From contig OZ245006.1 of NCBI GenBank assembly GCA_965223545.1, forward strand, positions 1,312,001 through 1,376,000: a stretch of 64,000 nt of DNA, written 5' to 3'. Under the pieces are notes generated by a model. It saw nothing but the letters and a program-made list of their open reading frames with translations, did not search any database and had not been told where the DNA came from. This stretch comes from Planctomycetota bacterium. Lineage in GTDB: Bacteria; Planctomycetota; UBA1135; UBA2386. Shown here one piece after another: positions 1-64,000 of this stretch (positions are counted from its first letter, which is position 1; the number at the start of each line of letters is the position of its first letter). The position numbers were made by a program, and so were the translations under genes.

Positions 1-1553
1 TGCGCCGCCTCCCGGGGTCTTCACCGACCGTCACGACGAGCTTGTGCATCGCGCTGGCCGCGGCCGCGGCCAGCGCCCCACCGGCACAGAACACGCCGCA
101 GGCACTGGTCGTCGGCCACGTGCATCCGGTGTCCGGTCCGCCGATCGAGAACGGCGTGATCTTGATCGAGGACGGTGAGATCCGCGCGGTCGGCCCGGCC
201 GGCGAAGTGTCGATTCCCGACGGCGCGCAGGTCCATCGCTTTCCCGAGGGACACGCGTATCCGGGCCTCGTCGACGCCGTGGCGCCGGCCTACGGCGACG
301 CCGCCGTGGTCGACGCCACCGACACCGACGCCGGCACGCCGGTGTTCGGCGGACTCGACGCCACCGAGCACGCCGGCCGCGCGCTGGTCGGCTTCGGCGT
401 GACGTCGATCGGAGTCAGCAACCGAGGAGACGGCAGCTGGCGCGGACTCGGCGCCCTCGTGCACCCGACGCGCGACGGCTACCAGCCGGTGGACGCCGCG
501 CACGCCGAAGCCGCCGCGGTCTACCTGCGCGCGGTGGGTCGACCGAACGCGCACCCCCTCGATCAAGTCAAGGCGCTGCGCGCACTCGGCGCGCCGTTCG
601 CCAGCTTGCGCGACTACCGCGAGAAGCTCGACAAGCACGAAGACGCGCTCACCGAGTATCGCGAGCAGTTCGAGAAGTACCTGGAGTATCACCGCGCCAA
701 GAAGGGCGAGGGCACGGACGACGAGGCCGGCGGCGAGGAGAAGGCGGAAGCGGCCGAGCAAAGCGGCGCGCCGCGCGGCCGCCGGGGCGGTGGCCGCCGC
801 GCAGGGCGGCCCCGCGGCGAGCGGCCGACGCCACCGGCAGACAGCGAAGAGAAGCCGACCTCGACCGAGAGCAAGCCCGCGGACCCAGCGCCCGCCGACG
901 GCGAGGGCGAGGCGACCGAAAAACCGGCGACCGAGGGCAAAGGCGACAAGGACGGGGCCGAGGAGGCGCCCAAGCGACCGGACTACCCCAAGCCACCGGC
1001 TCCGGACCCCGCCAAGGACGCGCTGCTGCAAGTCGCTGACGGCGAGCTGGCGCTGCACGTGGAGGCGCACACCCGCGTGGAGATCGAGACCGCGATCTGG
1101 TTGAAGCGCGCGCACTCGCTGCCGCGCATGGTGCTCGAGGGCGGCCGCGAAGCTGCCGCGCACGCGGCGGAGCTCGCCACGGCCGGCGTGCCCGTGATCG
1201 CCACCTGCCTGCTGCAGGCACCCGCCGAACCCGGCGCACCGGACCCACGCGCCGTCCCCGCCGCGCTGGCCGAGGCCGGCGTCGAGGTCGCCATCGCCTC
1301 CGGCTCGGCCCGCACCGCACGCCACCTGACGATGCTGGCGGCGATCGCGGCAGGGCACGGACTGGATCCCGACGCGGCGGTGCGCGCGATCACGCTCACC
1401 CCGGCCGAGATCCTCGGCATCGGCCAGCGCGTCGGCTCGCTCGAAGTCGGCAAGCGGGCCGACGTCCTGGTCACCAGCGCGCCGCTGCTGCACAGCGATG
1501 CCCGCGTTTTGGCAGTGCTCGCCGCCGGTGCGATGCAGGAGACGAACGGATGA
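1..1553 (+). CDS. Exported amidohydrolase-family protein, array member 1; metal ligands degenerate; start probably 1 nt before the window
   Basis: Frame open from position 3 (RRLPGS...); 'tg' at 1-2 may complete a start codon. Signal peptide ...SAPPA-Q, PIENGVILIEDGEIRAVG, YPGLVDAVA (no HxH), C-terminal AITLTPAEILGIGQRVGSLEVGKRADVLV, long acidic/Lys insertion. Confidence 0.85.
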   Translation, partial: RRLPGSSPTVTTSLCIALAAAAASAPPAQNTPQALVVGHVHPVSGPPIENGVILIEDGEIRAVGPAGEVSIPDGAQVHRFPEGHAYPGLVDAVAPAYGDAAVVDATDTDAGTPVFGGLDATEHAGRALVGFGVTSIGVSNRGDGSWRGLGALVHPTRDGYQPVDAAHAEAAAVYLRAVGRPNAHPLDQVKALRALGAPFASLRDYREKLDKHEDALTEYREQFEKYLEYHRAKKGEGTDDEAGGEEKAEAAEQSGAPRGRRGGGRRAGRPRGERPTPPADSEEKPTSTESKPADPAPADGEGEATEKPATEGKGDKDGAEEAPKRPDYPKPPAPDPAKDALLQVADGELALHVEAHTRVEIETAIWLKRAHSLPRMVLEGGREAAAHAAELATAGVPVIATCLLQAPAEPGAPDPRAVPAALAEAGVEVAIASGSARTARHLTMLAAIAAGHGLDPDAAVRAITLTPAEILGIGQRVGSLEVGKRADVLVTSAPLLHSDARVLAVLAAGAMQETNG

Positions 1554-2821
1554 AGACATCGCCTCGCATGACGCTGTGGACGGCCGCCGCCTGCGTCGGC
1601 GCGCCGCTCTGCGGCGGGTATCTCGCCGCCCAGGACCGGCCGCTGTTGGTGGAGGCGGCCCGGCTGGTGGTCGCCCCGGACACCGTGCTCGAGAACGGCG
1701 CGATGCTGGTGCGCGAGGGGGTCGTCGCCTACCTCGGCGACGAGATCCCGGCCGAGGCCACGCGTGGTGCGCGCCGGCTGCGGATCGACGGCTGGGTCGT
1801 GCCCGGCTTCGTCGACGCCCACAGCTATCTCGGCCAAGCCGACGATCTCGCCGAGAGCATCACCGCATTCACTCCCGATCTCGACGCCGCCGACGCCTTC
1901 GATCCGTTCCAACCACTGCTCGAGCACTGGGCGCGGCTGGGGGTCACGACGGTCGGTCTGGCACCGTCGTCGCGCAACGCGCTCAGCGGCCACGCGGCGG
2001 TGGTCAAGACCGGCGCGGTCGGCGCGCTGGTCCGCCGCGGCGCCTATCTCAAGCTCGCCCTGGTTGCGGAGTCGCTCGACCAGAATCGCTTCCCCACCTC
2101 GCGGATGGGAGCGGTGGACCTGATCCGGTCCGGCTTTGCCGAGGCCGCCGGCGACGCCGCGGCGGACGATCCCGCCCTCGCCGCGCTCGGCCGCGCCTTG
2201 AACGGCGGCACCCCGCTCGTGTTCCACGCCCGCAGCCACGCCGCCATCACCCAAGCGCTCGACTTGGCACAAGAGCTCGGGCGCGCGCCGGTCCTGCTCG
2301 GAGCGGATGAAGTGCGGCACAGCATCGCGCGGCTCGCCGCGCTGCGGGGCAGCGCGGTCTTGGGGCCGCTGGGACCCGACGCGCCGCTCCATCGGTTGCA
2401 GCTGCCGGCGCAGCTCGAGCAGGCCGGCGTGCCGGTCGTCTTCATGGCGGAACCGACCCCACCGCGGCCTGGTAGGGGCAACGCCGCCCCGCCGCGTGGG
2501 CTGCCCCCCGGCATCGTGATCCAAGGCCCGCCGACCCCGCGCCAGCCCACGGCCACGAGCGCCGATCCGGCGACGGCACGGCTGTCGGCCGCGCTGGCGG
2601 TGCGCCACGGCATGTCGCGCCGGGCGGCGCTCGCGGGCCTGACTCGCTTGCCCGCCGTGCTCTGCGGCGTCGCCGATCGGTGCGGCACTCTGCGCAGCGG
2701 CCACGACGCCGACTTCGTCGCCTGGGATGGCGATCCGCTCGACCTGTCCTCGCAACGCCTCGCCGTCTACCTGCGCGGGGAGCCACTGTTCGATTCGACT
2801 CAGGAGACCTCCTCGCAATGA
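1550..2821 (+). CDS. Exported amidohydrolase-family protein, member 2; degenerate HxH (HSY)
   Basis: ATGA overlap with the upstream stop; signal ...YLAA-Q; VPGFVDAHSY; FPTSRMG; GTLRSGHDADFVAWDGDPL. Confidence 0.88.
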   Translation: MKTSPRMTLWTAAACVGAPLCGGYLAAQDRPLLVEAARLVVAPDTVLENGAMLVREGVVAYLGDEIPAEATRGARRLRIDGWVVPGFVDAHSYLGQADDLAESITAFTPDLDAADAFDPFQPLLEHWARLGVTTVGLAPSSRNALSGHAAVVKTGAVGALVRRGAYLKLALVAESLDQNRFPTSRMGAVDLIRSGFAEAAGDAAADDPALAALGRALNGGTPLVFHARSHAAITQALDLAQELGRAPVLLGADEVRHSIARLAALRGSAVLGPLGPDAPLHRLQLPAQLEQAGVPVVFMAEPTPPRPGRGNAAPPRGLPPGIVIQGPPTPRQPTATSADPATARLSAALAVRHGMSRRAALAGLTRLPAVLCGVADRCGTLRSGHDADFVAWDGDPLDLSSQRLAVYLRGEPLFDSTQETSSQ

Positions 2822-4038
2822 GACCGCTCCCCCTTGCGGCGATCTCCGCCCTGCTGTTGAGCACGGCGGCCGCCACCGCGCAAGACACTCCAGTGGTGCT
2901 CACCGGCGGCCGCGTGCTGCCCGTCGACCGCCCGCCGATCGACCCCGGCGTCGTCATAATGCACCGCGGCACGATCACCGCCGTTGGCGAAGCCAACATG
3001 CCGGTCCCGCCCGACTCGGAGAGCATCGATTGCACCGGCAAGGTGATCACTCCGGGCCTGGTCGACGCCGCGACCAGCCTCGGCTTGTCCAGCGAAGACG
3101 CCAACGAGCAAGGCGACGAAGTCACCCCCCACGTCCGCGTGCTCGATGCCATCGACCCCGCCGATCCGCGTTTCGCCCGCGCGCGGCGCGCCGGCGTCAC
3201 CACCGCGCAGGTCAGCCCCGGCAACCGCAACGTGGTCGGCGGCCTCGGCTGCGTGATCAAGACCGCCGGGGACCACGTCGCCGGCATGCTCGTGCGCGAC
3301 GCCTCGTGCTTGCGCGTCGCGATGGGCGGCGAGCCCTCTGCCGGCAACCGCGCGATCCGCTTCGGCACTCCCAACTCGATCTACTACCGCCGGCCGACGA
3401 CGCGCATGGGCGTGGTGTGGGCCGTCCGTAAGGCGTTCTACGACGCGCAGTCCTACCGCGAGCAACAGACCAACAACGTCGTCGACGGCCCCTCGATGGT
3501 CGATCCGGCGATGGACGTGCTGGTCGAGGTCCTCGACCGCAAGATGCACGTGCGCACCACGGCGCGCGCCGAGCAGGACATTCGCACCGCTCTGCGCCTG
3601 GCCGCCGAGTTCGGCTACGAGACCGTGATCGAGGAAGCCACCGAGGCCTACCTCGTCACCGACGAGCTGGCCGCCGCCGGGGTGACGCTCGTGCTCGCCG
3701 GCCTGGGGTTGGAGAGCGGCCGCGACGGCGCCGAGCCGCGCTATCACACCGCCGCTCAGCTGGCGGCTGCGGGCGTGCCGTTCGCCATCGCCACCGGCTC
3801 GTCGCTCGGCGACGCGGCGTTGGTGCAGGAGGCGATGTTCGCGATGCGCAACGGCCTGTCGGCCGACCAGGCGCTGGCCGCGACCACCGCGGTGCCCGCG
3901 GCCGTGCTCGGCGTCGCCGACCAGCTCGGCACGCTGACGGTGGGCAAGGCCGCCGACGTCGTGGTCTGGAACGGCTCTCCGTTCGCGCCGACCACCACCG
4001 CCACCCGAGTATTCATCGACGGAAAGGAAGTCCAGTGA
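2818..4038 (+). CDS. Exported amidohydrolase-family protein, member 3; no HxH
   Basis: ATG at 2818 overlapping the upstream stop; signal MRPLPLAAISALLLSTAAATA-Q; TPGLVDAATS; PTTRMG; GTLTVGKAADVVVWNGSP. Confidence 0.88.
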   Translation: MRPLPLAAISALLLSTAAATAQDTPVVLTGGRVLPVDRPPIDPGVVIMHRGTITAVGEANMPVPPDSESIDCTGKVITPGLVDAATSLGLSSEDANEQGDEVTPHVRVLDAIDPADPRFARARRAGVTTAQVSPGNRNVVGGLGCVIKTAGDHVAGMLVRDASCLRVAMGGEPSAGNRAIRFGTPNSIYYRRPTTRMGVVWAVRKAFYDAQSYREQQTNNVVDGPSMVDPAMDVLVEVLDRKMHVRTTARAEQDIRTALRLAAEFGYETVIEEATEAYLVTDELAAAGVTLVLAGLGLESGRDGAEPRYHTAAQLAAAGVPFAIATGSSLGDAALVQEAMFAMRNGLSADQALAATTAVPAAVLGVADQLGTLTVGKAADVVVWNGSPFAPTTTATRVFIDGKEVQ

Positions 4039-5339
4039 GCATCAACGTTGCTCGTCTCGTACTGGTTGGCTGCGCCGCCTCGGCACCGCTCACCGCTTCT
4101 TTGGCCGCCCAGGATCTGGTCGCGATCCGCGCCGGCGTGCTGCACACGATCACCCGCGGTACGCAGGAGGACGTGGTCATCACGATCGAGAATGGAGTCA
4201 TCAAGTCGATCGACAGCGAGCTGTCGCCGGCTTGGAACGCCACCGTGATCGACGCCAGCGACCGCGTCGTGATGCCGACGTTTGTGCTCGCCCACACCAG
4301 TGGCGGGATGAGCAGCTCCAACGAGAACCTGCAGAACGTCCCCTACCTGACGGTCGAGGACGCGATCGACCCGTCGTCGAAGTTCTTCGAAGAGGCGCTG
4401 CGCAACGGGATCGGCACGATGCACGTGCTGCCGGGCAATGCCACGCTGCTCGGCGGTCGCGGCATGATCATCCGGCCGCACGGACGCACCGTCGAGGACA
4501 TGACGGTGCGGACCAAGGGCGGCATGAAGCTCTCGCTGCAGGCCAGCGGCGGTGGGCGCATGCAGCAGATCCGCAAGCTGCACCGCTCCCTGCACGACGT
4601 GCAGCGCGCCATCGGCGAGCTCGAGCGCAAGAAGGAGGAGTTCGAGCAGGAGAAGGCCGCGGGCGCGATCCCCGCCGACAAGGAGTGGGACGAAGAGCTC
4701 GACGACAAGCAGAAGCCGGTCGCCGACCTGCTCGCCGGCAAGCAGACGGCCTACCTCTACGTGCCCTCCGCGGCCGAGGTCGGCGAGGCGCTGCGCATCG
4801 TCGAGCAGTACGGCTTCCCCGCCGTACTGGTGTTGGGGCCGACCTGCTCGAAGCTGGCGCGGCGGCTGGCCGCCGCGGGTGTCTCCGTGGTCCTCGACGA
4901 CGAAGTCGAGCACTGGGAGACCGATCCGGACACCGAGAAGGAAACCCTGCGCTGCCCGGCCGCGGAGCTCGCCGCGCACGGCGTGCAGTTCGCGCTGAGC
5001 GTGCAGAGCAGCGGTGCCGGGCGCCGGTCCTCGGCGCCCAGCGGACCACGGCGCTACCCCTGGTGGCAAATGGCCACCGCGGTGCGTCACGGCGTCGACC
5101 GCCAGGCCGCGCTCGAGTCGATGACGATCGTGCCGGCGCGCATCCTCGGCCTGGAGTCCGAGATCGGCTCGGTCGAGGAGGGCAAGATCGCCAACTTGCA
5201 GATCCTCACCGGCGATCCGCTCGCCGCGACGACCTGGGTGGAGCAAGTGTTGCTCGAGGGCGCCGTGGTCTACGAGCGCAGCAAGGACCCCAAGCTCAAG
5301 CACATGTTCGGCGAGGACGGCGCGCAGGCGCCGCGGTGA
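4035..5339 (+). CDS. Exported amidohydrolase-family protein, member 4; degenerate HxH (HTS)
   Basis: GTGA overlap; signal ...SLAA-Q; MPTFVLAHTS; coiled-coil-like insertion; GSVEEGKIANLQILTGDPL. Confidence 0.88.
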   Translation: MSINVARLVLVGCAASAPLTASLAAQDLVAIRAGVLHTITRGTQEDVVITIENGVIKSIDSELSPAWNATVIDASDRVVMPTFVLAHTSGGMSSSNENLQNVPYLTVEDAIDPSSKFFEEALRNGIGTMHVLPGNATLLGGRGMIIRPHGRTVEDMTVRTKGGMKLSLQASGGGRMQQIRKLHRSLHDVQRAIGELERKKEEFEQEKAAGAIPADKEWDEELDDKQKPVADLLAGKQTAYLYVPSAAEVGEALRIVEQYGFPAVLVLGPTCSKLARRLAAAGVSVVLDDEVEHWETDPDTEKETLRCPAAELAAHGVQFALSVQSSGAGRRSSAPSGPRRYPWWQMATAVRHGVDRQAALESMTIVPARILGLESEIGSVEEGKIANLQILTGDPLAATTWVEQVLLEGAVVYERSKDPKLKHMFGEDGAQAPR

Positions 5340-8206
5340 TGCCAATGCGCGCTCTTGCCCTCCTGCTCGCGAGCCCGCTGGCGGCGCTGCCATCGCCGGC
5401 TGCCTCGTCCCCTTCCCCGCAGACACCGTCGGCTCAGCAGCCGGGGGAGCGCAGCTTCGCGCTGCACTGCGGGACGCTGCATACCGGCGACGGGTCCGTC
5501 GTGCGCGACGCGATCGTGCTGGTCGACGACGGCGTGATTCAGGCCGTCGTCGCCGCCGACGCGGCGGGCGCGGTGCCCCCGGGCACCCGGTTGATCGACG
5601 CGTCCGACAAGGTCGTCATGCCGGGGATCGTCGCCGCCGACACCGATCTGTCGGGCCAGCCGGACGACGACTACGCGGTCACTCCCGACCTCGTCGCTGC
5701 CGACGGCTTCGACTTCCTGCGCAGCCGCACACCGCTGCTCAGCGGTGGGGTGACGACCGTCTATCTGTCTCCCGGCCGCGCGCGGCTGATCTCGGGTCAG
5801 GGCTCGGTCGTCAAGACCAGCGGCGACCTGTTGTCCGAGCGGATCCTGGCCGAGTCGGCGTGTCTGCGGATCAACATGGGCGACGCCGCGACCCGCGCGC
5901 CCGCGGTGTTCGAGCCGACCACTTCGCCGACCTCCGACGACCCCCTGCTGCCGGCGCGCGAGCAGTTTCCCTCGGCCCGCATCTCGCTGTTGTCCGAGCT
6001 GACGCGCTTGTTCCGCGACGCCGCCGCGCTGGAGGCCGAGGGCGCCACCAACGGCGACCTGTTCGGGGACGGCCTGGTCGAGAACCGGTACTCCATCCAC
6101 GCCCTGCAGCGCGCCACGCGTGGCGAGCTGCCGTTGCGCATCGCGGCCGAGCACGCCGCCGACCTGCGCCGCGCCCTCTACTTCGCCGAGAGCACTGGCT
6201 GCCGCGTGGTGCTCGAGGATCCCTGGGAGCTTTCCACGGTGGCTGCGGAGGCCGCGCAGAAGGCGGCCGGCGCGGTCGTACGGCTCCCGGTGATGCCGGG
6301 CGCGCGCAACCCCGGTGGCGAGAACCGCGATCCGGCCGCGGCCGAGCGCCGGCTCGACACTGCCGCCCGCGCCGTCGCCGCCGGCATGTCCATCGCGCTG
6401 GCCCCGGCGAACGACCGCGGCCTGCGCGATTTCCTGATGCACGCCGCGATCGCCATCCGGCACGGCCTGGCGGCCGACGCGGCGATGCGCGCCATCACGC
6501 GCGATGCCGCGCAGATCCTCGGCGTCGGCGACCGCGTCGGCCTCATCGCACCGGGAATGCACGCCGACCTGCTCGTCCTCAGCGGCGAGCCGTTCGCCAT
6601 CGGCACGATGGTCGAGCAGACCTTCGTCACCGGCGACCGCGTCTGGCAGCGCGAATCCGAGGACGATCTGCTCGCGGTCCGCTGCGACAAGATCATGACC
6701 ATGGCGGGCAGTCCGCTCGACCGTGGGGTGCTCACCGCCGCCAACGGCCGGATCAAGGCGGTGGGAGAAGACCTCGCCGTCCCGTTCGGCGCTCGCATCA
6801 TCGACATCCCCGGCGGCGTCATGGTGCCGGGCTTCATCGACGCGTTCTCGCACCTCGGCCTGTCCGGCAACGGCAGCGGAATCCCCACCGGCAACGCCGA
6901 CCAGCGGGTTGCCGATGTGATCAGCGCGGACGACCCGCTGCTGGCCCAGGCCGCGCGCGCCGGGCTGACGACGGTGCTGGTCGCCGGCCGCGACGCCAAC
7001 ACCGTGTCGGGCCGGGTGGCGGCGGTGAAGACCGCCGGCGAGACCCGCGACGAACGCGTGCTGCGTGAGATCGCCGCGCTGCGTTTCGTGCACGACAGCG
7101 TCGACGGCAATGGCATCAAGCCGCTGGCCGACGCCGTGCAAAGGGGCCGACCGTATCTCGAGGCCTGGCAGAAGTACGAGAAGGAACTCGCCGCCTTCAA
7201 CTCCGGTGATGCCGACAAGGAAAAGGAAGGCGAAGAGCCGACACCCTCCCCCACCGACGAACCCGCCGCACCCGATCCACTCAGCGGTGTCTGGCAGCTG
7301 TCGTTCGACCAGCCGCCACCGGTGCCGGTCGAGATTCGCTTCGAGCTCGAGCTGCAGGGCACGACCGTCAAGGGTTCGATGGTGATGAGCCTGCAGGGGC
7401 GTGAAATGCCACCTGCAGAACTGCAGAACGGCCGGTTCGAGAATGGCACGCTGACCGGCACCATCGCGGTGCCGATGCTCGGCGAGGGCGAGGTGCAGGC
7501 GACGGTCACCACCGACAAGATGACCGGCACGATCAGTGGCCAGGGACAGACCATCGGCTTCTCGGCGACGCGCGTCGAGAAGATGGAGCGCGGCAGCACC
7601 GGGCGCGGGGTGCGCATGCGTCGCGGCGAAGACGGCGCGCCGAAGAAGCCCGAGATCAACGAGGCGCTCGAGCCGTTGCGTGCCCTGCTCGAGGGGCGCA
7701 TTCCGGCCGTCGTGCAAAGCCGCAAGGCGCCGGCGATTCGAGCGGTCGTCGACTGGTTTGCCGAGCAGAAGCTGCCGCTCGTGCTGACCGGCGTCGACGA
7801 TGCCATCGACGATCCCTCGCTCCTCGGCGAAGCCAAGCCCGGTGTGGTGCTCGGTCCCGACGTGGTGCGGACCGAGCGCGGCAAGGTCACCAACGCGGCC
7901 GCTGTCCTCGCCGACCACGACCTGCCGTTGGCCCTCGGCACCGGTGACACCGCCGGCAGCCGCTTCCTGCCGCTGCACGCCGCGCTGGCCGTGCGCTATG
8001 GGCTCGACCCGACGACCGCGCTGCGGACCCTGACCGCGGACGCCGCCAAGATGTTCCAGCTGGACGATCGGATCGGCTCGCTGGAGCGGGGCAAGGACGC
8101 GGACTTCGTCGTCTTCAGCGGCAGCCCGTTCGAGATGACCAGCCGAGTCCTGCTGGTGGTCGTCGGCGGTCGCGTCGTGCACGACGGGCGGGAGGCGAAT
8201 CGATGA
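5339..8206 (+). CDS. Exported double-amidohydrolase-domain protein with an inserted beta-rich domain, member 5
   Basis: Real start is (GTG)ATG at 5336/5339, MPMRALALLLA; two barrels (MPGIVAADTD...GMHADLLVLSGEP and VPGFIDAFSH...GSLERGKDADFVVFSGSP); insertion beginning DPLSGVWQLSF. Confidence 0.87.
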   Translation: MPMRALALLLASPLAALPSPAASSPSPQTPSAQQPGERSFALHCGTLHTGDGSVVRDAIVLVDDGVIQAVVAADAAGAVPPGTRLIDASDKVVMPGIVAADTDLSGQPDDDYAVTPDLVAADGFDFLRSRTPLLSGGVTTVYLSPGRARLISGQGSVVKTSGDLLSERILAESACLRINMGDAATRAPAVFEPTTSPTSDDPLLPAREQFPSARISLLSELTRLFRDAAALEAEGATNGDLFGDGLVENRYSIHALQRATRGELPLRIAAEHAADLRRALYFAESTGCRVVLEDPWELSTVAAEAAQKAAGAVVRLPVMPGARNPGGENRDPAAAERRLDTAARAVAAGMSIALAPANDRGLRDFLMHAAIAIRHGLAADAAMRAITRDAAQILGVGDRVGLIAPGMHADLLVLSGEPFAIGTMVEQTFVTGDRVWQRESEDDLLAVRCDKIMTMAGSPLDRGVLTAANGRIKAVGEDLAVPFGARIIDIPGGVMVPGFIDAFSHLGLSGNGSGIPTGNADQRVADVISADDPLLAQAARAGLTTVLVAGRDANTVSGRVAAVKTAGETRDERVLREIAALRFVHDSVDGNGIKPLADAVQRGRPYLEAWQKYEKELAAFNSGDADKEKEGEEPTPSPTDEPAAPDPLSGVWQLSFDQPPPVPVEIRFELELQGTTVKGSMVMSLQGREMPPAELQNGRFENGTLTGTIAVPMLGEGEVQATVTTDKMTGTISGQGQTIGFSATRVEKMERGSTGRGVRMRRGEDGAPKKPEINEALEPLRALLEGRIPAVVQSRKAPAIRAVVDWFAEQKLPLVLTGVDDAIDDPSLLGEAKPGVVLGPDVVRTERGKVTNAAAVLADHDLPLALGTGDTAGSRFLPLHAALAVRYGLDPTTALRTLTADAAKMFQLDDRIGSLERGKDADFVVFSGSPFEMTSRVLLVVVGGRVVHDGREANR

Positions 8207-9558
8207 AGCTGCGCGCACCCCGCGACGCGGCCGCGGCCGTGGCCGTCCTGGCAGTGGCGTCGGCACCGGCTCTCACTGCGCAGGAGCCGTCGATCGACAT
8301 CCACTTCGGCGAGCGGCCCAGCGAGTACAAGGTCGCCCGCTGGGGCCCCGACAGCTTTCCAACACCGCCGCTGGCATTCCGCGCCGCGGTGGTGGTCACC
8401 GTCGAAGGCGAGCCGATCCGCGACGGGGTCGTGCTGACGCACGACAAGAAGATCGTCGCCATCGGCACCAGCGACGAGGTCGCGATCCCCGCCGACTACG
8501 AAGTCATCGACCTCGGTGCGCACTGGCTGCTGCCGGGCCTCGTCGACCTGCACTGCCACATCGCGGCCAAGGGCTTCGACCTCAACGACACGGTGCACTC
8601 GACCAACCCGGAGCTGCGCACGCTCGACATGGTCACCACCGAGCACGAGGACATGCACCGCGCCCTCGCCGGTGGCGTCACCACCGTGCTCTATATCCCC
8701 GGCTCGGGGTCCAACATGGGTGGCTTCGGTACGCTGACCAAGACCCACGGACCTCCCGAGCAGGCCTTGGTTCGCTTCCCGGGCAGCCTGAAGATCGCGC
8801 AGGCTGGCAACCCCGAGCGGCGCGCGGGCGACCTGGGCAGCGGCGTCGCCGGCATGAACCAGGGTCTGCGACTGACGCTGCAGCGGGGTCGTGCCTACTA
8901 TCGCGCGTGGGAGGAATTCGACGCCGGCCGCGGACCGCAACCCGAGTTCGACGCCAGCCTCGAGTACCTGCGCGGTCTGTTCCGCCACGAGTATCCGGTC
9001 ACCGTCCACACGCAGATCTACCAGGTCGTGCTGGAGACGCTGCGGCAGCTGCGCACCGAGTTCGGCCTGTGGACCGTGATCGATCACGGCACCTTCGATG
9101 CGTATCGACTCAGCGAAGACGCGTGGATGCGCGGCGTTCCCGTCTGCAACGGGCCGCGGCAGTACTACTTCAACCGAACCACCGGGCAGTTCGTCGGCTT
9201 GGCCGACGCGTGGTTTCGGGGCGGCGACCACGGCTGGCAGGAGCCAGTGCGCGGGCTCGGCCGCGACGGGATCGCCGTCAACACGGACTCGCCGGTCGTC
9301 GCCCAAGAGCAGCTGACGCTGCAGTGCGCGATGTCGGTCCGCCTCGGGCTGCCGTGGGAGGTCGGGCTGCGCGGCATCACCATCAACCCGGCCCGCTTCA
9401 TCGGCGCGGACCACCGCATCGGCTCGCTGCGCCCCGGCAAGGACGCCGACCTGGTGGCGTGGTCCGGCGACCCACTGGACCCCAGATCCCATGTCGAGCT
9501 GACCGTCGTCAACGGCCGCATCGCCTACCGGCGCGACGCCGGGCGGCCGAGGTTCTGA
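8203..9558 (+). CDS. Exported amidohydrolase with intact metal site, member 6
   Basis: Signal ...ALTA-Q; LPGLVDLHCH, VHTQ, DHGT, NTDSP ligands; GSLRPGKDADLVAWSGDPL. Confidence 0.92.
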   Translation: MKLRAPRDAAAAVAVLAVASAPALTAQEPSIDIHFGERPSEYKVARWGPDSFPTPPLAFRAAVVVTVEGEPIRDGVVLTHDKKIVAIGTSDEVAIPADYEVIDLGAHWLLPGLVDLHCHIAAKGFDLNDTVHSTNPELRTLDMVTTEHEDMHRALAGGVTTVLYIPGSGSNMGGFGTLTKTHGPPEQALVRFPGSLKIAQAGNPERRAGDLGSGVAGMNQGLRLTLQRGRAYYRAWEEFDAGRGPQPEFDASLEYLRGLFRHEYPVTVHTQIYQVVLETLRQLRTEFGLWTVIDHGTFDAYRLSEDAWMRGVPVCNGPRQYYFNRTTGQFVGLADAWFRGGDHGWQEPVRGLGRDGIAVNTDSPVVAQEQLTLQCAMSVRLGLPWEVGLRGITINPARFIGADHRIGSLRPGKDADLVAWSGDPLDPRSHVELTVVNGRIAYRRDAGRPRF

Positions 9559-9560
9559 TC

Positions 9561-10833
9561 TTGCGACGCCCCGCATCGCCGCCGACGCCCCAGCAGCGAA
9601 CGCCGCGCCCGCCGCGCGGCCGCCGGTCGCGGTGCGTGGTGTTCGCCCTCGCGCTCGGCCTGGGCAGCCAAGGGCACAGCCAGGATCTCCTCGTGCGCGC
9701 CGGGCGCATCCTGACGATGGCCGGCCCACCGGTGCACGGCGGTGCAATGCTGGTCCGCGATGGAGTCATCGCGGCGGTCGGCGCATGGCGAGACGTCGAC
9801 GCCCCCACCGGCGTGCCGATCCTCGATTGCGGGGACGCCACCATCTGTCCCGGCTTCGTCGACCTGCACCACCACGTCAGCGCCGCCGGCCAGGACCTGA
9901 ACGACATGGTGCTGCCGACCAACCCGGAGCTCCGCACGCTCGACGCGGTGCGACCCAGCGCCGAGATGATCGCCGAAACGCTGCGCGGTGGCGTCACCAC
10001 CACCCTGTTCATCCCCGGCTCCGGCACCAATCTTTCGGGCTTTGGCGTGTTGTTGAGCATGGCCGGCGACAGCCTCGAGGAGATGGTGATCCGTGAGCTC
10101 GGCGCGATGAAAGTGGCACAGGGCTACAACCCCGAACGCCGCAGCGGCGACCTCGGCGTGAGCCGCATGGGGATGCACCAGCTGCTGACCGAGACGCTGG
10201 AGAAGGGACGGGACTACACAGCGCAGTGGCAGGCCCACGCTGCCGGCAATGGCCCTCGACCCGAGCTGCGGCCCGAGCTCGAGCAGCTGCGGGCGGTGTT
10301 CGAACGGCGGGTCCCGGTGTTGATCCACACCGCTGGTGCACGCGACTGCGTGGCGACCGCCCGCATGTTCCAGGACGTGTTCAAGCTGTGGATGATCCTG
10401 TCGCACGGCACCTTCGACGGTTGGTGGGCAGCACACGCCCTGGCCGCGCGCGGCACCCCGGTCAACCTCGGCCCGCGGATGTACGACCTCGACGACGACG
10501 GTCACTTCCAGGGCATCGCCGCCGGCTACTGGAACGCCGGCTGCGTCGATCTTGTCGATCAACACCGACGCCCCCGTCATCGCCGGCGAGCAGCTCGGCC
10601 TGCAGGCGGCGATGGCGGTGCGGCTGGGCCTCCCGTACGACGCGGGCCTGCGCGCGATCACGATTCGCGCGGCGCGCCAGATCGGCATCGACGACACCAA
10701 GGGCTCGCTCGAGCCCGGCAAGGACGCGGACTTTCTGGTGACGCGCGGCGATCCCCTCGATCCGCGCTTCCCCCCCATCAAGATCTTCATTCGAGGCAAA
10801 CAGGTCCACGGACCCGAAGAGGAACGCGGCTAG
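9561..10833 (+). pseudogene. Amidohydrolase member 7, close paralog of member 6; intact HxH but +1 frameshift at ~10552 (pseudogene or sequencing error)
   Basis: CPGFVDLHHH, IHTA and SHGT lie in one frame; SINTDAPV...GSLEPGKDADF lie in the next. Removing one T from GAT CTT GTC restores D-L-S-I-N-T-D. Start codon uncertain. Confidence 0.85.
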
Positions 10834-12245
10834 TGAACCCCCGTCATCTCGTGGTGGCAGCGCTCGCGCTGCCGTTCGCGGCGGCCGGCGCGGCGCAAGA
10901 ACGCGCAGTCGCCATCGTCGACGCTCGCATTCTCACGCTCGACGGCGACGCCGTCGAGCGCGGCACCTTGGTCATGCGGGATGGCAAGATCGAGGCCGTC
11001 GGCGCCGATGTCGACGTGCCGGCCGGCGCCGTGCGCATCGACGGCAGCGGGCACACGGTGATGCCCGGCCTGGTCAGCGCGTTCTCGCGCGCGGGGTTGG
11101 TGTCGGCAGCCCGCAGCTCGACCCGGCAGTCGGTGTCGCGGCGCGGTCGCTTCCGCGGCGTGCGCCCGACGCAGCGGAGCACTCCGGCGAAGAACGAGGC
11201 CGCCAAGAAGGTCGCCGACGAGGTCTACGCCCGCCAGGAGGTGTTCGGTCAGCTGCTGCGCGCCGGCGTGACGACGATCGGCGTCGCCCCGCGAGGCGAC
11301 GGCCTCCCCGGCCGGGGTGCGGTGCTGGATCCCGGCCGCGGGCCAGCGGCCGAGGTCGCCGACGACGATGCCTTCGTCATGGTTGCGCCGCGTCTCGGCT
11401 CCAAGAACAAGAAGATGCTGCGCGACGCCCTAGAGGCGGCCGAGAAGATCGTGGAAGAGCGCAGCCGACCACCGGAAGCGAAGGCCGAAGAGGGTGCGGA
11501 CGAGCAGAAGACCGAGGCCAAGCCGGCGGACGGCGAGAAGCCGGGCGAGGGCGATGAGCCCGTGCCGGAAGGCCCGCCCACCGAAGAGCCCAAGCCCGCG
11601 GAGGGGAAGGAGAAGGAAGAGCCAAAGGACGGCGCCGCCAAACCCGACGATGCGAAGAAGAAGGCCGAGAAGAAGAAGGATCCCAACCTCGAGGTGCTCG
11701 CCGACCTGTTGCAGGGCAAGCGCCGCGCCCTGGTCCAGCTCGGGTCCGCCAACGACTTGGTGCACTTCCTCGATGTCGTCGGCGAGACCCGCCTGCAGGA
11801 CACCGCGTTCGTCGCCCCGAGCCACGGCGGCACCGCCGGACGGCTCGACGAAGTCGTCGACCGGCTCGCCGACTGGAAAGCACCGGTGCTCACCACGCGC
11901 GGCCTGACCACCGCCACGTACGGCGCCGCGCAGATCAATCCCGCCGCCTTGCTCAGCGCTGCCGGCATCGACGTCGGCTTCATCCTCGACGACTCACCGC
12001 GCGCTCTGCGCTCGCTGTTCTTCGATCTGATGGAGAGCGTGCGCTACGGCATGCCGCGGGACAAAGCCCTGGCAGCGGTGACGCGCGTGCCCGCCTCCGC
12101 GCTCGGCATCGACGACCGCGTCGGCACCCTGTCACCCGGCAAGGCCGCCGACGTCCTCATGTTTCGCGGCGACCCGCTGGACCCCACCAGCCGTTTGGCG
12201 CGCATCTGGCACAAGGGCGTCGAGGTCGAGGACGTAGAACGATGA
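10833..12245 (+). CDS. Exported amidohydrolase-family protein, member 8; no HxH
   Basis: TAGTG overlap, GTG start; signal VNPRHLVVAALALPFAAAGAA-Q; MPGLVSAFSR; E/K/P-rich insertion; GTLSPGKAADVLMFRGDPL. Confidence 0.87.
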   Translation: MNPRHLVVAALALPFAAAGAAQERAVAIVDARILTLDGDAVERGTLVMRDGKIEAVGADVDVPAGAVRIDGSGHTVMPGLVSAFSRAGLVSAARSSTRQSVSRRGRFRGVRPTQRSTPAKNEAAKKVADEVYARQEVFGQLLRAGVTTIGVAPRGDGLPGRGAVLDPGRGPAAEVADDDAFVMVAPRLGSKNKKMLRDALEAAEKIVEERSRPPEAKAEEGADEQKTEAKPADGEKPGEGDEPVPEGPPTEEPKPAEGKEKEEPKDGAAKPDDAKKKAEKKKDPNLEVLADLLQGKRRALVQLGSANDLVHFLDVVGETRLQDTAFVAPSHGGTAGRLDEVVDRLADWKAPVLTTRGLTTATYGAAQINPAALLSAAGIDVGFILDDSPRALRSLFFDLMESVRYGMPRDKALAAVTRVPASALGIDDRVGTLSPGKAADVLMFRGDPLDPTSRLARIWHKGVEVEDVER

Positions 12246-13669
12246 GCCCGCTTTCCCCCGTCTTCGCGCGCGGCGGCACGCTGCTCGCATTTTGTGCGAT
12301 CGCCCTGTTGGCCGTCGACGATCTCAGTGGCCAACGCCGCCGCCGCTTCCCCGGCCGCGAGGCGCCCCGGCCCGAGCCCCGCGAAACCCCACCGCCACAG
12401 GAGAAGGAACCCAAGCGCGAGGTCGAGCGATGGCTGGCGGTGCAGGGTGGCGACGTCTACCTCGGCACGGGGCAGGTCGTCCGGCGCGCGACCGTGCTGA
12501 TCGCCGACGACAAGATCCACGCCATTGGTCACGACCTCGAGTTGCCCGAAGGCACCGAGACCGTGGACGCCAAGGGCAGGATCGTCGCGCCCGGCTACGT
12601 CGCGGTGCGCGCGCGCGGGTTCGGCGAACCTTCGTCACACGAAGAGAACGCCGCCGACGGCGTCAACGCCTTCCACCCCGACATCAAGCTGGGGCTGGCG
12701 GCGGGCATCACGTCGTTCCTGACCACGTTCGGCAGCGGCACGGACAAGCCCGGCGGCAACAGCGTCGTTCTCAAGCTGGCGCCGGGTGACCCCAAGGGCA
12801 TGGTGGTCGCGCAGGACACGGTCTACACGATGCGCGTGCCGCTCAACGCCAAGCAGTGGGCGGATCTGCGCGAGGCGGTCGACAAGGCCAAGAAGGCCCT
12901 GGCCGAGGGCGATACCGGCGCCGACAAGGAAAAAACCGAGTCCAAGAACGAGCCCAAGGAAGGCGGGGCAGAGGGCGGGGGCGGAGCCCGCCCGCGCCGC
13001 GGGCGCCCCGGCGGCGCTTCCCGAAACCGAGGCGGCGGCGACGAGTCCATCGCGAAGATCCTGCAGGGCAAGGCCGTGTTGTGGGTCAGCAGCATGTCCG
13101 GCTACTCGGTCGAGAACATCCGGCAAGCGCTCGAGCTGGCCCGGCTGTTCGGCCACGGCGTCGTCCTGGACAACCCGACGACGGGGTGGGTCATCCCCGA
13201 CGAGATCGCCGCCACCGGCTCGATGGCGATCCTCAACCCCCGGGAGCGGGTGCGGCCCGACCCCACCGATCCCGACCGGACCGGCTCGAACATGGCCTCG
13301 GCCGCGATCCTGGCCGATGCCGGGGTGGCGGTCGCGGTGACTCCACCGGGCGGCCGTTTCGGCGGGGCGGGTGTGGGTAAGGGCGGCATTTTGGGCCAAG
13401 ACCTCCACACCCTGCACGTCGATGCCGCCTACGCAGTCCGCGGCGGGCTGGACGACCGCGCCGCCCTGCGCACGATCACCGCCGACGCCGCGCGAATCCT
13501 CGGCGTCGGCGCCCGGATCGGCTCTTTGGAGGTCGGGAAGGACGCTGATCTCTTGATTCTCGACGGCGATCCGCTGCACTATAGGACCTTCGTCGAGACG
13601 GCCGTGGTGAACGGTAAGGTCGTCTACGAAAAGGACAAAGAACCGTTCTACCGCCACATCAAGCGTTGA
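12242..13669 (+). CDS. Exported amidohydrolase-family protein, member 9; no HxH
   Basis: ATGA overlap; APGYVAVRAR; GSLEVGKDADLLILDGDPL. Confidence 0.88.
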   Translation: MSPLSPVFARGGTLLAFCAIALLAVDDLSGQRRRRFPGREAPRPEPRETPPPQEKEPKREVERWLAVQGGDVYLGTGQVVRRATVLIADDKIHAIGHDLELPEGTETVDAKGRIVAPGYVAVRARGFGEPSSHEENAADGVNAFHPDIKLGLAAGITSFLTTFGSGTDKPGGNSVVLKLAPGDPKGMVVAQDTVYTMRVPLNAKQWADLREAVDKAKKALAEGDTGADKEKTESKNEPKEGGAEGGGGARPRRGRPGGASRNRGGGDESIAKILQGKAVLWVSSMSGYSVENIRQALELARLFGHGVVLDNPTTGWVIPDEIAATGSMAILNPRERVRPDPTDPDRTGSNMASAAILADAGVAVAVTPPGGRFGGAGVGKGGILGQDLHTLHVDAAYAVRGGLDDRAALRTITADAARILGVGARIGSLEVGKDADLLILDGDPLHYRTFVETAVVNGKVVYEKDKEPFYRHIKR

Positions 13670-13803
13670 GTCCGCGACCTGCCGTCGTGACGAAATAACC
13701 AAGAGTCGGCCGCCGGCAGCGCCCCGCGGAACCCCAGCCGCCCCGCCGCGGCTCGGGGGTGCAGGCCACCCCCCCTGGCGCCGGCCCCGCGCACGGAGAA
13801 GCC

Positions 13804-14211
13804 ATGACCGTCGAGTCCTACAAGGAGTTGGATGACTTCTTCCGCAGCATGCGGCAGGCGTTCAACAGCCGCGACCTGAAGCTCTACCGCTCGCACTTCT
13901 GGACCGACAAGCGCTTCGTGCACATGGACGCATCCGGCCGCACCGACCACGGTTGGGGCAGCTACGAGGAGGTCCTCGACCAGGAGTTCCGCTACCTGGA
14001 CTTGCTGAAGCTGGAGTTCAAAGAGCTCGCCTTCCAGATGTTCGGCGGCGAGCAGTTTGCGTCGGTGACCGGCCGCTGGCGCTCCACGCAGGTCGATCCG
14101 GACGGACGCGAGGTCTGTCAGGCCGGACGGTCCAGCTTCACCGTCGCCCGCATCGGCGACGACTGGAAGATCGTCTCGCAGCACTACTCGCTCGGCGACG
14201 ACGAGGAGTAG
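13804..14211 (+). CDS. NTF2/SnoaL-like fold protein
   Basis: GGAG RBS before the ATG; AFNSRDL...W pattern; C-terminal [10 protein letters not shown]. Confidence 0.75.
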
Positions 14212-14281
14212 GCCGCGGCGTCTGGAAAAATTGCCGCCAGCGGCTGGCGCGCCACCGCACCCCGGTACACTCGCGACCCGC

Positions 14282-17200
14282 ATGACGCAGATCGAGACCG
14301 AGCGCACCGACGGGCCGGGGGGGACCGGCAGCCCGCCGGCCGGGAAGCCCGCCACAAGCCCCGCCGAGCCTCGCAAGTTCAAGCCGGAGCACAAGATCCG
14401 CCTGGTCACCGCGACCTCGTTGTTCGACGGCCACGACGCCTCGATCAACATCATGCGGCGGATTGCACAGGGCCTCGGCGCCGAGGTCATCCATCTCGGC
14501 CACAACCGGTCGGTCGGCGAGATCGTCGACGCCGCGGTGCAAGAGGACGCGCAGGGCATCGCGGTGACGTCCTACCAGGGCGGCCACCTCGAGTTCTTCA
14601 AGTACATGCACGACCTGTTGGCCGAGCGCGGCTGCGGTCACGTGCGGGTGTTCGGCGGTGGCGGCGGGGTGATCCTCGGCCAAGAGATCGAGGCGCTGCA
14701 CGCCTACGGGATCGAGCGGATCTACTCGCCGGACGACGGCCGCGCCATGGGCCTCGAGGGCATGCTGGCGGATCTACTGCGCCGCTGTGACTTCGCCCCC
14801 CCATCGGACGTCGACTGGGACGCGCTCAGCGCGGCGGATCCGGCGACCGTCGCCAGGGCCCTGACGGCTTGCGAGACGCAGCCCGAGACGGTGGCCGCTG
14901 CGCTGGCAGCGCGCAGCGGCAAGGGCGCACCCGTGCTGGGCATCACCGGGACTGGGGGAGCCGGCAAGAGCTCGCTGGTCGACGAGTTGATCCGCCGCTT
15001 CTTGGCCGATCGCGAGGAGCAGCACATCGCGGTGCTGTCGGTCGACCCGACCCGCCGCCGCACCGGCGGCGCGCTGCTCGGCGACCGGATCCGGATGAAC
15101 GCGCTGGATTCGCCACGAGCGTTCATGCGGTCGATGGCAACGCGCCAGGCCAATCTCGCGCTCGCCGGCTGCATCAACGAAGCCCTCGCCGTGCTCCGCG
15201 CGGCCGGGTTCGACTTGATCATCCTGGAGTCCTCCGGCATCGGCCAATCGGACACCGAGATCGTCGACTATTCACAGGTCAGCCTCTACGTGATGACGCC
15301 GGAGTACGGCGCCGCGACGCAGCTCGAGAAGATCGACATGTTGGACTACGCCGACATCGTCGCGATCAACAAGTTCGACCGTCGCGGTGCACAGGACGCA
15401 CTGCGCGATGTGACCAAGCAGATGCGGCGCAACCGCGCCGCATTCGACGGACCGGACGACGAGATCCCGGTGTACGGCACCATCGCATCGCAGTTCAACG
15501 ACGCCGGCACCAACCGACTGTACGCCGCGGTCATGGACAAGCTCGCGGCGAGCGGCGGCGACGGGACCGGCGACGCGCCATCGACGGATGGCGACTCCGA
15601 GCGGATCCGCATCATCCCACCCGCGCGGGTGCGCTACCTGGCAGAGATCGCCGAGGCCAACCGGTCCTACGATCGCTGGGTGGAGGAACAGAGCGATCTG
15701 GCGGGGAGACTGCACAAGCTGCGCGGCGCGCTCACCGAGATCGACGGGGATACCGGAGCACCGGCGGACGCGGCCAAGAGCTCGCTGCAACAGCACATCG
15801 ACTCCCTCGACGAAAAGCTCGCGCCCGAGGCGAAGACCGCGCTGCAGCGGTGGCCGGCCGTGGTCGAGAGCTACCAGGGCCCACTGCACACCTTCCAGGT
15901 GCGCGGCAAATCGGTGCAAGTGCAGCAGTCCAGCGAGACCCTTTCTCGCCAGAGCGTGCCCAAGGTCGCGCTTCCGCGCTACCGCGACGACGGCGACCTG
16001 CTGCGGTGGATTCTGTCGGAGAACGTGCCGGGCGAGTTCCCCTATGCGGCCGGTGTGTACCCGTTCAAGCGCGAGGGCGAGGAACCGACCCGGATGTTCG
16101 CCGGCGAGGGCGGGCCCGAGCGCACCAATCGCCGATTCCACTACGTCTCGTACGGGCAACCCGCCAAGCGGCTGTCCACCGCGTTCGACTCGGTCACCCT
16201 GTACGGCGAAGACCCCGCACTGCGCCCCGACATCTACGGCAAGATCGGCAACGCCGGCGTCTCGATCTGCACGCTCGACGACGCCAAGAAGCTGTACTCG
16301 GGCTTCGACTTGGCCGACCCGCGAACGTCGGTGTCGATGACGATCAACGGGCCCGCCCCCATGCTGCTGGGCTTCTTCATGAACGCGGCGGTGGACCAAC
16401 AGTGCGAGGTCTACATCCGCGAACAGGGCCTGACCGCGGACGTCGAGGCCAAGCTCGACGCGCTCTTCGCCGAGCGCGGTGCGCCGCGGCCGCGCTACGA
16501 GGGTGAGCTGCCGACCGGACACAACGGGCTCGGCCTGCTGCTGCTGGGCGCGACGGGCGACCAAGTCCTACCGGCCGACGTCTACCGCGAGATCCGCGGC
16601 CGGACCCTGCAAGCGGTCCGCGGCACGGTGCAGGCCGACATCCTCAAGGAGGACCAGGCCCAGAACACGTGCATCTTCTCCACCGAGTTCGCCCTGCGCA
16701 TGATGGGCGACATCCAGGAGTACTTCGTCGAGCACGGGGTTCGCAACTTCTACTCGGTCTCGATCTCCGGCTACCACATCGCCGAAGCCGGCGCCAACCC
16801 GATCACCCAGCTGGCGCTGACGCTCGCCAACGGCTTCACCTACGTGGAGTACTACTTGGCGCGCGGCATGCACATCGACGACTTCGCGCCCAACCTGTCG
16901 TTCTTCTTCAGCAACGGACTCGACCCCGAGTACGCCGTCATCGGCCGCGTCGCGCGCCGCATCTGGGCCAAGGCCATGCGCTACCGATACGGCGGCAACG
17001 CCCGCAGCCAGAAGCTGAAGTACCACATCCAGACGTCGGGCCGGTCGCTGCACGCGCAGGAGATCCAGTTCAACGACATCCGCACGACGCTGCAGGCGTT
17101 GTACGCGATCTACGACAACTGCCAGAGCCTGCACACCAACGCCTACGACGAGGCCATCACCACGCCCACCGAGGAATCCGTCCGCCGGGCGATGGCGATC

Positions 17201-17719
17201 CAGCTGATCATCAATCGCGAACTCGGCTTGGCCAAGAACGAGAACCCGTTGCAGGGCTCCTTCATCATCGAGCAGCTCAGCGATCTGGTCGAGGAAGCCG
17301 TGCTGCGCGAATTCGAGTCGATCGCCGAACGCGGCGGCGTGCTCGGCGCGATGGAGACGATGTACCAACGCGGCAAGATCCAGGACGAGTCGCTGCACTA
17401 CGAGAAGCTGAAGGCCTCGGGCGAGCTCCCGGTGATCGGCGTCAACACCTTCCTCGGCAAGGACGGCTCGCCGATCCAACGCGTCGAAGAGGTGATGCGT
17501 TCGAGCGAGGAAGAGAAGCGCTTCGCCATCGACTCCCTCGAGGCGTTCCAGCAGCGCAACCGCGAGCCGGCCGACCGCGCACTCGAGGCGCTGCAGCGGA
17601 CCGCGCTCTCGGGCGGCAATCTGTTCGACTCGCTGATGGAAGCCACCAAAGTGGCGTCGCTGGGACAGATCTCTGCGGCGCTCTACGGCGTCGGCGGACG
17701 CTACCGGCGCAACATGTAG
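14282..17719 (+). CDS. icmF: Fused isobutyryl-CoA mutase / MeaB-type GTPase IcmF
   Basis: B12-binding [16 protein letters not shown]-loop GTGGAGKSS, mutase PTRMFAGEG and [12 protein letters not shown], ends GGRYRRNM. Confidence 0.96.
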
Positions 17720-17735
17720 TCCGATGGATCGGCCG

Positions 17736-18221
17736 CTACCGCGGCCGCACGACGTCGACCAGACGCCAGCCACCGGCCATCGCAGTCTGCCAGTCGCTGG
17801 CGTCGCTCTCACACAGAGCGGCGTAGGCGGTCTTCATCTCGACCGACTCCTCACACAGCTGCACGACGAGCTGCGCCCATCCGGGGTTGTGGCCGAGCAC
17901 CAAGACCGGGTCCGCGGTCGCGGGCTGCCCGATCAACGCGCGCACCACGGCCGCCGGGTCCGCCAGATAGAAGTCGGCCCGCAGCTCGACGTGGTCCGGC
18001 TCCGGCAGTTCGTCGGCCATCCGCTGCCAAGTCTCCACGGTCCGGCGCGCGTCGCTGCTGAGCACGCGCCGCGGCTGCCAGCCGCGCTCGGCCAAGGCCG
18101 CCGCAACCGTCGGCGCTGCGCGCCGACCCCGGCCGTTGAGCGGCCGCTCGTGGTCCGCCATGCCGGGATCGCTCCACGAGCTCTTGGCGTGCCGCATGAC
18201 GATCAATCGCATGCGGTCCAT
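17736..18221 (-). CDS. sixA: SixA-like histidine phosphatase
   Basis: LIVMRHAKSSW, DHERPLNGRG, SSDARRT, LGHNP. Confidence 0.9.
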   Translation of the reverse strand: MDRMRLIVMRHAKSSWSDPGMADHERPLNGRGRRAAPTVAAALAERGWQPRRVLSSDARRTVETWQRMADELPEPDHVELRADFYLADPAAVVRALIGQPATADPVLVLGHNPGWAQLVVQLCEESVEMKTAYAALCESDASDWQTAMAGGWRLVDVVRPR

Positions 18222-18249
18222 TGTCGCGGAGCCGAGCGCCGCGGCAATC

Positions 18250-18742
18250 CTACGCCGCGACCACCGCCGCCCGTTGCTCGACCAACCCGGAAGCCCATAC
18301 GGCAATCGGCACCGACACCGGCAGGACCACCGCCACGACGGGCACACCGACCGCGATGAACATCACCGGCAACGTCACCACCCCGACCACGACGGCCGCC
18401 GCCATGGTCAGCGCGACGTCAGTGATCGCGAACCTGGTCAAGAACCTCCGCCGCGACCAGTGCCCCGCCGCCGCGGAACCCGCGGCGGCCTGCAACGCCC
18501 GGGCATGCCAGTGGCCGATGAGGCCGCGCGCGAACGCCCCGGGTGCCGCGCACGCGAGCCCCTCGACGAAACCACACGGGGCGTAGGTCCCCCAATAGAA
18601 CGCGCGGGAAGCCTCGGCGCTGAAGATGGCGGCAGCGACCACCGCGGCAGCGGCAGCGGCCACCCAGTGCACGAGCCGAAACCGCGCAACGATCGTCTCC
18701 AGCTCCGATCGAGATCGTGCGTCCCCGGTCATCCTGGGCATG
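18250..18742 (-). CDS. Hypothetical membrane protein
   Basis: ORF with several hydrophobic segments filling the gap; start uncertain. Confidence 0.45.
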
Positions 18743-18827
18743 ATCGGCACATCTTCGCCGATCCCTCGCCGGGCGTCCCCTTTCCGTCTCAATCACGTAC
18801 ACTCGGCTCTCCTCGACCCTTGACGCC

Positions 18828-19514
18828 ATGCCGATCACCACACTTTGTTCTGGTCTGGGCTGCACCGCGCTCGGCATTCTCGCGCTCGCCGCTCTGCAGA
18901 CGAGCTGCGCGATCCCGATCGGCGCCACTGCCGGCCAGGATCCTACGGGCCTGGACTCCGCCCAACACCGCCGGCAGGCGCGCGAGCGCGCCCGCGCCGG
19001 CCGGCGGTGGACGGGACAGGTGCACGCCCAAATCGGCGGCCGAGACTTGGACAGCTCCTGGGGCCGCAACGACAACCCGTTCGCGTTCGGCGTGGAGGGC
19101 GTCCTGCGCCCGGCCGACGCATGGATCGGCGTCGAGAGTGGCCTGACGGCCAGCTTCGATCGCACCCGGACGACCGAAGCCGGCGGGGTACGCCGGCGCG
19201 AGGACGCGGCGTTGACCGAGTTCTACATCGGCCCGCGCCTGATGGCCGATCTGGGCGCCGTGCAGCCCTACGTCGGCGGCGGCATCTCCGCGCTGTACGC
19301 CGACGTGGAGCGGACGTCGGGCTTCTTCATCGCCGAAGACGACGACTCGACCATCGGCGGCTACGTCCACGGCGGCTTGCTCTTCCCGGTGCACGACCAC
19401 GTCCACTTCGGCATCGACGTCCGCGCCACCTGGGGCGGCGACCTCGACCTGTTCGCCAGCGACCGCGATCCCGACTATCTGCAGGTGGCGGCGGTGATCG
19501 GCGGCAGCTGGTAG
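18828..19514 (+). CDS. Small outer-membrane beta-barrel protein, possibly lipidated
   Basis: Signal peptide with LQTSC; VQPYVGGG; amphipathic strands; terminal aromatic residue (GGSW). Confidence 0.75.
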   Translation: MPITTLCSGLGCTALGILALAALQTSCAIPIGATAGQDPTGLDSAQHRRQARERARAGRRWTGQVHAQIGGRDLDSSWGRNDNPFAFGVEGVLRPADAWIGVESGLTASFDRTRTTEAGGVRRREDAALTEFYIGPRLMADLGAVQPYVGGGISALYADVERTSGFFIAEDDDSTIGGYVHGGLLFPVHDHVHFGIDVRATWGGDLDLFASDRDPDYLQVAAVIGGSW

Positions 19515-19539
19515 CGCGACCGACGGAAGCACCACTTCG

Positions 19540-19824
19540 TCACTGCTCGACGATCTCCAGTAGGCCGTGCCCGATGTCACGCAGCCGGCCGAGCTCGACC
19601 AACCGCTCCCAGACCTCGGCTGGATACTGTTCCGGAGGCCGGACGGCGCTGATCGTCGACCGCTCGCCCTTGGTGAGGGCATCGCCACCCAAACGCGACT
19701 CTTCGTCCAAGCGAGCCAGCTTGAGCCGCTTGCGGAACGCCTTCATCGCGCGCTTGAGCGTCTCCTTGGTGAGGGAGCCGTCGTCGTTGCGCTCGACCAG
19801 GGCGGGGTTGGGTTTGCCTGACAC
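19540..19824 (-). CDS. Small hypothetical protein
   Basis: AAGAGG RBS before a GTG; helical LKRAMKAFRKRLKLARLDEES; good codon pattern. Confidence 0.7.
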   Translation of the reverse strand: MSGKPNPALVERNDDGSLTKETLKRAMKAFRKRLKLARLDEESRLGGDALTKGERSTISAVRPPEQYPAEVWERLVELGRLRDIGHGLLEIVEQ

Positions 19825-19887
19825 GGCGTGGGCCTCTTGGTTGCGGGTCGCCCGCACCTTAGCCGCGGCGCGGCGGCACGGCCAGGG

Positions 19888-20307
19888 TCAACGGCGCACG
19901 GCGGTGCCCAGCATCTCGAACCGGGCTCCGCGCAGCAGTGGCCCGGAGCCGATGAAGGCGCGGCTGGGGAACACGCCCTCGAACCGCTCGCGGTACAGGT
20001 CGTTGAACACACCGTACAGACTCACGTCGCTGCAGTACACCTGCACCGCGACCAGGTCGTCCATGGTCATTCCGGCCCGCGCCATCGTCGCGGCGAAGCG
20101 ATCGAGTAGCAGACGGACCTCGTCGGCCGGGTCCGCCGGTACGCGGCCGTCGCCATCCACCCCCAGGTGGCCGGCGACGTGCAGCGTGTCGCCGACGCGC
20201 ACCGCGCTGCTGAACGGCAAGGTGGGATCGGGGGCAGAGAACACCTCCACCGGCGAGGCGCAGGCGACGAGGAGGCAGAGGGCGGCAACAGCGGCGTGAC
20301 GGAGCAT
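19888..20307 (-). CDS. RidA/YjgF family protein with lipoprotein-type signal
   Basis: LPFSSAVRVGDTLHVAGHLG, FNDLY, FPSRAFIG, GARFEM; N-terminus MLRHAAVAALCLLVAC. Confidence 0.88.
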   Translation of the reverse strand: MLRHAAVAALCLLVACASPVEVFSAPDPTLPFSSAVRVGDTLHVAGHLGVDGDGRVPADPADEVRLLLDRFAATMARAGMTMDDLVAVQVYCSDVSLYGVFNDLYRERFEGVFPSRAFIGSGPLLRGARFEMLGTAVRR

Positions 20308-20363
20308 GCCGCGATTGTCGGCGCCCGGCAGCCGGCGGCGCAAGCGAGCGCTCGGCCTCTCGC

Positions 20364-21539
20364 CTACCCCAGCGACTCGAATCGCGCGCACACCTCGTCG
20401 AGCACCGCGTCGGTCACCGCGAACTGGAAGCGCAGCTGACGCACGTCGGCCTCGTCGCGGTAGAACAGATGGCCGGGCACGCCGTTGACGCCGATGCGCT
20501 CGATCAGCGCCAACGCCGCCTCGGCCGGCGGCATGTCGCCGAGCACATCGCGGTAGTCGGCGAGCACGTAGTAGGCCCCCTGGGGTGGCCGCGCCCGGAA
20601 CCCACCGCGCTGCAATGCCGCACAGAAGCGGTCGCGCCGCGCCTGATAGCCCGCTTGCAGGTCGCTGTAGAACGTCGCCGGCAGCTCGCGCAACGCCCGC
20701 TCGACACCGCGCTGCAACGGCCGGGGCGCGCAGACATTGACCTGATCGAACACTCTCCCCGCCGCCTCGACGAACGCCGCCGGCCCGGCGAGGTAGCCGA
20801 TCCGCCACCCGGTGATCGAGAACGTCTTGCTGAAGCCACCGAGGGTGAGCGTGCGGTCGGTCAGCTCCGGCACCGCCGCAGGAGAGACGTGGGTGCGGCC
20901 GTCGAAGCACATGTACTCGTAGACCTCGTCGGTCAGCACCAGCACGTCGGTGTCCGCCAGCGCTGCCGCCAGCGCGCGCAGCTCGGCAGTGCTGAACACC
21001 TTGCCGGACGGATTCCCCGGCGTGTTGACGACGACGGCGCGGGTCCGCGGCGTGAGGACCGCGCGCAACGCGGCGGGGTCGAACTCGTAGTCCTCGCCGC
21101 GCAGCGCCACGTACACCGGCTCCGCGCCCAGCAGCCGCAGCTGGGTCTGGTGATAGGAGTAGAACGGCTCGAACAGCACGACCTCGTCGCCGGGCTCGAA
21201 CAGCGCCAGGCCGGCGGCGAAGAACGCACCCGAGGACCCGGTCGTCACCATCACCTGGGAGGGTTCGAGCTCGATGCCGTTGAACGCCGCCAGCTTGGCT
21301 CGGATCGCCGACCGCAGCTCGGGGATGCCGGCGTAGTGGGTGTAGGTCTGGCGGTCGCCGCCGTCGATCGACGCGACCGCACCGGCCCGCAGCGCGACGG
21401 GCGCATCGAGATCACAGACACCCTGACCGAGGTTGATCCCGCCGGGCACCTTGTTGATGACCTCGGTCAGCGAGCGCAGCGGGTTGTCGGCGTCGAGATG
21501 CGCACGGCGGCGCGCCAGGCGGGCGAACGGGGAGGACAT
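20364..21539 (-). CDS. PLP-dependent aminotransferase class I/II
   Basis: INLGQG, NTPGNPSG, TDEVY, GFSKTFSITGWRIG. Confidence 0.95.
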   Translation of the reverse strand: MSSPFARLARRRAHLDADNPLRSLTEVINKVPGGINLGQGVCDLDAPVALRAGAVASIDGGDRQTYTHYAGIPELRSAIRAKLAAFNGIELEPSQVMVTTGSSGAFFAAGLALFEPGDEVVLFEPFYSYHQTQLRLLGAEPVYVALRGEDYEFDPAALRAVLTPRTRAVVVNTPGNPSGKVFSTAELRALAAALADTDVLVLTDEVYEYMCFDGRTHVSPAAVPELTDRTLTLGGFSKTFSITGWRIGYLAGPAAFVEAAGRVFDQVNVCAPRPLQRGVERALRELPATFYSDLQAGYQARRDRFCAALQRGGFRARPPQGAYYVLADYRDVLGDMPPAEAALALIERIGVNGVPGHLFYRDEADVRQLRFQFAVTDAVLDEVCARFESLG

Positions 21540-21604
21540 TCTCCGGCGATGGTAGCGCCGGTCGCCCTCGCCGCACGCGGCACGCCGAGCTATCGTCGCC
21601 GGGC

Positions 21605-22516
21605 ATGCGCATCCTGGTCTCCGGCGCCAGCGGACTGGTCGGCACCGCGGCGGTGAAGGCGCTCACCGCCGACGGCCACAGCATCACTCGGTTGGTGCGC
21701 AACCAACCCAGTAACCCCGGCGAAGTGCGCTGGGATCCCGCCGCCGCGGTGCTGGAACCAAGCGACATCGACGGCCACGACGCGGTGCTGCACCTGGCCG
21801 GCGAGAACATTGCCACCGGCCGTTGGACCGCGGAGAAGAAGCGGCGGATCCGACAGAGCCGGGTCGACGGCACCGAGCTCTTGTGTGGCGCGCTGGCGGC
21901 CACCGAGCGCCCGCCCTCGGTCTTCATCGGTGCTTCGGCCATCGGCTACTACGGAGCCCAGCGCGGCGACGAGGTGCTGGTCGAGGACAGCCCCGCCGGC
22001 GACGACTTCCTCGCCGAGGTGTGCGCCGCGTGGGAGTCCGCGTCGGAGGCCTGTCCCGCGCAAGCCCGGCGCGTGATCCTCCGACTCGGAGTGGTGCTGT
22101 CCGCCGAGGGCGGCATGCTCGAGAAGCTGTTGCCGATCTTCCGCCTTGGCCTCGGCGGCCGGGTCGGCAGCGGCCGACAGTACTTCAGCTGGATCGCCAT
22201 CGACGACGTCGTCGGCGTGATCCGGCACGCGCTCGAGGACGGCGGCATGCACGGCGTGCACAACACAGTGAGCCCCGAACCGGTCACCAATGCCTCGTTC
22301 ACCCAGACCCTCGCCCGCGTGCTGCGCAGACCCGCTTGGTTGCCGGTGCCTGCGTTCGCCCTGCGCTTGGCGCTCGGCGAAATGGGCGAGGCGCTGCCGC
22401 TGTCCAGCAACCGCGTGCTGCCGCGCGCCCTGAGCGAACGCGGCTACCGCTTCGTCCACCCCCGACTCGAGCCCGCCCTGCACTCACTGCTGGGCGCGAA
22501 CCATGAGACCGCCTGA
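21605..22516 (+). CDS. TIGR01777/YfcH-like NAD(P)-binding epimerase family protein
   Basis: GASGLVG, HLAGENI, SRVDGT, SAIGYYG, GSGRQYFSWI. Confidence 0.93.
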   Translation: MRILVSGASGLVGTAAVKALTADGHSITRLVRNQPSNPGEVRWDPAAAVLEPSDIDGHDAVLHLAGENIATGRWTAEKKRRIRQSRVDGTELLCGALAATERPPSVFIGASAIGYYGAQRGDEVLVEDSPAGDDFLAEVCAAWESASEACPAQARRVILRLGVVLSAEGGMLEKLLPIFRLGLGGRVGSGRQYFSWIAIDDVVGVIRHALEDGGMHGVHNTVSPEPVTNASFTQTLARVLRRPAWLPVPAFALRLALGEMGEALPLSSNRVLPRALSERGYRFVHPRLEPALHSLLGANHETA

Positions 22517-23024
22517 AACAGATCCTGCAGACGCGCTGACCCGCTGCATCCACGCCGAGTTTCGGCGCCGGATGCTCGAGGAGTACGTGCCCCGCATCGA
22601 GGGTTGCGTCCGGCGGCTTTCCCAGGCCGAGGTCTGGCAACGCCCCAACGCCCACTGCAACAGCGTGGGCAACCTGCTGCTGCACCTCGAAGGCAATGTC
22701 CGGCAGTGGATCCTCGCCGGCCTCGACGGACGTCCCAATGGGCGGCGAAGAAACGCCGAGTTCGCCGCCACCGGCGACGACGCCGCTCCCGCGCCCGACG
22801 ACATGCTGGCGGCTCTCCGCGCGACGGTCACCGACGCCGTCGGTGTCGTCGAGCGTCTTGTGGCCTCCGACCTACTCCGCGTCCGGACCTATCAGGGCCA
22901 ATTCGAAGAGACCGGCGTCGGCGCGGTGCTGCACGTGATGGAGCACTTCGCCGGACACGCAGGACAGATCTACGACCGCACCAAGCAGCTCCGCGCGGTC
23001 GACCTGCGCCACTACGATCTGTGA
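22503..23024 (+). CDS. DinB/DUF1572 family protein
   Basis: NSVGNLLLHLEGNVRQW, EHFAGHAGQI. Confidence 0.88.
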   Translation: MRPPETDPADALTRCIHAEFRRRMLEEYVPRIEGCVRRLSQAEVWQRPNAHCNSVGNLLLHLEGNVRQWILAGLDGRPNGRRRNAEFAATGDDAAPAPDDMLAALRATVTDAVGVVERLVASDLLRVRTYQGQFEETGVGAVLHVMEHFAGHAGQIYDRTKQLRAVDLRHYDL

Positions 23025-23027
23025 TCG

Positions 23028-25211
23028 CTACGGCTGGGCGCCGGCCCGGTACACGACGCGGTGGATGCCCTTGTCCGTTCCCGAGAGGTAGTCGAATCGG
23101 CCATCTTCGTGGACGCGGCCGACCAGCGTGTCATGTGGTTTGCGTCCAAGGAGCAACGCGCTGCCACTGCGGCCCATCGACGGGCGGGTCAACGGTGGGT
23201 ATTCGGTGAGGCACGTGATCCCGTCCAACGACAGGCCATTGACCGGCGACAGAGGGTCTGTTGGACGACCGGCCGGCGTGAGGGTGCGCCACATCGCGAG
23301 GTGGACTCCCTGCGGGCACGCGCGCAGGTGACCGACCTCCTGCCGTTGGCCGATCGGGACGAAGTGCGCAACCTCTCCGTCGCGGTAGAACTCGAGCACG
23401 GGCAGCCGATTCTTGCGCGGCGTCCCGACCGAGACCGGCACGCCGTAGCGCACCCAGTAAAGACCCGGCTTGCCGTTCTCGGTCACGCGGTCTTCGGCAA
23501 GGTGAGGCGCGATCCTCAGCCGGTCCTTCGCTGAATCGGCGAGTCGAGCGAAGCGCTCGCCGTTCAAGTACATCCAAGCACCCTGCTCTTCCGCCTCCAG
23601 GTCCCGAGCGGCAAAGCCGACGACGCACGCGTAGTGGGACCCGTCTCGGCTGAACACGGGAGCGTCGATTTGCGTGGCTCCGTGCAACCGGTGGACGCCG
23701 TCGTTGCTGATCAAGCTCCAACTGAAGTCGGAAGTGGCCCGACCTCCTCCATCGGCGCCGTTGACGACCACGGCGAAGCGCCCGCTCTCGTGTGCCGCGA
23801 CGACGTTGACGCGGCCAAGGGCGACCTCCTCTTCCTTGCCGGGTCTGCAGAGGAAGACGCGCTTGCCGACCGTGGCGACGTAGGTCGGGGCCGTGTCGCC
23901 AGGAGTGAAACCGACGTGGCGCACGGTCTCGTACTCGTTGCCGATGCCCTCCGCGGTGGCTACGGCAAGCCCGCCACCGGTCTTCGTAACGAACGCGACT
24001 TGACCACCATTCGACACCACGGGAGCGTTGCCGGCACTCCAATCCAACGGAGCGTGCTCGAGTTCCACGCCCTGGTGCACGACTGCGAGCTCGTTGCGCC
24101 GCCCGTCCTCCGTCCGCCGCTGCCTCGGGTAGACGAAGTGTTGCCCATCAGGGCTGAACACGGGCAGCCCGTCACAACCATCCAGCGGCTCCATCCCCTC
24201 GACGAGGAGCCGGCCGCCGGTCGCCGTGACCTCGTGGATCACCAGGCGCCCATCCGGTGCCACGGCAATCAGGTCGCCCTGACCGGCCAGCTCGCCCTCG
24301 ACGTAGACGGCGTAGTTGGGCACACCACCCTCCCCGCGGCCATTGCGACCGCGCGCCACCCAGCGCTCGTCGGCCAAGAACAGCAACTCGCCCATCCACT
24401 CGGCCTGCACCACGACCTCGCCGTCGACGACGACGACGTGCTCCAACTCCCCGGTGCGCATGCCGAAGTAGCCGAACCGCTTGCCGGACGGCGAGAACGC
24501 GAGCGCCTCGGTCGGCGGTTGCGCCAGCTCGGGCCCCTCGCGCCCATCGATCACGACGACGTAGCGGTCGCCGCGCCGGCCGATGTAGGCCAACCGATGT
24601 CCGGTTGGCCCGAGGACGAGCCCCGGCATCTCCAGGATCTCGTCGAAAGTCGGCCCGGTACTGCCGCCGAACTCCACCGCCACGCGGCTGCCCACCGGTC
24701 GGGTGATGGCGGCACGCTGCAAGTCGTCGGACACCGCGACGTGAGTCCGCATTTCGTCCACGTCGGTCGTGAAGCTGCCCGGCCGATCGTGGACCTTCAT
24801 GCGCTTCGACCAGCGCCCTTTCCACTCGATCAGCGGGCTCACATCCAGCGGCTGGAGATCCGTGAGCTCGATCCCCGAGGCACTGGCGGGCTGCGCAGCG
24901 CCCGTCGCCCCCTGGTCGACCGCCGGCTCCGCGCGCGGGTCACCATCGGCGACGCGCGGATCGGCCGGGCGCTTGTAGGGTTGCTTCGAGGTCGGCGTCT
25001 CGGCAGCGGGCGGGGCCTTGCCGGCCGGCGACGTCTCCGCGGCAGGCGGCGTCTCCGCGGCCACGTCGAACAGCTCCCCAACCGTGCGCTTTGCGCTCTC
25101 CAGCCCTTCTTGGATGGCGCCACAGCCGGGCGCGGCGACCAGCAAGAAGACGGGAAGCAGGACCATGGCGGCAGCGAACGCCACAGTGCGATGGGCGGGT
25201 GGTTGGAGCAT
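23028..25211 (-). CDS. Hypothetical lipoprotein with TolB/WD40-like beta-propeller repeats
   Basis: Lipobox-like AAPGC, Pro/Ala linker, repeats FSPSGKRFGY, FSPDGQHFVY, FSRDGSHYA. Start uncertain. Confidence 0.7.
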   Translation of the reverse strand: MLQPPAHRTVAFAAAMVLLPVFLLVAAPGCGAIQEGLESAKRTVGELFDVAAETPPAAETSPAGKAPPAAETPTSKQPYKRPADPRVADGDPRAEPAVDQGATGAAQPASASGIELTDLQPLDVSPLIEWKGRWSKRMKVHDRPGSFTTDVDEMRTHVAVSDDLQRAAITRPVGSRVAVEFGGSTGPTFDEILEMPGLVLGPTGHRLAYIGRRGDRYVVVIDGREGPELAQPPTEALAFSPSGKRFGYFGMRTGELEHVVVVDGEVVVQAEWMGELLFLADERWVARGRNGRGEGGVPNYAVYVEGELAGQGDLIAVAPDGRLVIHEVTATGGRLLVEGMEPLDGCDGLPVFSPDGQHFVYPRQRRTEDGRRNELAVVHQGVELEHAPLDWSAGNAPVVSNGGQVAFVTKTGGGLAVATAEGIGNEYETVRHVGFTPGDTAPTYVATVGKRVFLCRPGKEEEVALGRVNVVAAHESGRFAVVVNGADGGGRATSDFSWSLISNDGVHRLHGATQIDAPVFSRDGSHYACVVGFAARDLEAEEQGAWMYLNGERFARLADSAKDRLRIAPHLAEDRVTENGKPGLYWVRYGVPVSVGTPRKNRLPVLEFYRDGEVAHFVPIGQRQEVGHLRACPQGVHLAMWRTLTPAGRPTDPLSPVNGLSLDGITCLTEYPPLTRPSMGRSGSALLLGRKPHDTLVGRVHEDGRFDYLSGTDKGIHRVVYRAGAQP

Positions 25212-25402
25212 GGGAGACCTCGATGGACGGTCGACGACGACGGGGTCGCCGCCCCGCGCTCGCGGGGCGGACACCGGCCTGACCGACCAGGCGTTCGTCA
25301 TACCATGCGTAGGGGGCCCCCCGCTACCGCACCGATTTTCGCGGCAACGCCAGTCTCTCCCCAACCGCCCACCACAAGGCGGGCTCGCGGCAGGCGTGGC
25401 GG

Positions 25403-26353
25403 TCAGTGGTCGCGCAGCGACTCCTTGAGTTGCTCCAGTCCCTGCTCCAAACGACTGAGGTAGCGGTCGAGCCGGCGGTCGCCGGCCATGCGCTCCTTGA
25501 GCTCGCGCATCAGCCGTTCGTAGAGAGCCACGTCGCTCTCGGCCACTGCGTGGGCAAACAGATACTGCCAGAACGACGTGACCTGCGAGCTGGTCGGCAC
25601 GCGACCGGCATCGAGCATCGCCAAGAACTTCGCGCCGCCAGCGGCCATCTCGGTGCGCTTCGTGGAGCGGAGGATGTCGCGAAACTCGAGATTCACCAAC
25701 ATCGGTTGCAGGGGGCGCAGCTCCTCGTCGTCGAGCGAGAAGCGCTGCAGCGCCGCCTGCGCTTCGGCAAACGTGATGTAGCCCTCGCGCAGCTCCAGGG
25801 CGAAGAGCTCACGGGCGGCGGCGCCCGCCGGATCATCGATCGCCGCCTTGCGGCGCTGGTAGTCGTGCAGCTTGACGTAGGCCTGCTCGAGCTGGTCCAT
25901 GGTGACGACGTGGCCGACCTGCACGAGGAGGCGGCCGTCGGCACCGAGGAACGAGACCGTCGGGAAGCCGTTGCCACCCTTCTCGAACAGCAGGTCGGGA
26001 TACGGTTCGTCGTCACAATGCGACGTGTTGTGCAAGAACAGCACCACCTTCTTGGACCACTGCGCGAAGTCGTCGGTCGAGAGCGCACGGCTCTCGAGGG
26101 CGTCACACGGGCCTCAAGGTGCGTAGCTGCGCGTGAAGTAGGTCAGGATCAGCTTGCCGTCCGCCTCCGCCTCGCGGCGCGCGGCATCGTAGTCGAGCCG
26201 CCACGCGGCATTCTTGAACACTGGCTTGGCGAGCTTCTCGGACCGCTGCGCGCGCAGCCGCTCCTGATCGCCACCCGCTTGGGCACACGCCAGCCCACTG
26301 AGCAGCACCGCACCGACCGCGGTCCAACCGGTCACACCGATGAGTCGAGACAA
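25403..26353 (-). CDS. Exported thioredoxin-fold selenoprotein (UGPC motif; Sec UGA at 26114-26116)
   Basis: AAGGAGG RBS then TTG at 26353; signal ...LACA-Q; W-x-x-D-Y-D-A-A...GKLILTYFTRSYAP-[TGA]-GPC continues in frame (66 nt to the next track ORF); GFPTVSFL cis-Pro loop; helical C-terminus. Confidence 0.85.
26077..26097 (-). promoter_or_regulatory. Putative bacterial SECIS hairpin
   Basis: Perfect 8-bp stem UCGAGAGC/GCUCUCGA with loop CGUGC, beginning after a 16-nt spacer 3' of the UGA. Confidence 0.7.
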
Positions 26354-26480
26354 AGGCACCTCCTTGGAATGCGCTTGTGATACGACAAACCCGACCGGGG
26401 TTCGCATTCCGCCGTTTTTTGCCGTCCTGCGTGCTGGCGTCACCGTTGCGCGCCGCCATCCGGCCCGTCACACTGCGGCG

Positions 26481-27440
26481 ATGAGTGCCGCACCCTCCAT
26501 CGAGGCCGTCGAGACCCTCCTCGACCGCCCCCTGCTGGATCTTGTCTACGAGGCCGCAACGGTGCACCGGACCCACCACGCCCCGGGCGCGGTGCAGTGT
26601 GCCCAGCTCGCCAGCATCAAGACCGGGGGTTGCCCCGAGGACTGTGGCTACTGCTCGCAGAGCGCGCGTTTCGACACCCCGATCGAGGCCCACGCGCTGC
26701 TGCCCGCGAGCGAAGTGCTGGCGCGCGCCCAGGCCGCCGCCGCCGGCGGCGCCGACCGGTTTTGCATGGGCGCTGCCTGGCGCGCGGCGCCGGAGGGGGC
26801 GCGTTTCGAGTCGGTCCTGCAGATGGTGCGCGAGGTCAAGGCGCTCGGTCTGGAGACCTGCGCGACGCTCGGCATGCTGACGAAAGGGCAGGCGGAACGG
26901 CTGCGCGAGGCCGGCCTCGACTACTACAACCACAACCTCGACACCGGCCGCAGCCACTACGGGCACGTCGTCACCACGCGTACCTACGACGATCGCCTGC
27001 AGACGCTGGCGCACGCGCGGGAGGCCGGCCTGAAGCTCTGCTGTGGTGGCATTCTCGGCCTCGGCGAGGACCGCCGGGCGCGCGCCGAGCTGCTCGTCGA
27101 GCTGGCAGCGATGGCGCCGCCGCCCGAGTCCGTGCCGATCAACACGCTGGTCCCGGTCGAGGGCACGCCGATGCAGCATCACGAGCCCGTCGATTGGAGT
27201 GAGGTGCTGCGCACGGTCGCCGCGGCGCGCATCGTGCTGCCGGCAAGCGCGCTCCGGCTCAGCGCCGGGCGCCGCGAGCTCGGCGAGGCCGGCCAGGCTC
27301 TCTGCTTCCTGGCGGGCGCGAACTCCATCTTCACCGGAGACGTCCTGCTCACCGCGGCCAACGCGACGCCGGACGCCGACGCCACCCTGCTGGCCAAGCT
27401 CGGTCTCCATCGCTCGGCGCACGCGACGGCGGCGCGATGA
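26481..27440 (+). CDS. bioB: Biotin synthase
   Basis: SIKTGGCPEDCGYCSQS radical-SAM motif, YNHNLDT, PESVPIN. Confidence 0.97.
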   Translation: MSAAPSIEAVETLLDRPLLDLVYEAATVHRTHHAPGAVQCAQLASIKTGGCPEDCGYCSQSARFDTPIEAHALLPASEVLARAQAAAAGGADRFCMGAAWRAAPEGARFESVLQMVREVKALGLETCATLGMLTKGQAERLREAGLDYYNHNLDTGRSHYGHVVTTRTYDDRLQTLAHAREAGLKLCCGGILGLGEDRRARAELLVELAAMAPPPESVPINTLVPVEGTPMQHHEPVDWSEVLRTVAAARIVLPASALRLSAGRRELGEAGQALCFLAGANSIFTGDVLLTAANATPDADATLLAKLGLHRSAHATAAR

Positions 27441-30400
27441 CTCCGCCGGACGCCGCGGCACGCCGCCGCGCCCTGTGGCAGGGCGAGCTGGACGACCTGC
27501 GCGCGCAGGACCGACTGCGCGCGTTGCCGGGTCGGCCGGCCGGCATCGATTTCGTTTCCAACGACTACCTCGGGCTGCGGCACCACCCCGCGTTGCGGCG
27601 CGCGGCGCACACCGCCATCACCCGCGATGGCTGCGGCGCCGGCGCAGCGCGCCTGCTCGGTGGCGCGGCGGAGGCCAGCCTCGCCCTCGAGCACCGCGTC
27701 GCCGCCTGGCTGGGCACGCCCGCCGCCTTGCTGTTCCCGTCGGGCTATCAAGCCAACTTGGGCGTGATCACCGCGCTGGCCGATCGCGAGGACGTCATCC
27801 TCAGCGACGCCTTGATCCACGCGTCCTCGATCGATGCCTGCCGGCAGACGCGCGCCACGGTCCGCGTGTTCGCCCATGCGGACCTGGAGGCTTTGGACGC
27901 CGCGCTGACGGCCGGACGCGACGCCCGCCGCCGGTTGGTCCTGACCGAGGGCGTGTTCGGCATGGACGGCGACGTGCCACGCTTGCGCGAGATGCACGCA
28001 CTGTGCGCGGCGCACGACGCCTGGCTGATCGTCGACGAGGCGCACTCCGCCGGCCTGCTCGGTCCGCGCGGGCGCGGCGCGTGGGCAGCGCACGGCGGCC
28101 GGGACGACCGCGCGCTGGCAGCCCGTGTCGTCACCTTCGGCAAGGCGCTCGGCAGCGCGGGCGCAGCGGTGGCGGGCGATGCCGAGCTGTGCGCACTGCT
28201 CGCCCAACGGGCACGCAGCTTCGTGTTCAGCACGGCGCCGGCGCCGGCGGTCATTGCCGCTGCCGGCGCAGCCATCGAGCTCGTCCAGCAAAGCTCGGCC
28301 GAGCGCGACCGCGCACTGCAGCTGGCGCGGCGGTTGGCACACGGGCTCGACCTGCAGCCGCCGGATGCGGCAATCGTGCCACTTCCGGTCGGCGACGACG
28401 CTCGCGCGGTGCAGCTGGCGACCACGCTGCAACAACGCGGTTTCGACGTCCGCGCCGTCCGGCCGCCAACCGTGCCCCCTGGCACGGCACGGCTCCGGCT
28501 GGTGTGCCACGCCACCAACACCGAAGCGCAAGTCGATGCGCTGGTCGAGGTGATCACCGCGCCGGCTGCACGCACGGAGCGGAGTCGCCGCGCCGGCGGA
28601 GGGGGACGGGGTGATGAACGGGAGCCTGGCTCCGTACGTTCGTGTCAGGTGTTTGTCGCGGGGACGGACACCGGGATCGGCAAGACGGTGGTCGCCGCCG
28701 CGCTCGTACGTTCGCTGGGTGGAGGGAGTGGAGGTGCGGTGCGCTACTACAAGCCGGTGCAGACTGGTGAGGACGACGACACGGGGACGGTGCGCGCGCT
28801 CACCGGCGACGCCGCGGCCACCGCGGCGCCGCCGCTGCACGAGTTGCCGCTGCCCGCTTCGCCGCACGAGGCGGCGCGGGACGCAGGCGTGCAGATCGAT
28901 CTCGGTTCGGTGCGCGATTCGCTGCACCGGCTGCAGGCGGCGGGGCCCGCCGGTGCGGACTGGGTCGTCGAGCTGGCCGGCGGCTTGATGGTGCCGTATG
29001 GCGACGGCTCGCTGCAGATCGACTGGCTCGCCGAAGCCGCGGCCGGCGGCGCCCGGGTGGTCCTGGTCGCGCGCTCGGGACTCGGCACCCTCAACCACAG
29101 CTTGCTGTCGCTGCAGGCGCTGCGCGCGCGCGGCGTGACGCCCACGGCGCTGGTGCTGGTCGGCGCGCCCCACGATAGCAACCGCGCCACCCTCGCCGCG
29201 CTCGCGGCCCCGGTGCCGGTCGTCGAGCTGCCTGTTCTCGAGCCCTTGACCGCAGAGACTCTCGCGCAGTGGGCCGCGACCCACGACTGGCCCGCGCTGC
29301 TGCGCGCGACCGAACCCGTTGCGGAAGAGGACTGGGCCGTGCGTGGCCATCGCTGCCTGTGGCATCCCTACACCCAGCACGGCACCGACGACACTCCGCT
29401 GCCCGTCGTCGAAGCCAGCGGCTCGTGGCTGACCTTGGCCGACGGCCGCCGCATCCTCGACGGGATCTCGTCGTGGTGGACCTCACTGCACGGCCACGGC
29501 CGTGCCGAGATCCTCGACGCGGTCCGCACCCAGGGTGCGCGCCTCGACCACGTGCTGTTCGCCGGCGCCACCCACCGGCCGGCAGTCGAGCTCGCCGAGC
29601 GGCTGCTCGCCCTGGCACCGCCCGGTCTGGCCCGCGTGTTCTACAGTGACGACGGCTCCACCGCGGTGGAGGTCGCGTTGAAGATCGTGCGCCAGGCGTG
29701 GGTGCAGCGCGGCGAGCCCCAGCGCCGGGTCCTCGTCGCCCTCGATGGCGGCTACCACGGCGACACCCTCGGCGCGATGGCGGTCGGCGACCCCGAGCCG
29801 TTCTTCGCCGCCTACCGGCCGTGGCTGTTCGAGGTCGAACGCGTGCCCGCCGAGGCCGAGGCCATCGCCGGTGCGTTGCAGCGGTTGGGAGAGCGCGCCG
29901 CCGGGGTGATCGCCGAGCCCCTGGTGCAGGGGGCGGCCGGAATGCGCATGCACGGACCCGAGCTGCTGCAAACGATCCGTGCCGTGTGCGATCGCCACGA
30001 CGTGCCGTGGATCGCCGACGAAGTGATGACGGGCTTCGGCCGCACGGGCGCCGTGTTCGCCTGCAGCCACGCGGGCGTCCGCCCCGACCTGATGTGCGTC
30101 GCGAAGGGGCTGACCGGCGGCGTGCTGCCGCTCGCCGCGACGCTGGTCGCCGAGCCGTGGTTCGAGGCGTTCCTCGCCCCCGACAAGGGCCGCATGTTCT
30201 TTCACGGCCACTCCTTTACCGCCAACCCATTGGGCTGCGCCGCCGCCCTGGCCTCGCTGGACTTGATCGAGCGCGAAGCGACGCCGCTGCGGCTGGACGG
30301 GCTCGGCCAACGCATCGAGACCGAGCTGCGGCGCCGGCTTCCCAACCCGGCGGCGCTCGGTCTTCGCCGCTGCGGCGGCATCGTCGCGCTCGACGTTCAG

Positions 30401-30580
30401 CGAGACGGTGGCTACCTCGACGACATCGCAGGAACGCTGCGGGCGGCGGCAGTCGAACGCGGCTGTCTGCTGCGCCCGCTGGGACCGGTGGTCTACGCGA
30501 TGCCCCCCGCCTCGACGACCGAGGCCGAGGCCGACCGGATCGCCGACGTCATGGCGAGCCTGGCCGAGGGTGCTGGTTGA
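27437..30580 (+). CDS. Trifunctional BioF-BioD-BioA fusion (AON synthase / dethiobiotin synthetase / DAPA aminotransferase)
   Basis: BioF: FVSNDYLGL, DEAH, TFGKALG. BioD: GTDTGIGKT, YKPVQTG, ELAGG, LGTLNH. BioA: WHPYTQ, DGISSWW, DEVMTGFGRTG, AKGLTGG. Confidence 0.92.
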   Translation: MTPPDAAARRRALWQGELDDLRAQDRLRALPGRPAGIDFVSNDYLGLRHHPALRRAAHTAITRDGCGAGAARLLGGAAEASLALEHRVAAWLGTPAALLFPSGYQANLGVITALADREDVILSDALIHASSIDACRQTRATVRVFAHADLEALDAALTAGRDARRRLVLTEGVFGMDGDVPRLREMHALCAAHDAWLIVDEAHSAGLLGPRGRGAWAAHGGRDDRALAARVVTFGKALGSAGAAVAGDAELCALLAQRARSFVFSTAPAPAVIAAAGAAIELVQQSSAERDRALQLARRLAHGLDLQPPDAAIVPLPVGDDARAVQLATTLQQRGFDVRAVRPPTVPPGTARLRLVCHATNTEAQVDALVEVITAPAARTERSRRAGGGGRGDEREPGSVRSCQVFVAGTDTGIGKTVVAAALVRSLGGGSGGAVRYYKPVQTGEDDDTGTVRALTGDAAATAAPPLHELPLPASPHEAARDAGVQIDLGSVRDSLHRLQAAGPAGADWVVELAGGLMVPYGDGSLQIDWLAEAAAGGARVVLVARSGLGTLNHSLLSLQALRARGVTPTALVLVGAPHDSNRATLAALAAPVPVVELPVLEPLTAETLAQWAATHDWPALLRATEPVAEEDWAVRGHRCLWHPYTQHGTDDTPLPVVEASGSWLTLADGRRILDGISSWWTSLHGHGRAEILDAVRTQGARLDHVLFAGATHRPAVELAERLLALAPPGLARVFYSDDGSTAVEVALKIVRQAWVQRGEPQRRVLVALDGGYHGDTLGAMAVGDPEPFFAAYRPWLFEVERVPAEAEAIAGALQRLGERAAGVIAEPLVQGAAGMRMHGPELLQTIRAVCDRHDVPWIADEVMTGFGRTGAVFACSHAGVRPDLMCVAKGLTGGVLPLAATLVAEPWFEAFLAPDKGRMFFHGHSFTANPLGCAAALASLDLIEREATPLRLDGLGQRIETELRRRLPNPAALGLRRCGGIVALDVQRDGGYLDDIAGTLRAAAVERGCLLRPLGPVVYAMPPASTTEAEADRIADVMASLAEGAG

Positions 30581-31445
30581 CCTCGAGGAGGGCGCGCATC
30601 TCCGCGAAGCGGGCGGCGGTGGCGGCGTCGACTTCGGGGTAGCGCAAGCCCTGGGCGCGCAGCGCCGCCACGACCAGCTCGGCCACCGATAGCCGCATGA
30701 ACGGCTTGTCATCGGCCGGGATCGCGAACCACGGTGCCCAAGGCCGCGAGGTCCCGTTGAGCGCTGCTTCGTAGGCGCGCTGGTAGGCATCCCAGTGCTG
30801 CCGCTCGGCGACATCGCCGACCGAGAACTTCCAGTTCTTCTCAGGCCGCTCGATGCGGGCCAGGAACCGGCGGCGCTGCTCTTCGGCCGACACGTTGAGC
30901 CAGAACTTGAGGATCAGCGTCCCGTTGCGGGCCAGGTGCTTCTCGTGGTCCCGGATCGACTCCAGCCGCTCCTCCCACAACGCCTCACCGGTGGCACGGT
31001 CCGGGATCCGCTGTGCGTCGAGGTACTCGGGATGCACGCGGACGACGAGCACCTCCTCGTAGTAGCTGCGGTTGAAAATGCCGATCCGGCCGCGCTCGGG
31101 CAGGCAGCGCACGGTGCGCCACAAGAAGTCGTGGTCCAGCTCCACCGCCGACGGCTGCTTGAACGAGAACACCTGGCAGCCCGCGGGGTTCACCCCGCTC
31201 ATCACCGCGCGGATCGTGCCGTCCTTGCCCGCCGCGTCCATCGCCTGAAACACGAGCAAGACGGCGTGGTGGTCGTGCGCGTACAGCATGCGCTGCAGAT
31301 CGCGCAGCTCGTCGACCGCTTCCTCGAGCTGCCGCTTGCACGCCTTCTTGCCGGGCGCCTCCGACGGCGGCGCCGTCGGCGCCCGGTCGACGCGGAACGA
31401 GCCGTCGAACGGCACCAAGAAGGGGCTTTGCTGCCAGGTTTGCAT
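30549..31445 (-). CDS. ppk2: Polyphosphate kinase 2 family protein
   Basis: FQAMDAAGKDG, FKQPS, DHDFLWR, FNRSYYEEVLVVRVH, KNWKFS. Confidence 0.95.
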   Translation of the reverse strand: MQTWQQSPFLVPFDGSFRVDRAPTAPPSEAPGKKACKRQLEEAVDELRDLQRMLYAHDHHAVLLVFQAMDAAGKDGTIRAVMSGVNPAGCQVFSFKQPSAVELDHDFLWRTVRCLPERGRIGIFNRSYYEEVLVVRVHPEYLDAQRIPDRATGEALWEERLESIRDHEKHLARNGTLILKFWLNVSAEEQRRRFLARIERPEKNWKFSVGDVAERQHWDAYQRAYEAALNGTSRPWAPWFAIPADDKPFMRLSVAELVVAALRAQGLRYPEVDAATAARFAEMRALLEVNQHPRPGSP

Positions 31446-31556
31446 GAGATCGGCCGATGATGGGCGACCGTTGCCACCTTCGCCAGCTTCTGCTTGCGCA
31501 CGCGTTCTCCGCCGCGGACTCCTCTCGCATCTGGCGGTATGGCACTCTAGTGCGCC

Positions 31557-32177
31557 ATGTCGCAAGCCCATCCGGCGCCGCCACTGGGCCCCCTGCTGCG
31601 CGCTGCGCGCACCGTGGATGCCATCCACCGGCGGTTGGCGCGTGCCCTCGGCTGGCTGACGCTGACGATGGTGCTGCTCGGCGCCTACAACGCCCTGGCG
31701 CGCTACTTGGAGCGAGACGTCGGCCTGCGCCTGTCGTCCAACGCGTTCCTCGAGGCACAGTGGTATCTGTTCGGCCTGGTGTTCCTGCTCGCGGCCCCGC
31801 ACGCGCTGCGGGCCGGCGCCCACGTGCGGGTCGACGTGCTCTACGGCCGCCATGCCGCCCGCGGCCGTGCCTGGGTCGATCTGTGCGGCGCGCTGCTGTT
31901 GGCGGTTCCGTTCTGCTTGTTCGGGCTGTGGATGAGCCGCGACTTCGTCGCCGACAGCTGGGTACGCGGCGAGATGTCCAATGATCCGGGCGGCCTGCCG
32001 CGCTGGATCCTCAAGCCGGCGATCCCGCTCGCCTTCGGGCTGTTGTTGCTGCAGTCCCTCTCCGAGGCCGTCAAGAGCGCCGCCGTCCTGGTCGGCCGCG
32101 CACCCGCCAGCATCCTCGACGAGCCGCCGCCGCCCGGCTCCCCAGCGTCGCTCCACTCCCAGGACGACCGGCGATGA
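31557..32177 (+). CDS. TRAP transporter small permease (DctQ)
   Basis: Four TM segments; EAQWYLF; HVRVDVLY; SNDPGGLPRW. Confidence 0.92.
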   Translation: MSQAHPAPPLGPLLRAARTVDAIHRRLARALGWLTLTMVLLGAYNALARYLERDVGLRLSSNAFLEAQWYLFGLVFLLAAPHALRAGAHVRVDVLYGRHAARGRAWVDLCGALLLAVPFCLFGLWMSRDFVADSWVRGEMSNDPGGLPRWILKPAIPLAFGLLLLQSLSEAVKSAAVLVGRAPASILDEPPPPGSPASLHSQDDRR

Positions 32178-33502
32178 CTCCGGCGCTCGGCCCACTGATG
32201 TTCGGCGCTGCGTTCGCGCTGATCTTCCTCGGCTATCCCGTGGCCTTCGCGCTGGGCGGCGTCGCGGTGGTGTTCGCCTGGATCGGGGTCGGTGGCGGCT
32301 TCTTCGGATTCGACTACCTGACCCTGTTCCCCGAGCGCGTCTTCGGCGTGGTCAGCAACCAAGTCCTGCTGGCAGTGCCTTTCTTCATCTTCATGGGGAC
32401 CGTGCTCGAACGCTCGCGCCTGGCCGAGGACCTGCTGCGCACGATCGGCTTGCTGTTCGGTGCACGGCGCGGCGGGCTGGCGCTCGCCGTCGTCTTCGTC
32501 GGCGCCCTGCTGGCGGCCGCCACCGGCATCGTCGGCGCGTCCGTGGTCGCGATGGGCATGATCTCGCTGCCGATCATGCAGCGCTACGGCTACGCACCCT
32601 CGCTGTCGACCGGCGTGATCTGCGCGGCCGGCACGCTCGGCCAGATCGTTCCGCCGAGCATCGTCCTCGTGGTGCTCGCCGACCAGCTCGGCGAGAGCGT
32701 CGGTGACCTGTTCTTGGGCGCGCTCGCGCCGGGGCTGCTGCTGGCGGGGCTGTACGCGGTCTACGTCATCGTCCTGGCCAGGTTGCGGCCAGCGGCCGCT
32801 CCCGCGTTGCCGGCTGCCGAGCGCGCTGCGATCCCCGACCTCGGCCGGCAAGTGCTGCGCGTCATGGTGCCGCCGCTGCTGTTGATCGTCATCGTCCTGG
32901 GCAGCATCTTCGCCGGCGTGGCGACGCCGACCGAAGCCGGCGCCCTGGGCGCCGTCGGCGCCATGCTGCTCGCCCTGTGCAGCGGTCGGCTCGACCGGGC
33001 GGCACTCCGCTCGACGATGCACACGACCACGCTGTTGACCAGCATGATCATGTTCCTGCTGGTCGGCTCGACCGCGTTCACCCTCGTGTTCCGCGGACTG
33101 GGAGGCGACCACTGGATCGAAGCGCTGCTGACCGACCTGCCCGCCGGTGAGCTCGGCTTCCTGGTCGTCGCCAACCTGGTGATCTTCGCACTCGGCTTCT
33201 TCATCGACTTCTTCGAGATCGCCTTCATCATCCTCCCCCTCCTGGTGCCCGTCGCACGCCTGCTCGGCTTCGAGGGCGACAAGATGATCTGGTTCGGCGT
33301 GCTGGTGGCGATGAACCTGCAGACCAGCTTCTTGACGCCACCATTCGGCTTCTCGCTGTTCTACCTGCGTGGCGTGGCGCCGAAGGAGATCCCGACCTCG
33401 ACCATCTACCGGGGTGCGGTGCCGTTCATCGCGATCCAGCTGATCGGCCTGGCGCTCGTGGTGCAGTTTCCACAGCTGGTGACCTGGGCGCTCGGCGACT
33501 GA
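32174..33502 (+). CDS. TRAP transporter large permease (DctM)
   Basis: GYPVAFAL, GTLGQIVPPS, ATPTEAG, NLQTSFLTPPFG. Confidence 0.95.
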   Translation: MTPALGPLMFGAAFALIFLGYPVAFALGGVAVVFAWIGVGGGFFGFDYLTLFPERVFGVVSNQVLLAVPFFIFMGTVLERSRLAEDLLRTIGLLFGARRGGLALAVVFVGALLAAATGIVGASVVAMGMISLPIMQRYGYAPSLSTGVICAAGTLGQIVPPSIVLVVLADQLGESVGDLFLGALAPGLLLAGLYAVYVIVLARLRPAAAPALPAAERAAIPDLGRQVLRVMVPPLLLIVIVLGSIFAGVATPTEAGALGAVGAMLLALCSGRLDRAALRSTMHTTTLLTSMIMFLLVGSTAFTLVFRGLGGDHWIEALLTDLPAGELGFLVVANLVIFALGFFIDFFEIAFIILPLLVPVARLLGFEGDKMIWFGVLVAMNLQTSFLTPPFGFSLFYLRGVAPKEIPTSTIYRGAVPFIAIQLIGLALVVQFPQLVTWALGD

Positions 33503-33529
33503 CGCGACGGCCCAGGGCGCTCGAGCACG

Positions 33530-34693
33530 TCACTCGCCGAACGCGAACTGCGCATACGACAGCTCGCAGGTGCCGAACCAGTGGAACGCGTCGCGACGAA
33601 AGGCGCGCCAGTGCTCCAGGATCCGCGCGTAGACCGGATCGGCCGCCGCCTCGTCGGCCAGCAGCTGCTCGCTGGCTTCACGCGCGGCGCGCAGGATGTC
33701 ATCCGAGAACCTGCGCAGCACGACGCCGCGCTCCGGCGCCAACAACCGACGCAGCGCCGGTGGGTTCTTGGTGTCGTAGCGGATCTGCATCGCGGTCGCC
33801 GCCTCGCGAGAAGCCGCGCGAAAGATCTCGCGATACTCGACCGGCAGCGCATCCCAGGCGGTGCGGTTGACCATGAAGCTGAGGTTGGGGCCCGGTTCCC
33901 AAAAGCCGGGGTAGTAGTAGTTCTTCGCGACCTGCCAGAAGCCGAGCTTCTCGTCGTCGTACGGCCCGACCCACTCGGTGGCATCGATCGCGCCGCGCTC
34001 GAGCGCGGGGTAGATGTCACCGCCGGCGATCGCCTGCACGGAGACCCCCAGCTTGTCCATCACCTTGCCGCCGAGCCCCGGGATGCGCATGCGCAGACCC
34101 CGCAGGTCCGCCGCCCGCTCCACGGGCTGCCGAAACCAGCCGCCCATCTGCGCCCCGGTGCTGCCCGACGGAAACGCGACGATGCCGAACTCCGCGTAGA
34201 CGTCGGCCAAAAGCTCGGCGCCGCCGGCCTGGTGCAGCCACGCATCCTGCTGCCGCGGAGTGAGGCCGAAAGGCACGCAGGTATCGAACGCGAGTGCCTT
34301 GGCCTTTCCCGTGTAGTAGTAGCCCCCGGACTGCCCCACTTCAGCGGCACCCTTCTCGACCGCGTCCATGACCTGCAACGGCGGCACCAGCTCGCCGGCC
34401 TGGAAGACCTCGATCGCGAACCGACCGCCGGTCATCGCCGCGACCCGCTCCGCCAGCACCTCGGCCGCCCCGAAGATCGTGTCCAAGCTCTGCGGAAAGC
34501 TCGACGCCAACCGCCACCGCACATTGCGGCCGGAGACTTGGCCGGCCGGTGCACCACCCCCGTCGCGGTCCGCTCCGCGAAACACCCCGGCCGCACTGGC
34601 GGCGACGATGCCGGCCGCCGTGCCGGTCAGACCACCGCTGAGGAACGCCCGCCGGCCGACGCCAGGGGGTCCGCCATCTGCTGCAGTCGCCAT
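33530..34693 (-). CDS. TRAP substrate-binding protein (DctP/TakP-like), Tat signal
   Basis: GRRAFL twin-arginine motif; WRLASSFP, QMGGWF, MRIPGLGG, IDATEWVGPYDD, YYYPGFWEPG. Confidence 0.94.
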   Translation of the reverse strand: MATAADGGPPGVGRRAFLSGGLTGTAAGIVAASAAGVFRGADRDGGGAPAGQVSGRNVRWRLASSFPQSLDTIFGAAEVLAERVAAMTGGRFAIEVFQAGELVPPLQVMDAVEKGAAEVGQSGGYYYTGKAKALAFDTCVPFGLTPRQQDAWLHQAGGAELLADVYAEFGIVAFPSGSTGAQMGGWFRQPVERAADLRGLRMRIPGLGGKVMDKLGVSVQAIAGGDIYPALERGAIDATEWVGPYDDEKLGFWQVAKNYYYPGFWEPGPNLSFMVNRTAWDALPVEYREIFRAASREAATAMQIRYDTKNPPALRRLLAPERGVVLRRFSDDILRAAREASEQLLADEAAADPVYARILEHWRAFRRDAFHWFGTCELSYAQFAFGE

Positions 34694-34790
34694 CGACGAA
34701 CAGCGTAGCGCCGGGCCGGGCTCGCCGGACAAAGTCGCCGCCGAGACAGGCAACGTAGTAAGCTCGCGGCCAGCAACCGCTGTTGCGGGT

Positions 34791-37700
34791 CTACGCCGGC
34801 ATCCGCTTCGCCGCGACGGTCCGCCCACCGCGCCGCGCCAACTGCTCGCGCAACGCGCGGCTGCGCCGCAGCGGCGATCCGGCATAGCGCGCGACGATGC
34901 CGTAGCAGGACGGCACCACGATCAACGTGCTGACCGTCGCCGTCGTCACCCCGGTCAGCACGACCCAGCCGATCGCCACGCGCGCCTCGGCGCCGGCCCC
35001 CGTTGCCAAGACGAGCGGCAGCGCACCGAGCGCCGTCGACATACCCGTCATCAGGATGGGGCGCAGGCGCAGCTCGGACGCCTCGGCCACCGCCTCGCGG
35101 AAGCCGCGGCCACGATCGCGGAGCTGGCCGGCGAACTCGACGATCAAGATGCCGTTCTTCGCCGCCAGACCGATCAGCATCACCATCGCGATCTGGCTGT
35201 ACAGGTTGAGGGTCTGTCCGCCGATCCAAAGGCCCAACAGACCGCCGAACAGCGCCAGCGGGACGGTGATCAGGATCACGAGTGGTGAGAGGAAGCTCTC
35301 GAACTGCGCCGCGAGCACCAGATACACGAGCAACAACGACAGGCCGAACGCGAACCACAGCGCGCTCGACGCCTCGGCAAACTCTTTGCTCTGCCCCTTG
35401 TACGACACGCCGGGCGCCCCCTGCAGCTCGTCGTCCACCACTCCGCGCAGGAAGCTCAAAGCCTCGCCGAGGCTGTAGCCCTCGGCGAGGTTGGCGCCGA
35501 TGGTGATCGCGCGCAGCCGGTCGTAGCGGTTGAGCTTGGCGGCATCGGCGAACTCCGCGACGCGCACCAGGTTGGCGAGCGGCACGAGCTCGCCCGTCGT
35601 CTCCGAACGCACGTAGATTTGCTCGAGGTCGCTGGGCGCGCGCTTGTCGCGGTCCTCGGCCTCCAGCATCACGTCGTACTCTTCGCCGCGGTCGAGATAG
35701 GTCGTGACCCGGCGAAACCCCATCATCGTCTCGAGCGTGCGGCCGACTTCGACCGCCGACACGCCGAGGTCGGCGGCGCGGTCTCGATCCACGGTCACGC
35801 GCAGCTGCGGCTTGGTCTCGTTGAAGTCGGCGTTGACCGCCACCAGGCCGGGGTTCTCGTTGGCGCGCTGCAAGATCACATCGCGCCAACGGGCCAGCTC
35901 GTCGAAGGTCGGGCCGGTGATGACGAATTGCACGGCCTGCCCGCTGCGCCGCCCGAGCAACCCCGAACGCACCGTGCTGAACGCGCGATAGCCCGGGATC
36001 GCGTTGAGCTCGGCATCGACGGCGTTGGCGACTTCGAGCGTCGAGCGGTCGCGCTGGTCCCACAGCTGGAGAAGTACGGTGCCCCAGCCGGAGTTCACCG
36101 CGCCCCCGCTGCCGAACGACCCCGGCACGCGGGTGAGCACACGCTGCGCCTCGCCGCTGTCGATCAGCGGCAACAGCACTCCCTCGACGCGCTGCAGCAT
36201 GTCGACCGACTGGCGGAACGTCGCCCCCTCGGGGCCGGTGATCATCACGGTGAAGCTGCCGCGATCCTCGGTCGGGGCGTACTCCTCGGGCAAAGAGCGG
36301 AACAGCCCGACGGTCGCCAGCGCCAAACCCGCCACCAGCAGCAGGCCGGCGACCGGTTGGCCGACCAAGCCGTCCACCAACCAGCGATAGCCGCGCTGCA
36401 AGGGCCGGAAGCCCGCTTCGACGGCGCGCGCCAGCCACGGAGTCCGCCGGCCGAGGAGCGCCACGCACATCGCGGGTGAGAGCGTCAGGGCGACGAGCGT
36501 CGACAGAACCACGGCGCCCGCCAACGCCAGCGCGAACTCCGAGAACAACCGACCGGTGTTGCCCTGCAGAAACGCGAGCGGCACGAAGACCGCCACCAAC
36601 ACCAACGTCGTGGCCACCACCGCGAACGCGACCTGGCGGCTGCCGAGGAACGCAGCGCGCAACGCGGGCTCGCCCCGCCGCATGCGGCGGGCGATGTTCT
36701 CCAGCACGACGATCGCGTCGTCGACCACCAGCCCGATGGCCAGCACCATCGCCAGCAGGGTCAGCAGGTTGATCGAGTACCCCAGCAGATCGAGCACGAA
36801 GAAGGTGCCGATCAGCGACACCGGCACGGTGACAGCCGGCACCAGGGTGGCGCGCAGACTGCCGAGGAACAGAAAGATCACCAGGACCACGGCACCGGCG
36901 GCGAACGCCAGCGTGGTCCACACCTCGTCGATCGCGGCCTGGATGTAGACCGAGCTGTCGGAGCTCGGGTACAGCTGCATGTCGGGAGGCAGCGTCTTGT
37001 TGACCCGCGCGACCCGCTCCTTGACCGCCCGCACGACCTCGATGGTGTTCGCCTTGGACTGCCGGACGATGCCGATGCCGACCATGTCCTCGCCGTTGCG
37101 GCGGAACGCGGTGCGGTCGTCCGACGGCCCGCGCTCCACCCGTGCGACGTCGCGCAACCGCACGAGGTAGCCGTCGGCGCCGCGACCGACGACGAGCTCT
37201 TGGAAGTCCTCCGCCGACCGGTACGCCCGATCGATGCGCACGGTGAACTCGCGTTCGCTCGACTCGACGCGGCCCGCGGGGAGCTCGACGTTCTCGGTGC
37301 GCAGCGCACTCTCGACATCGCCGGCCGTGATCCCGGTCGCCGCCAAGCGCTGCCGGTCGAGCCAGATGCGCATCGCATAGCGACTGCCCCCACCCACGCG
37401 AATCTGCGCAACGCCGGGCACGACCGACAGCTGATCGACCACGTAGCGCTCGGCGAAGTCGGTCAACTCCATCACGCCCCGCACGGGGCTCGCGAGGTTG
37501 AGCCAGTAGACCGCGTCGCTGCCGGAATCGACCTTGGTGATCTCGGGCGGGTCGACTTCTTCGGGGAGCTGCTGCAGCACCCGCGACACGCGATCCCGCA
37601 CGTCGTTGGCGGCCGCCTCGACGTCCCGATCGGGGACGAAGTCGATGGTCACCCGGGAGCTGCCGTCGCTGGTCGACGAGCTGATCGTCGCAATGCCCTC

Positions 37701-37922
37701 GACACCGCTGACCGCGTCCTCGATCACCTGCGTGACCCGCGTCTCGACGGTCGCCGCAGCCGCCCCCGGATAGCGCGTGTCGATGCTGACCGTCGGCGGC
37801 TCGATGTCCGGGAACTCGCGGATCCCCAGCCGGCTGTAGCCGACCACGCCCAGCACGATGATGACCATGCTCAGCACCGTGGCGAAGACGGGCCGGCGCA
37901 CCGAAAGGTCGGAGAGCAGCAC
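34791..37922 (-). CDS. RND efflux permease (AcrB/MexW-like)
   Basis: RRPVFA, YPGA, AIGLVVDDAIVVLENI, LAAQFESF, KNGILIVEFA, RLRPILMT. Confidence 0.96.
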   Translation of the reverse strand: MLLSDLSVRRPVFATVLSMVIIVLGVVGYSRLGIREFPDIEPPTVSIDTRYPGAAAATVETRVTQVIEDAVSGVEGIATISSSTSDGSSRVTIDFVPDRDVEAAANDVRDRVSRVLQQLPEEVDPPEITKVDSGSDAVYWLNLASPVRGVMELTDFAERYVVDQLSVVPGVAQIRVGGGSRYAMRIWLDRQRLAATGITAGDVESALRTENVELPAGRVESSEREFTVRIDRAYRSAEDFQELVVGRGADGYLVRLRDVARVERGPSDDRTAFRRNGEDMVGIGIVRQSKANTIEVVRAVKERVARVNKTLPPDMQLYPSSDSSVYIQAAIDEVWTTLAFAAGAVVLVIFLFLGSLRATLVPAVTVPVSLIGTFFVLDLLGYSINLLTLLAMVLAIGLVVDDAIVVLENIARRMRRGEPALRAAFLGSRQVAFAVVATTLVLVAVFVPLAFLQGNTGRLFSEFALALAGAVVLSTLVALTLSPAMCVALLGRRTPWLARAVEAGFRPLQRGYRWLVDGLVGQPVAGLLLVAGLALATVGLFRSLPEEYAPTEDRGSFTVMITGPEGATFRQSVDMLQRVEGVLLPLIDSGEAQRVLTRVPGSFGSGGAVNSGWGTVLLQLWDQRDRSTLEVANAVDAELNAIPGYRAFSTVRSGLLGRRSGQAVQFVITGPTFDELARWRDVILQRANENPGLVAVNADFNETKPQLRVTVDRDRAADLGVSAVEVGRTLETMMGFRRVTTYLDRGEEYDVMLEAEDRDKRAPSDLEQIYVRSETTGELVPLANLVRVAEFADAAKLNRYDRLRAITIGANLAEGYSLGEALSFLRGVVDDELQGAPGVSYKGQSKEFAEASSALWFAFGLSLLLVYLVLAAQFESFLSPLVILITVPLALFGGLLGLWIGGQTLNLYSQIAMVMLIGLAAKNGILIVEFAGQLRDRGRGFREAVAEASELRLRPILMTGMSTALGALPLVLATGAGAEARVAIGWVVLTGVTTATVSTLIVVPSCYGIVARYAGSPLRRSRALREQLARRGGRTVAAKRMPA

Positions 37923-37926
37923 GACG

Positions 37927-39003
37927 CTACCGCGTCTCCACGACGTCCACGCCGACGCCGGGGCGAACGCGCAACAGTCCCTCGACAACGACTCGATCTC
38001 CCTCCGCCAACCCGGAGCGGATCTCGACCCAGCCCACTCGCCGGCGACCGATCTCGACCTCGGTGCGCTGGACCACTCCATCGCCGTCGACGGCGAGCAC
38101 GTGGTAGCGATCGCCCGTGGGCACCAGCGCCGCTTCCGGCACTTGCAGCACCGGGGACTCGCCGCGTTCAACGGTGACCTTGAGCAACATCCCCGGCCGC
38201 AGCAGCCGATCGGGATTGGGCAGCTCCGCCCGCACGGTCGCCGACCGCGTGCGCCGGTCGAGCCTGGTGTCCAGCATCGTCACGCGCCCCGCAAAGGTCT
38301 TGTCCGGCCAGGCGTCACTGCGCGCATTGATCGTCATCCCAGCGCGCACCGCACTCAGCCAGACCTCGGGGATCGTGAAGTCGAGCTTGACGCGCGTCAG
38401 GTCGTCGAGCGTGGTGATCAACGTCGTCGGATCGACGTAGGCCCCTTCGCTGACCCGCCGCAATCCCAGGGTGCCGGCAAAGGGCGCCCGCACCTCCCGA
38501 TCCTCGATCGCCGCCTCCAACGCCACCACACGCGACTCCGCCGCGGACAGGTTGGCGACCGCCTCGTCCAGGTCGCGCTGGCTCGCCATCTCCTTGCCGA
38601 ACAGCTCCACCACCTGTCCGTGCCGCACCTTGCTCTGGTCGCGCAAGGCCACCGCCTCGGCCAGCCGCGCGCTCTCCTCCTCCGCGTTCATGCGGACCAG
38701 CAACTGGCCCGACTCGACCTCCTGGCCGTCGACGAAGTGGAGCGCCGCGATGTGGTCGGCCCGGTTCGCCGTGATCGTCACCGACTCATAGGCCTGCACG
38801 GTACCGAGCGCTTCGAGCGAGTCGACCAGCGGAGCGCGCACCACGCGGGCGACCACGACGGGGACCGCGGGCCGGCCGCGGGCTTCCGCGCGATCTTCGC
38901 TCGCCGACTCTGCCTGCGCCGCACCGAGCAACTCGGGAAAACCGAGCAAAGCGGCGGCGGCCACGGCACCGAGGGCCAGCAGATACACGAGAGCGGTGCG
39001 CAT
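37927..39003 (-). CDS. RND periplasmic adaptor (membrane fusion protein)
   Basis: VRAPFAG, LDFTIPE, LLRPGM, GLAEGDRVVVEG. Confidence 0.94.
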   Translation of the reverse strand: MRTALVYLLALGAVAAAALLGFPELLGAAQAESASEDRAEARGRPAVPVVVARVVRAPLVDSLEALGTVQAYESVTITANRADHIAALHFVDGQEVESGQLLVRMNAEEESARLAEAVALRDQSKVRHGQVVELFGKEMASQRDLDEAVANLSAAESRVVALEAAIEDREVRAPFAGTLGLRRVSEGAYVDPTTLITTLDDLTRVKLDFTIPEVWLSAVRAGMTINARSDAWPDKTFAGRVTMLDTRLDRRTRSATVRAELPNPDRLLRPGMLLKVTVERGESPVLQVPEAALVPTGDRYHVLAVDGDGVVQRTEVEIGRRRVGWVEIRSGLAEGDRVVVEGLLRVRPGVGVDVVETR

Positions 39004-39111
39004 TTCGGGGAGCGCAATGGTAGCCCAGCCCTTATCGATGGCCAGGGCCGCGCGGCAAAGCGGACGCAGCGCGGGTGTTGCCGGTCGCCACCCATGATGC
39101 CGGCGCCACCG

Positions 39112-39540
39112 TCAGTTCGATCGTTGCCGCAGGTCGTCGAACTCCCATGAGAGCCCGGCGAAAGTACCCGGCAACGGGGGCGGCGGGTCGATCAGACTGC
39201 GACAGTCGATGCGGACCCGGTCGATCGCCAGCCACTCGACCCGCAGAAACTCATAGCCGTGGGCGACGACCGTTTGTCGCGTGTCGCCCTCGACCAGCGT
39301 CAAGGTCTGCCAGCGAAACGGCGGCGTGTGGTGCTCGGCCACTTCAACCGCTCGGTGCCCATCCGGAGCGGGGAACGCTCGCGCTCGCGACGGATCGATT
39401 CCCTGCTCGTCCTCAGCAGTCGCGCCGTCCGGATACTCGCGCAGGACGTACCAGCATCCACCGCCGAAGATCAGGAGTAACACCGCCGCCAGTAAAGCGA
39501 TCACCGCCTGCTCGACGGGAGTGCGTTGGGTGGATTCCAT
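39112..39540 (-). CDS. Hypothetical membrane-anchored protein
   Basis: N-terminal TM helix; start 6 nt after the upstream stop. Confidence 0.55.
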   Translation of the reverse strand: MESTQRTPVEQAVIALLAAVLLLIFGGGCWYVLREYPDGATAEDEQGIDPSRARAFPAPDGHRAVEVAEHHTPPFRWQTLTLVEGDTRQTVVAHGYEFLRVEWLAIDRVRIDCRSLIDPPPPLPGTFAGLSWEFDDLRQRSN

Positions 39541-39545
39541 GGGCT

Positions 39546-39896
39546 TCAGAACCGCTCCTCACCGGTCGCGCGCACGGGATCGGGGAAATCGCGATACAGC
39601 GCGAACAACGGATCGCGAACCAGGTGGTTGACGGCGTGGTGGAGCCCTTCGATCGGTTCGCGGCGGGCCGCGACCTGATCGAACGCCCGCTGCAACTGCT
39701 CCAAGTCCTCGAACTCCATCACGACGTGGAACTCGCGCAGCGCCGGAGGGCGGAGCCCGAGCTTGCAGCGGGTGATCCGATAATCCTGCAGGAGCCCCTG
39801 GTCCCGCAGTGGGTCCAGATAGTCGCGCACCGCGGTGCAGAACGAGAGGTCACTGGCGCCGGCCGCCAGGTTGCACCAAATGTGGTAGTAGTCCAT
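39546..39896 (-). CDS. Small conserved protein (DUF6614-like)
   Basis: MDYYHIWCNL, YRITRCKLG, EFHVVMEF, FALYRDFPD. Confidence 0.75.
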   Translation of the reverse strand: MDYYHIWCNLAAGASDLSFCTAVRDYLDPLRDQGLLQDYRITRCKLGLRPPALREFHVVMEFEDLEQLQRAFDQVAARREPIEGLHHAVNHLVRDPLFALYRDFPDPVRATGEERF

Positions 39897-40053
39897 GGAC
39901 GCCGCGGGGCGGCGAGCCGCCTCGCGAGTCGCGAGGATGCCACAAGGTGGGATCCGGCGCCAAGCCCCCTTTCCATGGCGCTTTGATCCCGAAGCCGCGG
40001 AGCAGCGATGAGTTGACCCTTAAGTAGGGGGCCGCGACGGACGATGCCGCCAG

Positions 40054-42708
40054 ATGCGCACACCGCTGGGCATGGCTCTCTGTGTCCTCGCCGCTTGCTC
40101 GAGCGGTTCGGATGGCGTGCCGCCGCCCGGTGAAGACCCGGGCACCACCAGCACCGGCGGGACCGGGGGTACCGGCGGAACTGGGGGTACCGGGGGCACT
40201 GGCAGCACGGGGGGCTCTGGCGGAGGGTCCAGCGGCTCGGGCGGGGGATCCACACCGGCGCCGCCGCCTCCGCCTCCGCCGCCGCCTCCGCCAGCGACCG
40301 CCGAGGTCGCGGGCATCTTCCTCCCCGTGGCGATGTCGGGGACCGTTCCGCTGCGCTTCCGACTCCGCGACGACGGCAGCGTCGCGGCCGACGTGCAGGT
40401 CGAGTTCTCTCGCGACGGCGGAGCGACGTGGCTCGACGCCCACGTGGTCGGCCCATTGACCAACCTGGCGACCTCCCCGACCGGCGTCGACCACTCGTTG
40501 CAGTGGGACACCATGGCCGACGCCGGCTTTCGCGGTGAAGTCGGCATCCTCTTGCGGGTGACGCCCTTCCAGGGAGGGGTGAGCGGCACCGCGCGCAGTG
40601 TCGTCACTCCGGTCGCCGACAACTGGGCGGCCGCCCTCGCCGCCGCCGATTCGCAGATGACGCACTACGGTCCGCTGGACCCCGCGACGATCGCGCTGGC
40701 GGAGACGTTCGATGTCGTCGTCGTGCATCCCGAGTCCGGCGACGTCAGCGTCGCCCAGGTGCGCGAGATCCAGGACGGTGTCGATCCGGCCGACGCCAGC
40801 GACGACGTGTTCGTGCTCGGCTACATCTCGATCGGCGAGGACCTGCGCACGGTGGGGATGACCGACGCCGAGATGCTCGCCGACCCGCGCTTCGTCGGCG
40901 ACGGCACCGGGCCGCGCATCGACCCGCGTGGCCCCAATGCCGGCGGCCAGCCACTGACCGGCTTGGACCCTCTCGGCCTGCCCTCCAACGGCGGCACCGG
41001 GTTCGCGGCTTGGTATCTGGACGACAACTCGGTCGACAACAGTCCGACCAACGTCGGCGATGGGCTGCCGGACAGAAACGCCATCTTTGGCGGCTGCTTC
41101 GTCAATGCAGGCGACCCACAGTGGTTCGAAGCACTCGACCAGATGACCTACGACGGCATCGACCGCGTGCCGGGACTCCGCGAGCTGATGACGGTCGGAT
41201 TCGGCCGGGGCTACGCGCTGGACGGCGTCTTCCTCGACACGTTGGACACCTGTGCTCCCAACTCCTACACCAACGGCAGCAGCCCCAACCAGTCCGAGTT
41301 CGAATGGACAGCCGCGGGCTTTGGCGATTTCGTCGAACGCCTGCGCAATCGCTACCCGCGCAAGCTGATTCTGCAGAACCGCGCGCTCTTCTTCTTCGAC
41401 CCTCGCCACCCGCACTTCGAGGTGCACCCCGGCGACTGGGTCAACTTCGTGTACTTCGAGAGCTTCCGGCTCAACTCGAACGCGAGCGAGGAGTACAATC
41501 CGTACTTCTACGGCGACAACCGGTTCAACGTGTCGCCCAAGCTGATCGCCGAGTCACAGCGGCCGAACGGTTTTCGCGTGCTCTCCCTCGGCTACGCGGA
41601 AGGGCCGCCCGGCACGATGGCGTTGGAGACCCTGATCGGCCAGTCGACCGTCGGCCTCGCGTCGCTGACCGAAGACGTCGTGCAGACCGAGGACACGCTC
41701 GGGTATCTCCACTACATCACCGACGCGGGCCTGATCTTCGCCAACGACTTCGTGCGCCAAACCCGCGCGACCATCGACACCACGCCACCGGCCTGGACCA
41801 GCATCTACAACGCCAACAACCCGCCATTTCCGACGCCGCCATTGGCGCCGACGCCGCGCGTCGGCATCCAGCAGGTCGTGCCCGGTCCCGACTGCGCAGT
41901 GGTGCGCTGGGACGTCGCGATCGACAGCAACCCACTGGGCTACGCGCTCTACCATCAGGACACGCCGTTCGACTTCGTCAACGATCCCAACCTCAGCGGC
42001 GCAACGCGCACGGTGCTGACGCCGGGCGACGTCGCTGGCTATGCCAATCACTGGTCGGCGCCCCTGCCGTTCGAGGCCACTGTCACCGGCCTGACCGCCG
42101 GCACCCTGTATCACTTCTGCATCCGGGCCTTCGACATCCACGGCAACGAGGAGCAGAACCAGGTCGCCCTGAGCGCGACGCCGATCGGCATGGTGCCGAT
42201 CACCATCGATGGCGACTTCTCCGACTGGGCCATCGTACCGATCGCGCACACCGACCCGGCGGACGTGCCGGATTCGGCGGGACCCGACTGGCTCCAGCTC
42301 AAGATCACCAACGACCAAGACAATCTCTACCTGCGCTACACCTCGGAGAACGCCTTCAACCTCGACGGATCCCCCACCTACGGCTGGTCGCGCACTCTCC
42401 TGTTCTTCGATGTCGATGACGACCCGACAACGGGCTACCCCGTCACCGGCGCTGTAGGCAGCGAACTCCTGCTCAGCGGAGACGGCCTCTTCGCGCAGAC
42501 CGCCACTCAGTTCAACGCGGGCTTCCTGCGCACCATCGACATCAACCCGACCACCAGCGTCACCGAGTGCGAGCTCGCCATCCCCCTCCTCTGGATCCGC
42601 GCCGCCCACCCCACCGCCAGCCGAATCCGCATCGAGTTCGTCAACGACGACGTCAGCGACTACGCCCCCGACAACGCCCCGCTCTACTACACCCTGGCAA
42701 CTCGCTGA
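40054..42708 (+). CDS. Large lipoprotein: Gly/Thr and poly-Pro linker, GH114/PelA-like barrel, FnIII domain, C-terminal carbohydrate-binding-like domain
   Basis: Lipobox LAAC; GYISIGED, DGVFLDTLD, LQNRAL, FES; VTGLTAGTLYHFCIRAFD; ITIDGDFSDW. Confidence 0.75.
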   Translation: MRTPLGMALCVLAACSSGSDGVPPPGEDPGTTSTGGTGGTGGTGGTGGTGSTGGSGGGSSGSGGGSTPAPPPPPPPPPPPATAEVAGIFLPVAMSGTVPLRFRLRDDGSVAADVQVEFSRDGGATWLDAHVVGPLTNLATSPTGVDHSLQWDTMADAGFRGEVGILLRVTPFQGGVSGTARSVVTPVADNWAAALAAADSQMTHYGPLDPATIALAETFDVVVVHPESGDVSVAQVREIQDGVDPADASDDVFVLGYISIGEDLRTVGMTDAEMLADPRFVGDGTGPRIDPRGPNAGGQPLTGLDPLGLPSNGGTGFAAWYLDDNSVDNSPTNVGDGLPDRNAIFGGCFVNAGDPQWFEALDQMTYDGIDRVPGLRELMTVGFGRGYALDGVFLDTLDTCAPNSYTNGSSPNQSEFEWTAAGFGDFVERLRNRYPRKLILQNRALFFFDPRHPHFEVHPGDWVNFVYFESFRLNSNASEEYNPYFYGDNRFNVSPKLIAESQRPNGFRVLSLGYAEGPPGTMALETLIGQSTVGLASLTEDVVQTEDTLGYLHYITDAGLIFANDFVRQTRATIDTTPPAWTSIYNANNPPFPTPPLAPTPRVGIQQVVPGPDCAVVRWDVAIDSNPLGYALYHQDTPFDFVNDPNLSGATRTVLTPGDVAGYANHWSAPLPFEATVTGLTAGTLYHFCIRAFDIHGNEEQNQVALSATPIGMVPITIDGDFSDWAIVPIAHTDPADVPDSAGPDWLQLKITNDQDNLYLRYTSENAFNLDGSPTYGWSRTLLFFDVDDDPTTGYPVTGAVGSELLLSGDGLFAQTATQFNAGFLRTIDINPTTSVTECELAIPLLWIRAAHPTASRIRIEFVNDDVSDYAPDNAPLYYTLATR
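40147..40292 (+). repeat. Coding low-complexity repeat (GGT tripeptide run then poly-Pro)
   Basis: Degenerate 9-nt units encoding GGTGGTGGT..., then ccg/cct codons encoding PPPPPPPPPPP. Confidence 0.8.
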
Positions 42709-42715
42709 CCCCCGC

Positions 42716-43414
42716 CTACGCCGGCCGCTCAGCGAAGTCCAACCGCCCCCGCGACCGCCGCCACCCACCCTTCAGCAGCCAGGTCCGCGCCCGCACCGTC
42801 GGCCGCGCCACCGGCTCCGACAGCTCCACCACCTCGCGCCACCCGTCGAACCAAGGCCCCGACGAGTAGACGTCGATCGCCTGCCGCGGCCGCTGCCGGT
42901 GGTGCCAAGCATTCTGCAGCACATACACCAACGCCCGCCGCACCTCCGTCGGCGAGCGCAGCACCCGCTCGTGGAACCGCTCGGCAAACACCCGCCCCGA
43001 GCGCCCCCACAGCTTGTTCAACCCCCGCGCCATCCGCACCAGCAGCCCGGTCATCCCCCGCGTCAACGCCTCCCGATCCTTCGCCTCCACCAGAAGGTGC
43101 AAGTGATCGCGCTGCACCGAGAACTCCACCAACCGAAACCCGAACCGCCCACACCCCGCCCGGATCCGCTCCACCAACATCCAGTACGTCCGCGCATTCC
43201 GTAAGCCCGGCAACCCCCGACACAACCGCACCGTCACGTGCAACGGATACCGCGCCACCAACGCCCCCCGCGCCAAGTGCGGCACCGTCTCATCACTCAC
43301 CTTGGGCCGACCAGCCCCCTCCCGAGCCCCACCCCACTGCCGAAACGGCAGCTCACCCTGCACCACCCCACGGCGCCGTCCACCGCGCCCCGATCGAACT
43401 GCCTTGCTCGTCAT
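42716..43414 (-). CDS. REP-associated tyrosine transposase-like (HUH, Y1_Tnp/IS200 superfamily)
   Basis: PLHVTVRL, EFSVQRDHLHLLVEA (HUH), VFAERFHERVL, ALVYVLQN (catalytic Tyr), YSSG..FDGW; no tnpB nearby. Confidence 0.85.
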   Translation of the reverse strand: MTSKAVRSGRGGRRRGVVQGELPFRQWGGAREGAGRPKVSDETVPHLARGALVARYPLHVTVRLCRGLPGLRNARTYWMLVERIRAGCGRFGFRLVEFSVQRDHLHLLVEAKDREALTRGMTGLLVRMARGLNKLWGRSGRVFAERFHERVLRSPTEVRRALVYVLQNAWHHRQRPRQAIDVYSSGPWFDGWREVVELSEPVARPTVRARTWLLKGGWRRSRGRLDFAERPA

Positions 43415-43541
43415 TTGAATTAGCGACCTTATCAAAGAGGGAGTCCGCATGCAAGAACCCGAAAGGGAATCCGCGAAAGCGGCCGGCGATTCGCACGCAG
43501 CCTGCTCCCACCACCTCCAGCTCCAGAGCTGAAGGCTCGCC

Positions 43542-45089
43542 TCACCACGCCGAGTAGCCGCGGGGGGTTGCCCCCCCGCAGCTCTCACAGAACCGGACTT
43601 GTGGGTCACACATCCGGCTCTTCAGGACGGTATCCCCCAAAGGGGGCCGCCAGTCGTAGCGGCGCTCGTCCCAGAGCTTGGAGAGCGACACCAGCCGCTC
43701 AGCAAACCACTGATTGGGATAAGCGCGTTTGATCGCTCCCGAGTTGCTCTGCCACCACGTGCCACGCCGGCCAAACGCGGTGCGTGCAGCCGACTGCCAG
43801 CTGCACCCACGGGCGACAAGGTCTCGGAAGAGGTATCGCGGTCTCTTCTTCTGCCGAATGATGATCGCCCGCAGGCGTCGTCGAATATGGCCATCGAGAT
43901 TCCGCAAGGTCCGCCACGCGGCCTTCGTGATCAGCTGGAAGTAGCCGATCCAACCACGGAGGTAACGGTTCAGTCGTTCGATGCACCAGGACATCCGACC
44001 ACCCCAGGACCGCGGCGTAAGCTCACGGATTCGGGCGTCGATGCGATCCAGAGTGCGACGGGACAACTGCACCGTCAGCCAGCCCTTTCGAGTTGCGCCT
44101 ACGCGAAACCCGAGGAAGTGCCGGCGATGGGCCAGGTCGACGGAACTCTTCGCTTCGTTCACTTTCAGTCGCACGCGACGTTCGATGAACCTGCGAATCG
44201 AAGCCATGACCCGGTGTCCTGAGCGCTCGCTACCGACGTAGATATTGCAGTCGTCGGCGTAGCGCACAAAACGCAACCCGCGTCGTTCCAACTCCCAGTC
44301 CAATTCGTCCAGGACGATGTTGGACAGCAGAGGTGATAGCGGGCCGCCCTGGGGCGTTCCTTCTTCCGTGATGACGCGGGTGCCATCTGGAAGAACCACG
44401 TTCGCTTTCAGCATCAGGCGGATGATCCGCAGCACCCGACGGTCCTTCACCTTCTGAGCCAGCCGGTCCAGGAGGCGTTGGTGATGGACACGGTCGAAGA
44501 ACTTCTCCAAATCGATGTCCACCGTGTACCGCCGACCCTGCTTCACGTAACCCGCTGCTTCGGCGATCGCTGTGTGGGCTCCCCGCCTCGGCCGGAAGCC
44601 GTGGCTGCTGTCGTGGAACGTCGGGTCGTAGATCGGCTCCAGAATCTGGCGCACGGCCTGTTGGACCCAGCGGTCGATCACGGTTGGAATCCCGAGACCC
44701 CGCTGCCCACCACTGGGCTTCGGGATCCACACCCGACGAATATCGCCGGGCGCGTAGGTCTCCATGAGCAGAGCATCGCGGAGTTTCGGGAGCAGGTGTT
44801 TCGCATGACGCTTGACCTCTGACACCGTCTGTCCGTCGACGCCCGGGGCGCCCTTCTTGCTTACGACATGTGCCAGTGCGCTTCGCAGGTTGCCCTGCTC
44901 CGCGACCAGCTCCAGCAGATGGCAGTAGCCGTCCGCTGGCGGCGGAGCCGATTCCGATCGATGGCTGCAATCCGTCGTAGGCACCGACGTGGACTTCGTG
45001 GCAGATTCGTCTGCCCTTCCGGCCACGCCGTCCCCTTGCGGGCTCTCGGCGAAAGCGAACTGCAGTTGCCGTGGTTTCGGCTTTCTCAT
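43542..45089 (-). CDS. ltrA: Group II intron reverse transcriptase/maturase, no endonuclease domain
   Basis: GAPGVDG, RGLGIPTVIDR, SHGFRP, DLEKFFD, GTPQGGPLSPLLSNI, RYADDCNIYV, X-domain LRGWIGYF. Confidence 0.96.
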   Translation of the reverse strand: MRKPKPRQLQFAFAESPQGDGVAGRADESATKSTSVPTTDCSHRSESAPPPADGYCHLLELVAEQGNLRSALAHVVSKKGAPGVDGQTVSEVKRHAKHLLPKLRDALLMETYAPGDIRRVWIPKPSGGQRGLGIPTVIDRWVQQAVRQILEPIYDPTFHDSSHGFRPRRGAHTAIAEAAGYVKQGRRYTVDIDLEKFFDRVHHQRLLDRLAQKVKDRRVLRIIRLMLKANVVLPDGTRVITEEGTPQGGPLSPLLSNIVLDELDWELERRGLRFVRYADDCNIYVGSERSGHRVMASIRRFIERRVRLKVNEAKSSVDLAHRRHFLGFRVGATRKGWLTVQLSRRTLDRIDARIRELTPRSWGGRMSWCIERLNRYLRGWIGYFQLITKAAWRTLRNLDGHIRRRLRAIIIRQKKRPRYLFRDLVARGCSWQSAARTAFGRRGTWWQSNSGAIKRAYPNQWFAERLVSLSKLWDERRYDWRPPLGDTVLKSRMCDPQVRFCESCGGATPRGYSAW

Positions 45090-45582
45090 CCTGTCACCCC
45101 CTTCGCTCCACCGGCATTACCCGGCTTCATCACTACTACGGGGTGATCCGACTTCTCTGCATGCCTTGGTGGGTCGTCGTTGCCTCCTCCCCACCTACCG
45201 CTCGAAGCGGACACACAGAGATCTCCCTGGGTAAGAACGCAGAGTTTCGCGCCGCCGCCGATTCCAGTACTCCGAGGTCGCGACTGGATATCGGGCGTCA
45301 CGTTGGATGGCACGCTGACCCAGACCTCGAGAGCCTTACGGAACTTCGCTTTCGCTCGGTGCTGCGCTGCGTCTAGGGCTTCCATCCCACACGACCTCGC
45401 GGGAACAGCACGGCACGGTGTCCGTCCTGTTCTGGCATCCCGGATCAACACCGCGCACCGCCCTCTCGGACGGCACACGGCTCCCCTTTCTGCCTCGTGC
45501 AGCTGCCTTCGACTCATGGTTTCCTCCAGTACGGATCCATAAAGAACTTTCATCTTCAACTCTGCGCCCATGCCAGGCGCAA
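43549..45582 (-). mobile_element. Group II intron, class C-type
   Basis: 5' end TTGCGCCTGGCATGGGCG; domain V GAGCCGGATGTGTGACCCACAAGTCCGGTTC; domain VI GCTGCGGGGGGGCAACCCCCCGCGGCTACTCGGC; candidate EBS1 loop CATC (45306-45309) complementary to 5'-exon GATG; lower GC than the flanks. Confidence 0.88.
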
Positions 45583-45767
45583 CATCACCGACGACAGCGG
45601 TCCAAGACGAGGCACGGGTGCGACCGCCGCCGACGGTGACGGAGCTGAGGCGAGTGCGCACTACTCCGTGACGAACGCCCGATCTTGAATCCGTGACCTT
45701 CAGTTCGAGCCGCGCACCCAACCGCTGCTCTCGAGCCGGAGGCCGGGGAGCGTGCTTCTGGCACCGT

Positions 45768-46424
45768 TCAGAGGGCGCCGATGACGCCGATCAGCAGGAT
45801 CACGCCGATGGCGAAGCGAGCGACCTGTTTGCCTTGGCTGACTTCGGTGAGGGAGACGTCGCGGATCAGGAGGGGGTTGCCGGCGTGGTTGGCGGAGAGT
45901 CGGTAGACGCCGGAGAGGACGGTGGCGCGGCCTACGGTGGCTGGTGCTTCGATGCGGAACGGGACGTCGAACTGGGCGCTGGAGCCGGGGGGTACGGTGG
46001 CGATGGTCACCGGGGCGTGTTCGGCGCGTTGGAGATCGGCGAGCTGCTGGCTCTCGGCCTCGGGTGTGCGGGGGCCGGGTTCTCGGCGTTCGAGGTCGAA
46101 GTCGCTGCCGCGAATCACCCACATCTGGTCGCTGTCGTTGAAGGCGGTGAACGCGATCTCGAAGCGCAGGACGTGGCGGTCGGCGTGCTCCGGACATGGT
46201 CCACCGAGGGCGTAGGTGCAGTCTACCGACTCGGCCCTGGGTGCCGGCTCGCCCGGGGCCGCGTAGTCCAGGACCTCGCGGTGAAACCGGGTGCGCAACG
46301 CTCGATCGCCGCGCGCGGTGAAGCCACTCTGCGGGTCGACGACCAGCATGGGCGTCGTCTGGCACCCCGCTAGCGCGAGCGCCAGCAACAGCGCTGCGAA
46401 ACCCATCCATCTCGAGCCGCACAT
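45768..46424 (-). CDS. Hypothetical lipoprotein with C-terminal hydrophobic segment
   Basis: TGATG coupling to the upstream gene; LALAGC lipobox. Confidence 0.65.
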   Translation of the reverse strand: MCGSRWMGFAALLLALALAGCQTTPMLVVDPQSGFTARGDRALRTRFHREVLDYAAPGEPAPRAESVDCTYALGGPCPEHADRHVLRFEIAFTAFNDSDQMWVIRGSDFDLERREPGPRTPEAESQQLADLQRAEHAPVTIATVPPGSSAQFDVPFRIEAPATVGRATVLSGVYRLSANHAGNPLLIRDVSLTEVSQGKQVARFAIGVILLIGVIGAL

Positions 46425-47374
46425 CACCACCACCTCCGCAGCTGCTCGCTCAGCGTGTTCAAGTCGAAGCTCAGCATCAGTCCCATGGTCGGCCCATAGT
46501 CCGTGCTGTTGAGAATGTCGTTCCAGATCTCGAACGTGAGCCCCGTCGCCCACGCGAACCGGGCGCTGATGAAGCGCGTGCCGATCGGTTCGTCGTCGAA
46601 GTCGACGAAGAAGCCGCTGTCGTAGGTGAACGTCAGACCGACCTCCGGGTTGCCCAACCACTGCCACACGGTCGACGAACTCTCGATGCGCCGCGGCTCG
46701 TAGCCGACGTAGGCCTGCACGATGTTGTTGAAGTGCGCCAGGTTGTCGAACGCATCGCCAGGCCGCGGAAACGCGACGCGGTCCTGCAAACCGAGCTTCA
46801 GCGACCATTCCGGAATGCGCAGCTCGAATCCGGCTTGCGCGAACGGCTCCTGGTAGAGCGTGCCGAGGTTGGCGCCGGCGCCGGCAAAAACCCTGGTGCG
46901 CCAGCGGTCCCCCTCGACCACCTCGGGCTCGAACAAGCCGACACCGCGCCACTGCCAGTGCAGCGCGCCTCCGCCGTAGTAGTCGACCTCGTCGCGAGAC
47001 GCTCCCACGGGAACGCGATCCAACCCCCACGAGTTGTGCAGGTATTCGTTCTGCAGGAATCGCGTCGGCTGATCGCTCGTCGGCCCCCCGCCGGCCCACA
47101 CCGAGAACGTCACATCCGGGAGCGCCGGCAGACGGTCGGCCACCGACAGCGTGAGCATGTTGAAGCCCATCGACTCGTCGATGCCGTTGTACTTGGTGCC
47201 GGTCTTGCTGAATTCGGTGAAGCGGTTGAACGAGAGCGTCGCGCGCACTTCGGGGTGCTGCGGAGGGAACGTGTTCGCCCCCCAATGCGGATCGGGTGCG
47301 CCGCCCTGGGCAGCGACCGCGGCGCCAAGCGCTGGCATGAGCGATAACGAGATGAGACAGAGACGTTTTCGCAT
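46424..47374 (-). CDS. Outer-membrane beta-barrel, possibly LpxR (lipid A deacylase)-like
   Basis: Signal ...AVAA-Q; amphipathic strands; GGPTS...LQNEYLH resembles the LpxR Q-x-x-x-H region. Function tentative. Confidence 0.5.
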   Translation of the reverse strand: MRKRLCLISLSLMPALGAAVAAQGGAPDPHWGANTFPPQHPEVRATLSFNRFTEFSKTGTKYNGIDESMGFNMLTLSVADRLPALPDVTFSVWAGGGPTSDQPTRFLQNEYLHNSWGLDRVPVGASRDEVDYYGGGALHWQWRGVGLFEPEVVEGDRWRTRVFAGAGANLGTLYQEPFAQAGFELRIPEWSLKLGLQDRVAFPRPGDAFDNLAHFNNIVQAYVGYEPRRIESSSTVWQWLGNPEVGLTFTYDSGFFVDFDDEPIGTRFISARFAWATGLTFEIWNDILNSTDYGPTMGLMLSFDLNTLSEQLRRWW

Positions 47375-47514
47375 GGCCGACTTCTCGCGCGGGAGCCCCC
47401 CGGCAAGAAGTTCGAACGACGAGGCGACGGGTCGCCCGACGCTTTTTTTGGAAAACCGCCTTGGGATCCCGCCCGGAATCACATTCCGGCGGGTGAACCC
47501 ATCGAGGCCAACCA

Positions 47515-49842
47515 ATGACGTTAGAACGAATCGCTGTCTCCGCCGCGCTCGTCGGCTCCACTCTCGTCGCACCGCTGGCGGCCGCGCAGCCGCAGCCGTC
47601 CCAGAACACCGATCCGGAGCGTTTCCGCGTCCCGATCCACCGCCAGGCCAACGACCCGGCCGGCGGCGACTACGGCGTCTGGGCCAGCGGCGACACCTAC
47701 AAGGTGTCGTTCCACGACGGCATGACCTTCTACCCATTGCTCGGCCCCGGCGCGCCCGAGAACCTCCCGGTCCGCTGGCAGACCACCGCCATGCTGCGGG
47801 GCGGCCAACGCCTACTCGACACGGGCACTGCCGTGGCACCGGCGACCTGGCACTCGGACCTGCGCTTCGAGTATCGGTTTGACGGGTTGACCGAGGCCTA
47901 CGACATCCGGCCTGACGGCGTCGAGCAGAGCTTCGTCCTCTACGCGCCGCCAGCGGGCGATGGTGATCTCGTCGTCGAGGGCCGCCTCTCCGGCAGGCTG
48001 TCGGCCGACGACCGCAGCCCATCGCACGGCGAGATCGCCCTGCGCGACGCCGCTGGGCGCGCGCTGGTGACTTACGGAGCGGCGACCGCGATCGATGCCG
48101 CCGGCCGGCGGCTGCCGATGCAGGTCGCGACGCAAGGGGACCGGGTCCGCCTGCACGTCCCGGACAGCTGGCTCGACTCGGCCAGCTATCCCGTCGTCCT
48201 CGATCCGCTGCTGTCGAGCACTCAGCTGGCCGTCGCCTTGATCCTCGGCACCGTGGGCGAGACCTCGATCGGGGTCGACGTGGAGAGCACGTACCTCGGC
48301 GGCGACGGCGTGCTGGTGGCCTACACCCGCAGCTTCTCCGCCAACGACCACGACCTCTACGTCCGCATGCTCGAGCACGACTGGAGCAACGGAAGCGTCG
48401 TCTTCAGTGATGTCACCACCAACTGGTCGACGCGGAACCCCGACGTCGCCTTCATCGGTGGGCCCGACCGCTGGGCGGTGGCGATCCAACGGGACTTCGC
48501 GACCCAATCCGGAATCCGAGTCGTGCTGCACGACGCCGGTGACCGCACGCCAAACAGCGGCACGGTGCTGTTCGCCAACTTGCCGTTCGGCGAGACGCAC
48601 ACCAATCCGGCGATCGGCGGCACCGCGAACCTCACCCTGCAAAGCGGCAACCGCGGGCTGCTGGTCTACCAGCGAGATCCCGGGGGCAACCCGGCGATGT
48701 CCAACACATCGCGCATCGAGGGCATCCTGGTCGACGCCAACGCGGTCAGCCTCGGCACTCCGCGTACGCTGCGGCGGCCTCCGATCGGCGTACTCGGTGG
48801 CTACGACCAAGAGCGGCCGGACGTCAGCCATTCCACCGACGCCAACGACTCCTGGATCGTCGTCTTCCAGGAGCTGTCGCCAGGCGTTTTGCTCGACGAT
48901 TGGGACGTGATGGCCTTGCAGGTCGACTCGAACGGCGCCGTGCGCGGATCGGTCACGGTCGGTGAGGACGGTTCGACCACGACGCGCCACTGCCTGGCGC
49001 CGCTCGTCGACGGCCAGTCCGGCCGGCACGCGGTCACCTTCGTGCGCACCGACACCTACACCAGCGCCGTCCCCACCGGCACTGCGATCGAGGTGCAGAG
49101 GCTCGACTGGGCCAACGGCGGCCGTCCCGCCCTGCGTGGCATGCGGCGCCTCGCGAGCCGGCGCGGCGCCACCCTGCGCAACACCGGCCTCGCGTTCGAC
49201 ACGCTCAGCGACGATCACTGGGCCACCCTGTTCGTCGACACCGGAAGCAACGGCGACACCGCCACTCTGATGCGCTTGGGCCACACCGGCGGCATCGTCG
49301 AGCAACATCTGATCAACGCCGGCAGCGCGAACGTGATCGACCCGACCGTCGCCTACAGCAACTACGGTCAGAAGTTCCTGCTGACCTACGGGACCGATGG
49401 CGCCAACAGCCCGGTCCTCGGCGCGACGCTCGCCCACGACCCGACCAACGGCGCCAACCAGTACGGCGCGTCCTGCGGCGGCGACAACGACTTGACCGGA
49501 CCGTGGGCCTGGGCCGGCTCGGAGAGCGTGCGCTGCCGGCTGTTCTACGCAGCACCCAACGCGCCCGCGGTGGTCTTCCTGTCGCTGGCCCCGGCCGCGG
49601 TGCCGCTCGCCGGAATCGGTATGCCCGGCTGCACCCTGCTGGTCGACACCGGCGCGGGCTTCGTCGCGTCGTTGCCCAACGGCACCAACGCCAACGGCGA
49701 TGCTTGGCAGGACATCCCGCTCAGCGACGCTCCGGCCTTCATCGGCGACTTCTACGTGCAGTGGGCCTACATGGACGCCGGCGCGCCTCGCCCGCTCAAG
49801 ATGTCGGCGAGCCAAGGGCTACACGTTCGCGTGCGACCGTGA
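47515..49842 (+). CDS. Large secreted beta-rich protein with Cys-containing C-terminal domain
   Basis: Signal ...LAAA-Q; N-domain ending YPVVLDP; repeated P-D/A-V/I blades; C-terminus YGASC...GMPGCTLLV...YVQW...SQGLHV. Confidence 0.8.
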   Translation: MTLERIAVSAALVGSTLVAPLAAAQPQPSQNTDPERFRVPIHRQANDPAGGDYGVWASGDTYKVSFHDGMTFYPLLGPGAPENLPVRWQTTAMLRGGQRLLDTGTAVAPATWHSDLRFEYRFDGLTEAYDIRPDGVEQSFVLYAPPAGDGDLVVEGRLSGRLSADDRSPSHGEIALRDAAGRALVTYGAATAIDAAGRRLPMQVATQGDRVRLHVPDSWLDSASYPVVLDPLLSSTQLAVALILGTVGETSIGVDVESTYLGGDGVLVAYTRSFSANDHDLYVRMLEHDWSNGSVVFSDVTTNWSTRNPDVAFIGGPDRWAVAIQRDFATQSGIRVVLHDAGDRTPNSGTVLFANLPFGETHTNPAIGGTANLTLQSGNRGLLVYQRDPGGNPAMSNTSRIEGILVDANAVSLGTPRTLRRPPIGVLGGYDQERPDVSHSTDANDSWIVVFQELSPGVLLDDWDVMALQVDSNGAVRGSVTVGEDGSTTTRHCLAPLVDGQSGRHAVTFVRTDTYTSAVPTGTAIEVQRLDWANGGRPALRGMRRLASRRGATLRNTGLAFDTLSDDHWATLFVDTGSNGDTATLMRLGHTGGIVEQHLINAGSANVIDPTVAYSNYGQKFLLTYGTDGANSPVLGATLAHDPTNGANQYGASCGGDNDLTGPWAWAGSESVRCRLFYAAPNAPAVVFLSLAPAAVPLAGIGMPGCTLLVDTGAGFVASLPNGTNANGDAWQDIPLSDAPAFIGDFYVQWAYMDAGAPRPLKMSASQGLHVRVRP

Positions 49843-49863
49843 GCCTCGGCCATCGCCGCGCGC

Positions 49864-50949
49864 TCACCGGCCGCGCCCGCCCCCATGGCGAGCGCGGTCC
49901 AGCAAGACGGCGGCGAGGATGATGCCGCCGGTGACGATCTCCTGCACCCAGTTGTCCAGGCCGAGCTTGGTGCAGCCGTTGTCGACCACGGTCATGATCA
50001 GCGCACCGACCAAGGTGCCGCGGATCGTGCCTTCACCGCCGGTCAAGCTGGCGCCGCCGATCACGACGGCGGCGATCACCTTGAGCTCGTAGCCCGACGC
50101 GGTCGTCGGGTCGCCCATCGAGAGATACGACAGCTGCAGCAACGCGGCGACCCCCGCGCAACCGATGCCGATCGCGTAGGTCAACAGCAGCGTGCGCTCG
50201 ACCGGTACGCCGCAGAGGCGCGCGGTCGATGCGTTGGAGCCGATCGCGTAGACGTGGCGACCGAACACCGTCAGGCCGAGCAACGCCGCCATCAGCGCTG
50301 CCAAGCCGAGCATGATCCACACCCCGGGCGCCAACCAACCGTCCCCGCGCACCATCAAGTCCTGAATCCAAGTCTCGGCAGGCGGGTAGACCGGCTGGTT
50401 GTCGGCAAGCCCCTTGGCCGCGCCGCGCAGAGCTCCCCACGCTCCGAGCGTGACGATGAACGGCGCCAGTGGCAACGGCGGAAGCAGCCGCCGGCCCGAG
50501 ACAGCGACCGTGGCACCGACAGCGAGCGCTGCCACCGCGGCCATCGGCCAGCCCCACGGCGCGGCAGTGCTGAAGAGCACCGTCAGCGCCAGTAGGGCGG
50601 CAACCGCGGAGGCGGTCCGCCCCACGACCAACGCGCCGATCAACAGGCCGCAGACGACCGCGCCGAGCACGCCGCCCAGCGCGGCCCACGCCGCCGGCAC
50701 GCCCAGCTCGAGCAAACGCGCGACAGCAACGGTGCCGAGCGCGATGCTCGAGCCGACGGACAAGTCGATGCCGCCGGTGATGATGATCAGAGTGGCGCCA
50801 ACTGCCGCGCTACCGACCACCGCGGTCTGCAACAACATCAGGCGCTGGTTGTCCCAACGCATGAAGTCGCCGCCGGCGAGCACAGCGAACAAGACCCACA
50901 CCACGACCAACCCCAAGAGGGGACCGGCGAGCCAGCCCCGACGTATCAC
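49864..50949 (-). CDS. Monosaccharide ABC transporter permease (RbsC-like)
   Basis: IITGGIDLSVGS, PFIVTLG, FGRHVYAIGSN, YELKVIAAVVIGGASLTGGEG. Confidence 0.94.
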   Translation of the reverse strand: MIRRGWLAGPLLGLVVVWVLFAVLAGGDFMRWDNQRLMLLQTAVVGSAAVGATLIIITGGIDLSVGSSIALGTVAVARLLELGVPAAWAALGGVLGAVVCGLLIGALVVGRTASAVAALLALTVLFSTAAPWGWPMAAVAALAVGATVAVSGRRLLPPLPLAPFIVTLGAWGALRGAAKGLADNQPVYPPAETWIQDLMVRGDGWLAPGVWIMLGLAALMAALLGLTVFGRHVYAIGSNASTARLCGVPVERTLLLTYAIGIGCAGVAALLQLSYLSMGDPTTASGYELKVIAAVVIGGASLTGGEGTIRGTLVGALIMTVVDNGCTKLGLDNWVQEIVTGGIILAAVLLDRARHGGGRGR

Positions 50950-52457
50950 GCCGCTCCCCCCGCTCCGGTCGCCAACGCCATCAAGCGGTGCGCATCGGTC
51001 TCCGCCACGGGGAACGTCCGAGAGAGACGCCCGCGGCACATGACGGCCACGCGATCACAGATCCCCATGAGCTCCGGCAGATAGCTGCTGACCACCAGCA
51101 CGGCGGCTGGCGCATGCCCACCCCTGCCGGCAGCCAGGCGGTCGATCTCCGCGTACAGGGCTGCCTTGGCCCCGACGTCGACCCCCCGGGTCGGTTCGTC
51201 GAGGAAGAGGACATCGACGCCCGCGTGCAGTAGGCGCGCCAGGGCCACCTTCTGTTGGTTGCCACCGGACAGGGCCCCGACGGGCAAGCACGGATCGGCG
51301 ACGCGAATCCCGAGCCGGTCGATCCACCGCTGCGCGGCCACGCGGCAGCGCCCAGGCCAGACCAGCCCGCACGGCCCCAGCCCATCGAGCCGCGCGAGCA
51401 CGAGGTTGTCGATCACGCTGGCGTCGATCGCCAACCCCTCGCTCGCGCGGTCCTCGCTGACCATGCCGACCCCCTGCGCCCATCGCGTGGACGGCGGCCG
51501 CGCGCCGGCGACGCCCAACACGGACAGCATGCCACGCTCGACGCGGTCGAGGCCGAACACGCAGCGCAACAACTCGGTGCGGCCGGCCCCGACCAGCCCG
51601 GCGATGCCCAGCACCTCGCCGCGCCGCAGCGTCAGCGAAGCCTCTGCCGGCAAGGATGCACCCGCCAGCCCGGCCAACTCCATCACGACCTCGCCCTCGA
51701 CGCGCGCACTCCGCGGATACAGCTCGGTCACCGCGCGCCCGACCATGGCCTCGACGATCGTGGCCTTGGTCCAACTGCCCATCGCTCGACTGTCGACGAT
51801 GGCACCATCGCGCAGCACCGAGCAACGGTCGGCGATGCGCTCGACCTCTTCCAATACGTGCGAGATATAGACCAGCGCCAATCCCTCGCCACGCAGCTGC
51901 TCGACCAACGCCAACAGCCGTTCGACATCGGCCTGTCCGAGACTGCTGGTCGGCTCGTCGAGAACCAGCACGCGACACCCTGCCCCGACCGCACGCGCCA
52001 CTTCGACCAGCTGCTGGCTCGCAGGTGGCAACGCGTGCACCGCCCGTCCCAGCAGTTCCTCGGGCAAGCCGACGCGCGCCAGCGCTGCCGCGGCTCGGGA
52101 GCGGCCCTCGAGCCGGTTGCGCCATCCGAACCGCGCCGGCTCCGCGCCGAGCAGCAGGTTGTCTTGCACGGTCATGTGCGGCGCCAACGACAGCTCCTGG
52201 TAGATCATCGCCACGCCGCGCGCGCGCGCCTGACGCGGGTCGCGCGGGGCAAACCGGATGCCATCGAGAAACACTGCGCCAGAATCCGGCTGCACCGCCC
52301 CACTGAGCACCTTCATCAGCGTGCTCTTTCCCGCCCCGTTCTCGCCAACCAACGCATGCACCTGCCCGGTCTCGACCTCGAGGTCCACTCCGCGCAGCGC
52401 CTCGGTCGCGCCAAAGCGCTTTCTGACGCCCGCCATCCGCAGCCGGCACTCGCTCAC
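50946..52457 (-). CDS. Monosaccharide ABC transporter ATP-binding protein (RbsA-like)
   Basis: GENGAGKSTL, LDEPT twice, LSGGNQQK. Confidence 0.95.
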   Translation of the reverse strand: MSECRLRMAGVRKRFGATEALRGVDLEVETGQVHALVGENGAGKSTLMKVLSGAVQPDSGAVFLDGIRFAPRDPRQARARGVAMIYQELSLAPHMTVQDNLLLGAEPARFGWRNRLEGRSRAAAALARVGLPEELLGRAVHALPPASQQLVEVARAVGAGCRVLVLDEPTSSLGQADVERLLALVEQLRGEGLALVYISHVLEEVERIADRCSVLRDGAIVDSRAMGSWTKATIVEAMVGRAVTELYPRSARVEGEVVMELAGLAGASLPAEASLTLRRGEVLGIAGLVGAGRTELLRCVFGLDRVERGMLSVLGVAGARPPSTRWAQGVGMVSEDRASEGLAIDASVIDNLVLARLDGLGPCGLVWPGRCRVAAQRWIDRLGIRVADPCLPVGALSGGNQQKVALARLLHAGVDVLFLDEPTRGVDVGAKAALYAEIDRLAAGRGGHAPAAVLVVSSYLPELMGICDRVAVMCRGRLSRTFPVAETDAHRLMALATGAGGAA

Positions 52458-53425
52458 GGCAGCAGGCGGCGCACCTCGGGGCGGTCCATGTTGTCCGCGG
52501 TCACCAGCACTGCATCCGTGTGCACGGTCGACTCGACGGCCTCGCCGCGCAGGCTGCGCACGGCGTTCTGCACGGCCACCGAGCCCATGCCATCGGGATC
52601 CTGCACGACCAAGGCGGCGATCTCTCCCGCGCGCAAGGCAGCTACCAACGGCGGGGAGGCATCGAACCCGACCAGCACCACGTCGCCGAGCAGGCCCTCC
52701 TGCCGCAGCGCCAAGAGCATGCCCTGCGTCGAAGACTCGTTGGGGCAAAACACACCATCGGCCGCGCGCAGCGTGTCGATCATGTTGAGCGCGGCGGTCT
52801 TGGCCTCACCCGGAGTGGCGCCGGCATACCGGTTGTCGGAGAGCACCGCCAAGTCGGCATGGCGCTTCACAGCTGCGAGAAAGCCGCCCTCGCGCGCGTC
52901 GGTGCTGGCGGAACCGACCTGGTATCGCAGCATCACGACCCCACCCTCGCCACCGAGGCGGCGCGCCAGCTCGTCCCCCGCCAGCTGCCCACCGGCATGG
53001 TTGTCGGTGGCGACAAAGCTCTGGTAGTCGTCGCCGGCGACACCGTCGAGCGCCGAGTCGAAGATCACTACCGGAATGCCGGCGGCGCGCGCCTGCCGCA
53101 CCGGTCCGACCAGCGCCCGGTGGTCGAGCGGCGCCAGCACGAGGGCGTCCACCTCCTGGATGACGAAGTCCTGCACCAGCCGAATCTGGCCCGCGCGATC
53201 GTTCTCTACCAGAGGCCCCTTCCACAGCACGTCGACCCCGTGCTCCTCGGCGGCACGCCGCGCGCCGGCCTCGACGCTCTTCCAGAAAACGTGCGTCGTG
53301 CCCTTGGGAATCACGGCGATGCGCGCGCGGGCCGTCGCGTCACCGGCCGCATCACCACAGGCGAGCAGCGTGCCGATCGAGATCAGCAGCGCAATCACCA
53401 CGCGGCGTCTGCCGATCGAGCTCAC
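52454..53425 (-). CDS. Sugar ABC transporter substrate-binding lipoprotein
   Basis: LLAC lipobox; VIPKGTTHVFW, FVATDN, VGFD, VVQDP. Confidence 0.94.
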   Translation of the reverse strand: MSSIGRRRVVIALLISIGTLLACGDAAGDATARARIAVIPKGTTHVFWKSVEAGARRAAEEHGVDVLWKGPLVENDRAGQIRLVQDFVIQEVDALVLAPLDHRALVGPVRQARAAGIPVVIFDSALDGVAGDDYQSFVATDNHAGGQLAGDELARRLGGEGGVVMLRYQVGSASTDAREGGFLAAVKRHADLAVLSDNRYAGATPGEAKTAALNMIDTLRAADGVFCPNESSTQGMLLALRQEGLLGDVVLVGFDASPPLVAALRAGEIAALVVQDPDGMGSVAVQNAVRSLRGEAVESTVHTDAVLVTADNMDRPEVRRLLP

Positions 53426-53432
53426 CGCCGGT

Positions 53433-54020
53433 TCAACCGTGGTTCTGGTTGGCGAACTCCCAGTTGACCAGCGACCACCAGGCCTCCATGTACTTCGGGC
53501 GCGCGTTGCGGTAGTCGATGTAGTACGCGTGCTCCCAGACGTCGCAGGTCAACAGCGGCGTCTGGCCGGCCGTGGTGATCGGCGTATCCGCATTGGTGGT
53601 CTGCACGATCTCGAGGCCAGCGCCGGTCTTGACCAGCCACGCCCAGCCGCTGCCGAACAGATTGACCGCGGCGGTGTTGAACGCCTCCTTGAAGGCTTCG
53701 AACGAGCCCCACTTGTTGCCGATGGCATCGCCGACCGCGCCGCTCGGGGCTCCACCGCCATTGGGCGACAGCGAGTTCCAATAGAACGTGTGGTTCCAGA
53801 TCTGCGCCGCGTTGTTGAACACCCCGCCCGACGACGAACGCACCACGTCTTCCAGCGATTGCTCGGCAGCGGGGGTCCCGGCGACCAAGCCGTTGAGCTT
53901 GGTGACGTAGGTCGCGTGGTGCTTGCCGTAGTGAAAGGACAGCGTCTCCGCCGAGATGTGCGGGCTCAGCGCGTCCTGGGCGTAGGGAAGATCGGGCAGT
54001 TGGAAGGGTCCGTCGCTCAT
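53433..54020 (-). CDS. sodB: Fe/Mn superoxide dismutase (Fe-type signature)
   Basis: [31 protein letters not shown]. Confidence 0.95.
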
Positions 54021-54131
54021 GGATGACTCGGGTTCGTCGTAAAGATCAGTCTCGACCGGCGACCGATCTTAGGCGCCGCCCCGCGCCAACTCCAGAAACG
54101 GCGCGCCGGCGGCCTGCTACCATGCCGGCGC

Positions 54132-55388
54132 ATGGCCCACCCCGCCGCGGCGACGCCGAGGCTGCCGTCGCTGGACGCGTTCCGCGGCATGACGGTCGCC
54201 GGCATGATCCTGGTCAACAACCCCGGCAGCTGGTCACACGTCTACGCACCCCTGCGCCACGCCGAGTGGCACGGCTGCACGCCGACGGACCTGGTCTTTC
54301 CGTTCTTCTTGTTCATCGCCGGTGCCGCGATCCCCTTGGCGCTCGGCGCGGCGCGCGGCCGCGGCGCCACCCGCGGCGTGCTCACCCTCCGCGCCCTGCG
54401 GCGCGCGCTGGTCCTGGTGGTCCTCGGCTGGGTGCTCGCGAGCCCGACGGCAAAGGGCTTCGGCCCCCTGTTCGCCGGACTCTTCGCGGCGTGCGCGCTG
54501 AGCGCGGTCATCACGGCGTGCACGCGGAAGTCGACGCGCCAGCTCCTGCTGGCCGCCGCCTGGGCGAGCCTCGGCCTGTGGCTGGTCGCCAGCGGTCCGC
54601 CGATTCGCATCCCGGGCGTCTTGCAGCGCATCGGGGTTTGCTACGGCCTCGCGGCGTGCGCCTACCTGTGGCTGCCGCGCCGGACGCTGCCGTGGTTGAC
54701 CGCCGCCCTCTTGGCCGGCTACTGGGCACTGCTCGTCTGGGTGCCGGTGCCCGGCCACGGCGCCGGCCTGCTCGACTCGAAGGCACACAACCTCGCGTCC
54801 TACCTCGACCGCTGGTTGCTCGAAGGCCACCTGTGGGTCGCCGGCGAGCGCGACCCCGAGGGCCCGCTCAGCACGCTCGGCGCGCTGGCGACCACCTTGC
54901 TGGGGATCAGCGTCGGCGCGCTGCTGCAACGCACACCGCCCGGCGCAGCCCTGCGTCCGTTGCTCGTGCGCGGCGTCGTGCTCGCCGCAGCCGGGGCCGC
55001 GGCAAGCCCCTGGCTACCGATCAACAAGCCGCTGTGGACCAGCTCCTACGCGTTGTGGACCGCCGGCCTCGCCACCGCTGCGCTGGCGGGGTTCCACCGT
55101 TGGCTCGACCGCGGCGAAGGCCATCGCGCCGGCCGAGGCGCCGGGCCGCTGCTGACGTTCGGTCTCAACCCGATCACCGTCTTCGTCGGCAGCGGGCTCG
55201 CGGCCCGCTCCGTGGCGCAGATCGAGGTGGGCGAGGGCGGGTCGGTGCGCCAAATATGGATGGACAGCGTCACCGGATGGGGCGTCTCACCACCCGGTGC
55301 CTCGCTCGCCTACGCGGCGACTTGGGTCGCCGCGTGGTACGTCGTGCTGCGCGCGCTGCAGGCGCGCGGAGTCGTCATCAAGGTTTGA
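54132..55388 (+). CDS. HGSNAT/NagX-like membrane acyltransferase
   Basis: SLDAFRG, MILVNNPGSW, HAEWHG, DLVFPFF, GVLQRIG, DPEG, PINKPLWTSS. Confidence 0.92.
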   Translation: MAHPAAATPRLPSLDAFRGMTVAGMILVNNPGSWSHVYAPLRHAEWHGCTPTDLVFPFFLFIAGAAIPLALGAARGRGATRGVLTLRALRRALVLVVLGWVLASPTAKGFGPLFAGLFAACALSAVITACTRKSTRQLLLAAAWASLGLWLVASGPPIRIPGVLQRIGVCYGLAACAYLWLPRRTLPWLTAALLAGYWALLVWVPVPGHGAGLLDSKAHNLASYLDRWLLEGHLWVAGERDPEGPLSTLGALATTLLGISVGALLQRTPPGAALRPLLVRGVVLAAAGAAASPWLPINKPLWTSSYALWTAGLATAALAGFHRWLDRGEGHRAGRGAGPLLTFGLNPITVFVGSGLAARSVAQIEVGEGGSVRQIWMDSVTGWGVSPPGASLAYAATWVAAWYVVLRALQARGVVIKV

Positions 55389-55424
55389 GGGGTCGACCGC
55401 GCGAAGATTTGCGGACCCCGAGGC

Positions 55425-57026
55425 TCAGGTGATCTTCTCGACCCACTCGACGAACACCTCCTGGAGCTCCTCGTAGTCGACGCCCTCGAAGCCCTTCTCG
55501 ACGGCGGCCTCGAGGATTCGCTCGACCTTCTCCCGGTCCTCCCAGGAGTAGACCGTGACGCCGGGGATGCCCTCGACGCCCTCGCCTTGGTCGTCTTGCT
55601 CGTCGTCCTTGAGCCGCTTGAACGCGGCGACGTTCTCCTGCAAGTGCGCGAAGTAGCGGTCGGGGATGCCCTTCCACTCCGGCTTCCGCGCGACCTCGCG
55701 CAGGAAGTAGATCAGCGCCCACCCCTGGGCGTACTTGAGGCCGGCGTTGTTGTAGTACTCCCGCTGCGGCAGCCGCACCAAGCTGCGGATCGGAATCAAG
55801 CCGCGGTCGTAGGTCAGGTGGAGGCGCAAGAACTTGACGCGCCAGTCGAACGGCAGCGCCTTGACGCGGCGGCCGCGGATGACGTGACCCGCGAAGTAGT
55901 CGCCGTGCCCCTCGTTGAACCACGAGTGCGGCGCCAGATCCCCCACCGAGTAGTAGATGTACTGGTGGAACGCCTCGTGATACATCACCGCTTTGGTGAA
56001 CTCCTGACTGCTCTTCGAAGCCATCCCCTCGAAGTTGTCGAAGAGCACGAGCTCCTCGTGCTGTGAGCTCCAGTAGCCCGCCGAGCCCGACGGCCCCCCG
56101 TACGAATGGTACTCGTTGGGGTCGCTGAACACGCGCACCGTGCCGATGGCGGTGATCTCGTCCCTCGGCGGGAACCACTTCTCGTAGACCTCCTTGCGCA
56201 GGACCTCGACCTCCTTGGCCATGGTCTGGATGAACCGCCGCTTCTTGCTGTTGGTCAAGAAGACGTAGTTCTCGGTCTCGTGCGCCCACCATCCCGGGCT
56301 GCCGGCAATGGTCTCGGCGATCTGCGCCCGGCGCGCCTCTTTGGTCAGCTGCTCGTTCTCTTCCTTCTTGTCGAAGCTGAACGCCTCGACCGGCACTTCG
56401 CCCTCGAACACCTGGAACGTGCGGAGGCTCTGCTGGAAGACGGCCTGCCACTCCTTCTTGTAGTACTCCTCGAGCGCGATGTAGATGATGCCCCAGTCCG
56501 CGCCGTGGCTGGCAAACCGCCCCACGCAGATGAAATGGCGGCCGTGGGTGAACTCGAGCAGCTTGCCCTCGAGCTTGCCCTTGCCGCGCCCGGCGACGAT
56601 GTCGACCGGCACGTAGCGGCCCTCGGCCTCGAACGCGATGTCGAGGAACTCATCGAGGTTGTCGGCGTCCTTCGGCATGAACTTGCGCCGGCGCCGCTCC
56701 TCCTCGCGCTTCTTCTTGTACTCGGCCGCCTTCTCGCCGGTGACCGTCTGCGCCTGCGGGTAGCGGATGATCATCACTTCGGCACCGTAGGCGCCGATGT
56801 CGCCCTTGCGCCGTGCCTCGGCGATGTCGGGCTGCCACGTGCCGACCATCATCGGCATGTCCGGCGGGATCATGCCCGACTTCCAGTCCTTGGGTAGATG
56901 CAGGCTGTAGCCGTAGCGCTTGATGGTCTCGCGGCGCTTGCTCAGCTCGCGCTCGATCGGAGGCGCGGGACTGAAGGCGACCAAGAACGCTGCGCCGAGA
57001 ACGGGAATCGCAAGGCGGTTACGCAT
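55425..57026 (-). CDS. Exported DUF1570-like zincin (HExxH) protein
   Basis: Signal peptide; SAGYW, YHEAFHQY, WFNEGHGDYF, YAQGWALIYFL. Confidence 0.8.
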   Translation of the reverse strand: MRNRLAIPVLGAAFLVAFSPAPPIERELSKRRETIKRYGYSLHLPKDWKSGMIPPDMPMMVGTWQPDIAEARRKGDIGAYGAEVMIIRYPQAQTVTGEKAAEYKKKREEERRRRKFMPKDADNLDEFLDIAFEAEGRYVPVDIVAGRGKGKLEGKLLEFTHGRHFICVGRFASHGADWGIIYIALEEYYKKEWQAVFQQSLRTFQVFEGEVPVEAFSFDKKEENEQLTKEARRAQIAETIAGSPGWWAHETENYVFLTNSKKRRFIQTMAKEVEVLRKEVYEKWFPPRDEITAIGTVRVFSDPNEYHSYGGPSGSAGYWSSQHEELVLFDNFEGMASKSSQEFTKAVMYHEAFHQYIYYSVGDLAPHSWFNEGHGDYFAGHVIRGRRVKALPFDWRVKFLRLHLTYDRGLIPIRSLVRLPQREYYNNAGLKYAQGWALIYFLREVARKPEWKGIPDRYFAHLQENVAAFKRLKDDEQDDQGEGVEGIPGVTVYSWEDREKVERILEAAVEKGFEGVDYEELQEVFVEWVEKIT

Positions 57027-57150
57027 TCGTATTATCCGTAAGCAGAAGGAAGAGAGAGTCCGTGGGGCAGGCTCCACCCAACCGGTCTCCCCGACGCACG
57101 GGCGAGGCTCACCTCGTCGCCCGCACCTCGGTCGGATAACGTCTCCACAC

Positions 57151-59493
57151 ATGGATCGACCCGAGGACCCCGGAGGGTTGTTCAAACGGCGGATTAGAAG
57201 CTACCACAGGAGAGCCATCACCACCATCCTGGCCGCCGCGACAGTCGGTGCCCAACCCCCGCAGCCAGCGGCAGATGGCCTCGATCCGCTGCGCGCCGAG
57301 CGCGACGCCCTGGCCGAGGCACTGCGCCGCTCGGAGGGTCTGCGGATGCTCGCCGAGGCCGAGCTGGCCCTGCCGCGCGACGCCGCTGCGGCCCTCGCAC
57401 TCGCCCGCCGGGGTGCGGAAAAACAACCGGGACCGCGCGCCCAGCGCGTGTTGCAAATGTGTCTCGACGGCCAGCACCTGCTGGCCGAAGCCCGGCGCAG
57501 CGACGGGGCCCTGCGCAGCGTCGCGTGGGCACGCACGGGGGCAGCGATTCTGTGTGGGGACGATGGCACCGCTTTCGTCTGGTCACCGGCGGACGGCGTC
57601 GCCGCCGCCGCGGTGCTCGACGCCGCCCTGACGACCGGCCGGCGCGCGCGCCACGCCTGCTCCGCCGGCGCCAGCGACGAGCTCATCCTGATCGCCGGCA
57701 CCGACCGCTGGATGGGCACCCAGCTCTGGTCCGCCGGCGACGACGCGCCGCGCGCCACCCTGGTGGGCGCGCAGCACGCCACGGTCTCGCCCGACGGCGC
57801 GCGGATCGCCGCCGTCACGGCGGGCGGCGACATCACCATCTTCGCCGCCGCCGACGGCGCAGAGCTGCACGTCGCGGCAATCGGTCGACCGCTGTCGGCG
57901 CTGGCGTGGCTGCCGGACGGCGGGCTGTGGGCCGGCACCGAGGACGGTCGACTGATCCGTTGCTCTGCGGAGGGTGCGGTCCTCGCCGAGTGGCGCGGCC
58001 ACGAACGCGCGGTGCGCTGCATCGCGTTCAGCGCCGGCGGCCAGGTCGCGATCACCGGCGGCGACGCCGGGCGCGCCGTGGTCTGGAACGTCCCCGAGCG
58101 CCGCCACACCGCGGTCCTCGCGCCGCACGGCCAGCCGGTGCTGCGCGCGGCGCTGGCCGCGGAGGGCACGCGTGCGCTGACGCTGGCCGGCCCCCCCGGC
58201 GTCGATCGCCTGCGCCGCGCGCGCGTGTGGGACACCGCCGCTGCAGTGTCCATCGAGGACGACGGCGCCCTGTGCCTCGGCGCCGCGATCACCGCCGACG
58301 GCACGCAGCTGGCGACTTGGGGTGAGGCCGGGACGCTCCGGTTGACCGAGCTCGACACGGGCGAGCGCACCGTCCTGCCGGGTCATCGCGGCCGCGTACT
58401 GGACGCAGCCTTCGAGCGGAACGGACAACGCCTGCTCAGCGTCGACGAGCACGGCACCGCACGGCTGTGGTCGGTGCGATCGGGCCTGGAGCGGCGCCGC
58501 TGGCAGGCCCACGACCAGCGGATCGTCGACCTGGCCTATGCCGGAGACGGCTCGCGGCTGGCGACCGCCTCCAGCGACCACACCGCCGTCGTGTGGCCGG
58601 CCCGGGCACCGCGAGACCCGGTCGTGCTGAACGGTCACACCGCGTCGCTCACCGCGATCGCGTTCGCGCCAGCGGGCGACCGGCTGCTGACCGGCGGGAT
58701 GGACGAGTCGGCCAGCGTGTGGGACCCGGCGACCGGTGACGAGCTGGCACTGCTCAACGAGCACGACGAGATGGTGACCCGCGTGGCGTTCGCGGCGGAC
58801 GGCGACACCGCGGCGACCGCGTCGACCGACGGCACCATCCGCCTCTGGCACGGCCGGGGACGCCCCGGGGCCGTCCTCGAGCACGCCGACGCAGTCCTCG
58901 CCTTGGCCTTCGCCAAGGGCGGCGGGCGGCTGGCGAGTGCGACCGAGGGCGGGGCCATCCACCTCTGGGACGTCGAGGCGACGACCTCCATCGCCCTCCT
59001 CGCCAGCGCGGACCATGCCGCGGTGGCGGTGGCGTTCGCCGCCGATGACGCGATGGTGTGGTCCCTGCACGAAGACCACCGCGTACGCGCCCTGCCCACC
59101 GCCACCGCCGCCGCCTCGGCCCAGGGGCAGCGCCCCGCGCGGCCGCGGGGCCAACCGCTCGAGCGGCTGCGCGCGCTGCCCGACGGCGGCGTGCTGAGCG
59201 CGGACGGCCGCGCGCTGTTCCGCTGGCGGGCGAACCTCTCGGAGCCGACGGCCGAGTTCGTCCTCGACGGCGACCCCAGCCCCTTGGCATTCGACGTCAG
59301 CGCCGACGGCACCCGCTTGGCAGCGGCTTACGACGACGGCAGCGTCGCCGTGTGGGACCTGACCGACAACACCCTGCACGCTCACCACGGCCCGTACGCC
59401 GCGCGCGTCACCGCGCTCGCGTTCGGCCCGAGCCGCCGATTCGCGACCGGCACCGAGCGCGGAGAGGTCTGGCTCTGGGACACCGACCTCTGA
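57151..59493 (+). CDS. WD40-repeat protein
   Basis: Multiple GH...WD units (e.g. LNGHTASLTAIAF...SVWD); start uncertain. Confidence 0.88.
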   Translation: MDRPEDPGGLFKRRIRSYHRRAITTILAAATVGAQPPQPAADGLDPLRAERDALAEALRRSEGLRMLAEAELALPRDAAAALALARRGAEKQPGPRAQRVLQMCLDGQHLLAEARRSDGALRSVAWARTGAAILCGDDGTAFVWSPADGVAAAAVLDAALTTGRRARHACSAGASDELILIAGTDRWMGTQLWSAGDDAPRATLVGAQHATVSPDGARIAAVTAGGDITIFAAADGAELHVAAIGRPLSALAWLPDGGLWAGTEDGRLIRCSAEGAVLAEWRGHERAVRCIAFSAGGQVAITGGDAGRAVVWNVPERRHTAVLAPHGQPVLRAALAAEGTRALTLAGPPGVDRLRRARVWDTAAAVSIEDDGALCLGAAITADGTQLATWGEAGTLRLTELDTGERTVLPGHRGRVLDAAFERNGQRLLSVDEHGTARLWSVRSGLERRRWQAHDQRIVDLAYAGDGSRLATASSDHTAVVWPARAPRDPVVLNGHTASLTAIAFAPAGDRLLTGGMDESASVWDPATGDELALLNEHDEMVTRVAFAADGDTAATASTDGTIRLWHGRGRPGAVLEHADAVLALAFAKGGGRLASATEGGAIHLWDVEATTSIALLASADHAAVAVAFAADDAMVWSLHEDHRVRALPTATAAASAQGQRPARPRGQPLERLRALPDGGVLSADGRALFRWRANLSEPTAEFVLDGDPSPLAFDVSADGTRLAAAYDDGSVAVWDLTDNTLHAHHGPYAARVTALAFGPSRRFATGTERGEVWLWDTDL

Positions 59494-59503
59494 GCGTCTG
59501 CGC

Positions 59504-60424
59504 TCAGCGCACTTCCTGGGGAAGGGCGAACTCGATCGTCTCGCGCACGCCATCCACTTCTTCGACGGTGTCGGCACCGAGCTGGCGCAACCTCTCGACG
59601 ACCCTGCGCACACTGATCTCGGGCGTCGAGGCACCGGAAGTCACGCCCAGCGCGCGCACGCCATCGAGCCATTCGGGTTGGATCTCGTCGGCGGCGAGGA
59701 CCAAGTAGGCGGGCTTGCCATCGCTGGCGCCGAGCTCGCGCAACCGGTTGCTGTTGGAGCTGGTGCGATCGCCGATCACGAACCAAGCGTCGACGTCCGG
59801 TTGGAGCTTCTTGACCGCCATCTGCCGGTTGGTCGTGGCGTAGCAGATGTCCTCCTTGCGAGGGGTCACGAGCTCGGGGAAGCGGCGGCGCAGGACGACC
59901 AGCGTCTTCTCGGCCTCGTCGACACTGAGCGTGGTCTGCGTCAGGACCGCCACGCGCCCAGGATCGGGCACCGCAACCTGCTCGGCCTCGGCGGGCGAGG
60001 CGACGACGATGGTCCGATCGGGCGCCTCGCCGACCACGCCAATCACCTCGACGTGGTCGCGATGCCCGACCAGCAGGATGGTGTAGCCCTGCGCCGCGAA
60101 GGTCCGCGCCTCGACGTGCACCTTGGTCACCAGCGGACACGTCGCGTCGATCGACATGAGCTGCAGGCTCTTGGCCTCGGCAAACACGTCGGGACCGACG
60201 CCGTGCGCGGAGAAGATCACGCGCGCCCCGGCCGGCACCTCGTCGAGCTCGTCGACGAAGACGGCACCCGCCGCCGCCAAATCCTCCACAACCACCCGGT
60301 TGTGGACGATCTCATGGCGGACGTAGATCGGTGGGCCGAATTTGTCCAGGGCCCGCCGCACGACCTCGATGGCGCGCTCGACACCGGCGCAAAAACCGCG
60401 CGGGCGGCTCAGGTAGACCTTCAT
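59504..60424 (-). CDS. ispH: 4-hydroxy-3-methylbut-2-enyl diphosphate reductase
   Basis: PRGFCAGV, IVHN, SAHG, DATCPLV, ICYATTNRQ, SSNS, GASTP. Confidence 0.97.
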   Translation of the reverse strand: MKVYLSRPRGFCAGVERAIEVVRRALDKFGPPIYVRHEIVHNRVVVEDLAAAGAVFVDELDEVPAGARVIFSAHGVGPDVFAEAKSLQLMSIDATCPLVTKVHVEARTFAAQGYTILLVGHRDHVEVIGVVGEAPDRTIVVASPAEAEQVAVPDPGRVAVLTQTTLSVDEAEKTLVVLRRRFPELVTPRKEDICYATTNRQMAVKKLQPDVDAWFVIGDRTSSNSNRLRELGASDGKPAYLVLAADEIQPEWLDGVRALGVTSGASTPEISVRRVVERLRQLGADTVEEVDGVRETIEFALPQEVR

Positions 60425-60528
60425 CGCTCCATGCTCGGCCCCCCGACGGCGGCGGGCAAGGGAGTCCCCGCTGGGATTCGACAGAGCTTGACTCCCGGCC
60501 ACGGCGGCCCTATCTCCCCACACCCGCC

Positions 60529-60759
60529 ATGTTGAGCACTGTCGACGTCAAGCGCCTGATCGAAGAGGGCATCCCAGGGGCCGTGGCCGAGGTCGAGGAT
60601 CTCACTGGCACGTCGGACCACTTCGCGGTGACCGTCAGCGCCACGGCATTCGCCGGGCGGAGCCGGATCGAACAACACAAGATGGTGCACGCCGCCCTGG
60701 GCGAGCACCTGACCACGACCATCCACGCCGTTCAGATCAAGACCATCGTCCCGGAGTGA
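60529..60759 (+). CDS. bolA: BolA/IbaG family protein
   Basis: DHF, FAGRSRIEQHKMV, IHAVQIKT. Confidence 0.92.
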   Translation: MLSTVDVKRLIEEGIPGAVAEVEDLTGTSDHFAVTVSATAFAGRSRIEQHKMVHAALGEHLTTTIHAVQIKTIVPE

Positions 60760-60762
60760 CCC

Positions 60763-61080
60763 ATGTGGACCAAAGATGACATTGCCAAGGCCGTCAGCAG
60801 CCACAAGATCCTGGTGTTCGGCAAGGGCACCAAGGAGCAGCCGATGTGCGGCTTTACCCACCGTGCCATCGCGATCATGGAGCGCGTCGGCAAGCCGTTC
60901 GAAGTGATCAACATCTTCGACGACGCCTCGATCCGGCCGGCGCTGGTCGAGTTCAGCGACTGGCCGACGACACCGCAGGTTTTCGTCGGCGGCGAGTTCC
61001 TCGGCGGCTCCGATACGGCGCTGGAGCTGTTCGAGTCGGGCGAGCTGCAGAAGAAGGTCGAGTCGGTCTTCGCCTCCTGA
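60763..61080 (+). CDS. grxD: Monothiol glutaredoxin (Grx4 type, CGFT)
   Basis: KGTKEQPMCGFT, WPTTPQVF, GGSD. Confidence 0.93.
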   Translation: MWTKDDIAKAVSSHKILVFGKGTKEQPMCGFTHRAIAIMERVGKPFEVINIFDDASIRPALVEFSDWPTTPQVFVGGEFLGGSDTALELFESGELQKKVESVFAS

Positions 61081-61216
61081 CCGGACGGCGCGGCGCCGCG
61101 TGTCTCGATCCGAGATCGCGCGCCTCAAGGAGCGTGTCCCGCGTCCCGACAACTCGAGCGCGGCCCCACGGGTAAAGAGCCCGCGGGGCGCTCGACAACG
61201 ACAACGGGGAACTGAC

Positions 61217-62611
61217 ATGCACCTGGAGAAACTCGCGGCTCCGCCTCCGGAGCAGACCGCCCAGCAGCGGTACGCCTCGCTTCATCGTGCCCTCGAGAAG
61301 GGCATGGCCACCGATGTGACCTGGGCACAGCTGTGCGCCGTCTGCATCAAGCTCAACCGCCTCGACGAGGCGCTGAACGCCTATCATCGCGTGCAGAACG
61401 TCCGCGAGCGCCGCTCGCTGCGTCATGACCTGACCCGCCGCGGAGTGCAGGTCGCCGAGGTTCCTGTGCAGGTGCGGCTGGCGACCGACGAATCGCAGTC
61501 ACCGGTGCGCGACGCCTTCGAGGACGCCGTCCACTTCTTGGCCAACGATCATATGCCGGTCACGCTGATGGCGTTGACCGCGGTGTTCCCGCTCGTCGTC
61601 GGCGCGGGTGGCTTGATGATGCGCGGTAATCCTACTGCACTGGTCGCGGTCGTCGCGATCCCGGCGCTGCTGGTGACGGCGCTGCTGTTCGCGCTGATGC
61701 GCAACGTGATGATCCAGGCCGCCGACGGCATCGACGACGCGCCGCGCATTCCGCGGGCCCGCAACTTCCTGCCCGATGCCGGTCGCATGCTGCGCGACGT
61801 CGTGACCGCCGCCGCCGCCACGATCGGACCGCTGCTGATCGCATCGCTCTGCGGCGCACCCTCCAGCTTGCAGTTGGTCCTGTTCCTCTACGCCCTGGTG
61901 TTCACCCCGTTGGCCGTCGCCACCCGCACGGTGCACCAATCCTGGCGGGCGCTGGCGCCGCACAACATCCTGCTGGCAGCGGTCCACACCCGACAGACCT
62001 ACTTCGCCATCGGCGCGGCCGCGACCCTGCTGCTCGCGCCGGGCGCGATCTGCTGGCTGGTGGCACCCACCGAGTCGATGGTACTGCGTCTCGCGCTGGT
62101 CGGCCCACTGGCCACCGCGCCGCTGATCGTCGCCGCGCGCCTGCTCGGCACCTACACCAACCTGAACCAGAACGAGCTGCTGACGCTGCTGCACGACCGC
62201 GGCCAGCCGGCGCCCGCCCAACGCGCGCCGCAACGGCCCGCTGCCCAAGCCAAGCCCGCCCCGCGTCGCGCCAAGGCCCGCAACACGCCGCCGCGGCTGC
62301 CCGAGGATCCGCGCCGCAAGAAGCCGACCACCAAGAACCAAAGCCGCCCGCACGCCCCTGCGCAGCGCGGCCGGCAGCGCCGCAGCGCGCACGGCCCGCA
62401 GACCCCCTACGCGCAGCGCGCGGTGCGCGGTCCCGCCGACCGGCCGGCTCCCAGTCAGCGCGTGCGCCGCGGGCCCGCGCCACGGCGCCCCGCGCGCCCG
62501 TCCCAGACGCCGCCGACCAACCGCCCGACGCCGCCGCTGCGGCCAACGCGCCGCGGCGATCATCCGCGGTCTGCCCGCACCGCCACGCCGCGGCTGCGCA
62601 CCCGCCGCTGA
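61217..62611 (+). CDS. Hypothetical membrane protein with TPR-like N-terminus and Pro/Arg-rich tail
   Basis: LNRLDEALNAY helix pair; about 6 TM segments; basic low-complexity C-terminus. Confidence 0.65.
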   Translation: MHLEKLAAPPPEQTAQQRYASLHRALEKGMATDVTWAQLCAVCIKLNRLDEALNAYHRVQNVRERRSLRHDLTRRGVQVAEVPVQVRLATDESQSPVRDAFEDAVHFLANDHMPVTLMALTAVFPLVVGAGGLMMRGNPTALVAVVAIPALLVTALLFALMRNVMIQAADGIDDAPRIPRARNFLPDAGRMLRDVVTAAAATIGPLLIASLCGAPSSLQLVLFLYALVFTPLAVATRTVHQSWRALAPHNILLAAVHTRQTYFAIGAAATLLLAPGAICWLVAPTESMVLRLALVGPLATAPLIVAARLLGTYTNLNQNELLTLLHDRGQPAPAQRAPQRPAAQAKPAPRRAKARNTPPRLPEDPRRKKPTTKNQSRPHAPAQRGRQRRSAHGPQTPYAQRAVRGPADRPAPSQRVRRGPAPRRPARPSQTPPTNRPTPPLRPTRRGDHPRSARTATPRLRTRR

Positions 62612-62638
62612 CCGCGGTCGGGGCGCGGTCTGTTGGCC

Positions 62639-63328
62639 TCACGCCGGCGGCGGCCGCTGGCCGTCGTCGGCAGCGAGGTGGCGCCGGCACCACGCCGTGC
62701 CGAGATAGAACAACGGCGTGTCGGCGGCAGCGCACAGCACCTTGAACATCCAGCCGTCGATGATCGCGCTGACGATGCGATCCGCCGGCCAGTTCGGGTC
62801 GTCGACGAAGAGAATCGTCACCACCAACGTGGTGTCGACCAGCTGAGACAGCACGGTCGACGCGTTGTTGCGCAGCCACAGATGCCGGCCGTTCGTCAGC
62901 CGCCGCCAGAAGTGGAACAGCCGGATGTCGACCAGCTGCGCCACCAGGTAGGCCACCATCGACGCGGCGATCACCCGCCACGCGTTGCCGAACACGGCCT
63001 CGTAGGTCGCGTCATCGACCGGGCTGCCCGCGATGGCGTCGGCACGGCTGCCGAGCCACACCACTCCCAACACGAAGACCGAGGCGACGAAGCCGATCCA
63101 GACGGCGCGGTTGGCGCGGCGACGGCCGTAGACCTCGGACAGGAGATCCGTGATCAAGAACGTCACCGGGTAGGGCAGCACTCCCGCCGACAGCACGAAC
63201 TCGCGGAAGCCGAGATCGACGGTGACGAACTTCTGCGCGATCAGGTTGCAGACCACGAGCGCCGCAACGAACAGCCCGACGAGCAGGAGGAGGAGTCCGT
63301 CGCGGCGCGGAATCGGCGCGTCCAGCAC
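62639..63328 (-). CDS. Queuosine precursor transporter (YhhQ/VUT family)
   Basis: NLIAQK, YPVTFLITDLLSEVYG, ASMVAYLVAQLVD, WLRNNAST..SQLVDT, DTP; start is GTG 63328 or ATG 63382. Confidence 0.93.
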   Translation of the reverse strand: MLDAPIPRRDGLLLLLVGLFVAALVVCNLIAQKFVTVDLGFREFVLSAGVLPYPVTFLITDLLSEVYGRRRANRAVWIGFVASVFVLGVVWLGSRADAIAGSPVDDATYEAVFGNAWRVIAASMVAYLVAQLVDIRLFHFWRRLTNGRHLWLRNNASTVLSQLVDTTLVVTILFVDDPNWPADRIVSAIIDGWMFKVLCAAADTPLFYLGTAWCRRHLAADDGQRPPPA

Positions 63329-63389
63329 AGCGGCGACTTTGCCAGGTTTTTGGCGGCGAATCGCCGCCAAACCCAGTTGCATCTACGTC

Positions 63390-64000
63390 ATGCGTTCTCC
63401 CGTTCTCGTCGCCAATGGCCAGGGCTTTTGGGGAGACTCGATCCTCGGCCCGATTCGCCTGGTCCGCGAGGGTCCGCTCCACTACCTGGCGCTCGACTAC
63501 CTCGCCGAGGTCACGATGAGCATCATGCAGAAGCTGCGGCAGCGGAACCCGGACGCCGGCTACGCCACCGACTTCATCGCGATGCTGGATCGGCTACTGC
63601 CCGAGCTGCACGGCAAGGGCATCAAAGTGATCGCCAACGCCGGCGGCGTCAACCCACGCGGCTGCATGCGCGCGGTGCTCGAGCTCGCGCATCGCAAGGG
63701 GATCAAGGGGCTCAAGGTCGGCGTCATCGAGGGTGACGACATCCTCGAGCGCATCCCCTCGCTGCTGGATGCCGGCGAGCCGTTGACCAACATGGACACC
63801 GGCGCGCCGCTGAGCGAGATCGCCGAGCGGCTGCGCAGCGCCAATGTCTACATCGGTGCGCAGCCGGTCGCCGACTGTCTCGCCGCGGGTGCCGACATCG
63901 TGATCGGCGGCCGGATCACCGACCCCGCCCTGGTCGCGGGCCCGCTGATGTACGAGTTCGGCTGGAGTCCGACCGACTACGACAAGCTCGCCGCGGCCAC
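63390..64000 (+). CDS. AtuA/DUF1446 family protein, 3' truncated by the window
   Basis: Not in the ORF track; translates MRSPVLVANGQGFWGDS...LDYLAEVTMSI...ANAGGVNP...GDD...SANVYIG...GRITD. Confidence 0.9.
   Translation, partial: MRSPVLVANGQGFWGDSILGPIRLVREGPLHYLALDYLAEVTMSIMQKLRQRNPDAGYATDFIAMLDRLLPELHGKGIKVIANAGGVNPRGCMRAVLELAHRKGIKGLKVGVIEGDDILERIPSLLDAGEPLTNMDTGAPLSEIAERLRSANVYIGAQPVADCLAAGADIVIGGRITDPALVAGPLMYEFGWSPTDYDKLAAA

Follow-up and report, generated by a model that had tools for sequence, protein, structure and literature searches.

Selenoproteins in which selenocysteine (Sec, U) takes the first position of a UxxC motif within a thioredoxin fold are an established class, represented in Table 1 of a 119-family inventory by thioredoxin (PF00085), the thiol:disulfide interchange entry PF13098, DsbG-like NF041057, SaoT and HUIPC (PMC13188914). 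The bacterial SECIS (bSECIS) model given there has a stem of 4-16 bp, a loop of 3-9 nt with a G in loop positions 1-2, a distance of 16-37 nt from the UGA to the loop and a minimum free energy of -7.5 kcal/mol or lower; according to the same source, selenoproteins are seldom kept by aerobic bacteria, and Sec is rarely exchanged for Cys in bacterial proteins other than FdhA and SelD (PMC13188914). Among thioredoxin-like proteins of the envelope, DsbH has been described as an oxidoreductase of the periplasm with a reducing role (PMC4217174), and in other bacteria DsbD/ScsB pathways supply both thioredoxin-like proteins and peroxiredoxins of the envelope (PMC3322552). The locus described here resembles the bacterial UxxC selenoproteins in having a UGA at the first CxxC position, a SelB-type hairpin, a thioredoxin fold and Cys homologs. 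It differs from the listed UxxC entries in joining a signal peptide to a Thioredoxin_7 domain with an FTRSY-x-x-U-x-P-C site and a 150-aa helical domain.

The locus lies in a 64,000-nt stretch of DNA from a Planctomycetota bacterium (GCA_965223545.1, contig OZ245006.1, positions 1,312,001 to 1,376,000), which we refer to as the window; the host genome, G000, comprises 8.1 Mb with 70% GC and is 91% complete. A preliminary description of the window had proposed that two open reading frames, 26114-26443 and 25403-26047, conceal a single selenoprotein, an interpretation that is supported by the comparative sequence evidence given below. The two ORFs share one minus-strand frame whose sole break is the TGA at 26116-26114, and the context ...YFTRSYAP-TGA-GPCDALE, read directly from the sequence, places a U-G-P-C site at this point. 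Judged by sequence, the two apparent genes are almost certainly one gene, with a conserved in-frame UGA read as Sec. Read-through gives a product of 316 aa from the TTG at 26353, with the TGA as codon 80; this start was chosen over upstream GTG and ATG codons (26443, 26407) because the strong Shine-Dalgarno sequence, noticed already in the preliminary description, sits at the TTG. The genes of relatives have much the same end point, with TAG or TAA as the stop in 17 of 35, and read-through of the terminal TGA was rejected on this ground and because the frame closes after 34 codons. A miscalled Cys codon, raised earlier as a possible objection, is not borne out by a short-read contig from a public run (X1) that spans the whole stretch with 0 differences, although X1 may derive from the sample behind this DNA and is therefore not independent confirmation. 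Divergent from the Sec gene lie bioB and a fused biotin-synthesis ORF, a beta-propeller-like ORF comes after it, and a promoter/terminator scan of the minus strand found none.

Table. Coordinates of the features of the Sec gene within the window.
Feature	Position	Strand	Basis
Whole gene: TTG start, 316 codons, internal TGA at codon 80, terminal TGA at 25405-25403	25403..26353	-	
Shine-Dalgarno AAGGAGG, 5 nt before the TTG start	26359..26365	-	sequence
Predicted SPase-I-type signal peptide, residues 1-24, cleavage likely ACA/Q, no lipobox	26282..26353	-	heuristic
Thioredoxin-fold domain, residues ~47-165 (Pfam Thioredoxin_7; DsbH-like)	25859..26215	-	
In-frame TGA, codon 80, predicted selenocysteine, first position of U-G-P-C	26114..26116	-	
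Cys83, predicted resolving cysteine	26105..26107	-	Cys at +3 in 93/93 TGA loci
In-ORF SECIS-like hairpin, 8-bp stem, CGUGC loop starting 24 nt after UGA	26077..26097	-	
GFPT loop, Pro131	25958..25969	-	Pro131 in 36/36, Phe before in 33/36
All-helical C-terminal domain, residues 166-316, 8 helices, loosely TPR-like	25406..25858	-	

The genes selA, selB, selC and selD, whose presence had been put forward as a check on the selenoprotein reading, form a full set in G000, all above curated cut-offs: selA scored 464 bits (cut-off 268), selB 318 (242), selD 346 (125), the last with an in-frame TGA and hairpin of its own, and tRNA-Sec 74 (47), with anticodon TCA. Across 61 genomes sampled from the order (G000 itself, 36 others from its family and 24 more from the order), selA exceeded its cut-off in 60 and selB in 59. 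In G000 TGA is the commonest stop (1730 of 2354 long ORFs), and the residue aligned with the site is Cys; reading UGA as Trp, or any other change of the global code, was rejected on these grounds.

Relatives carry TGA or Cys at the position of codon 80, in line with the homolog alignment proposed earlier. Genome contigs scanned with the single protein gave no match and an alignment-based scan gave 259; position checks covered 110 loci (30 protein matches and the best 80 of the 259), which a motif filter and de-duplication reduced to 99 distinct sites, in a sample weighted to close relatives whose loci are not independent. The codon is TGA at 93 of these sites, TGC at four, AGC at one, TTC at one and TAA or TAG at none, and a Cys stands three residues after the site in every TGA locus (93/93; UxxC). 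The database homologs P0004 and P0005 carry Cys here. Since TAG and TAA are in use as terminal stops of these genes and never occupy the internal codon, the internal TGA is not stop-like. On a quick unrooted tree of 100 rows, the seven non-Sec rows require five changes and Cys/Ser forms are nested among Sec forms at three places, at least two of them in genomes that retain selA and selB (G021, G034). Such nesting of three non-Sec groups suggests, within the limits of an unrooted tree, that Sec was replaced by Cys or Ser repeatedly in this DsbH-like family.

The hairpin is as first described, with a 16-nt spacer after the UGA, an 8-bp Watson-Crick stem (26097-26090 with 26084-26077) and a CGUGC loop. 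The rule invoked for it was a UGA followed closely by a SECIS with an apical G. The element falls within the published bSECIS model in every respect: a loop of 5 nt (C-G-U-G-C), 8 bp, 24 nt and -15 to -26 kcal/mol. Folding energy alone is unremarkable in 70% GC DNA (z = -1.28; 22 of 200 shuffles as good), but a stem of this kind with a G[G/U] loop at the same spacing follows only 0.105% of 20,000 random TGA triplets in G000. Across the 93 TGA loci, 93.4% of the 744 stem cells are paired, against 86.1% when shuffled and at most 62.6% when slid, and two-sided compensatory changes occur in 43 cells, against 7.8 when shuffled. Each of these two values was reached by 0 of 500 shuffles; two further statistics, based on the number of pairs or of pair types, did not stand out from the shuffles (187 and 77 of 500). 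The pair that joins two third-codon positions is G-C in 70 loci, C-G in 17 and unpaired in 6, and the quick tree requires 11 changes to explain the C-G state, strong branches forcing at least four of these, so that this state is not a single inherited event. The loop G-U is likewise retained through rare codons of three amino acids, namely GGT for 45 of 51 Gly (14% in the same gene bodies), CGT for 17 of 19 Arg (9%) and AGT for 10 of 13 Ser (5%). Stem pairs number 7-8 of 8 in 83 of the 93 TGA loci and 8, 6, 5, 5, 4 and 4 of 8 at six non-TGA loci, where the stem has for the most part decayed, one Cys locus retaining all 8 pairs together with the G-U loop. These substitution patterns indicate that the hairpin is subject to selection at the RNA level. 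As in established biology, SelB bound to the hairpin would deliver Sec-tRNA to the UGA, and we predict SelB-dependent Sec insertion at this codon with very high confidence.

When 301 sampled Planctomycetota genomes were searched with a profile built from 36 members, 75 gave matches (E ≤ 1e-25), frequently with more than one copy per genome; this range counts profile matches, with TGA positions checked at the 110 loci. The read-through protein itself matches 53 of the 61 sampled genomes at E ≤ 0.001, some of them weakly, and the best 80 of the 259 related loci are assigned to Planctomycetota or a taxon within it, all but three that are labelled 'bacterium'. It had been anticipated that standard annotation would split the gene, and 19 of 21 non-self database matches are indeed C-terminal pieces that start at or just after the motif; the remaining two are full-length with Cys at the site. 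This constitutes a systematic annotation error, in which those 19 entries lack both the signal peptide and the catalytic residue, and gene callers usually divide members of the family into two. Atlas clusters contain Cys-type look-alikes, mostly from Planctomycetota and also from other phyla, which serve as leads only. G000 carries one paralog with a C-G-T-S motif that lacks the matching hairpin (C1:5164719-5163826), and tandem and multiple family paralogs occur in the sampled genomes. No conserved neighbours emerged from 81 loci, the largest non-family cluster covering 8 of 81 once tandem copies are set aside, and dsbD convergently adjoins a family gene in one genome only (G024). No fused longer forms were found among 8000 candidates of 572-2000 aa, which is weak evidence.

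The proposed signal peptide corresponds to a signal-like N-terminus as scored by a hydropathy heuristic (not SignalP). By this heuristic, a basic residue and a hydrophobic core are present in 33 of 36 aligned members and no transmembrane segment was detected in the mature protein; a cleavage-like (A/G/S)-Q motif also occurs in 33 of 36. Residues 1-20 have low pLDDT in the structural model, and a lipoprotein anchor at Cys23 was rejected, a lipobox being found in 0 of 36 members. On these sequence features, export by the general secretion pathway with removal of residues 1-24 is highly probable. Beyond the N-terminus, Pfam PF13899 (Thioredoxin_7) matches residues 51-138 with 29.8 bits (gathering cut-off 27), and it matches 36 of 36 members at E ≤ 0.01. 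The AlphaFold2 model (pLDDT 92.4) consists of an N-terminal helix, a thioredoxin fold and the helical C-domain noted in the preliminary description, with a strand at 69-75 and a helix at 81-88, such that U80 stands at the start of the active-site helix. The GFPT loop reported earlier is found at residues 129-132, where we take Pro131 to occupy the cis-Pro position of thioredoxin folds. Of 93 Sec loci, 92 also have Pro as the third motif residue (U-x-P-C: GP 49, PP 37), and little or no variation is seen at His108 and in the FTRSY stretch beside the redox site. Conservation is much stronger at the redox site than in the C-domain, with mean identities of 0.60 and 0.42. Taken alone, the C-domain folds confidently in structure prediction and has no Foldseek match at E ≤ 0.001; VIA-align returned generic TPR-like bundles with Z ≤ 8.4, against the tool's threshold of about 13 for helical bundles, among them TPR domains of chaperone partners (the Sec-complex chain 6n3q_F, Z 8.4, rmsd 3.8, 129 aligned; 8qmo_C, Z 8.1; AIPL1, Z 7.5), and these matches do not identify a family. 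No Pfam TPR family was matched in the 36 members.

The signal-like N-terminus, the predicted fold and the invariant Pro are all consistent with the earlier designation as a periplasmic Sec-oxidoreductase, in which export and activity are predicted properties. In the mechanism that we propose, the selenolate of the predicted Sec80 would attack disulfides or oxidised cysteines of envelope clients, Cys83 would resolve the mixed bond to leave an Se-S bridge, the single DsbD of G000 would re-reduce this bridge with cytoplasmic electrons, and the helical C-domain would select clients or partners. We consider the envelope chemistry of Sec80 attack, Cys83 resolution and DsbD re-reduction reasonably probable, and we lean slightly towards the whole chain, that of a recoded, exported, DsbD-fed envelope thiol-disulfide reductase. 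G000 has one DsbD-type membrane domain, and its DsbD gamma domain carries a UGA in U-V-N-C with a strong hairpin; in the sampled genomes, 40 of 50 rows matching the DsbD gamma region contain one TGA, anywhere in the row. DsbB (PF02600) and VKOR (PF07884) gave no match in G000, which at 91% completeness is weak evidence. No conserved neighbour ties the gene to dsbD or to a client in the 81 loci, several other exported thioredoxin-like Sec candidates in G000 could take DsbD electrons instead, and the predicted fold is compatible with a reductase, an isomerase, an oxidase or a chaperone, among which it cannot tell.

The same selenoprotein might instead act mainly as an envelope chaperedoxin or disulfide isomerase, a periplasmic counterpart of CnoX/YbbN or DsbC/ScsC, whose helical domain would hold unfolded or misoxidised exported proteins while the UxxC site protects or reshuffles their cysteines. 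Its architecture of a thioredoxin domain followed by helical hairpins agrees with this, and E. coli YbbN was the second Foldseek match (307 columns, E 1.9e-4), but the rmsd of that match is 22.6, and domain order alone is therefore in common. Similarly, the best VIA-align rows of the C-domain include the chaperone-partner TPR domains, but at Z values below ~13, without a Foldseek match at the cut-off used and without a Pfam TPR in 36 members. Tandem and multiple paralogs suggest a diversifying client range. The far stronger conservation of the redox site relative to the C-domain speaks against a primary chaperedoxin or isomerase role, which on balance we find doubtful, although it is the strongest of the alternatives.

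A DsbA-like oxidase, putting disulfides into exported proteins, would share the exported thioredoxin fold and the Pro at the third motif position, and some envelope oxidant is needed in G000 if disulfides are made there. We judge this role unlikely, given the missing DsbB and VKOR matches (in a genome 91% complete) and the lack of any DsbA among 50 VIA-align rows or among the Foldseek matches listed. A selenenyl-sulfide is, moreover, generally more reducing than the matching disulfide, which suits a reductant. Sec is also quick to react with peroxides, and the protein could act directly on small molecules such as peroxide, selenium or metal species; G000 has motif matches that we take to be heme-copper oxidase subunit I and catalase-peroxidase, which makes envelope oxidative stress plausible, and the conserved His108 and FTRSY lie beside the site. 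Such a role is nevertheless quite unlikely, with a classical xxC resolving motif and an invariant Pro that indicate protein substrates, no peroxiredoxin family match among the 36 members and separate peroxiredoxin-type Sec candidates in G000. A genuine stop at the TGA, whether from nonsense mutation, assembly error or a pair of separate genes, or a UGA read as Trp, is effectively refuted: TGA is the commonest stop of G000, the C-terminal part is entered in databases as a separate ORF and the hairpin energy alone is not exceptional, but the codon is TGA in 93 of 99 sampled loci and never the TAA or TAG of many terminal stops, a break here would divide a single fold at its first redox residue, Cys and not Trp stands at the aligned position, TGA ends genes normally, the hairpin is under selection and X1 matches with 0 differences.

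The DsbH-like gene is one of many Sec candidates in its genome. A genome-wide script scan for TGA codons flanked by coding-like sequence and a hairpin yielded 37 read-through frames picked by eye, and 31 of these were scanned against NCBIfam. Twenty matched families at E ≤ 1e-6 (OxyR, VPGUxxT type 2, deiodinase-like, Grx, AhpD-like, BCP/Prx, DsbD, Trx, MsrA, SelW, TlpA and DG ribbon) and 11 had no NCBIfam match. With SelD, a further gene that by its motif is presumably formate dehydrogenase-like, and the DsbH-like gene added, G000 has roughly 30 candidates, many with leader-like N-termini as judged by eye; besides the DsbH-like gene, three of them were compared in relatives. This number is large but no record, because the top ten BSepDB genomes hold 46-63 selenoprotein genes (PMC13326102). 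More tentatively, we entertain the joint possibility that the family is a node of a Sec-based envelope reductive network in oxygen-respiring Planctomycetota, in which DsbD, TlpA-like relays, peroxiredoxins, MsrA and unnamed exported thioredoxin-fold families use Sec for Cys, and that the protein is a periplasmic seleno-chaperedoxin. If true, client holding would be coupled to Sec chemistry, and the network would run counter to the view that selenoproteins are seldom kept by aerobes and would provide a bacterial family in which Sec has repeatedly reverted to Cys. Set against that view, the roughly 30 candidates belong to a genome with a heme-copper oxidase motif, and Cys/Ser forms are nested among Sec forms.

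Among known proteins, Chlamydia DsbH (2ju5) was the top Foldseek match (E 5.6e-5, rmsd 2.6), shared the top of the VIA-align list with 3ira and 7tkv (Z 11.4-11.9; for DsbH Z 11.4, rmsd 2.5, 116 aligned) and was the best sequence-profile match among solved structures (E 1.7e-7). Like DsbH, the protein is exported (here by prediction) and has an extra N-terminal segment before the core fold; DsbH is a single Cys domain of ~150-166 aa, whereas the Planctomycetota protein combines Sec with a 150-aa helical C-domain, and with 27.9 bits against the NF043050 cut-off of 190 and an identity of ~20% it falls outside DsbH proper. Thioredoxin_7-type selenoproteins are known from NF041199 (Trx7/PDZ) and the VPGUxxT models NF041382/NF041383, in which the motif is CxxU or VPGU and the partners are PDZ or MsrA-like, unlike the UxxC seen here. 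Weak cross-matches to NF041199 and to NF041382/NF041383 occur in 11 and 9 of 36 members, but the query has no NF041199 match at E ≤ 1, the homolog P0005 scores 16.9 bits (cut-off 300), and Pfam finds no PDZ domain in the query or the 36 members; a true NF041383 member lies elsewhere in G000 (L126, 364.9 bits against 275).

CnoX is cytoplasmic and carries no export signal, whereas 33 of the 36 members have a signal-peptide-like N-terminus. CnoX/YbbN (PDB 3qou, 3qdn) likewise has an N-terminal thioredoxin domain followed by a helical-hairpin domain, but it is described as a GroEL partner with true TPRs and without Sec (PMC10998233, PMC8129009), where the present protein has no Pfam TPR. DsbD/ScsB-fed pathways with TlpA, the peroxiredoxin PprX and MsrA (PMC3322552) have candidate counterparts in G000, namely DsbD, a TlpA-like protein, and a BCP-type peroxiredoxin and MsrA with leader-like N-termini; unlike the described pathways, each counterpart has an in-frame TGA at a redox Cys position.

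No entry of the 119-family inventory, as tabulated in its available part, names an architecture of this kind, and its available text has no occurrence of 'Planctomyc' (PMC13188914). The main texts of deep-Sep (PMC12013277) and BSepDB, in the parts available, make no mention of Planctomycetota, and the BSepDB genome table contains 407 occurrences of the name. No NCBIfam model reached its cut-off for the four proteins whose scores were listed, the selenoprotein models among those listed all falling well short, and the listed NCBIfam selenoprotein models gave best E-values of only about 1e-6 across the 36 members. The broad thiol:disulfide interchange entry PF13098, for which UxxC is present, has no match to the query at E ≤ 0.1 and matches 17 of 36 members at E ≤ 0.01, and some members could therefore be filed under it. 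Literature searches returned no paper describing a DsbH-like UxxC family, which may be listed under such a broad name. The recoding mechanism itself is ordinary, and what we describe is a real, apparently uncatalogued family within the known class of UxxC thioredoxin-fold selenoproteins. The family is widespread, with matches in 75 of 301 sampled Planctomycetota genomes, and is not among the names of the 119-entry inventory. Its 93 sequences make an unusually clean natural SECIS data set, in which third codon positions change in compensation and the loop G-U persists whether the codon is for Gly, Arg or Ser.

In the genome that holds the window, the U-G-P-C selenoprotein has a paralog, L150, in which C-G-T-S replaces U-G-P-C and which forms a long branch in the family tree; no hairpin matching that of the selenoprotein gene was found at this locus. 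Cys or Ser forms (L037/L110 in the related genome G034, L015/L044 in G021, L062 and L083) are nested among the Sec forms, in a tree that is unrooted. At L110, a TGC codon is followed by a perfect SECIS-like stem, which is likely a relic. A nearly identical hairpin to that of the U-G-P-C selenoprotein gene, in equal register, was observed at the tandem-TGA loci L146 and L171, a PDZ-like plus thioredoxin-like frame whose adjoining pair lies in the motif GAET-TGA-TGA-PS. The tandem TGA is kept in G020, the sole relative found.

Divergent from the U-G-P-C selenoprotein gene, and immediately 3' of bioB, lies a fused ORF that we take to be BioF-BioD-BioA. The ORF downstream of the selenoprotein gene is not conserved as its neighbor. 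The TGA scans also returned a repeated sequence, probably an insertion sequence, with at least about 18 near-identical copies on contig C1 of this genome (for example at 2159180, 1714949, 7615634 and 4829687).

Features and read-through candidates in the window and on contig C1 of its genome (G000)
Feature	Location	Strand	Details
OxyR-like regulator, candidate Sec	L118:222-1097	+	G000:C1, TGA at 3908806
DsbD, candidate Sec	L133:131-2059	-	G000:C1, TGA at 4306602
PDZ-like + thioredoxin-like frame	L146:1858-2433	-	G000:C1, two adjacent TGA (TGATGA, about 6557605-6557600)
Paralog of U-G-P-C selenoprotein	L150, G000:C1:5164719-5163826	-	
Fused ORF, 1047 aa	window:27437-30580	+	aminotransferase I/II, AAA_26 and aminotransferase III domains
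ORF downstream of U-G-P-C selenoprotein gene	window:23028-25364	-	leader-like segment, weak PD40 propeller match
L119, L120, L121, L122	G000:C1, TGA at 6247186, 2993927, 2580553, 6151628		in-frame TGA + hairpin
L123, L124, L125, L132, L141, L142	G000:C1		read-through candidates

The only DsbD of this genome, L133, carries its TGA in the gamma-domain motif T-TGA-VNC, and one TGA occurs in 40 of the 50 rows that match the DsbD gamma region across the genomes sampled. Table 1 of PMC13188914 does not name a Sec-DsbD of this form, giving only the rhodanese/DsbD fusion TsoB.

L118, divergent from the Prx-type Sec candidate L140, scored 270 bits against the OxyR model NF008361 (cut-off 329). Its TGA, within EEGH-TGA-LR, occupies the position of OxyR's peroxide-sensing Cys and is followed by a hairpin of 8 bp whose loop is GUC. 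The 21 other matching rows, from 20 relatives, are all free of internal stops, and the 10 of them that were read at the motif all have Cys there. Sec-OxyR is absent from the 119-family Table 1 of PMC13188914, and none of the titles listed by a literature search was of such a paper. L118 is either a lineage-specific Sec-OxyR or a nonsense mutation.

NCBIfam scans of ten further candidates (L119-L122, L123-L125, L132, L141 and L142) returned no match. The latter six are a repeat protein with W-TGA-C, a 627-aa protein of no named family (WL-TGA-MC), a thioredoxin with W-TGA-GWC, a pair of small metal-binding-like proteins (two TGA in one of them) and a protein that we would label DUF3179-like. 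L119-L122 all have leader-like N-termini, and their motifs, which include GCT-TGA-NNG and EFC-TGA-TNA, may resemble the active-site region of eukaryotic selenoprotein N.

Follow-up and report, generated by a model that had tools for sequence, protein, structure and literature searches.

A group II intron splitting the hairpin of a multicopy Y1 HUH element probably belongs to a class C-like lineage directed at GC-rich palindromes

The group II intron at positions 43549..45582 of the window, the 64,000-nucleotide stretch of Planctomycetota DNA analysed here, probably represents an endonuclease-less retroelement lineage standing next to class C that has kept a IIC-like mechanism and has switched its target to the GC-rich palindromes of mobile elements. 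The intron (2,034 nt, with a match to RF02001; like the exons and the genes described below it lies on the minus strand) is one of 14 copies in a genome of 8.1 Mb with 69.7% GC. It interrupts a hairpin of about 85 nt, as the sequence-only reading had proposed, with boundaries at 45582 and 43549 that were read from the sequence, and single contigs from sequencing runs X5 and X7 span its 5′ and 3′ junctions; the runs gave no joint for an empty allele, which is neutral as to such an allele. The rejoined hairpin has the 33-bp arms, three mismatches, three G-T pairs (counted by hand) and 19-nt loop originally described, with ligated exons folding at -35 kcal/mol. The 5′ exon (45583..45654) supplies the 5′ arm of the target hairpin, the loop and the inner 3′ arm, while the 3′ exon (43536..43548) supplies the outer part of the 3′ arm, such that the outer 9-bp arms at 45654-45646 and 43544-43536 are now split by the intron. 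The 16-bp inner stem abuts IBS1 (GATG, 45583..45586) directly and a repeat-unit linker (45655..45720), common to other arrays upstream of Y1 gene copies, adjoins the outer end of the 5′ arm. The empty site that had been predicted exists as 13 unoccupied full copies matching the reconstruction, that at intron-less coordinate 7610091 differing by one extra loop C only, and this agreement fixes the intron boundaries.

The intron begins with TTGCG, ends with CTCGGC and contains an RT/maturase ORF (43542..45089) in which RVT_1 and GIIM were identified by Pfam, with no Pfam match to an endonuclease domain beyond these two. The RT of the window reads 515 aa through a one-base insertion near 43646, close to the 3′ end of the RT, which is present in two copies (this one and one other), the 12 other copies being 488 aa. 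Domain V occupies 43590..43620 (31 nt, with an AGC triad), and domain VI (43551..43587, with the bulged A at 43555) was placed by folding. EBS1, CAUC at 45306..45309 within an 8-nt loop (45311-45304), was placed by the Rfam RF02001 alignment and by covariation in 36/36 introns, and the CATC loop first noticed for its complementarity to the exon GATG is the true EBS1. EBS3 is a C at 45267 (intron position 316), the best column against the first 3′ exon base, which at this locus is the IBS3 at 43548. Across the genome, IBS1 is GRTG at 14/14 sites and the base that follows is G at 12/14 and A at 2/14.

These pairings recur throughout the lineage. The aligned EBS1 column, taken without a loop filter, forms at least three pairs with the four terminal bases of the 5′ exon in 36/36 introns (shuffle mean 11, maximum 19), with four pairs in 24 and three in 12, and 28 different EBS1 sequences are found among the 36. 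Pairing at positions 5 and 6 is seen in 7/36 and 8/36 only. The column scan for EBS3 gave 21/28 Watson-Crick pairs against 10.1 expected, and when columns were scanned for EBS2-IBS2 against exon positions -1 to -20, none stood out apart from the four of EBS1. The lineage has a GC content of 65% in EBS1, against 25% for the other class C introns. The domain V triad of the lineage is AGC in 42/46 introns (4 not parsed), compared with CGC in 73/89 of the other class C introns (16 not parsed) and AGC in none of these, CGC being the triad by which IIC is defined (PMC1702495). The intron ends U...GC, in common with its relative L092, against G...AU in class C. The same first-U, penultimate-G pair has been described in a IIB intron (PMC7923331), and the 5′ end fits the class C consensus at 14/15 positions (PMC4028801). 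By these features the intron would work like IIC, yet it lacks two of the traits that define that class.

The RT was placed by comparison with 77 genome and 80 metagenome loci, the best among at least about 600 matches in each set, together with plasmid references, the class C references being picked by target type and not by curated database names. A FastTree phylogeny of 193 rows put the RT in a 68-row branch with support of 1.0, and a quick IQ-TREE phylogeny of 48 rows recovered a 20-row lineage branch at 99 SH-aLRT, lying beside canonical class C, which it joins at 97 SH-aLRT, with the attC references elsewhere. RT identity is 44-52% to class C and 39-40% to the attC references from class 1 integrons (L172 and L173). 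Judged on these RT sequences, the intron would belong to a distinct, well-supported lineage adjoining class C, with members in Planctomycetota, Acidobacteriota, Nitrospirota, Proteobacteria, Actinomycetota and Gemmatimonadota. The class G (g1) members named in PMC3552965 are actinobacterial, and the one Rhodococcus reference used for this comparison is 37% identical and falls outside the lineage. The closest relative among the loci fetched, L092, is 75% identical; it follows a transposase-like ORF and occupies the 3′ arm of a long hairpin. As to close intron relatives nearer to the host, a strict search (E 1e-125) found them in 2/338 genomes of the order, both 54-56% identical, and matches to the intron ends in 90 genomes of the family were confined to G015, with a collapsed multicopy intron in a different repeat (matched at the ends only), and one weak match in G016.

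The target sites also set the lineage apart. Usable non-redundant 5′ junctions numbered 35 from 54 lineage loci and 64 from 116 other class C loci (best-match sample). A T-tract, defined as at least four T in the last eight exon bases, precedes 0/35 lineage sites and 55/64 other class C sites, a comparison in which kin loci are not independent, so that p-values overstate. A helix of at least 8 bp joining both exons is found at 12/25 lineage sites (permuted mean 2.6, maximum 9) and 1/41 of the others, leaving 13/25 lineage sites without an 8-bp helix across the junction; this measure, the longest contiguous helix, was adopted after an earlier one (at least six pairs in the MFE fold) had given 19/25 against a permuted 14.9 (maximum 20), which is not above chance. 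Among the sites themselves, L011-L013 are long palindromes on rhizobial plasmids, L017, L019, L020 and L098 are hairpins located where a transposase-like ORF begins, and L026 and L029 are palindromes that we take to be REP-like. What the lineage targets, as a class, are palindromes rich in GC, those of mobile elements and of REP-like repeats, and not RAYT REPs. Separately, a GNA-capped mini-hairpin occurs on the target strand of 21/35 lineage sites (shuffles 5.6, maximum 12) and 5/64 other class C sites, on the opposite strand of 3/35 lineage sites and at none of the 11 Y1-array sites of this genome; the signal is strand-specific, but related sites share motifs.

It might be argued that all of this is ordinary class C behaviour, in which any stem-loop with a 5-nt match is used and EBS1 drifts in GC-rich hosts with no specialised lineage involved, an explanation that appears unlikely. 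IIC introns have already been placed after terminators "or other inverted repeats" (PMC1702495) and likewise at "palindromic sequences", the flanks of the lineage sites are richer in GC (72% against 51% for other class C), 9/64 of the other class C sites have no T-tract with some of them lying in REP-like palindromes (the canonical L043, L153 and L165), and the FastTree phylogeny nests the lineage within the class C radiation, with weak deep nodes. Set against these points, canonical class C introns of Acidobacteriota, Burkholderia, Actinomycetota and the host's own family (L004) have kept their T-tract targets, and both the absence of T-tracts from the lineage junctions and the restriction of the AGC triad to the lineage speak against ordinary class C behaviour.

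Within this genome the choice of site can be followed copy by copy. The 14 introns are 99.6-100% identical, with 16 variable columns, and 13 of them sit in one hairpin family, while the fourteenth lies antisense and without a strong stem in an ORF which, from a sequence motif, is presumably sulfatase-like. When the introns were removed by script and the genome was searched with a profile of the 13 sites, 26 full hairpins were found at E below 1e-10, showing that the hairpin is not unique: type A, to which the window's hairpin belongs, accounts for 13 (7 occupied), type B for 10 (4 occupied) and type C for 3 (2 occupied), which gives 13/26 occupied. The intron has filled half of the hairpins, probably in a recent burst. 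The full palindromes are 85-90 nt long with arms of 33-38 bp and folding energies of -33 to -47 kcal/mol, and the intron enters the 3′ arm at one of three distances from the loop (14, 17 or 20 nt), in every case behind GRTG, with a stem of 10-16 bp immediately before IBS1 at all 13 hairpin-family sites (13/14 overall). Counted on the used strand and summed per hairpin, the 26 hairpins hold 70 GRTG/R sites (the slash marking the insertion point) compared with 98,621 genome-wide, so the presence of 13/14 copies in them is not due to chance. None of the 14 copies lies behind a terminator, in keeping with the proposal that the target hairpin has no terminator T-tract; of the three outcomes named beforehand as refuting the proposal, none was seen. 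An ordinary terminator target was rejected at the window's locus, where a terminator scan gave a single terminator-like site, at 43460, downstream of the intron. An attC target was also rejected, the sites being GRTG/R and not TTGT/T, with no R boxes, no AAC/GTT box at the foot of the stem and an RT on a separate branch from the attC references.

A simple rule of "stem plus GRTG/R" over-predicts, because 90 sites outside the family combine GRTG/R (49 with G at +1) with a stem score equal to that of a typical occupied site and none of these 90 carries the intron. The extra specificity must come from purifying selection in genes, from the full palindrome length or from another factor; the first two, with full arms of 33-38 bp, are the simplest reasons for the unused sites. 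The better-folding strand was used in 13/13 hairpin insertions, a choice largely explained by the opposite strand of type A offering only GGTG/A, and there was no significant bias with respect to replication (lagging strand 9/13 against 4/13, p 0.12). A distinct REP-like family, dispersed through the genome, has 79 exact copies and forms 11 inverted doublets; no intron is found in any of the 79. Its doublets present GRTG/A on 20 strands and GRTG/G on one, such that an EBS3 mismatch may account for the lack of introns. The view of the target hairpin as a dispersed REP or REPIN has been dropped, but its description as a repeated hairpin linked to an HUH gene, and neither terminator nor attC, stands.

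The gene beside the hairpin (42716..43414) encodes a Y1 HUH transposase (232 aa; DHLH and YVLQN motifs; PF01797) and its ATG at 43414 is 121 nt from the hairpin end, matching the spacing of about 120 nt first reported. The link between hairpin and HUH gene extends beyond the window, with 23/26 full hairpins lying at most 1.1 kb upstream of Y1 copies. This gene is not a canonical RAYT. RAYTs occur in one or a few copies without recent duplication (PMC5581495), and this gene occurs as 12 full-length copies plus one fragment, 13 loci in all, at 92-98% nucleotide identity, with synonymous differences outnumbering non-synonymous ones; it scores 35 bits against NF047646, for which the cut-off is 80, it has YVLQNA in place of the RAYT signature Y---NP (the consensus of its homologues being YVLxNARxH) and its hairpins are not dispersed. 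The HUH motif and a single catalytic tyrosine are present, H106 and Y164 being invariant and H104 nearly so in 35 homologues, and the one match in the PDB is to TnpA-REP (4ER8, E 0.024). Assignment to class 1 or class 3 TnpA of IS200/IS605 was rejected as well, since YVLQNA matches neither Y---Q nor Y----Q, the signatures given in PMC6006769. From its sequence and copy number, the neighbour appears to behave like an unclassified IS-like multicopy Y1 HUH element, which annotation labels RayT.

On the right, the Y1 copies share sequence as far as the stop codon; their left ends vary. The hairpins lie upstream as alternating A and B units with periods of 257-355 nt, the arrays lying to one side of the Y1 gene only in this genome, and no GT[AG]G foot is present at the hairpin stems. 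Y1-family matches were found in 19/60 relative genomes, with up to 47 in one (G048) and 30 in G017; some of the copies are in tandem, the tandem units of G017 measuring 1.37-1.40 kb. Two other genera, represented by G017 (hairpins on both sides of the gene) and G011, also have homologues of the hairpin beside their homologues of the Y1 gene. Comparison by eye placed 20 of the 28 arm-motif matches listed for G017 upstream of a listed Y1 match, at distances of up to about 610 nt, with 42 more matches outside these 28. In G040 and G048 a different, shorter palindrome lies by the Y1 gene, and in the rest of about 13 other sampled genomes no long hairpin was found within 700 nt of Y1; on this mixed result, the hairpin-Y1 link holds for part of the Y1 family. 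All three type C hairpins belong to a 1,438-bp ISL3 element, where they are set 85 nt in from the left end and have no Y1 gene nearby, and two of the three are occupied, by identical introns with the same site and haplotype.

The concentration of 11/14 introns in Y1 arrays, at 8/13 Y1 loci, raises the question of whether the HUH element takes part in insertion, with Y1 binding, nicking or rolling-circle copying exposing the ssDNA hairpin or giving a primer, in which case the intron would be a true hyperparasite. Such involvement, which would also speak to the exclusivity left unexplained by the generic stem and GRTG/R rule and to the conservation of the hairpin as a cis element of the Y1 family, tandem units of G017 included, is quite improbable. 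Two of the three ISL3 hairpins have been occupied with no Y1 gene nearby (possibly in one event, the introns being identical), G017 and G011 possess both hairpin and Y1 but gave no match to the intron ends, and G015 has the related intron but no Y1 match. The proposed co-occurrence of this RT clade with RAYTs also failed to appear, a Y1-family match being found at 0/54 lineage loci in the fetched flanks, many of them short contigs. The RAYT link is a local one, with an IS-like Y1 element as partner; given the ISL3 copies, help from the HUH protein in cis is not needed. That one or two chance insertions were spread by transposition of the carrier Y1 or ISL3 elements is very improbable indeed. 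The two ISL3-borne introns could have arisen in this manner, but the Y1 genes differ by 2-8% and the introns by less than 0.5%, and the insertions occur at three registers, in both orientations and in each of three hairpin subtypes, with as many as three in a single array, such that for the Y1 arrays carrier transposition is largely refuted.

The favoured reading, a class C-like lineage switched to GC-rich mobile-element palindromes, may be drawn out as follows. By analogy with class C, the RNP would find a single-stranded DNA stem-loop directly before a 4-nt IBS1 and a 1-nt IBS3, reverse-splice there and use a host primer for copying. The A-rich EBS1 loops that read terminator T-tracts would have been exchanged for GC-rich loops reading the arms of the long palindromes found in IS elements and in REP-like repeats. 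In this genome EBS1 CAUC and EBS3 C would read GRTG/G in the 3′ arm of the 85-90-nt palindrome, the inner 10-16 bp serving as the IIC stem-loop while the outer arm presumably melts for pairing. The palindrome would be a cis repeat of the multicopy Y1 HUH element, found also in the end of ISL3, and both elements may multiply harmless intergenic landing sites for the intron. A bolder and rather doubtful extension would have the lineage form a third targeting class of IIC-like introns and live as a hyperparasite: its RT and RNA would read the ssDNA signals of other elements with EBS1 retuned for each host element, and here it would exploit ssDNA intermediates of the Y1 HUH element and split the recognition hairpin of that element. 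The signals in question would be long palindromes and GNA-capped mini-hairpins.

If the favoured reading is right, palindromes of mobile elements would be a widespread third specialisation of IIC-type introns beside terminators and attC, spanning six phyla, with the diversity of EBS1 (28 sequences among 36 introns) making the lineage a natural series in which to ask how an RNP of IIC type recognises the shape of a hairpin independently of a 5-nt pairing. The AGC triad of IIA and IIB on a IIC-type body bears on the question of which form of the ribozyme came first. The genome itself is a ready test set: of its 26 near-identical hairpins 13 carry the intron and 13 are empty, the insertions fall at three registers, and decoy palindromes stand unused. 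The locus also brings out an unclassified multicopy Y1 HUH element. The novelty of the target specialisation is provisional: a review of class C gives two structured targets, terminators and attC sites (PMC4424553), and in the sections of the literature covered, no class C-like lineage was found described as specialising in palindromes of the REP-like or IS kind. The new intron classes mentioned as unpublished in PMC4424553 and PMC4028801 could include this lineage.

Several known systems resemble parts of this arrangement. In common with class C introns such as B.h.I1 (PMC1702495; PMC4424553), the intron has an endonuclease-less RT, a 3-4-bp EBS1-IBS1 pairing, EBS3-IBS3 and no EBS2, together with a short domain V, a stem-loop before IBS1 and intergenic sites. 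It departs from them in its AGC triad, U...GC ends and GC-rich EBS1, and in target sites that have no T-tract and often place it inside a palindrome. With the IIC-attC introns (PMC3001079; PMC7923331) it shares a IIC-type ribozyme and insertion into the 3′ arm of a non-terminator hairpin belonging to another mobile system, but the target is GRTG/G and not TTGT/T, attC R boxes are absent, the RT is on another branch and the IIC-attC references L172 and L173 have a CGC triad, unlike the AGC seen here. The Y1 element and its hairpins recall the REPtrons of RAYT/TnpA-REP and the TIRtrons of TIRYT (PMC6006769; PMC5581495; PMC3733652) in having a Y1 HUH protein and BIME-like alternating palindromes beside the gene; they differ in the 13 copies, in the lack of Y---NP and of a GT[AG]G foot, in the 85-90-nt non-dispersed hairpins and in the one-sided arrays. 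A P. putida group II intron with 2/9 copies near REPs is listed in the table of PMC1525189, which also covers the REP-inserting IS621, IS1397, ISPpu9/10, ISPa11 and ISRm22. These too exploit a repeated palindrome as a harmless, fixed target present at many sites, but they are DNA transposases acting on dispersed host REPs, whereas here a retroelement uses a hairpin confined to two IS-like elements.

The group II intron is also found within an insertion sequence, an ISL3 element of 1,438 bp present in three copies on the host contig (G000:C1 2607059-2608496, 3672920-3676388 and 5060156-5063625), the left end of which holds a member of the intron's target hairpin family. Introns are present in two of the three copies and are identical to one another, and it is possible that ISL3 and the intron moved as one composite unit. 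The intron copies in the window (near 43646) and at G000:C1:6127148 share a one-base insertion that carries the open reading frame of the reverse transcriptase (RT) on across domains V and VI; they have three other variants in common as well, so the insertion-bearing variant has moved at least once. A second, single-copy RT identified by sequence comparison (G000:C1:4530834-4531541) is unrelated to the intron RT (37% identical over 238 aa).

Elsewhere, introns at L026, L032 and L040 lie in tandem, head-to-tail, with the new copy abutting the 3′ end of another. In the relative G015 a related intron is present in multiple copies that the assembly has collapsed (contigs C7, C18, C31, C15 and C21; loci L227, L230, L232, L240 and L242), and it is inserted in an intergenic repeat of several hundred bases; no Y1 match was found in this genome.

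By sequence matches the Y1 HUH gene occurs in the window (42716-43414), at 12 other loci in the host genome and in the relatives G017, G040 and G048. The family is multicopy and unclassified, with N-terminal WGG.R.GAGR and YVLxNA motifs; its members are frequently annotated as RayT. In the host the palindrome arrays lie on only one side of the Y1 gene; in relatives the family forms tandem units of 1.4-1.7 kb each, with inverted flanks of ~290 nt around the Y1 genes of G040 and G048. Amplification may have proceeded by rolling circle.

Reading of the minus strand revealed a promoter-like TTGCAT-17-TAAGGT arrangement (window 43426-43454) ending 11 nt upstream of the Y1 ATG. This arrangement, together with conservation of the second box (TAAGGT) at all 13 Y1 loci, suggests a candidate leaderless Y1 promoter downstream of the intron, although it was not among the calls of a consensus promoter scan. 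No Pfam match was obtained for the flanking ORFs, which are 884, 315, 218 and 775 aa long (window 40054-42708, plus; 45768-47372, minus; 47515-49842, plus), with the 884-aa gene convergent with Y1 and 8 nt separating the two stop codons.

For a second palindrome family in the host genome (for example at G000:C1 769838, 1404829 and 2214969) no cognate transposase was identified there, and one other Y1-type ORF, near C1:3914343, has no repeats of this family within 2.5 kb. The family, with 79 exact copies and 11 inverted doublets, combines a GTAC foot with a short hairpin and is REPIN-like.
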